Part shown: positions 1 to 24,000 of the stretch, piece by piece | Layout of the letters: every line of letters starts with the position of its first letter | Position numbering within the stretch: position 1 is the stretch's first letter | Assembly: GCF_905250085.1 (NCBI RefSeq) | Contig: NZ_CAJNOB010000056.1 | Span: 39,035 to 63,034, forward strand | DNA: 24,000 nt | Reading direction: 5' to 3' | Origin: Candidatus Methylacidithermus pantelleriae | GTDB taxonomy: Bacteria > Verrucomicrobiota > Verrucomicrobiia > Methylacidiphilales > Methylacidiphilaceae | Notes under the pieces: model-generated | Told to the model about the DNA's origin: nothing | The model's input: only the letters and a program-made list of their open reading frames with translations | Databases searched by the model: none | Position numbers and translations under genes: made by a program

Positions 1-420
<420 letters not shown>

Positions 421-463
421 TCAACCCTGACCGTGATTGTTTTTGACCGTTCGCCTTTTCGGA

Positions 464-1759
464 ATGGAAACTAACCCCTTGAGCGATATCGATTCCCGGG
501 AGCGCTTAGCCGAAGCAGGGGTTTTTGTCCTTCGGCAATTGCACAAGGCTCGTTCCTTCTTTCAACGAGACTGGAGGGCAAGTCCTTCTCTCTTCCCGTT
601 ATCTTTGGAAGAAGTCCGGTTTTTGGAAAAACTTGGCCGATATCTCTACCGCTTCACCCGTGCCTGCGATCTGCTGTACCACTGGAGCCTTCGCGGGAAA
701 GCTCCGGCATGGGTTAGCGAGCTATTGGATCGCGGTAAACCTCCGGAGCTCATCGAGCTTGGCCGGGATCCCCGACTGCGAGGTGAGCTTCCCTTGGTCA
801 TCCGGCCGGATCTTGTGTTGACCCCCGATGGATTTGCGCTTTGCGAACTGGATAGCGTCCCAGGCGGGATTGGACTGACTGCGTGGCTTCAGGAAGTGTA
901 TGCGGGGTTGGGAGAGCAACCCATTGGGGGAGCCAAAGGGATTCGGGAAGCATTTGATGCGATTTTTCCTACTGGCGAGGTGGTGATCGCAGAGGAGGCC
1001 CGGGGCTATTGGCCAGAGTTTGAGTATTTGGTGGGAGCTAGCCGGGTTGTTCCCGCCGAGGGCTATCGGTGTGGAAACGATCCCATCTACCGGTTCTTCG
1101 AGTGTTTCGACTGGATGAATCTTTCTTCCCTTCGCCAAACCTACCGTCCTGGATCCCCCTGGATGACTCCCCCGTTGAAGGCGTATTTAGAGGAAAAGAT
1201 GTGGCTTGCGCTTTTCTGGATGCGACCCCTGCGTTCCTTTTGGCTTCGAGAGCTTAGTGAAAAAGGGTTTCGGTTCCTTCAATCGGTGATTCCTTACTCC
1301 TGGGTAGTGGATCCCACCCCGCTCCCTCCTCACGCGGTGATCCCCGAGCTAGGCATTCAGGACTGGAGGGAACTGGGGAGGTTCAGCCAGAAGGAACGCG
1401 AAGTTGTGCTCAAGATTTCCGGCTTTTCCCCACTAGCTTGGGGTGCGCGGGGCGTTTTTGTCGGGTCTGATCTTCCCCAGATCGAGTGGGCAAAGAAAGT
1501 CGAGGAGGCCATCCAGAGCTTTGCCACGCATCCCTTTATCCTGCAGCGGTTTGTCAAGGGTCGGGTGGTTCGCCACTACTGGATTCGAGAGGATGGAGTG
1601 GTCCTTCCGATGGAGGGACGAGCCCGGGTCAGTCCCTTTTATTTTATTATCGGGGAAGAGGTGCGATTGGCGGGGGTCCTTGTAACTGTCTGCCCGCTGG
1701 ATAAAAAGCTCCTCCACGGGATGCGAGACGCGCTTTTGGTCCCGGCAAAACAGGCATAA
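464..1759 (+). CDS. ATP-grasp-fold protein of unknown function, resembling circularly permuted ATP-grasp / glutathionylspermidine-synthase-like families
   Basis: Long ORF (track 437-1759, which starts at a TTG); the first ATG is at 464. Motifs seen: RPDLVLTPDGFALCELDSVPGGIG (resembles the R.D...LE.N..P.G motif), VLKISGFSPLAWGARGVFVG and FILQRFV. The family assignment is from memory, not from a search. Neither start has a clear SD. Confidence 0.6.
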   Translation: METNPLSDIDSRERLAEAGVFVLRQLHKARSFFQRDWRASPSLFPLSLEEVRFLEKLGRYLYRFTRACDLLYHWSLRGKAPAWVSELLDRGKPPELIELGRDPRLRGELPLVIRPDLVLTPDGFALCELDSVPGGIGLTAWLQEVYAGLGEQPIGGAKGIREAFDAIFPTGEVVIAEEARGYWPEFEYLVGASRVVPAEGYRCGNDPIYRFFECFDWMNLSSLRQTYRPGSPWMTPPLKAYLEEKMWLALFWMRPLRSFWLRELSEKGFRFLQSVIPYSWVVDPTPLPPHAVIPELGIQDWRELGRFSQKEREVVLKISGFSPLAWGARGVFVGSDLPQIEWAKKVEEAIQSFATHPFILQRFVKGRVVRHYWIREDGVVLPMEGRARVSPFYFIIGEEVRLAGVLVTVCPLDKKLLHGMRDALLVPAKQA

Positions 1760-2023
1760 CTCTTTTCGTGACAAGGGAGTAACCCGTAGAACTTGTCGCA
1801 AGACGGGAATAAGCTGGCGTTTTGGGGAGGGACCGAGGGAATGTAAAACTCCGGGCGAGAAGCAGGTCCACGAAAAAAGGACGCAGCCATAAAATCTCCC
1901 TAAAAGGTTCTTTTTGTTCCCTCGAGCCTTCCGGCGATGCGGCCCGGCTTCTTTGCAGGATGCCAGAGGGTTTTTTCTTCCGGCGCTGGGATTTGCCAAA
2001 GCGATTGCGCTCCAAAAAACGAT

Positions 2024-2064
2024 CCTAAGCTCTCCCAAATCCTCTCGTGAATGGAGAGCTTAGG
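2024..2064. repeat. Perfect 12-bp inverted repeat (CCTAAGCTCTCC, 17 nt, GGAGAGCTTAGG) about 150 nt upstream of sucC
   Basis: Arms at 2024-2035 and 2053-2064 are exact reverse complements, read directly from the sequence. The function (operator, RNA hairpin, or terminator of the upstream gene) is unknown. Confidence 0.5.
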
Positions 2065-2212
2065 CCATCAAGCGCTTGGTAGCCCAAGAGGATGGATGGT
2101 AAAGGGAAAAAAAAGAGGCTTCGGCGGGTCTCCTGTCCGAGCCCTCTTGAAAAAAGGGGATTCATGGGCGACCCTCTTTCGGTTATCGGTGATTGAGGAG
2201 GGGTTAGTCACG

Positions 2213-3394
2213 GTGCTTCTTAACGAGTGGGAAGGAAGAAGATTACTCGAGGCGGCAGGGATTTCTCTTCCGAGGGCAGCGATCGCGACTTCTGCCGAGG
2301 AAGCCGAAGAAATCGCTCTCCGGTTAGGAATTGACCGGCTGGTGATCAAGCCTGTCATTCGAGCTGGAGGAAGAGGAGTTGGAAGATGGATAGGGCAAGA
2401 GGAGGAAAGAGGAGGAATTGCCTTTGCTCACAACCCGAGAGAGGTCCGAAGCGTGGCCGAAAAAATGCTGGGTCGGAGGCTTGCCACTCCCCAAACACCC
2501 CCTGAGGGGGAACTAGTACGGCAAGTCCTCCTTGTGGAGAAGCTCGATCTGCAACGAGAGGTGTATTTTGCCGTGCTTGTAGACGGCCGAAAAGGGGCGC
2601 CCCTTATTGTGGCGAGTCCTCAGGGAGGAAGCTATGTGGAGGAGCAAAAGCAAAAGCGTTGGATCGAGTGGGTGCATCCGGAGCGAGGGTGGAAAGCCTT
2701 TTCCGCTCGCAGGGTTGCCAAGTATTTGGGGTGGGACGGGGAGAATCTCCCGGTTGCTACCGAGTTTCTGCTACGCCTCTACGAGACGTTTTGTAGGTAT
2801 GACTGCCTTCTTTTGGAAATGAATCCCCTCGGGGCCAACGCAGGGAAGGGGGAGCCGGTCATCGTCGACTGCCGGCTTTTCATTGATGATAATGCGTGGG
2901 AGGACCATCCCGAGTTGCGAAGATTGGCACAGGAGGAAGAGGAGGTCCTGGGCCCGTGGAAATGCTTGGAGCTAGGTCTAAGCTACGTGCGGTTGGGCGG
3001 GAACATCGGTTGTCTTGTCAACGGCGCAGGTTTGGCGATGGCAACCATCGATTTAATCCAGCGATGGGGAGGGAAACCGGCCAATTTTTGTGATGTCGGC
3101 GGAGGAGCTGATTTGGAACGCGTCAAAACGGGCCTGCGGCTTCTCTCTCGACAACCTGAGGTTTCGGTCATTTTAGTCAATATCTTTGGGGGTATTCTTC
3201 ATTGTGATCTTCTCGCACAAGCCCTGGTGGAAGTCGTCGAGGAATCTCCCCTAACTGTTCCCGTGATCGTCCGTTTGGAGGGGACCCGGGCAAGAGAAGC
3301 TTGGGAGGTTCTTCAAAAGTTTTCCGAGCTTTTTGAAGTAGCGGGGGATTTCGAGCAAGCCGTGCGAAAGGCCGTGACGCGGGCAAGGCGCTAG
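2213..3394 (+). CDS. sucC: Succinate--CoA ligase (ADP-forming) beta subunit
   Basis: C-terminal motifs GNIGCLVNGAGLAMATIDLI, GGKPANFCDVGGGA, VNIFGGILHCD and VIVRLEG closely match E. coli SucC. The GTG at 2213 gives (V)LLNEWEGRRLL, which aligns with MNLHEYQAKQLF, and GAGGAGG lies at 2194-2200. The track ORF starts at 2051 with a non-homologous 54-aa extension. Confidence 0.9.
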   Translation: MLLNEWEGRRLLEAAGISLPRAAIATSAEEAEEIALRLGIDRLVIKPVIRAGGRGVGRWIGQEEERGGIAFAHNPREVRSVAEKMLGRRLATPQTPPEGELVRQVLLVEKLDLQREVYFAVLVDGRKGAPLIVASPQGGSYVEEQKQKRWIEWVHPERGWKAFSARRVAKYLGWDGENLPVATEFLLRLYETFCRYDCLLLEMNPLGANAGKGEPVIVDCRLFIDDNAWEDHPELRRLAQEEEEVLGPWKCLELGLSYVRLGGNIGCLVNGAGLAMATIDLIQRWGGKPANFCDVGGGADLERVKTGLRLLSRQPEVSVILVNIFGGILHCDLLAQALVEVVEESPLTVPVIVRLEGTRAREAWEVLQKFSELFEVAGDFEQAVRKAVTRARR

Positions 3395-3434
3395 GAGAGG
3401 GCGGGAGAAGCCTGGGGAGGGGGCTTTCTCGGCA

Positions 3435-4313
3435 ATGGCGATCTTAGTAAATGCAGAAACAAGGGTTGTGGTCCAGGGGATTACGGGCCGAGCAGGGTCG
3501 TTCCATACGCGCGCATGCTTGGAATATGGGACCAAGATCGTGGCTGGCGTAACTCCGGGGAAAGGAGGCAGGAGGTTTGATGGGAAGATCCCTATTTTCG
3601 ATACGGTGGAGGAAGCAAAGGAAAGTACCGGATGCAATGCAAGTCTCATCTTTGTCCCTGCTCAAGCGGCTCCTGATGCCATTTTGGAAGCGGGAGCAGC
3701 TGGTTTGGATCTGGTGGTTTGTATTACAGAAGGAATTCGCGTGCATGACATGATGCGGGTGAGGTGGCAGTTGCAGCAAAGCCACACGCTTCTCTTAGGT
3801 CCCAATACCCCGGGGATTATTTCGCCTGGGCAATGCAAAATCGGGATTATGCCGGGCTATATCCACCGGCCCGGGCCGGTGGGAGTAGTCTCTCGAAGCG
3901 GCACCCTTACCTATGAGGCGGTGTGGCAGGCAACGCTGGAAGGACTGGGGCAGTCTACGTGCTTGGGTGTGGGTGGGGACCCGATCCATGGAATGAGTTT
4001 GGGAGAAGCTTTGTTCAAATTTATGGAAGACCCTCAAACGGAGGCCATTCTTCTTTTAGGGGAAATTGGAGGAGGGCAAGAGGAAGAGGTGGCTAAGCTT
4101 CTCTCTGAAGGGAGAATAACCAAACCTGTGGCAGCTTTTATCGCAGGGAGTGCGGCTCCCAGCGGCCGCCGGATGGGACATGCTGGAGCCATTGTTTTTG
4201 GCGAATCCGAGCGGGCCCGGACCAAAATGGAACGGCTCGAGGCTGCCGGCGCGTGGGTAATCGAAGATCCCTCGAAAATCGGGAAGACCCTTCGCAGACT
4301 CCTGCGAGGCTGA
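3435..4313 (+). CDS. sucD: Succinate--CoA ligase alpha subunit
   Basis: Motifs MAILVNAETRVVVQGITGRAGSFHT, VAGVTPGKGG, SRSGTLTYEAV, GVGGDP and the phosphohistidine loop MGHAGAIV. A G-rich SD lies upstream. It starts 40 nt after sucC. Confidence 0.95.
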   Translation: MAILVNAETRVVVQGITGRAGSFHTRACLEYGTKIVAGVTPGKGGRRFDGKIPIFDTVEEAKESTGCNASLIFVPAQAAPDAILEAGAAGLDLVVCITEGIRVHDMMRVRWQLQQSHTLLLGPNTPGIISPGQCKIGIMPGYIHRPGPVGVVSRSGTLTYEAVWQATLEGLGQSTCLGVGGDPIHGMSLGEALFKFMEDPQTEAILLLGEIGGGQEEEVAKLLSEGRITKPVAAFIAGSAAPSGRRMGHAGAIVFGESERARTKMERLEAAGAWVIEDPSKIGKTLRRLLRG

Positions 4314-4949
4314 CAGTGGCAAGAAGGTTTCGGTCTACGGTGTTACGGGAAGACGCAAAGCCGATGCGCGCTCAATTGAGGGAGAAAGAAGCCGGCCAAC
4401 GTTGTGTCATTGTCGATGTAGCCGGAAATTGTGGATGAACTTCCCAGCCGCAGTGTCCCAAAGCGGGACCGTTCGGGGCAGATTGGAGCTGGGCACTTGG
4501 GTGGGCGCGTTCCGCCAGGATCTCGGTCTATTCCCTTGTGATCTCCAGCAGGCCGGTCTCATTACCTGGCTGGAAAAAAACATTGCCTGCTTGGCCATCG
4601 AAAAAGCGTAGTCCTAGCTCGCTCAAGGTAACGCTCTTCCGTAGATCCTGTGCCGTTTTCCGAATCCGCCCGGCGTCCTGAAAGAGCTTCTTTCTGCACG
4701 AATCGCTTGTCCCTGCTTCTCCTCTCCTCGGTCACGAAAACCGCAGCCCTGATAGAGAGTTCGTCCACGGCGTTCTCGCCCTTCGGCCGATGCTCGAGCG
4801 AGATCGGCTGGATCGGAGCGATGAGTCTCAAACTATGCGCGAGGCAAGCCTTGGTTGCACTTCGGTCGCACATGTTCCAGCCTAGTCTTGGATCGTTGGG
4901 AACTGACCGGCTCACGCGGGAAAAGAATAGTGAGTGAATGAGCAGGCAT

Positions 4950-6850
4950 CCACCTCGGGGAAAAAATCCTGGCCGAAGCGCTACTTCTTTTGCCATAACG
5001 GCGGTTCCAGCGTCCTGATGGGACTCGCCCAGCGGTTAGTGTGGGCCGCGAAAAGGGTGAATCGTCCCGTGGGGAGGAAGGTATTTCCACCCGGCAACGA
5101 TTGGTCCAGGCGGAAACACCTGGAGGAGCTATCCGAGGTAACACGGGAGCTCGAAGGGCTCTCTCGAAAAGGCCTGGAAAGCGGGCGAATCGGCAAGCAG
5201 GCCCTACCGCAAGGGGGACGCTCTAACCAAACCTTGGAAACCGCGGGATAACGGCGCTGGGGCCTTCTCGCACAAAAAGCGAAAGCCGAAGTCTCTCTGG
5301 GAAGGACGAGCAAATACCGAGAACTAGGCAAGAGCATGCGTGCCAAGGAGGGTGCACGAGGAAAAAACGGGGGCCCATCCGGCCAATCGTTCGAGAGAAT
5401 GCCGAACGGGCTAGCCACTGCCCCGTGAGAAAAGAAAGTGGGACCAGATCGGAGTCGGATGGGTCCACGGTACTGTGGGACTCGGAGAAAGGCCCTAGGG
5501 ATGGGAAGGGGCAGGAGCAGGAGACTTCCAGAGGGAAACGTCGGAAGAATCGAGGCGACCGAGATGGGACGAATGGCTCCACGAGAATCTCCCAACAGTG
5601 TTCGGAAGTTCCCCATCGCGTTGCAGGCGAAAAGGAAGGCAAATTTCACCTATGGGCCGGGGCGATATGGCGGGTGTGCATCCCCAAAACCTGGCGGGAA
5701 CCGGAGGCGGCAAGGGAGACGCACCCTACGAGATGGGATGGTCCAGATGGCGACGGTTCTGGTACCTTCGCCCGATCTTTGAGGTGCATTCCCTATGCGC
5801 CTTGGATGAAGAGCCTAGCTTCGCCAGATACCTGTGGAGCCAGGCTTGCGCTTTTGAAAAGCCTGGCTGGAAATGTCCGTCGCGGTAGAGGACCGGCAGG
5901 GAAGGAAGCGGCGGGCGATTCAGGCCAAGGACGACCGGAGGCATGGGACACCGCAAGGAGCTCCCGTCTCTTGCTCTTTTGGCCAACCTCTCTATCTAAG
6001 CGGTTTATTCTGGCGTGGCAAAGAGAAGGGTGGATGGCCAAGTGGGCCGCCCACGTTGTACCGTAGGCCCTCGACGATGTGAGCCTTTGCCGGGGCTTCA
6101 TGCCGAGGAAGCCGCCAACCAAAATAAAGACCATCATGGAGCGAATCGGGCTTACTCTAAAGGGAGGAAACGACCCGGGTAGGCGCCCGAGTACCAGAGG
6201 AAAGCTTTTGAGTTTGTCGGTTACGCCTTGGGTCTTTGTTACAAGCCCACTACGGGTCAAAGCTAGCCGGGAAGAAAACCCTCAAAGCAACGGGTCAAGC
6301 GGCTATTGCAGAGTGTGAGCCAATGGCTCCGGGGGCTTTGCGGGGATAGGCAAACTCCTTCTGTCTTGGATGGTTTGAGCGCAAGCCTACCGGGCAGTGG
6401 ATCGTCACGTCGGGTACCGGCTCCGCTAGTGGCTCGGGCCTCAAGCCAGAAAGTCCAAGGGCAAGGAACGACTGAGTTTCCGGACGGTAATCCAGCGAGA
6501 AAAGGGTCCGAAGGCCCGAATGCGGGAAATCCACGCGTTCCGGTGCATGGAGCGGGCCCGCAAACGGTCGAGAGTGAGGGTAGGAGAGGCACTGCCACAC
6601 CGAAAGGGGGTAGCCCCAATATGCATTTCCTCGATCGCACCAGAGGATTCCTCAAGTCTAGGTAGAATTGCTGGAGCGCCCCAGCCACGAGCCGGCTCGG
6701 CGGGGTAGAGCTCGCTAGCTGCATAGGGGGGGCGCCACTGGCGGGGTAAGTTCAGCTTGCCGTCACCTACGCGGGGAGGCGGCTGGAAGGAAAAGGGCAA
6801 GTTCCGTGAGGCCTCCCTCATGCCTATTGCCCTTTTCCGGCTGGTGAAGC
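4950..6850 (+). ncRNA. Candidate large purine-rich non-coding transcript of unknown class; boundaries approximate
   Basis: My own base counts: 5461-5520 is G28 A14 C11 T7, and 5881-5940 is G28 A15 C14 T3. All three plus frames stay open at once over long stretches, which fits T depletion rather than coding. There are many short local hairpins, for example a 10-bp stem at 5838-5847/5859-5868. No Rfam family was recognised by eye. Confidence 0.3.
6789..6838. repeat. Hairpin with a perfect 12-bp stem (GGAAAAGGGCAA / TTGCCCTTTTCC) and a nested 5-bp TGAGG/CCTCA stem, located at the strand-composition switch
   Basis: Arms at 6789-6800 and 6827-6838 are exact reverse complements. The 26-nt loop contains TGAGG-CCTC-CCTCA. 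There is no U-tract on either side, so this is not a canonical intrinsic terminator. Confidence 0.5.
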
Positions 6851-7552
6851 GTGGCCAGAGCCGTGCACGGGAATCGATTCGTAGGAGGATGGAACTCAGC
6901 CCTGCTAAACAGTGCCAAGCGTCCGTGAGACTTCGCCTGGGTCAGTAGCCCATAAGTATATTCCCGGCTTGTGGTGCGTGGATATACCGCCGTGCCCTTC
7001 CGATCCCTTTGCTGCCATCAGGTGCTTTCCAAGGGAGAGTCTGCGTAATGTTTGCCGGTATCCTTGGCTGGGTCGGTGTGGAATATGGTCTTGCGCTTCC
7101 TTCGCTCCCCACTCCGATTCCATAGCTCTGCCAGCCTTGGGCTGGCTTATATTGATCTCACACCGTTCCGGAGCGGGACCGTTATCGATTTCACCTCATT
7201 TGGTGGGGGGTTGCCGGCTGGGTTCCTGCTTCTCGGGCAGGCTGTGTACCGCACGCCTTGCGCCTTTGTGCCGCAGAGCCCTTCTGCACAGCCGTCACCT
7301 GCCGAGGGGGCCTTCGGCTCGGGTGGCTCTTAGGACGACCAGCCCATCCGGCCGCTAGTTGAGTGACGTTACGGCCAATCGTTGGCAAAAAACCCGGATC
7401 GGTCCTGCAAAAACCAAGGCGTGTGAGAATGAGTTGCTATGGGCCGATCATTGAGAGCTTTGGTATTTTGTCGGGAAAGGAGGATGAAAAAGAGCATGGG
7501 AGAGGGCCTTCTTTCGTGTAACTCGCACGCTTCGCTAGGCAAGATTCGAGGA

Positions 7553-9589
7553 TTACTGAAGGTTCATCCCTTTGCGCTTGAGGTGACGCAAGATAGTTTC
7601 GACGAGCTCGTTTACTGTGGTCCGGGTCGTATCTAGGATAACGGCATCGTGAGCAGGTTTCAGCGGTGCAAGTTTGCGCTCCCGGTCCTTCTGGTCACGT
7701 TCTAAAAGCAGATCCGTTTCACCCTGTTGTCGGCGTCGTTCTTGACGAACCAAAGGATCTGCGTCGAGGAAGAATTTGTAGGGCGTTTTCGGAAAAACCA
7801 CCGTTCCAATGTCTCGCCCTTCCATGACCAAGGGGGCCTGGCGCGCAAGTTTTCGCTGGAGAGGCAAAAGGTACCGTCGAACGGCGGGGATGCTGGCTAC
7901 CAAAGATACGTTGGCATTGACTTCAGGATCGCGCAGGTAGGGCGAAGGGTCTTCGTCTCCTACGCGAATCTTAAGCTGGTGATTTTCAATCCAGCAATCC
8001 ATGGGGATTTTTCCAACGGCTCGCGCCACACGAAAACGATTGCTTATATCCACACCCATTTGGAGCAGTTTCCATGTCATGGCTCGGTAGAGAACCCCCG
8101 TACTGCAGTAGGCGAAATCAAGTCTCCGTGCTAGCTCTTGGGCGACTGTCGTTTTTCCCGATGCTGCTGTGCCGTCAATCGCCACTACGGGAAAACGCGC
8201 CTCAGCCGGGTCTTCTAGCGATTCTTTGGCCCATCGTGCCCACCGGTGACCGATTTGCCGAAAGGCTCGTTCTCCCCATCCAGGGATCTCCGATTGGGTC
8301 AAGCTCTCGAAGTCTTTCTCAAAGCCGGGATAGGAAGTAGCGATGCAGGCGGTATCCTCGATCACACTGACCCCATCGGCAGCCAGTGCCAAAATAGCAA
8401 AAGCCATTGCGATTCGATGGTCCCCGAAGCTCTGAACCGAGGCAGCGCGTAACGGATGACCTCCTTCGATAATAAGCCCGTCAGGGAGCTCCTCCACAGG
8501 CACCCCAAAGGCGCGCAGGTTATAGGCGAGGGCAGCCAAACGGTCGGACTCCTTGACGCGAAGCTCCGAAGCGTCGCGAATAATGGTTTCCCCTTGAGCC
8601 AGCGCACCGGCTACCGCTAGAATCGGCAGTTCATCGATCACCTGAGCAATCTCTTCGCCTCGGATCCGCGTTCCCCGGAGACGTTCTCCTCGGATTTCAA
8701 GGGTACCGTAGGGCTCGGTCTCACAGCTTTCAATCGTCTCTTTGACGGTGGCTCCCATGCGTAAAAGGATTTTCAGGAGACCCGTGCGAGAAGGATTCAG
8801 TCCCACCCCTTGCACAAAAAGCTCGCTTCCCGGGAAAGCTGCGGCCGCCACAATCCAGAAGGCGGCAGAGGAAAAATCCCCCGGGATAAAAAGGTCGTGG
8901 CCATGCAAGCGTACGCCTCCGTGAACTACAAGCTGACCATTGTCGAAAATGGGCCACAGGCCGAAATGACGAAGCAACCGCTCGGTGTGGTCTCGCGTGG
9001 GAATGGGCTCCTGGAGCCGGGTGACTCCGGAAGCAAAAAGCCCTGCCAGGAGAAGGCACGATTTGACCTGAGCGCTTGGCAGGGGTAACCGGTAATCAAT
9101 TCCATGAAGCTGAGATCCGTGAATCTCAAGCGGAGGAAGTTCTCCCGGTCCTTTGGCGTCGATCCGAGCCCCCATCTGGCGCAGCGGGACCAAAATTCGC
9201 GCCATGGGTCGCCGGGACAGGGAGGCGTCTCCGATAAGACAGGAAGAAAAAGGCTGGCCTGCAAGGATTCCGGCTATCAGCCGCATGAGCGTTCCGGAAT
9301 TTCCACAATCGATGGGCTCGGCAGGAGCCAGGAGTTTGCGATCTCGACCTTTGACCCGGACGGTCGTTGCATTAAGAAACTCGATTTCAGCACCCAGTGC
9401 CTGACAGGCGCGGATGGTTGCCAGGCAATCTTCCCCAGTTAAAACTCCGGAGAGGCGGCTTTCCCCTTCTGCGAGAGTCGCCAGAAGAAGAGCCCGGTGG
9501 GTGATACTTTTGTCTCCTGGGACGGTGACCGTGCCGCGGATTCGCCGGCTAGGAAAAATGCGGAGAGAACGGGAAGAGGTGTCTGGCAC
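7553..9589 (-). CDS. aroA: Bifunctional 3-phosphoshikimate 1-carboxyvinyltransferase (EPSP synthase) / cytidylate kinase fusion
   Basis: The N-terminal ~435 aa carry AroA motifs (VPGDKSITHRALLLATLAEG, DCGNSGTLMRL, RVKESDRL, DHRIAMAF). The last 213 aa (nt 7556-8194) are Cmk (FPVVAIDGTAASGKTTVAQELA, MEGRDIGTVVFP). It is one uninterrupted frame with a GTG start at 9589, and GGAGG lies 8 nt upstream. Confidence 0.9.
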   Translation of the reverse strand: MPDTSSRSLRIFPSRRIRGTVTVPGDKSITHRALLLATLAEGESRLSGVLTGEDCLATIRACQALGAEIEFLNATTVRVKGRDRKLLAPAEPIDCGNSGTLMRLIAGILAGQPFSSCLIGDASLSRRPMARILVPLRQMGARIDAKGPGELPPLEIHGSQLHGIDYRLPLPSAQVKSCLLLAGLFASGVTRLQEPIPTRDHTERLLRHFGLWPIFDNGQLVVHGGVRLHGHDLFIPGDFSSAAFWIVAAAAFPGSELFVQGVGLNPSRTGLLKILLRMGATVKETIESCETEPYGTLEIRGERLRGTRIRGEEIAQVIDELPILAVAGALAQGETIIRDASELRVKESDRLAALAYNLRAFGVPVEELPDGLIIEGGHPLRAASVQSFGDHRIAMAFAILALAADGVSVIEDTACIATSYPGFEKDFESLTQSEIPGWGERAFRQIGHRWARWAKESLEDPAEARFPVVAIDGTAASGKTTVAQELARRLDFAYCSTGVLYRAMTWKLLQMGVDISNRFRVARAVGKIPMDCWIENHQLKIRVGDEDPSPYLRDPEVNANVSLVASIPAVRRYLLPLQRKLARQAPLVMEGRDIGTVVFPKTPYKFFLDADPLVRQERRRQQGETDLLLERDQKDRERKLAPLKPAHDAVILDTTRTTVNELVETILRHLKRKGMNLQ

Positions 9590-10003
9590 TGGGTGATCCT
9601 CCTTTGCCTAATGGATAGATCTTAATCTCAAAGGAAGGAGTGAAGCAATGAGAGGCACAAAAAAACGGTTGTTGAGCAAGGGTGAATCCCAAAGTTCTGG
9701 GGGGCTGCTGATAGGGCGTCTGCCATTTGGACACGCTTCCGTTTGCGCCCTTCGAAGGGCAGGACAAAAGCTTTAAAGGTAAAAAAAAAGACCTTTCGCT
9801 TTCCATTTCTACCCCAAAAATCTTGCCCCACCGGTTTGCCCATTGCTCAGAGAGAAAGAAAGAGCCAAGACGTTTTTGCCGGTAAACCCAAGGGCAAGGT
9901 GGAGAGGATAGAGAGAATCGTGGAAGTTGTGCCGCCTACCGGAGAAAGGAACGTTTCCATCCCGTGTGCGATTTTGCCGCGAGGAGAGGTTCTGTCTGGG
10001 AAG

Positions 10004-10621
10004 ATGCGTCCCTTCTATGCCCTTACCTGGATCGTGACTCGCCGGATTTTGGAGGTCTTTTTTGATTTCTCTTCCCCTGGGATGGAAAAAGTGCCCCTGG
10101 AAGGGGGGCTCCTTGTTGTGGCCAATCACGCAAGTTATCTGGATCCCCCGATCGTAGGAGCGGCCCTCCCACGTGAGCTCTACTATCTGGCGCGGCGCAC
10201 ACTCTTTCGCCATCCCCTTTTTGCGCGCTTGATTCGAGCCTACCATGCGATTCCCGTGGAATTGGAACGACCCGATCCGGTAGGTTTGCGGGCGGTTCTG
10301 CGAGCCTTACGAAAAGGCAGGGCCGTCCTTCTTTTCCCGGAAGGAACTCGTACACCGGACGGACGTATGGGGGAAGCCCGGATGGGGGCGGGGTTTGTGG
10401 CGTGCCACGCGGGGGTCCCGATTCTCCCGGTGCGGATTTTTGGGACGTATGAAGTTCTCCCTCGGCACCGCAAATGGCCGAGGTTTTTTCCGATCCGCGT
10501 GGTGATTGGCTCACCGTTTCACATTCCCCAGGTCGAGGAAGAACCTCGTTCAAGAAAGCGCAAAGAGGTGTACCAGGAAGCGGCTTGGGAAATGAAGCGG
10601 AGAATCTTGGAGTTGGCCTAG
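10004..10621 (+). CDS. plsC: 1-acyl-sn-glycerol-3-phosphate acyltransferase
   Basis: Contains the H(X)4D motif NHASYLD and FPEGTRT. The ATG at 10004 follows GAGGAGAGG (9981-9989). The track ORF starts at a TTG at 9743 with an 87-aa basic extension that I consider non-coding. Confidence 0.85.
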   Translation: MRPFYALTWIVTRRILEVFFDFSSPGMEKVPLEGGLLVVANHASYLDPPIVGAALPRELYYLARRTLFRHPLFARLIRAYHAIPVELERPDPVGLRAVLRALRKGRAVLLFPEGTRTPDGRMGEARMGAGFVACHAGVPILPVRIFGTYEVLPRHRKWPRFFPIRVVIGSPFHIPQVEEEPRSRKRKEVYQEAAWEMKRRILELA

Positions 10622-10632
10622 AAGTCGGTCAC

Positions 10633-10695
10633 AAAAAAGTCACCCTCCCTGGTGGCAGGATACGACGCTTTGTCCCGCCAGGGGGGGAGGGTGAC
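10633..10695 (-). terminator. Intrinsic-terminator-like hairpin plus U-tract downstream of the 232-aa ORF, in the convergent gap with plsC
   Basis: On the plus strand, GTCACCCTCCC at 10639-10649 is the exact reverse complement of GGGAGGGTGAC at 10685-10695. Flanking TGG / CCAG can pair across a G-rich bulge. On the minus strand the hairpin is followed by TTTTTT (plus-strand AAAAAA at 10633-10638). Confidence 0.6.
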
Positions 10696-10712
10696 CCTCC
10701 GGGAAAGGGCAA

Positions 10713-11411
10713 CTAGTAAGTTCTGGCAGGGTTAAGGTAGCGTAAGAGACGCTGTACCAAAAAGCCAAGACCTAGGGAGACAAGCAGGATGAGAGCCCCG
10801 GCAAGAACCCACGCCATGGAGGACCGGCTGATACCCACAGAGAGAGGGAAGGTAAAAGTTAAGTCCCCAGGCCCTATTTCAAACGGTGCACTTAACATCT
10901 GCTGCTGGGCTTTGAGTGCAACTTCCCGGGGAATGGTCACGATGAGGGTGTAATCTCCCCGGGTGAGAGTTACCGGGAAATTCGCAATTCCTTTGGGATA
11001 CACGGTCGAGGGCACATCCAGCACGGGCTTCTGTGTTCCCGTATGAACCATCTTTACCCCAACCGGGGTCTTGCGCAGGATATCCCCCACGCTCAAAAAA
11101 TCGACCACAAGGGTGAACCGGCCGGTGTAAGGGATCTCCCGGCAATAAGCACCAAATTGAGAAAGGGAGGAAAGACCCCCTGCGGGATAAACGTCAAAGT
11201 GAACGGCGAAAGGCCCTTTTTCCTGGATGCGACAATCCGATTTCTTTTCGGAGCTCCCGTGGGCCCAGGCAGAAAGCGATCCGGAAAGAAGGACCGCGAG
11301 AAAGGACACAGAAAGGAAAAACCCGAAAAGGGGGACTCCCCGGCGCTTGTTCCCAGAGAAATTACTCTCGCTCCGCTTATCTCTCGCGGGCAGCGTGGCC
11401 ACTGTCTTCAT
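10713..11411 (-). CDS. Membrane-anchored periplasmic beta-rich protein of unknown function, co-oriented downstream of pmoB
   Basis: 232-aa ORF with an ATG start and GAGGGGG 5 nt upstream. It has an N-terminal hydrophobic signal segment ending LSAWA|HGSS and a C-terminal hydrophobic helix (WVLAGALILLVSLGLGFLV). The middle has an Ig-like beta-strand pattern that is vaguely FixH/YtkA-like. That last assignment is from memory and weak. Confidence 0.7.
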   Translation of the reverse strand: MKTVATLPARDKRSESNFSGNKRRGVPLFGFFLSVSFLAVLLSGSLSAWAHGSSEKKSDCRIQEKGPFAVHFDVYPAGGLSSLSQFGAYCREIPYTGRFTLVVDFLSVGDILRKTPVGVKMVHTGTQKPVLDVPSTVYPKGIANFPVTLTRGDYTLIVTIPREVALKAQQQMLSAPFEIGPGDLTFTFPLSVGISRSSMAWVLAGALILLVSLGLGFLVQRLLRYLNPARTY

Positions 11412-11437
11412 AGCTGCCCCCTCTTTGACTTTGCTCC

Positions 11438-11470
11438 AAAAGTGGGAGGAAGCTTGGAACTTCCTCCCAC
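11438..11470 (-). terminator. Hairpin immediately after pmoB with an 11-bp stem; possible leaky or bidirectional terminator
   Basis: GTGGGAGGAAG (11442-11452) and CTTCCTCCCAC (11460-11470) are exact complements around a 7-nt loop. On the minus strand the hairpin is followed by TTTT. On the plus strand it is followed by CTTTTTAGGTTTTTT. Confidence 0.5.
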
Positions 11471-11540
11471 CTTTTTAGGTTTTTTCCTAGTTTTGCCAAC
11501 CCAACTTTTCGGTTGTGATCAACTCCACGCCCGTTTTCCG

Positions 11541-12830
11541 TTACTGCCAGATGGGGAGGAGCATCTGATCGGCCACCGCAATGATCGTCCGGGTGCCCTC
11601 TTCATTGGTAAAGAAAAGGAGCCCTCCCAGGCGGTTGGTGGTCTCGGTGTACATAGTCAACCGCTCCGTTTCCCACACCGGGCTTTCCATCACCACGTGC
11701 AAGGTCTTGGTTTCACCCGGCTTGATTGGGTCGTTTGGCTCCACTACGAGATCTCCCCCATAGACCCCCGGAAACTCCGGTGAATTGTCGTTGGCAGGCT
11801 TTTTCTCGAAGGCGGGATTGAGGAAACGCACGTTGGCTGTGGTAAACTCCCGCAAAACCGCAGGACTATTCCCCTTATTGGTGACATCCATATCCATCGT
11901 GAGCTTCCTCCTGGGCACCTCGTACGTGGCCTTGGTGATCTTAACGTCCACCTCTGGCGGAGGTAGAGGGAGCGACGGGATCTTGAACCGCCCCGATTGC
12001 AGTGGGATCCGGATCGGGTACTGCTGGTTAGTCAGGGCCGCTGCTCCAAAACAAAGAACCGCAAGCCCAATGATAAACGCCCCAGCGAGTTGCCGGTCCC
12101 CCGGGGTGATAAGCTCTTCCGCACGTCCTTCCGCAATAAGCGCTTGACGAGGCATGATCGGCCGGGAGCACCAGATGGCTAGCCAGACAATCCCGATAAG
12201 AAACATGAGGGTCGTCCAGCCGAGCATCCGGGCCACGCCGTAGGTCTCCAGGTCAATCGTTTCCCCCGTAAGCGTCTTAACGAGGTTGGGAGGAGCTTCA
12301 TAGGGTCGTCCCCCTGGACCATCCACCTTGACGAAGCACCCAGGTCCCACCGTGGGACCTGCGACTTCAATGTTGAACATCGGGTGGATATGGTAAGCCC
12401 AGTCTGCTCCACGCCGAGCTCGCAAGACCTGTTTATACTCGTAGAGCGCGCCAATCTCGCACACGAAAGCGTTAAACACGCTCTCACCGTTAACCCAAGT
12501 CCCGGTTCGGATAAAGGTAGGACCTGGGGCAGCGACATTGAGATTGGCAATTCCCCCGAAGGTGATCTCCCGGGGCCAGATCGGCAGGATCTGAAGCTTG
12601 CCCGTAATGACAAGCTCATCACCAATCTTCAGTGGGGCCCCCGTTCCTTCCTTTGCCCACCGATCCGACCAGAACTTGGTGTCGTAGAAGACCATCGTTC
12701 TCATTCGGAGAAACGCTTCCTGGGAGCGTTCCCCGTGAGCCCAAGCACGGGGGGAGCTGGCGCCAAGGCCTAGCCCCAACGCCAGAACTCCCCACAACGC
12801 AAAGGCTCTGGCTCGATTCGACTGTTTCAT
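11541..12830 (-). CDS. pmoB: Particulate methane/ammonia monooxygenase subunit B
   Basis: Signal peptide followed by AWA|HGERSQEAFLRMRT (compare HGEKSQAAFMRMRT in Methylococcus capsulatus PmoB). Also contains DWAYHIHPMFN, the HxH motif. It is the third gene of a C-A-B operon. Length is 429 aa. Confidence 0.93.
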   Translation of the reverse strand: MKQSNRARAFALWGVLALGLGLGASSPRAWAHGERSQEAFLRMRTMVFYDTKFWSDRWAKEGTGAPLKIGDELVITGKLQILPIWPREITFGGIANLNVAAPGPTFIRTGTWVNGESVFNAFVCEIGALYEYKQVLRARRGADWAYHIHPMFNIEVAGPTVGPGCFVKVDGPGGRPYEAPPNLVKTLTGETIDLETYGVARMLGWTTLMFLIGIVWLAIWCSRPIMPRQALIAEGRAEELITPGDRQLAGAFIIGLAVLCFGAAALTNQQYPIRIPLQSGRFKIPSLPLPPPEVDVKITKATYEVPRRKLTMDMDVTNKGNSPAVLREFTTANVRFLNPAFEKKPANDNSPEFPGVYGGDLVVEPNDPIKPGETKTLHVVMESPVWETERLTMYTETTNRLGGLLFFTNEEGTRTIIAVADQMLLPIWQ

Positions 12831-12911
12831 CGCTGGCTTTTCCTTTCCTGGTTGATACTCGATTTGGCTTTCCTCTGGCTGCTACTAAAAGCTCCTGCAG
12901 AGCCTTAGCGC

Positions 12912-13643
12912 CTACATCGATCGCGTAAAGATCGGGCGAGTCAACCAGTAGCCGAAGAGCCACCAGATGAAGTACATAAGGACGCAAACGAACCCCGCAA
13001 AGAAGATGGACACAAACAAGGTACCACCCGCGAAGGCCCGCAGCGTACCCCGTTCCACCAGGCGGATGTACTCCGGCATAGAGGTTCGGATATACTCAAA
13101 GCCGATCAAATCCGCCACGGAGAGCATCTGTCCGTGCAACTCGATGGGAACATGGTAGGGACCTACCATGAACCAGTTCGAGGGAACGAACAGATAGGAG
13201 AAGGATTCCCCTCCGGCCAAGGCTGTGATCACCCAGCTATTGGTGAGTAAAAGGATGCAGTCGAGCACAATAGCGCTCGGGATGGACGTTTCCGGAAATA
13301 CCAGACTCAATGGATACCAAGTCCAGTCATAGTGGTTCCAGAATCGATCCATCCACTGGCCGAAGTGGAGAGCGACGACGGAAAGGGTGGCCCCGATCGG
13401 CAGTCGATAATTCGGCCAGAGACACGCCTGGACCGCCGCACAGAAGGTGATCGTCATGGTGGTGTTAACGATCGGCCACCAGCGCCGGTCCTTCCAGTCT
13501 ACCCAGAAGGACCAGTCCCCAGCCACCAGCATGTGATGGACGTGGAACCCGCCGGCTAAGACGAAGAAGGCGGCCGAAACGACGATCCAGTCGAACTTTC
13601 TGCTAATCGCACGGGCTTCCGCCTCAGTTGCTACCGTTGCCAT
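12912..13643 (-). CDS. pmoA: Particulate methane/ammonia monooxygenase subunit A
   Basis: GDWSFWVDWKDRRWW, YRLPIGAT and MPEYIRLVERGTLR match my recollection of M. capsulatus PmoA (GDWDFWSDWKDRRLW, YRLPWGAT, TPEYIRMVEKGTLR). AGGAGGAAG lies upstream of the ATG. Confidence 0.95.
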   Translation of the reverse strand: MATVATEAEARAISRKFDWIVVSAAFFVLAGGFHVHHMLVAGDWSFWVDWKDRRWWPIVNTTMTITFCAAVQACLWPNYRLPIGATLSVVALHFGQWMDRFWNHYDWTWYPLSLVFPETSIPSAIVLDCILLLTNSWVITALAGGESFSYLFVPSNWFMVGPYHVPIELHGQMLSVADLIGFEYIRTSMPEYIRLVERGTLRAFAGGTLFVSIFFAGFVCVLMYFIWWLFGYWLTRPIFTRSM

Positions 13644-13680
13644 AGTTACTTCCTCCTAGTTGTTTCTGCCGCTTACACGG

Positions 13681-13708
13681 GAGAGGGGAGCTTGGAAGCT
13701 CCCCTCTC
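13681..13708 (-). promoter_or_regulatory. Perfect 12-bp-stem, 4-nt-loop hairpin in the pmoC-pmoA intergenic spacer
   Basis: GAGAGGGGAGCT-TGGA-AGCTCCCCTCTC, read directly. No U-tract follows on the transcribed strand, so it is more likely an mRNA processing or stability element than a terminator. Confidence 0.5.
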
Positions 13709-13737
13709 GCAAACTCAAGCGGTGACAGGCTCCTGGA

Positions 13738-14568
13738 TTAGCTGAGCACCGCAGCCGCCTTCGTGTCCGCGTAGGGGTCTTCCATCAAAGCCGCCGCGGG
13801 CTTGCAGGGCTTGCCGAAGTAGATGTGGCCGAGGAGTTCAGCAACCCTCGGGTACGAGGCAGTGACCCAGCCAAGGAACGCGATGGCGGCCCATCCGAAG
13901 AAGACGAACCCCCAGTGTAGCGGAGCCACGAAGAGCTCTTCCATGATCCAGGCTGTGTGACCGAACTCGTTCAGACCCACATTGGGGAGAATCATGAGCG
14001 GTCCAGCCACAACGATCAGCCACGGAACACAGAAGCGGTTCACGAACTGCGGGAGCCGTGTACGCCCGTACACGAACCACGTCACGCCGAAGATGATATA
14101 CACCGGGTAGGTGAGATAAAACTCAATAATGTGGCTTGGCGTAAAGTCCGTGTCCCGGATGATGGTCATGTGCCAGTCTCCATCCTGCTCGGTGAAGTAG
14201 CTGGCACCCCAGTAGATTCCAAACGCGTACACCAGAGCCCACAGGTAGAGGTTAAAGTACCGCTTGAGCTCCAGGTCGGGTGCAAGCCGCTCCATGTGAC
14301 GATCGCGGGTGGCCCACAGCCATCCCCATGCGCCCGCCAATGTAGTGGCTTCGAGCACCCACTCAGCGTACAGCCAGTTAAGCCAGTAGCTGACATATAC
14401 CGGAGAGGTGTAGTCAGTCCCCTTCTGCAGGGCGTAGGTCCTCTCGTACCAGTTCACAAGAATGTAGAACACGGTCAGAGAGGCCATCGCCATCCATGCA
14501 GGAGCGAAGCTAAAGGCCTTCCTCTCCGGCACAGCTACTGCTACGGTTGTCGCAGTTGGTTGTGCCAT
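13738..14568 (-). CDS. pmoC: Particulate methane/ammonia monooxygenase subunit C
   Basis: WGASYFTEQDGDWHMTIIRDTDFTPSHIIEFYL, ILPNVGLNEFGHT and MEELFVAPLH are near-identical to the M. capsulatus PmoC metal-site region. AGGAGG lies 8 nt upstream of the ATG. Confidence 0.95.
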   Translation of the reverse strand: MAQPTATTVAVAVPERKAFSFAPAWMAMASLTVFYILVNWYERTYALQKGTDYTSPVYVSYWLNWLYAEWVLEATTLAGAWGWLWATRDRHMERLAPDLELKRYFNLYLWALVYAFGIYWGASYFTEQDGDWHMTIIRDTDFTPSHIIEFYLTYPVYIIFGVTWFVYGRTRLPQFVNRFCVPWLIVVAGPLMILPNVGLNEFGHTAWIMEELFVAPLHWGFVFFGWAAIAFLGWVTASYPRVAELLGHIYFGKPCKPAAALMEDPYADTKAAAVLS

Positions 14569-14700
14569 AGTCTAAGCCTCCTTTGGCTTTTGCTTGCTGC
14601 CCTTTTGTTGACCAGAAGACCCCGTCGCAAGGAGGGCAGCCAACCCCGCGACCCCGGCACATTGCTCCTGGCAATGCGCCAATCTTCTAACACTGGTAAA

Positions 14701-14729
14701 TGCCTACACCTGTGCCGAGGCGTTGTCAA
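14701..14729 (-). promoter_or_regulatory. Candidate sigma70-type promoter for pmoCAB (weak call)
   Basis: The minus strand reads TTGACA (plus 14724-14729), a 17-nt spacer, then TAGGCA (plus 14701-14706). This lies about 130 nt upstream of the pmoC ATG. The -10 element is a poor match to TATAAT. Confidence 0.25.
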
Positions 14730-14876
14730 TGGTCAAAAGCAAAAATCTTCTCTGGCGCTCTCTTATCCGGAACTCCTTGTGTTTGAAGGCACTCCTTTCG
14801 CTTTTCTTACACGGCCATGAAATTTTTTTCTCTGCTTCCCTTCTTCCCGCTCTGTGGAACCGCCGTTTTCGGAGCT

Positions 14877-15962
14877 TTATCCCCCTAGTTCGTCCAGCGC
14901 TCTATCCAGCCCCTCCAAGAGGTTCTGGATGGTTTGAGGGGTTTCGTCCCCCATGTGGGAGATCCGAAAGGTCATCCCCCGGATCTTGCCGTACCCCCCG
15001 TCAATGACACAGCCAAAGCGTTCCCGTAGGCGCGCGATCCACGCGCCCACATCAATCCCTCGAGTGTTTCGGATGCAGGTAAGGGTTACCGATTCAAAAC
15101 CACGGGCGGGAAATAACTCAAAACCTCGTGACAGCGCCCAGTGGCGCACCAGTTCCGCATTGCGCCGGTGTCGCTCGTAGCGCGCTTCCAAGCCTTCCTG
15201 AAAGATCTCGGCCAGCTTGTGCCGGAGGGCAAAGAAGTGACTGATCGAGGGGGTTGAAGGGGTCATGCTTTTCCGGTGGTTGGCCTCGAACTCAAGGAAA
15301 TCGAAGTAAAAGCCTCGAGCCGGGATGCTGCGGGCCTTTTGCAGGGCTCGTTCGGACACAGCAAAGAGGGAAATACCGGGGGGTAGCGCCAGAGCCTTTT
15401 GGGAGCCGGTCAAAAGGACATCGGCGCCCAGTTGCTCAAAGGGCGTGGGAACGGCACTAAAGGAAGAAACGCAATCGACCAGGAAACTTACCTCTGGATA
15501 GTGCTTGAGGAGTTGGGCGATTTCTTCCAACGGGTTCATGAGCCCGGTAGAAGTTTCGTTGTGAACGAGGGTAAGGGCGTCGAACCGGCCTGTTTGTAGA
15601 TAGGGTTCGATCTGTTCCGGGGTAATGGGTTTTCCCCAGGGTACCGAAAGCTTTTCGGCTTCTTTGCCGCAGCGAAGGGCTACGTCGTACCATTTATCGG
15701 AAAAAGCCCCGTTGGCGCAGCAAAGAACCCGCCGTGCCACCAGGTTGCGGATGGCTGCCTCCATGACACCCCAGGCCGAGGAGGTGGAAACAAACACCGG
15801 GCCTTGGGTCTGGAAAAGTTTTTGAAGCCCGGTTTGCACCTCGCGATAGAGGGATTGGAATTCGGGGCTTCGATGTCCGATCATGGGGGAAGCAAAGGCC
15901 TGGAGCGTCGATGGGGAGACCTCGACCGGACCTGGAATAAAAAGCTTGATGTGGTTTTTCAT
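14877..15962 (-). CDS. Class V pyridoxal-phosphate-dependent aminotransferase (alanine/serine--glyoxylate aminotransferase family)
   Basis: N-terminus MKNHIKLFIPGPVEV, and a PLP-lysine context TGSQKALALPPG. Length is 361 aa. No SD is visible upstream of the ATG. Confidence 0.85.
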   Translation of the reverse strand: MKNHIKLFIPGPVEVSPSTLQAFASPMIGHRSPEFQSLYREVQTGLQKLFQTQGPVFVSTSSAWGVMEAAIRNLVARRVLCCANGAFSDKWYDVALRCGKEAEKLSVPWGKPITPEQIEPYLQTGRFDALTLVHNETSTGLMNPLEEIAQLLKHYPEVSFLVDCVSSFSAVPTPFEQLGADVLLTGSQKALALPPGISLFAVSERALQKARSIPARGFYFDFLEFEANHRKSMTPSTPSISHFFALRHKLAEIFQEGLEARYERHRRNAELVRHWALSRGFELFPARGFESVTLTCIRNTRGIDVGAWIARLRERFGCVIDGGYGKIRGMTFRISHMGDETPQTIQNLLEGLDRALDELGG

Positions 15963-16006
15963 GGAAAGAAGTTTGGTAGGAAAAAAGCGGCGAGGCCAGG
16001 AACAAA

Positions 16007-17152
16007 ATGGGGATAGGGTCAGCCGGGCGAGTTTTGGGGAAAAACACCCTCAAGGTTTTTTGGCTTGCGGGGCTTGTTTCCTTCTGCCTGGGGCTTTCGC
16101 TGAGTCCCGGTGGAACGAAAGCCTTTCTCTTTGCGGTCAGCCCGCAAGAGGAACCGGTCGTCCAAGTCGTCCAAAAGGTTCTTCCGGCGGTTGTTAACCT
16201 CAGCAGCGAAAAAGTGGTTCATGCCCCGGTTCAAGATCCTTTTGAGCTTTTCTTTGGGCGTTTTTACGTACCCCAACGCGTGCGAAGCCTAGGATCGGGG
16301 GTTTTGATCGATTCCCATGGCCGGATTCTCACCTGCGCCCATGTGGTGGAGCGAGCGCTGCGCGGGCAGGTCAGGGTTACTCTCTCCAACGGAGTTGTTT
16401 CCCTCGGCCAAGTTCTCCTTTCGGATCCGGAAGCCGACTTAGCTCTGGTGGAGATTCCGGCCCCCAAGCCTTTTCCCTTTCTCGATGTCAGGCGCCTTTC
16501 TCCCAATTACCTCGGGCAAACGGTTATCGTGCTCGGGAATCCTGTCGGCTATGAAAACAGTGTCAGCCGGGGTATTCTAAGCGCTCACAATCGTACCATC
16601 CAGACGGAGCAGGGACTTGTCCGGGGGCTTCTCCAAACGGATGCTGCGATCAATCCGGGCAATAGCGGGGGTCCGATCGTAGATATCCAGGGTGCTTTTG
16701 TGGGCATTGCGACGGCCAAGTTTGCCGGCAACGCGATTGAAGGGATTGGTTTTGCCATTCCCGGTCGCCAGGTTGTGGCCTGGCTCAGCGAGGTCGCTCG
16801 TGGCCGCACACCTCCGGATTGGCAGGCGCTGGTACGAAGGTTTGAGGAGCGAATCGGAGCCCAGCTGCAGGATGTCACCCCGGAACTCGCTTTTTCCCTT
16901 CATTTGCCTACAAGCTCGGGGCTATTGCTTTCGGAAGTAGAACCGGGTGGGCCTGCCGCGCGGGCTGGGTTAGAGGCGGGGATGGTGATCGTGGCCGTCG
17001 AGGGGACTCCGGTTACTGACTTGCGCTCCCTACCGGTCTATTGGACCCGGTTGGGGCGAGGGGATCCGCTTAGCCTTTCGATTGTTGCTGTTCGGGAAGG
17101 AAACGGGATTCTCTTGGAGCAAAAAGCCACCGTGACGCTCTACCTCCGGTGA
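16007..17152 (+). CDS. HtrA/DegP-family periplasmic serine protease with one PDZ domain
   Basis: N-terminal hydrophobic anchor. Catalytic triad contexts are TCAHVV (His), DLALVEI (Asp) and NPGNSGGPIVD (Ser). A PDZ-like segment reads LLLSEVEPGGPAARAGLEAGMVIVAVEG. Confidence 0.88.
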   Translation: MGIGSAGRVLGKNTLKVFWLAGLVSFCLGLSLSPGGTKAFLFAVSPQEEPVVQVVQKVLPAVVNLSSEKVVHAPVQDPFELFFGRFYVPQRVRSLGSGVLIDSHGRILTCAHVVERALRGQVRVTLSNGVVSLGQVLLSDPEADLALVEIPAPKPFPFLDVRRLSPNYLGQTVIVLGNPVGYENSVSRGILSAHNRTIQTEQGLVRGLLQTDAAINPGNSGGPIVDIQGAFVGIATAKFAGNAIEGIGFAIPGRQVVAWLSEVARGRTPPDWQALVRRFEERIGAQLQDVTPELAFSLHLPTSSGLLLSEVEPGGPAARAGLEAGMVIVAVEGTPVTDLRSLPVYWTRLGRGDPLSLSIVAVREGNGILLEQKATVTLYLR

Positions 17153-17454
17153 AAAGAAGAAGGGCAGTAAGGAAATGCTCGTAAGAAAGTGTAGACTCGT
17201 TCGTCTTACTTCACAAAAAGCCTTTTAGAGGCTGCTAGAGCGAGTTGTGTTGGGTGGAGCGGAAAAGGTTTTCTCGGCAGAACGTCATCCGGGGGTCGCT
17301 TGGGTCAACGCCGTACTCATGGGCGCCCAACTCCCCCAAGGGGCCGGAAAGGGAAGAATTTGCTTGCGAGCATAGCTTTGCCTAAAGAAGGGAGGGAACA
17401 AACTTTGCATTTCTTTGCGGGATCGTTGCACCGGTTTCCCACAACCCGTAGAGT

Positions 17455-20400
17455 ATGGGTGCCATGCTACAGTGGGTCTTAACCAAGCTTGTCGGCTCAA
17501 AGAACGAGCGGGAACTCCGCAGGCTCTGGCCTATTGTCGAAAAGATTAACCAGTGGGAGCTATCCTATCGAAAACTTTCCGACAAGGAACTAGCAGCAAA
17601 GACCGACGAATTTCGCGCGCGACTGCAGTCGGGCCAGAGCTTGGACGATCTTCTTCCGGAGGCCTTTGCCGCGGTGAAAAACGTGTGCTGGCGGTTTACC
17701 CAGAACAGAAAACTGATCCGTGTCCGGGGCCACGATCTTGTATGGGATATGGTTCCCTTCGACGTTCAGCTCTTGGGGGCAATCGTCCTTCACATGGGCA
17801 AGATTGCGGAAATGGCGACCGGGGAAGGAAAGACCCTGGTGGCCGTTATGCCGGCCTATCTCAATGCTCTTACGGGCCGAGGGGTGCACATTGTAACGGT
17901 AAACGACTACCTGGCGGCTCGGGATAGCGAGTGGATGGGGGAGATTTACCGTTTCCTGGGCATGAGCGTGGGGTGTTTGCAGCAGGGGCAGACTCCGGAA
18001 GAACGGCGCCAGCAATATCTTTGCGATGTCTGCTACGGAACCAATAGTGAGTTTGGGTTTGACTATCTTCGAGACAATAGTGTCGCGATTCGAGCGGAGG
18101 AGCAGGTCCAGCGAGGCCATTATTACGCGATTGTCGATGAGGTGGACAGCATTCTCATCGATGAGGCTCGTACTCCCCTCATTATTTCAGGACCGGCAAC
18201 GGTTGCTTCTTCTGAGCAATACCAGCGATACAAGGAGCCGGTCGCGCGGCTGGTTCGAGAGCAAGCGATCGAGTGTGCCCGGTTGGCGGAACGGGCTCAA
18301 AAGCTTTTGAGCGAGGGGGGTCCCCGGGAGGAGATTGGGCGGCTCCTATTTAAGATCAAGCTTGCCATGCCCAGGAATCGCCAGCTTTTGCGGATGTTGG
18401 AAGACGGGGAGGTCCGCCGGATGATGGAGGATGCGGAACTGGCGCTCTATCAGGACAGCCGCCGGATTGAGCTTTTTCAGCTCAAAGAGGAGCTTCTGTT
18501 TGCCATCGACGAAAAGAATAACGAAGCGGATTTGACCGAACGGGGCCGGCGTTTCTTAAGCCCGGGCGATCCTGACTCTTTTGTGCCTCCGGATCTCGTA
18601 GTGGCTTTTCACGACATCGATTCGGACACCAATCTTTCGCCGGAACAAAAGGAGAAGCGGCGCAAGGAGGTCCAGCGTCGGTACGACGAGGTGACGGAGA
18701 GGATTCATGCGATTAGCCAGCTTTTGAAAGCTTACTGCCTCTTTGAGAAGGATGTTCACTATGTGGTTCAGGATAACAAGGTGATCATTGTCGACGAGTT
18801 CACCGGCCGGCTCATGCCGGGAAGACGGTGGAGCGATGGATTACACCAGGCCGTTGAGGCCAAGGAAGGGGTTCAGATTGATCGTGAAACGCAGACGCTG
18901 GCGACGGTTACCATTCAGAACTACTTCCGCTTGTATGAGAAACTTGCGGGAATGACGGGCACTGCGGCTACCGAAGCCAACGAGTTTCACGACATCTACA
19001 AGCTGGATGTGGTCACTATTCCTACGAACAAGCCGGTTCGCAGGACGGATCTGGATGACTCGATCTTTAAAACACGGAGAGCCAAGTACAACGCCATCGT
19101 CCAAAAGATTAAGGAGCTCTATTCCCGGGGCCAGCCGGTACTGGTGGGGACGATTTCCGTGGAAGCTTCCGAACTTTTGTCTCGCATGCTGAAACGAGAG
19201 GGGATCCCGCATAGCGTGCTCAACGCAAAGTATCACCAGCAGGAGGCTGAGATCATTGCTCGAGCCGGCCAGCGGGGAGCCGTGACTATTGCCACCAACA
19301 TGGCTGGCCGGGGTACGGATATTAAGCTAGGTCCCGGGGTGGCGGAGCTGGGTGGGCTTTTTGTTCTTGGGACGGAGCGGCATGAAGCCCGCAGGATCGA
19401 TTACCAGCTACGAGGACGCTGCGCACGCCAGGGAGATCCGGGGGTCTCAAAATTCTTCATCTCCCTCGAAGATGATCTCATGCGTAACTTTGGGGATTCG
19501 CGAAAAATTGCCTCCCTTTTAACGCGGCTGGGAATGAAGGAGGACGAGGAGCTAGAGCATCCCTGGTTAACCAAGGCGGTGGAGACGGCGCAAAAGCGCG
19601 TCGAGCAGCGGAATTACATGATTCGAAAACACACGCTGCAATATGACGATGTGCTCAACTTGCAGCGGCAGGTGGTGTATTCCTATCGGAACGAGGTGCT
19701 CCATTCGGACAATCCCCGGGAGGAAATCTTTGAGGTCGTGGAAGAGGTGGTGCGGGAGGAAGCGACAAAACGGCTGGAGAGCGAGGAGCCGGATGTAGAG
19801 GGGTTTCTTTCCTGGGTGAATCTGCACTTTCCGCTGGCTGTAAAGCCGGGCGATTTTCCCTGGGCGGAAAATGCGGACCGTTCTGCCGAAGAATGTCTGC
19901 GGAGAATCCGCGAGGCGTATGAGCTGAAGATCAAATTCGAGGATCCGGGCGAAGTGAAAGAGATGGAACGGTACATCGTTCTTTCGGCAATCGATCGCCT
20001 GTGGCAGGAGCACTTGTATGCGATGGACGGTCTTCGCGGGGGGATCGGTTTGCGGGCCTATGGACAGAGGGATCCACTGGTGGAATATAAGCAGGAAGCC
20101 TTTGCGATGTTCCAGGAGCTTATGGGACAGCTGAAGCGGGAGATTGTGCACAATCTTTTCCGGTCGGCCTCGAGCCTTCTTGCCTTTGAGCAGTTTTTGG
20201 CCGCTTTGCCCCAGAAACTGGTTAAGGAGGACGTTCGCCAGTTGGGTTTAGAGACCCCGGTTTTGGAGGCTCCTGGGCAGCTCCACGAGCCGCAAGGGGA
20301 CGGGGAAGAAATCCCGGAGGTAGTCCTTCCGATACGGCGAGCTGGGCCGAAGATGGGGCGAAACGATCCGTGCCCGCTGGATCCAACCAAGAAGTTTAAA

Positions 20401-20511
20401 CACTGTTGCGGAGCCTTGGGGGAAAAGACCTGTATCAAGGTGGTTCTTGGACCGGAGTACGCTCCCCCCAAGAAGGGGGCTAAAGGAAAGCGCGGCCAGG
20501 AAAAGGGGTAG
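17455..20511 (+). CDS. secA: Preprotein translocase ATPase SecA
   Basis: Motifs LVGSKNERELRRL, MATGEGKTLVA, DEVDSILIDEARTPLIISG, TNMAGRGTDIKLG and a C-terminal metal-binding-like motif. Length is 1018 aa. The true start may be the second ATG at 17464 (MLQWVL...). Confidence 0.95.
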   Translation: MGAMLQWVLTKLVGSKNERELRRLWPIVEKINQWELSYRKLSDKELAAKTDEFRARLQSGQSLDDLLPEAFAAVKNVCWRFTQNRKLIRVRGHDLVWDMVPFDVQLLGAIVLHMGKIAEMATGEGKTLVAVMPAYLNALTGRGVHIVTVNDYLAARDSEWMGEIYRFLGMSVGCLQQGQTPEERRQQYLCDVCYGTNSEFGFDYLRDNSVAIRAEEQVQRGHYYAIVDEVDSILIDEARTPLIISGPATVASSEQYQRYKEPVARLVREQAIECARLAERAQKLLSEGGPREEIGRLLFKIKLAMPRNRQLLRMLEDGEVRRMMEDAELALYQDSRRIELFQLKEELLFAIDEKNNEADLTERGRRFLSPGDPDSFVPPDLVVAFHDIDSDTNLSPEQKEKRRKEVQRRYDEVTERIHAISQLLKAYCLFEKDVHYVVQDNKVIIVDEFTGRLMPGRRWSDGLHQAVEAKEGVQIDRETQTLATVTIQNYFRLYEKLAGMTGTAATEANEFHDIYKLDVVTIPTNKPVRRTDLDDSIFKTRRAKYNAIVQKIKELYSRGQPVLVGTISVEASELLSRMLKREGIPHSVLNAKYHQQEAEIIARAGQRGAVTIATNMAGRGTDIKLGPGVAELGGLFVLGTERHEARRIDYQLRGRCARQGDPGVSKFFISLEDDLMRNFGDSRKIASLLTRLGMKEDEELEHPWLTKAVETAQKRVEQRNYMIRKHTLQYDDVLNLQRQVVYSYRNEVLHSDNPREEIFEVVEEVVREEATKRLESEEPDVEGFLSWVNLHFPLAVKPGDFPWAENADRSAEECLRRIREAYELKIKFEDPGEVKEMERYIVLSAIDRLWQEHLYAMDGLRGGIGLRAYGQRDPLVEYKQEAFAMFQELMGQLKREIVHNLFRSASSLLAFEQFLAALPQKLVKEDVRQLGLETPVLEAPGQLHEPQGDGEEIPEVVLPIRRAGPKMGRNDPCPLDPTKKFKHCCGALGEKTCIKVVLGPEYAPPKKGAKGKRGQEKG

Positions 20512-20586
20512 AAAGAGGTTTCGCAAGCTCTGGAACTCGAGCTGTTGTCTCCGATTGCGGGGAAAGGCAGAACTGTTTCTCGATCG

Positions 20587-21822
20587 ATGCGCGTTGAGGT
20601 CGTCAACACCGGCAATGAGCTTCTTTCGGGGCGTGTGCTCAATCATCACTTAGCCTTTTTGGGTCGAGAGCTTTTTGCGCTCGGCTTGCGGATTGCTCGG
20701 CAGGTTACGGTTCCGGATGGGGAAGGGCTGTCAGAGGTGCTGCGAGAGGCTTGGATTCGATGCGAGCTTCTCGTGGTCACGGGCGGGTTGGGCCCGACCT
20801 CTGATGATGTTACTCGAAGGGCGGCCGCGGAAGCGATTGGTGTGGAGTTAGAATTCCGTCCAGAACTTGAAGCCGAGGTCTGCCGGACCTATGAGTCTCA
20901 GGGTTTGCGAGGGACGGAATGGGCTGCGAGGGCCCAGGCTTGGGTCCTTCGCGGAGCCAAGCTTTTGCCGAACCCTTTTGGAACGGCGTGGGGGATGATT
21001 GTAGAAAAGGAGGGCAAGTCCATTGTTCTTCTTCCGGGCCCTCCAAGAGAACTCCAACCCATGTGGCGCGACCATGTCGTGCCCTGGCTCAAAGAAAAGC
21101 TGGGTGTTCGGTCTCTCTTTGAACATAGGTTTCGGACGTTTGGATTGGGCGAATCTCGGATCGAGGATCGAATCGGTTCGCTTTTACGAAAGTTCCGTTC
21201 CGTGGAAATCGGATACTACGAGCATCTCGGGGAGGTCGAGTTGCGTGTGGTCTCTTCGGATTTTCGGGAATGGGAGGAGGCGATTGAGGTGATTCGGGAA
21301 AGGCTTGGGGATTGGATTTTCTCCGAGGACGGCGAAAGTCTCGAGGAGGTGGTGATCCACGCGGCCCGTTCGTTGGGAAAGAAACTTGCCGTAGCGGAAT
21401 CCTGCACGGGAGGGCTATTGGCACATCGGTTGACCAATGTGCCTGGAAGCTCGCTCGTTTTTACCTTTGGCTGGGTCACCTATGGCGCCGTCGCCAAGGT
21501 CCAAGAGCTTGGGGTTCCGCAAGAAGTACTGGAGAGATGGGGGGAAGTGAGCGGTCCTACGGCAGAAGCGATGGCTTATGGGGCGCTAGAGCGTTCCGGA
21601 GCGGATGTAGCGGTGGGGATTACAGGGGTTGCAGGACCGGGTGCCTCGCCCGGTGGGCCTCCTGCTGGCACAGCATGGATCGGACTGGCATGGCCTGGTC
21701 AAAAACGAAGTTTTGCTTGCTTTCATGAGGTGGGAGACCGGCCTTCCTTTAAATTTCTCCTAACGCAGGAAGCTTTGGATCTGGTCCGAAGGAAGCTTTT
21801 AGGACTTCCCGACAAGGGATAG
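20587..21822 (+). CDS. cinA: CinA-family protein (MoCF-binding domain plus nicotinamide-nucleotide amidase PncC domain)
   Basis: MRVEVVNTGNELLSGRVLN at the N-terminus, GGLGPTSDD, and AESCTGGLLAHRLTNVPGSS in the C-terminal domain. I chose the ATG at 20587 over the track start at 20545. Confidence 0.85.
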   Translation: MRVEVVNTGNELLSGRVLNHHLAFLGRELFALGLRIARQVTVPDGEGLSEVLREAWIRCELLVVTGGLGPTSDDVTRRAAAEAIGVELEFRPELEAEVCRTYESQGLRGTEWAARAQAWVLRGAKLLPNPFGTAWGMIVEKEGKSIVLLPGPPRELQPMWRDHVVPWLKEKLGVRSLFEHRFRTFGLGESRIEDRIGSLLRKFRSVEIGYYEHLGEVELRVVSSDFREWEEAIEVIRERLGDWIFSEDGESLEEVVIHAARSLGKKLAVAESCTGGLLAHRLTNVPGSSLVFTFGWVTYGAVAKVQELGVPQEVLERWGEVSGPTAEAMAYGALERSGADVAVGITGVAGPGASPGGPPAGTAWIGLAWPGQKRSFACFHEVGDRPSFKFLLTQEALDLVRRKLLGLPDKG

Positions 21823-21887
21823 GATGCTAAAGCAACAATGGAATTATTTGTTGCATCCGCCACTTAGGCCGTTCTAATTTTTGGGTC

Positions 21888-22559
21888 GTGGCAACCGCAC
21901 TCTTGAATCCCTTCCGGATTTCCTTTCCGGACGTCTCAAAAGCCGATCCGGACGGCCTGGTAGCCATTGGGGGGGATCTGTCGGTCCCTCGCCTACTGGC
22001 GGGTTACCGCTCGGGGATTTTCCCTTGGACAGACCGGCCCCTTACATGGTGGAGTCCCGATCCGCGAGCCATCTTTGAATTGGAAACGTTCCGGGTCCCA
22101 CGCCGGCTTGCCCAGAAGCTTCGTCAAGGGAAGTTTGCGTTTACCATCAACCAAGCGTTTGAGGAAGTGATCCGGGGTTGTGCGGAGCCCTCACCGGGAA
22201 GGGAACAGACGTGGATTAGTCCCCGCTTCATTCGAGCCTATACGGAACTGCATCGCCACGGTTACGCGCACAGCGTAGAAGTGTGGCAGGACGGGCGACT
22301 GGTAGGTGGCCTATACGGGGTCGCTATTGGAGGTTTTTTTGCTGGTGAGTCGATGTTTCATCGAGTAACCGACGCCTCCAAGGCCGCCTTATGCTTTGTA
22401 GTGGATCAGTTGAAACGACGAGGCTTCCAACTCTTTGATACCCAGGTGGCCACCCCTGTAACCCGCCAGATGCGGGCCGTCGATATTCCCCGGAAAGAGT
22501 ATCTCGCCCGGTTAGCTCAAGCGTTAACCCTTCCGGTCTCGTTTGTGGACCAGCCCTAG
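21888..22559 (+). CDS. aat: Leucyl/phenylalanyl-tRNA--protein transferase
   Basis: Motifs LLAGYRSGIFPW, WWSPDPRAIF, INQAFEEVIRGCA, HSVEVW and GESMFH. GTG start. Confidence 0.9.
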   Translation: MATALLNPFRISFPDVSKADPDGLVAIGGDLSVPRLLAGYRSGIFPWTDRPLTWWSPDPRAIFELETFRVPRRLAQKLRQGKFAFTINQAFEEVIRGCAEPSPGREQTWISPRFIRAYTELHRHGYAHSVEVWQDGRLVGGLYGVAIGGFFAGESMFHRVTDASKAALCFVVDQLKRRGFQLFDTQVATPVTRQMRAVDIPRKEYLARLAQALTLPVSFVDQP

Positions 22560-22594
22560 AGAAACCGGAAAAGAGCTCGCCTCCGCCGCCGGTC

Positions 22595-22810
22595 CTACGA
22601 GGGAGCTCCTTTCCTTTTTCTTAGAATGGGCAAGCCCGTGCGATCACTTTCCGCCACTTCGTAGCCATCGGGCAAAGAGTCAAGCACGCCTTCTCCTACT
22701 TTGGTTGAGAAGTAATAGAGCCGCACTTTGAGCCCGTTCCGCAAAACTTGATCTCGTCCGTGGAGATAGTACGTCTTGCCGCTCTTTTTGCTGACAACAC
22801 TAAAGGCCAT
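22595..22810 (-). CDS. Small conserved-looking hypothetical protein (71 aa)
   Basis: The internal ATG at 22810 is preceded by GAGGAG. The sequence is MAFSVVSKKSGKTYYLHGRDQVLRNGLKVRLYYFSTKVGEGVLDSLPDGYEVAESDRTGLPILRKRK. The upstream part of the track ORF overlaps the rpmB 3' end and looks non-coding. Confidence 0.55.
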   Translation of the reverse strand: MAFSVVSKKSGKTYYLHGRDQVLRNGLKVRLYYFSTKVGEGVLDSLPDGYEVAESDRTGLPILRKRKGAPS

Positions 22811-22919
22811 GTTTTTTTTCTCCTCTCTATCGTTGGTTTCTACCGCAACACCCCGCTCCCTTCCACGCCCCTCTCGGTCGGCCGGGAGCGAGTTTCCCTG
22901 GGAAGGGCAGGTGGGCTCG

Positions 22920-23186
22920 TCACCGCAGTACACCTGCTTCCCGAAGCACCTGGTAGGGACCGTTTTTCATCATGGTCTTAAGTGCACGAGCCGTCACTCG
23001 AACGGTTACGGCTCGACCAAGTTCCGGAACGAAAATCCGCTTTCGCCGGAGATTGGGGAAGAAAAACCTCGGGTTCCTCTTGGTAACATGAATCCCGATT
23101 CCCCCTTTCTTTTTAGCCTTTCCCCGGCGACTAACGCTCCGGCCCCAAGCTCTGGTGGCACCCGTAATACAGCATCGACCTGCCAT
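22920..23186 (-). CDS. rpmB: 50S ribosomal protein L28
   Basis: MAGRCCITGA...FFFPNLRRKRIFVPELGRAVTVRVTARALKTM matches the L28 pattern (C.vTGK...RRF.PNLq..r.wv......v.lrvs.kalr). Confidence 0.9.
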   Translation of the reverse strand: MAGRCCITGATRAWGRSVSRRGKAKKKGGIGIHVTKRNPRFFFPNLRRKRIFVPELGRAVTVRVTARALKTMMKNGPYQVLREAGVLR

Positions 23187-23238
23187 ACCGCCCTTTCCTT
23201 TTTTTTCTTATTAGCTCCGAACACGGAGCTTTCCAGTT

Positions 23239-23493
23239 CTATTTCATCAAAAGCACGTTTCGGGCTCGCTTGATTTCGCGAGCCAACTTCCGGTGAAGCT
23301 TGGCGGGTAGACCGGTCACCCGTCTCGGAAGAATTCGGCCGCTTTCGGTCGTGAACTTTTTCAAAAATTCCACGTTTTGAAAGGAGATGGCTTCCGGGTC
23401 AATGTCCACCCGTTTTCGAGCACCTTTTGCCGGCATCCGGGCACGGCGAAGTGCTTTCTTTCTTCCTTTTTTTGTTTTCGTTTTTCTCCCCAT
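23239..23493 (-). CDS. rpsR: 30S ribosomal protein S18
   Basis: FQNVEFLKKFTTESGRILPRRVTGLPAKLHRKLAREIKRARNVLLM is the S18 signature. The ATG at 23493 is preceded by GAGAGGG. The track start at 23517 is a TTG. Confidence 0.85.
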   Translation of the reverse strand: MGRKTKTKKGRKKALRRARMPAKGARKRVDIDPEAISFQNVEFLKKFTTESGRILPRRVTGLPAKLHRKLAREIKRARNVLLMK

Positions 23494-23547
23494 ACAAACC
23501 CTCTCGCTGGCAATCAACCAAAGGATCTGGCCAGATCCCTGGGCTTC

Positions 23548-24000
23548 TTACTCCTTTTCCCTTCTCCTCTCTTCTTCCTCCAACGCCTCTTCTCCCTCTT
23601 CTTCCATCCATCCTTCCGCCGATTCCATAAATTGGGGCACCGATTCCCACCTCCTCCGTGCCCGATACTCGCGTTCCTGTTCCCTTTGACAACCTACGCA
23701 AAACCGGGCATAAGGTACTGCCTCTAGGCGAGCCCGCGGAATGGGGTTCCCGCACATCTGACAAATCCCGTACGTGCCAGTTTCAATGCGTTTGAGGGCC
23801 TCCTCAATTTCATACAAAGCATCCTGTTCTTGAGAAAGGAGCGTAAGGGCAAAATCCTTATCATAGGCCTCGCTTCCGGCGTCCGCCTGGTGGAGCCCAA
23901 AGGGCGAGGCTCCGCTTCCTTCCGAGGAGACCCGAAGGGTGTCCTGTGCGACCCCTTGCATCTGGTTTAGGATGTGATCCCGAAGCTCAAGGAGCTTCTC
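23548..24000 (-). CDS. DksA/TraR-family C4 zinc-finger protein; the 5' end lies beyond the right edge
   Basis: CQMCGNPIPRARLEAVPYARFCVGCQ is the C4 finger. The frame stays open upstream of the listed Met through position 24000 (EKLLELRDHILNQ MQGV...), so the gene is probably truncated by the window. Confidence 0.8.
   Translation of the reverse strand, partial: EKLLELRDHILNQMQGVAQDTLRVSSEGSGASPFGLHQADAGSEAYDKDFALTLLSQEQDALYEIEEALKRIETGTYGICQMCGNPIPRARLEAVPYARFCVGCQREQEREYRARRRWESVPQFMESAEGWMEEEGEEALEEEERRREKE

Follow-up and report, generated by a model that had tools for sequence, protein, structure and literature searches.

A decayed group II intron in the core of the sucD/aroA-cmk intergenic gap of Candidatus Methylacidithermus pantelleriae

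Introduction

Group II introns are self-splicing mobile RNAs that encode their own reverse transcriptase (RT), and in bacteria they are often found within or beside other mobile DNA. One intact family, defined by matches to the Rfam models group-II-D1D4-4 (RF02003) and Intron_gpII (RF00029), occurs in Methylacidimicrobium tartarophylax, Verrucomicrobium sp. 3C and many soil metagenome contigs (L085–L087, L093–L172). Its members measure about 1980 nt: a ribozyme part of roughly 500 nt at the 5' end is followed by the ORF for an endonuclease-less RT/maturase of 439 aa and then by domains 5 and 6. The intact M. tartarophylax protein (P0001) matches the RTs and RNPs of solved structure, including the Eubacterium rectale IIC RNP (7uim), GsI-IIC RT (6ar1), T.el4h (6me0) and LtrA (5g2x), with E values of 9e-51 to 2e-26. 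Incomplete copies, either truncated or ORF-less, are common in bacterial genomes, and among the relatives fetched for this work they are represented by an RT ORF without ribozyme ends (L083) and a ribozyme without an ORF (L124, 2577–3300).

This report describes a 3.2-kb gap between two metabolic genes of Candidatus Methylacidithermus pantelleriae, examined within a 24-kb stretch of DNA (hereafter the window). The central 1.6 kb of the gap (about 5039–6640, + strand) is, on the evidence of its sequence, a decayed group II intron. Its remnants follow one another in the order seen in the intact family (GUGYG, domains 1–3, the domain 4 ORF, domains 5 and 6, and ...AC at the 3' end), but it differs from it in that the ORF is broken, the YADD motif is lost, domain 5 is degraded with a mutated catalytic triad, and the whole is invisible to Rfam and Pfam. 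Whereas the RTs of solved structure are active enzymes, the window copy is untranslatable; unlike the truncated derivatives, it retains its full extent and both ends, and is internally eroded rather than cleanly truncated. The core of the gap is an ordinary genomic fossil, a mobile element of familiar type that has decayed, and it raises no new biological question. Its value is chiefly for annotation: no larger unannotated stretch occurs in this part of the genome than the gap, half of which is now explained as a group II intron pseudogene.

The gap and its boundary genes

The gap is bounded on the left by sucD (3435–4313, + strand), an intact ORF for the succinyl-CoA ligase alpha subunit with the Pfam domains CoA_binding, Succ_CoA_lig and Ligase_CoA, and on the right by an intact aroA-cmk fusion gene (7553–9589, − strand; EPSP_synthase and Cytidylate_kin), the product of which is 100% identical to a Ca. 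M. pantelleriae protein. The two genes converge on the interval 4314–7552. A preliminary description made from the DNA letters had reported an unusually large interval at this place, devoid of any credible gene and filled with mutually overlapping reading frames, and each of these observations is borne out. The gap spans 3239 nt, as against the 33–308 nt that lie between other long ORFs in the window; the ORFs inside the gap overlap one another on both strands, the longest having 222 aa. With a 3-periodic Markov model trained on the genes of the same window, the mean best-frame coding score is −2.9 in the gap versus +8.6 in the neighbouring genes (+8.5 to +8.7 for the individual flanking genes), and a score above +4 is reached in only 2 of 104 gap windows. 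The further statement that the ORFs recall no familiar protein family applies to them in their raw form, for which Pfam gave no match in six frames, and ceases to apply once frameshifts are bridged, as detailed below.

The intron remnant: extent, ends and ribozyme domains

Four colinear DNA blocks of the gap are shared with the M. tartarophylax intron contig at 67–78% identity (blastn), with deletions of 174, about 130 and 66 nt between them. Together these three deletions, all in the ORF, match the net shortfall of about 380 nt that the remnant (about 1602 nt, 5039–6640) shows relative to the roughly 1980 nt of intact members.

The 5' end and the remnant of domains 1–3 occupy 5039–5316 (+ strand). 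The intron starts with GUGUG, in agreement with the group II consensus GUGYG, the first base being ambiguous between 5039 and 5041; the sequence GUGUGGGCCGCGAAAAGG at 5039 lines up with the 5' end of the family (GTGCGCCGTGAAAAGGCGC / GUGCGCCGUGAAAAGG). An nhmmer profile built from 20 intact family 5' segments matches 5042–5316 from profile position 2 (E 3.8e-8), and this is its sole match across the 24-kb window, while blastn aligns positions 2550–2645 of an intact relative (L085) to 5041–5142. The intron RNA upstream of the ORF, i.e., the 3' part of domains 1–3 and the start of domain 4, follows at 5327–5572 (+ strand), where the M. tartarophylax contig (L084, 26–330) aligns to 5327–5653 with 67% identity (E 3e-35, blastn). 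Rfam group-II-D1D4-4 scores 65–117 bits in 19 of the 20 intact relatives, the twentieth matching D1D4-6, and has no match in the window at E<=10. Since domains 1–3 match the family profile and blastn, yet not D1D4-4, the region appears to be related to the family by sequence descent, with its structure not demonstrably preserved.

The degenerate domain 5 lies at 6512–6546 (+ strand) and was located with a family-specific covariance model (R1). In the family the domain 5 helix is 99.5% paired and five of its pairs covary; in the remnant three of 13 base pairs are broken, both basal pairs among them, one base has been inserted in each strand (two in all) and the catalytic triad AGC has become GGC (6513–6515), the GAAA loop on the domain 5-like hairpin still being recognisable. 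The remnant accordingly falls outside the definition of an intact domain 5 (a roughly 34-nt hairpin carrying the AGC triad and a 2-nt bulge). R1 scores 15.3 bits on 6502–6572 (E about 0.004), its top match within 4000–8000, versus 64–96 bits on held-out intact introns, and relaxing the threshold to E<=10 for a 251-nt segment (6470–6720) brought up no Rfam Intron_gpII match either. The domain 6 remnant and the intron 3' end (6547–6640, + strand) were delimited by blastn and by comparison with the 3' ends of nine intact introns: the terminus CUCGAUCGCAC (6630–6640) is homologous to CUCGACUCUAC of the family, and L085 (4378–4478) aligns to 6506–6609 with 71% identity.

The reverse transcriptase/maturase pseudogene

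Within domain 4, the RT and maturase (X) domains are present by homology only, as a pseudogene at 5573–6553 (+ strand) supported by a stitched peptide, tblastn, a family HMM and a frameshift-aware alignment. The preliminary description had named frameshifted gene remnants, revealed by a series of homology matches, as the finding that would speak against its reading of the interval, and such a series was found in 5039–6640. The stitched peptide was initially assembled by eye, and tblastn, blastn and the family HMM independently agree with it. Its best match is P0001 of M. tartarophylax (E 6e-47, 41% identity, 86% coverage), and all 37 proteins that it matches carry the Pfam domains RVT_1 and GIIM. 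Intact proteins searched by tblastn match this spot only, in all three + frames (E 1e-19, 9e-16 and 7e-13); the family HMM domains span 5675–6489; and over the bridged ORF the frameshift-aware alignment gives 193 identical residues out of 328 (59%), with 16 frame changes and four stops. The top PDB matches of a remnant fragment are group II intron RTs, GsI-IIC RT being the first. Pfam found no match on two short stitched pieces, and the family HMM, run on all frames, detected no second RT remnant.

The pseudogene retains its ATG at 5573 and has otherwise suffered about 15 frame changes, four in-frame stops and the three deletions (about 370 nt in total); the YADD motif now reads P*ALDD. Near the N terminus about 60 codons have been lost, so that aa 26 is joined to about aa 86. 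The N-terminal part of the frameshift-aware alignment, which places aa 49–69 on 5542–5600, was judged spurious, as it clashes with the blastn alignment and with the retained ATG.

Rfam and Pfam are both blind to the intron remnant because it is too decayed; in intact relatives the Rfam group II matches are present at the corresponding positions. The case calls for caution in reading the silence of these databases, which extends here to a retroelement that is obvious with bridged frameshifts and family-specific models.

The outer stretches

The remainder of the gap consists of two non-coding stretches, of 725 nt on the left (4314–5038) and 912 nt on the right (6641–7552). The largest ORF of the former (4562–4996, − strand, 144 aa) is an orphan that matched only itself among 1.84 billion representative proteins (full HMMER), as did the orphan ORF of the latter (6912–7358, + strand, 148 aa) among 5.8 billion proteins. 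An imperfect 23-bp hairpin is located at 6789–6838. Translated in six frames, the outer stretches match no family of Pfam, NCBIfam or PHROGs and give only noise by tblastn versus plasmids, and blastn and tblastx against all 170 fetched loci likewise return noise; coding potential, repeats and folding signals are lacking in both.

The reach of such searches was gauged on the RT remnant, a raw frame of which yielded only one marginal plasmid match (E 2e-3) and no Pfam match. The sensitivity of generic searches is therefore low for remnants as decayed as the RT. As half of the gap has no positive identification, "debris" is for 4314–5038 and 6641–7552 a default reading and not a demonstrated one.

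Searches for RNA genes, repeats and transposable elements

The interval had been ascribed in advance to one or more large non-coding RNA genes, to a decayed gene cluster or to a type of element that ORF-based annotation misses. The last two proposals are broadly right for 5039–6640, the decayed intron, and do not account for the outer 1.6 kb or so. A functional large ncRNA gene finds no support: the Rfam searches are empty, folding stability has a mean z of about 0, and domain 5 is degraded. The Rfam comparison recommended in the preliminary description returned nothing relevant for the gap: the whole window has no match at the gathering threshold, and E<=10 adds only noise-level eukaryotic lncRNA models (E 0.05–9). 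The known large bacterial ncRNAs of Rfam 15 (rRNA, OLE, GOLLD, HEARO, ROOL, tmRNA and others) do not match, and a tRNA/tmRNA scan detected none. Folding stability shows no excess on either strand, the single strong window (5700–5849) falling inside the RT remnant. The promoter/terminator scan picked up nothing promoter-like and fewer terminator-like sites than in shuffled sequence.

Tandem repeats are absent from the gap, and its direct and inverted repeats are short and at chance level, the inverted ones being 71–88% complementary and partly located within the flanking genes; no terminal inverted repeats exceed chance. Transposase families were found in no frame (Pfam, NCBIfam, PHROGs), by searches of low sensitivity for decayed remnants. 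Self-comparison by blastn disclosed no internal duplication, and blastn of the gap against plasmids gave no match.

Gene order in related genomes

The nearest aroA-cmk homologues in sequence collections are 57% identical and lie in a different gene order: in relatives aroA-cmk is followed on the same strand by plsC, and sucD is not nearby. A search of genome contigs with sucD retrieved relatives of at most 60% identity, none with the same gene order, and the genes neighbouring aroA-cmk in relatives, compared with the gap by tblastn, match nothing there except the end of aroA itself. Compared with related genomes, gene order would be broken at the site of the gap.

Origin of the gap and competing explanations

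The gap is very probably non-functional DNA with a dead group II intron at its core (about 5039–6640, + strand). A mobile intron of the family still intact in Methylacidimicrobium and many soil metagenomes very probably inserted, in the orientation of sucCD, into the non-coding DNA where sucD and aroA-cmk converge, and its remnant documents a past invasion of the Ca. M. pantelleriae lineage by this family. As the intron interrupted no gene, selection for splicing or mobility would have been absent. Decay followed, as shown by the three ORF deletions, about 15 frameshifts, four stops, the destruction of YADD and the mutation and mispairing of domain 5. Given this damage, loss of self-splicing and of retromobility is predicted, and it is unlikely that the intron can still move or be spliced out. 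For the outer stretches (725 and 912 nt), the likeliest content is older, unrecognisable debris together with the 3' untranslated ends of both genes. The main competitor for these outer stretches, possible though clearly the less favoured, is an ordinary gene or another mobile element (e.g., an insertion sequence, or the original homing target of the intron) decayed beyond detection. The frequent association of group II introns with mobile DNA, the position at a gene-order break and the near invisibility of the RT remnant to generic searches are all in keeping with it; against it, Pfam, NCBIfam, PHROGs, plasmid tblastn, the neighbour genes of relatives and the two large protein searches are uniformly empty, and neither residual coding periodicity nor terminal inverted repeats beyond chance occur. 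It is improbable that the outer stretches form a lineage-specific functional element absent from current databases, for example a novel ncRNA or the relic of an unknown mobile element that had been the homing target of the intron.

Slightly less probable again is the proposal that at least one novel large ncRNA absent from Rfam is encoded in the outer stretches, or even in the gap as a whole, with the intron fossil as a passenger or co-opted part. About 1.6 kb of unexplained sequence where the 3' ends of two genes converge, the hairpin at 6789–6838 and the absence of any kind of protein signal in the searches made would suit this proposal, which is opposed by the empty Rfam results at both thresholds, the flat folding profile with its one strong window in the RT remnant, the promoter/terminator scan and the lack of similar sequence in any fetched locus. 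The intron itself could be imagined as a working ribozyme whose RT/maturase is supplied by another copy, as in ORF-less group II introns, for GUGYG, much of domains 1–3, the GAAA-capped hairpin and the 3' end remain recognisable. This is very unlikely in view of a domain 5 that scores 15 bits where intact ones score 64–96, with its altered triad and three broken pairs, of D1D4-4 matches in 19 of 20 relatives and none in the window, and of the fact that no intact sibling RT from Ca. M. pantelleriae occurs among the homologues of the stitched peptide. Least likely of all, the frameshifts would be assembly or sequencing errors masking an intact intron or intact genes, an idea to which the metagenome-assembled origin of the genome (PMC8170126) lends some plausibility. 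The gap sequence is, however, identical in two independent public assemblies from different runs (L001 and L002) and is therefore neither an assembly nor a sequencing artefact; in addition, the flanking genes are all intact, and the damage extends beyond homopolymer slips to deletions of 66–174 nt and to substitutions in domain 5.

Public assemblies annotate "hypothetical proteins" within the gap, for instance at 4562–4996, 4981–5616, 6263–6724 and 6912–7358; these are spurious calls and not genes.

The gap between sucD and aroA-cmk

The preliminary description had reported a gene-free stretch of about 3.2 kb, and this is borne out. Between the end of sucD (position 4313, + strand) and the aroA-cmk fusion gene (7553–9589, - strand) lie 3239 nt flanked by two converging 3' ends, as against 33–308 nt between the remaining long ORFs in the window. 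The ORFs within this gap (4314–7552) do not exceed 222 aa and overlap one another on both strands, and a codon-position-specific Markov score trained on 14 window genes gave a mean best-frame value of -2.9 for the gap versus about +8.6 for the flanking genes. The gap is real and no artefact, since L001 and L002, two public assemblies made independently, do not differ in sequence across it. The gene calls of these assemblies inside the gap (window 4435–7358; 58, 144, 211, 153, 119, and 148 aa) belong to no Pfam family and all overlap either the intron fossil described below or orphan ORFs; these "genes" are almost certainly spurious. The organism is Candidatus Methylacidithermus pantelleriae, its aroA-cmk protein having 100% identity with the one on record for that species name. 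The genome was assembled from a metagenome of Pantelleria island and has 3,127 CDS in 2.47 Mb (PMC8170126), a high density which suggests over-calling. The methanotroph context assumed at the outset is confirmed by a pmoCAB operon (particulate methane monooxygenase; AmoC, AMO, Monooxygenase_B) on the - strand at 11541–14568, 4 kb from the gap.

Standard annotation searches of the gap returned no feature. Rfam had no match at gathering score in the whole window and, at E ≤ 10 over the gap, only noise matches to eukaryotic lncRNA models, which leaves the proposal of living large non-coding RNA gene(s) unsupported. The six raw frames of the gap gave no Pfam match, no tandem repeats, tRNA or tmRNA were detected in it, and promoter- or terminator-like sites were not in excess.

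Reverse transcriptase remnant

When the three + frames are read in parallel, scattered pieces of reverse transcriptase (RT) motifs emerge (PKPGG, VQMATVLV, LRPIFE, GTPQG, *ALDD, FEFVGY, and DRHVGYRLR*WL). A 311-aa peptide stitched across frames by eye matches group II intron RT/maturases (37 of 37 matches carry RVT_1 and GIIM), the best being the intact protein P0001 of Methylacidimicrobium tartarophylax (E 6e-47, 41% identity, 86% coverage). The homology was then checked without stitching. When the entire window was searched by tblastn with intact proteins (P0001, P0002, P0003, P0006, and P0009), significant HSPs occurred only at 5585–6504, in all three + frames (for P0001, E 1e-19, 9e-16, and 7e-13), and an HMM from 33 family members found domains only at 5675–6489 of the + strand. 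In a PDB search with a short remnant fragment all four matches were group II intron RTs, with the GsI-IIC RT on top.

A frameshift-aware protein-to-DNA alignment recovers 193 identities over 328 aligned codons and reveals the damage to the ORF: the frame changes 16 times, 4 stops lie in frame, 63 residues are missing, and the catalytic YADD reads P*ALDD. The N-terminal part of this alignment was discarded as unreliable; the DNA alignment and a retained ATG at 5573 (MAPRESPNSVRKFPIALQAKRKAN versus family MSL.TP..V.KLQ.ALHAKAKGS) show instead that some 60 codons following residue 26 have been deleted.

Ribozyme parts and length of the remnant

Intact relatives for comparison comprised three identical copies from one metagenome (L085–L087), in which the intron, 1980 nt long, begins with GTGCG (2549) and ends with ...CTCGACTCTAC (4528), and 80 more JGI metagenome loci. 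An Rfam D1–D4 match (D1D4-4 in 19, D1D4-6 in L093) beginning ~470–490 nt upstream of the ORF was obtained for each of the 20 metagenome relatives tested, and 9 of the 20 have an Intron_gpII match just 3' of it; L085–L087 likewise carry the expected Rfam group II matches. Sequence remnants of these parts occur in the window. Its 5' end at 5039 reads GUGUGGGCCGCGAAAAGGGUG versus family GUGCGCCGUGAAAAGGCGC; an nhmmer profile built on 20 intact 5' segments (domains 1–3) matches 5042–5316 from profile position 2 (E 3.8e-8), its sole match in 24 kb; and the 3' end CUCGAUCGCAC (6630–6640) matches family CUCGACUCUAC. A domain 5 covariance model was built from 46 family sequences, whose helix shows 99.5% pairing and 5 covarying pairs. 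It gives held-out intact introns 64–96 bits and has its best match within window 4000–8000 at 6502–6572 (15.3 bits, E ~0.004), where 3 of the 13 pairs are disrupted, one base is inserted in each strand and the catalytic triad AGC has become GGC.

Four colinear blocks of the M. tartarophylax intron contig (L084) can be aligned with the window: 26–330 with 5327–5653 (67% identity), 505–646 with 5648–5790 (74%), 793–1503 with 5806–6485 (69%), and 1570–1614 with 6488–6532 (78%). The breaks between blocks indicate that the ORF in the window is short of three segments, of 174, ~130, and 66 nt. The remnant, at ~1602 nt, thus agrees in length with an intact intron minus the three deletions (1980 - 370 = 1610 nt).

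Identity and history of the element

The core of the gap is, judging from its sequence, a group II intron fossil: a copy of full extent, in the same orientation as sucCD and starting 725 nt beyond the sucD stop codon, with its ORF destroyed and its catalytic domain degraded. The readings offered beforehand are thereby borne out in part: decay, and an element that annotation overlooks, both apply to this fossil with its broken ORF, whereas a living large RNA gene is not supported. Bacteria commonly harbor decayed group II introns. The element adds a new case, hitherto unannotated, to a known kind and is a member by descent of the endonuclease-less family (Rfam D1D4-4 plus Intron_gpII) that has neither the intact domain 5 nor the open reading frame by which functional members are recognized. 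The intron would have arrived in non-coding DNA by retrohoming or retrotransposition, where loss of splicing would carry no cost, and may subsequently have been eroded by neutral mutation, the present remnant probably being functionless.

Outer stretches of the gap

Either side of the intron fossil, 4314–5038 and 6641–7552 gave no signal in six-frame searches of Pfam, NCBIfam, and PHROGs, six-frame tblastn against plasmids, blastn and tblastx against all loci retrieved, tblastn of relatives' neighboring genes, the family RT HMM, self-similarity or folding z-scores (mean ~0). In protein searches their largest ORFs, which are orphans, recovered nothing but themselves. As a control, a raw frame of the RT remnant had no Pfam match and one marginal plasmid match (E 2e-3), so a second element equally decayed could hide here. 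Gene order supports reading these stretches as debris. In three Methylacidiphilales relatives (L088, L090, L092) aroA-cmk is directly followed by plsC (acyltransferase PF01553; same strand, stop/start overlapping) and then by rpsA, with sucD not nearby, whereas in the window plsC (9743–10621, + strand) is upstream of and divergent from aroA-cmk and sucCD lies downstream; the gap therefore coincides with an inversion or rearrangement breakpoint. That the 1.6 kb holds something functional and new is very improbable.

The right stretch contains an imperfect 23-bp hairpin with a 4-nt loop (6789–6838; GGAAAAGGGCAAGTTCCGTGAGG / CCTCATGCCTATTGCCCTTTTCC, 78% complementary), not followed by a T-run. 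Two exact 12-mers, GCCCATCCGGCC and CGGCCAATCGTT, which overlap within the intron remnant (together 5373–5391; region 5373–5404), recur there in the same order with a 23-nt insert between them (7342–7396). Sensitive self-blastn did not extend this repeat, which may have arisen by chance or stem from duplication of a tiny fragment.

Other members of the intron family

Positions 1–1700 of L083 (ENA ERZ15185739 contig) include an intact 439-aa RT/maturase ORF, with similarity to the intron family only from ~150 nt 5' to ~25 nt 3' of it and a tRNA gene ~1.3 kb downstream. L083 is a ribozyme-less "orphan" group II RT gene, because domains 1–3 and 5/6 are absent (no match to Rfam or the family domain 5 model). 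L124 carries a full-length intron (ORF 920–2233, domain 5 at ~2253) directly followed by a second D1D4-4 match (2604–2744) and, ~550 nt past the start of that match, a second domain 5/6 (3153–3300); region 2577–3300 appears to be a mini-intron of that family, lacking an ORF and arranged in tandem with the complete copy. The three L085–L087 copies of one intron come from one metagenome, each in a gene context of its own, and have in common ~18 nt of upstream exon (~2520–2548; TTATCCTGTCCATCCATG), which points to homing at a conserved site. Elsewhere in the family a loose TAAC/TAGC motif occurs 8–12 nt upstream of the insertion point.

Follow-up and report, generated by a model that had tools for sequence, protein, structure and literature searches.

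A probable inactivated group II intron in the 3.2 kb gap between sucD and aroA-cmk of Candidatus Methylacidithermus pantelleriae

Candidatus Methylacidithermus pantelleriae is a thermoacidophilic verrucomicrobial methanotroph of volcanic soil. The stretch of its DNA analysed here, referred to as the window, is 24,000 nucleotides long and carries pmoCAB at 11.5-14.6 kb. The genes around the part of concern are:

2051-3394, plus strand: sucC
3435-4313, plus strand: sucD, the left boundary gene of the gap (ORF and Pfam domains)
7553-9589, minus strand: aroA-cmk fusion gene, the right boundary, convergent with sucD

The product of the fusion gene is 100% identical to a Ca. M. pantelleriae protein at NCBI. 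Between the convergent housekeeping genes sucD and aroA-cmk lies a gap of 3.2 kb (4314-7552) with no credible ORF, in otherwise compact surroundings, and its sequence is identical across all assemblies of the locus that were compared (five Logan assemblies). The public annotation of the locus offers hypothetical proteins only; the ORFs of the gap are singletons in a collection of 15 billion proteins, a few of which carry the label of hypothetical protein in the annotation of this organism. The GC content of the gap was considered as a sign of selection and rejected, as 0.58 against 0.64 at four-fold sites is unremarkable.

An earlier note had drawn attention to a block at 4950-6850, described as extremely G-rich and T-depleted on the plus strand. 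Its base content is G33.6 A23.7 C25.8 T16.9, and it is the most T-poor 1.9 kb stretch in the 24-kb window. The counts given for two single lines are exact (G28 A14 C11 T7 at 5461-5520, G28 A15 C14 T3 at 5881-5940), but the values of about 70% purine and 5-12% T apply to these hand-picked, extreme lines and not to the block, which has 57.3% purine and 16.9% T. A purine content of 70% or more within 60 nt is also reached in sucC and elsewhere. The neighbouring genes, which had been called more balanced, differ from the block in T (21-28% in every gene versus 16.9%) but not in purine, since the sense strands of sucC and sucD have 56.2-56.4%. The distinctive trait of the block is T depletion, i.e. 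C in place of T. Nor are the limits those originally drawn: the anomaly spans 5041-6660 (G33.5 A24.7 C25.3 T16.5, purine 58.2%), while the flanks at 4314-5040 and 6661-7552 are balanced, with 49.8% purine and about 23% T.

Low T leaves few stop codons on both strands and hence gives long spurious ORFs. Those of 222, 213 and 155 aa are present as reported, and no frame is favoured: there are 19-32 stops per frame over the six frames, the period-3 signal is 0.25-1.6 as opposed to 2-4 in genes, and the codon usage is at background (log-odds of -0.17 to +0.12 bits/codon in all six frames of the block versus +0.18 to +0.34 in genes). A recent pseudogene or a hidden gene was rejected, as the block shows neither a period-3 nor a codon-usage signal.

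A long purine-rich RNA, either structured or protein-sponging, had been proposed for the block, partly on the ground of its many short hairpins. The number of stems of at least 6 bp is 4, as compared to 5.7 +/- 2.9 in dinucleotide shuffles, and hairpins are as frequent as in such shuffles whether the minimum stem is set to 6, 7 or 8 bp. Hairpins with GNRA loops, which had seemed frequent, are not enriched either (2-3 observed, 2-5 expected). The hairpin singled out at 5838-5868 is real, with a perfect 10-bp stem, and it is the only one in the block that stands out from shuffles. Folding of 150-nt pieces of the plus strand gave a mean z of -0.25 versus -0.19 in sucCD; the two 950-nt halves gave z = -1.21 and -1.32 versus -0.17 for a sucC control, which is a weak signal. 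No G-quadruplex motifs are found in the block, and no promoter-like site was found for it. A tRNA/tmRNA scan gave nothing. When the whole window was searched against Rfam, no family reached its gathering score, and relaxing the threshold to E<=10 brought up only eukaryotic lncRNA models, none of them meaningful.

Sponge RNAs of the CsrB/RsmZ type are rich in GGA motifs, most of which sit in the loops of hairpins. The block shows no enrichment of GGA (33.7 per kb, versus 30.9 in the sense strands of genes and 41.5 in sucCD). As the hairpins are at chance level as well and no Rfam match was found, a CsrB/RsmZ-type sponge was discarded as a candidate. In more general terms, the likeness of the block to OLE, GOLLD, ROOL, HEARO and CsrB/RsmZ is that of a long, ORF-free stretch with a strand-biased composition. 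Unlike these RNAs, the block has no Rfam match, no excess structure and no GGA repeat pattern, and it is clearly homologous to a retroelement.

The homology became apparent at the protein level. The lead query was the longest stop-free plus frame (5227-6063, 279 aa), and a HMMER search of 1.84 billion representative proteins gave a single match, P0248 (88 aa, E 4.6e-6, 49% identity), corresponding to 5785-6012 of the window. The N-terminal part of P0248 (residues 2-37) matches ltrA, which encodes the RT/maturase of group II introns, in 776 plasmid records, most closely that of Planctomyces sp. SH-PL62 at 61% identity. The remainder of P0248 is out of the reverse transcriptase (RT) frame and still matches the window, which means that the similarity is at the DNA level.

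Intact LtrA proteins from Planctomyces (441 aa), Bradyrhizobium and Paraburkholderia were then compared with the whole 24-kb window by tblastn. The only significant matches lie at about 5700-6495 on the plus strand, with E 1.8e-12 for the Planctomyces protein and E 9e-7 and 8e-13, respectively, for the Bradyrhizobium and Paraburkholderia proteins. Residues 198-310 of the Planctomyces LtrA align to 5858-6208 and residues 308-417 to 6201-6485 (linked E 1.8e-12), and the overall match extends from residue 165 to 422 (5746-6495). An HMM built from the three LtrA sequences detects the stop-free segments of the block at E 8.5e-9. In the reverse direction, plus frames of 5400-6520 match 34 plasmid records, and every annotated one among the matches listed is ltrA. 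The putative pseudogene and its recognisable motifs are as follows:

5576-6499, plus strand: RT/maturase (LtrA-like) pseudogene (tblastn, HMM, reverse search)
5945-5959, plus strand: GTPQG, RT motif 4
6064-6078, plus strand: TAG stop, then ALDD (ALDDVSLCRG; YADD motif)
6188-6240, plus strand: RVPEESF/EFVGY
6379-6435, plus strand: maturase X domain, AYRAVDRH..RLR*WL; AYRAVDRHVGYRLR*WL

The chain of ungapped HSPs crosses all three plus frames, changing frame at least 8 times and running into several in-frame stops. RT residues of about 27-96 and 130-174 have been lost in two internal deletions. A weak match of RT residues 53-76 at 5514-5585 does not fit the order of the DNA alignment and was discounted as a chance similarity. 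The frameshifts explain why no frame is favoured: they spread the RT remnant over all three plus frames. The view that a protein was unlikely for this reason does not hold, since more than half of the block reads as the remnant of an RT/maturase gene, and protein homology, which the earlier note had named as evidence against the RNA reading, is present in the form of the LtrA matches. Pfam and NCBIfam searches of the six-frame translations gave nothing significant; they missed the RT relic too, so negative results with these profiles are insensitive here. A PDB sequence search with the hand-stitched RT relic also gave nothing.

Group II introns are self-splicing, mobile retroelements with their own reverse-transcriptase gene. 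The intron-encoded protein, with RT motifs and a maturase X domain, is located in domain IV, and the hallmarks of the RNA are 5' GUGYG, 3' AY and a domain V with the triad AGC (or CGC) and a two-nucleotide bulge. As reference we used the closest of the intact introns examined, that of plasmid pPL62-3 of Planctomyces sp. SH-PL62 (NZ_CP011276.1), whose ltrA product is WP_068423085.1; it occupies positions 1982-3997 (2016 nt) of our sequence L093. Further intact introns were taken from plasmids of Bradyrhizobium sp. Ash2021 and Paraburkholderia terrae. Six collinear, same-strand blastn HSPs link the block to the reference intron, with E values of 9e-9 to 0.18, five of them <=7e-5:

5041-5213 to L093:1982-2152, 63% identity, E 6.6e-5, starting exactly at the intron GTGCG
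5600-5639 to L093:2539-2578, the weakest, E 0.18
5671-5784 to L093:2791-2902
5864-6247 to L093:3112-3482
6329-6446 to L093:3615-3727
6506-6608 to L093:3847-3946, domain V, 70% identity, E 2.4e-8

The pieces that can be aligned share only 58-70% of their nucleotides with the intact intron. The 80-nt flanks resemble the exons of the intact intron no better than shuffles do (P = 0.17 and 0.99). As the similarity halts at both intron borders, the relic is delimited to 5041-6660, and its predicted parts, apart from the pseudogene listed above, are:

5041-6660, plus strand: entire group II intron relic, 1620 nt versus 2016 nt in the intact copy (collinear blastn HSPs)
5041-5213, plus strand: intron 5' end and proximal ribozyme region (blastn, global alignment)
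5214-5575, plus strand: remaining 5' ribozyme part before the ORF, domains I-IV (placed by the flanking HSPs and the ORF start)
6512-6546, plus strand: domain V relic (blastn to L093 domain V)
6547-6660, plus strand: domain VI and 3' end relic (global alignment; last base uncertain by 1-2 nt)

At its 5' end the relic has GTGGG (at 5041) aligned to GTGCG of the reference, i.e. one mismatch to the GUGYG consensus. The reference stretch facing 5041-5213 is itself recognised by the Rfam model group-II-D1D4-4 (RF02003; positions 2010-2151, 91 bits). No similarity to the intact intron was detected in the approximately 360 nt of 5214-5575; the 5' ribozyme part as a whole is 535 nt long versus 533 nt in the intact copy, and the ORF is about 400 nt shorter. 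In domain V the catalytic triad AGC has become GGC (6513-6515), several stem pairs are broken, and the minimum free energy fold is without the canonical two-nucleotide bulge. The corresponding part of the reference (L093:3851-3997) matches RF00029, the domain V-VI model, with 46.5 bits. The relic ends in ...CCTCAAGTCTA, which aligns to the 3' end ...CCTCGACTCTAC of the intact intron; in the global alignment ...GTCTA near 6660 faces ...CTCTAC of L093. None of the Rfam group II models (RF00029, D1D4-1 to -7) matches in the window at E<=10, even when stretches of 750-1200 nt are searched. As no covariance model matches, the ribozyme parts are identified by pairwise DNA comparison with a single intact intron.

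It is instructive to compare the general features of the relic with those of the intact reference intron. Both have the same order of parts (a 5' GUGYG-like end, a ribozyme part of about 535 nt, the RT/maturase ORF, domain V and a 3' tail), and in both domain V comes about 12 nt after the ORF. The strand logic, the G-rich and T-poor composition and a site outside housekeeping genes are also shared. The relic differs from the intact intron in being some 400 nt shorter; its reading frame shifts at least 8 times, with several stops and two internal deletions, and its domain V has a mutated triad and is recognised by no covariance model. The compositional anomaly fits this comparison. Intact introns from Bradyrhizobium and Paraburkholderia (L094 and L095) have G33-34 A23 C27 T17 and 56% purine between flanks with 49-50% purine, and the intact Planctomyces copy has 14% T. 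Since intact members of the same family are equally G-rich and T-poor, the anomaly of the block can be read as a family trait carried in by the relic. Several of the gene calls made here are probably spurious ORFs on or antisense to the intron relic, among them WP_174582421.1 (6441-6821, minus strand) and those at 4981-5649 (minus strand).

The intron covers only half of the 3.2 kb gap. The flanks amount to about 1.6 kb and contain these features:

4314-5040, no strand assigned: left flank of the insertion
4435-4611, plus strand: 58-aa annotated ORF, WP_174582420.1, in the left flank
4562-4996, minus strand: 144-aa ORF, CAF0703624.1, in the left flank
6661-7552, no strand assigned: right flank of the insertion
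6789-6838, no strand assigned: long imperfect hairpin of about 19 bp (fold z = -2.28)
7130-7146, plus strand: terminator-like hairpin (terminator scan)

The 58-aa ORF is the only one that comes near gene-like codon usage (0.155 bits/codon). No Pfam, NCBIfam or Rfam match was found in the left flank, and six-frame tblastn of it against plasmids gave nothing, while the same method picks up the RT relic as a positive control. The right flank had no protein, RNA or plasmid match. Searches with the gap by blastn against plasmids and phages, by nhmmer against 1.4 Mb of other loci, and by self-comparison were all negative. Genes found next to aroA-cmk in other Methylacidiphilaceae (hisC, tyrA, plsC, rpsA and others) were considered as a further source of the gap and rejected, as no relic of them is in it. 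The flanks may be remains of the intron's target DNA, or of DNA that came in together with the intron.

A close relative offers an empty site. The contig (L091; JGI 3300054968, Ga0556627_004668) was retrieved via SucD, and L092 is an independent Logan assembly. The SucD of L091 is 73% identical to that of the window, the C-terminal 416 aa of the window AroA-Cmk are 80% identical to their counterpart, and the upstream synteny (clpX-clpP-tig-...-sucC-sucD) is the same. L091 is a much closer relative than those that a scan of genome contigs with SucD yielded, all of <=62% identity. In both L091 and L092 sucD and aroA-cmk converge with 19 nt between them, so that the junction is an empty site for the whole 3.2 kb and not for the intron alone. 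With the two genes only 19 nt apart in the relative, the comparison of the loci indicates that the 3.2 kb is either lineage-specific extra DNA in M. pantelleriae or DNA of which the relative has deleted its copy.

Taken at the level of sequence comparison, the stretch 5041-6660 on the plus strand is best read as a bacterial group II intron that has become inactive, a reading to which we assign a probability of about 0.9. The triad GGC, the broken pairs and the absence of a match to Rfam group II models mark it as a relic and not a working intron. The copy would have arrived by retrohoming or retrotransposition, or within a larger piece of foreign DNA; its activity would then have been lost, and the sequence would have decayed neutrally since. 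Its G-rich, A-rich and T-poor composition would be inherited from the intron. The proposal of a structured or sponging RNA is thus partly right with respect to origin, since the plus strand appears to descend from a large structured RNA, a group II ribozyme. It does not describe the present state, in which none of the Rfam group II models fits, domain V carries a mutated triad, folding is near chance and GGA is unenriched.

A functional long non-coding RNA, structured or protein-sponging and either independent of the intron or exapted from it, would draw on the purine-loaded plus strand, the z values of the 950-nt halves (-1.2 and -1.3, versus -0.17 in the coding control), the one perfect 10-bp hairpin and the preserved length of the 5' ribozyme part. 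The other signs speak against it: neither hairpins nor GNRA loops nor local z-scores depart from chance, GGA is unenriched, G-quadruplex motifs and a promoter-like site are lacking, intron ancestry fully accounts for the composition, and the element is absent in a close relative. We regard such an RNA as very unlikely, and give just as little chance to an intron that still splices in spite of a degenerate ORF, with a second genomic copy providing the maturase in trans. ORF-less introns with remnants of the intron-encoded protein are known (PMC4424553), the 5' ribozyme part has its full length (535 versus 533 nt), and domain V and the 3' end can still be recognised. Against splicing stand the triad, which is GGC and not AGC or CGC, the broken pairs and non-canonical fold of domain V, the 5' motif GUGGG in place of GUGYG, and the lack of any covariance model match where the intact intron scores 91 and 46 bits. 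Besides, in a non-coding location there is nothing that would select for splicing.

Could the relic belong to some other RT element, such as a retron, a DGR, an Abi/UG or a group II-like RT? RT motifs 4 and 5 are common to many prokaryotic RT families, and Pfam makes no family call. However, a maturase X-domain motif is present, all annotated best matches among those listed are ltrA, and DNA homology is also seen outside the ORF, at the intron 5' end and in domain V, in the right order and spacing; of all the possibilities weighed here we find this one the hardest to credit. We also consider it improbable, if a shade less so than a functional RNA, that the decayed intron or the 1.6 kb of flanks has been co-opted (as a 3' extension of sucCD, or as an insulator/terminator), or that the flanks are an undescribed element into which the intron homed. 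Were co-option true, the sucCD transcript would carry a long, structured extension at its 3' end, or an insulator/terminator would separate sucCD from the convergent aroA-cmk transcription unit in this thermophile.

The inactivated intron copy that we favour has many counterparts, as truncation or inactivation has befallen the majority of group II intron copies in bacteria, which are located away from housekeeping genes (Zimmerly and Semper 2015, PMC4424553). The relic would be in the same state as the copies described there, i.e. decayed, in intergenic or mobile DNA and without effect on a host gene, and we see no difference of principle. The value of the result lies mainly in curation and method, with a false lead for a giant non-coding RNA removed. 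G-rich, T-poor, ORF-free blocks of 1.5-2.5 kb could be used as a compositional signature of group II introns, and a relic that escapes Pfam, NCBIfam and Rfam alike can be found easily by comparing it pairwise to intact copies. We found no published mention of group II introns in Methylacidiphilaceae, and the relic would place one on record in this family. Judged by its sequence, it appears to be an unannotated, inactivated example of a well-known element, ordinary genomic debris rather than a new regulatory RNA.

P0248, an 88-aa protein, follows the reading frame of the intron-encoded reverse transcriptase in residues 2-37 and is out of that frame in its later residues. Its residues 13-87 match the plus frame of the window, despite leaving the reverse transcriptase frame. 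The DNA encoding P0248 appears to be frameshifted near the position where the decayed group II intron of the window (5041-6660, plus strand) is frameshifted too, which would point to a related intron copy elsewhere that was already broken. As for search reliability, a 3257-aa concatenated, six-frame style query (stops replaced by X) gave zero matches in the protein collection, although the collection holds identical window ORFs; negatives from such queries are therefore not trustworthy.

The DNA on either side of the intron relic (4314-5040 and 6661-7552, about 1.6 kb) is ORF-free and of balanced composition. No match to these flanks was found in the searches made, and the close relative lacks both the intron and the flanks, which may be decayed DNA that once carried the intron or served as its target. 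Three hypothetical proteins are annotated in the gap between sucD and aroA-cmk.

Hypothetical proteins annotated in the gap (public record)
4435-4611, plus strand, hypothetical protein WP_174582420.1
4562-4996, minus strand, hypothetical protein CAF0703624.1
6441-6821, minus strand, hypothetical protein WP_174582421.1

Among the three, near-gene-like codon usage (0.155 bits/codon) is found only in the 58-aa ORF at 4435-4611. The ORF of WP_174582421.1 is probably spurious, because it overlaps the intron domain V region in antisense and its codon usage is at background. About 130 nt downstream of the intron 3' end there is an imperfect long hairpin (6789-6838) with an outer stem of 12 bp, GGAAAAGGGCAA/TTGCCCTTTTCC, and an inner stem of 7 bp; its fold z on the plus strand is -2.28, and no U-tract follows it.

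Elsewhere in the window, the 440-aa ORF at 437-1759 (plus strand) resembles genes in codon usage (0.25 bits/codon) and lacks Pfam domains. Its counterpart in L091, a contig of the close relative, is 441 aa long and lies upstream of sucC, i.e. position and size are conserved. The 165-aa ORF at 22776-23273 (plus strand) has codon usage at background (-0.07 bits/codon), the skew around it suggests minus strand genes, and it is probably not a gene.

In other Methylacidiphilaceae (L083-L086 compared with window 7553-10621) the order hisC-tyrA-aroAcmk-plsC-x-rpsA is kept on one strand, whereas in the window aroA-cmk is inverted with respect to plsC and adjoins sucCD and pmoCAB. The convergence of sucD and aroA-cmk is common to the window and L091, thus the rearrangement is older than the insertion. 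L091 (JGI 3300054968, Ga0556627_004668) and L092 (Logan SRR35626472) represent an uncultured organism that is far nearer to Ca. Methylacidithermus pantelleriae than every named genome, with 73% identity in SucD, 80% in the AroA-Cmk C-terminus and the same local synteny. This organism could be the second member of an otherwise single-species lineage.
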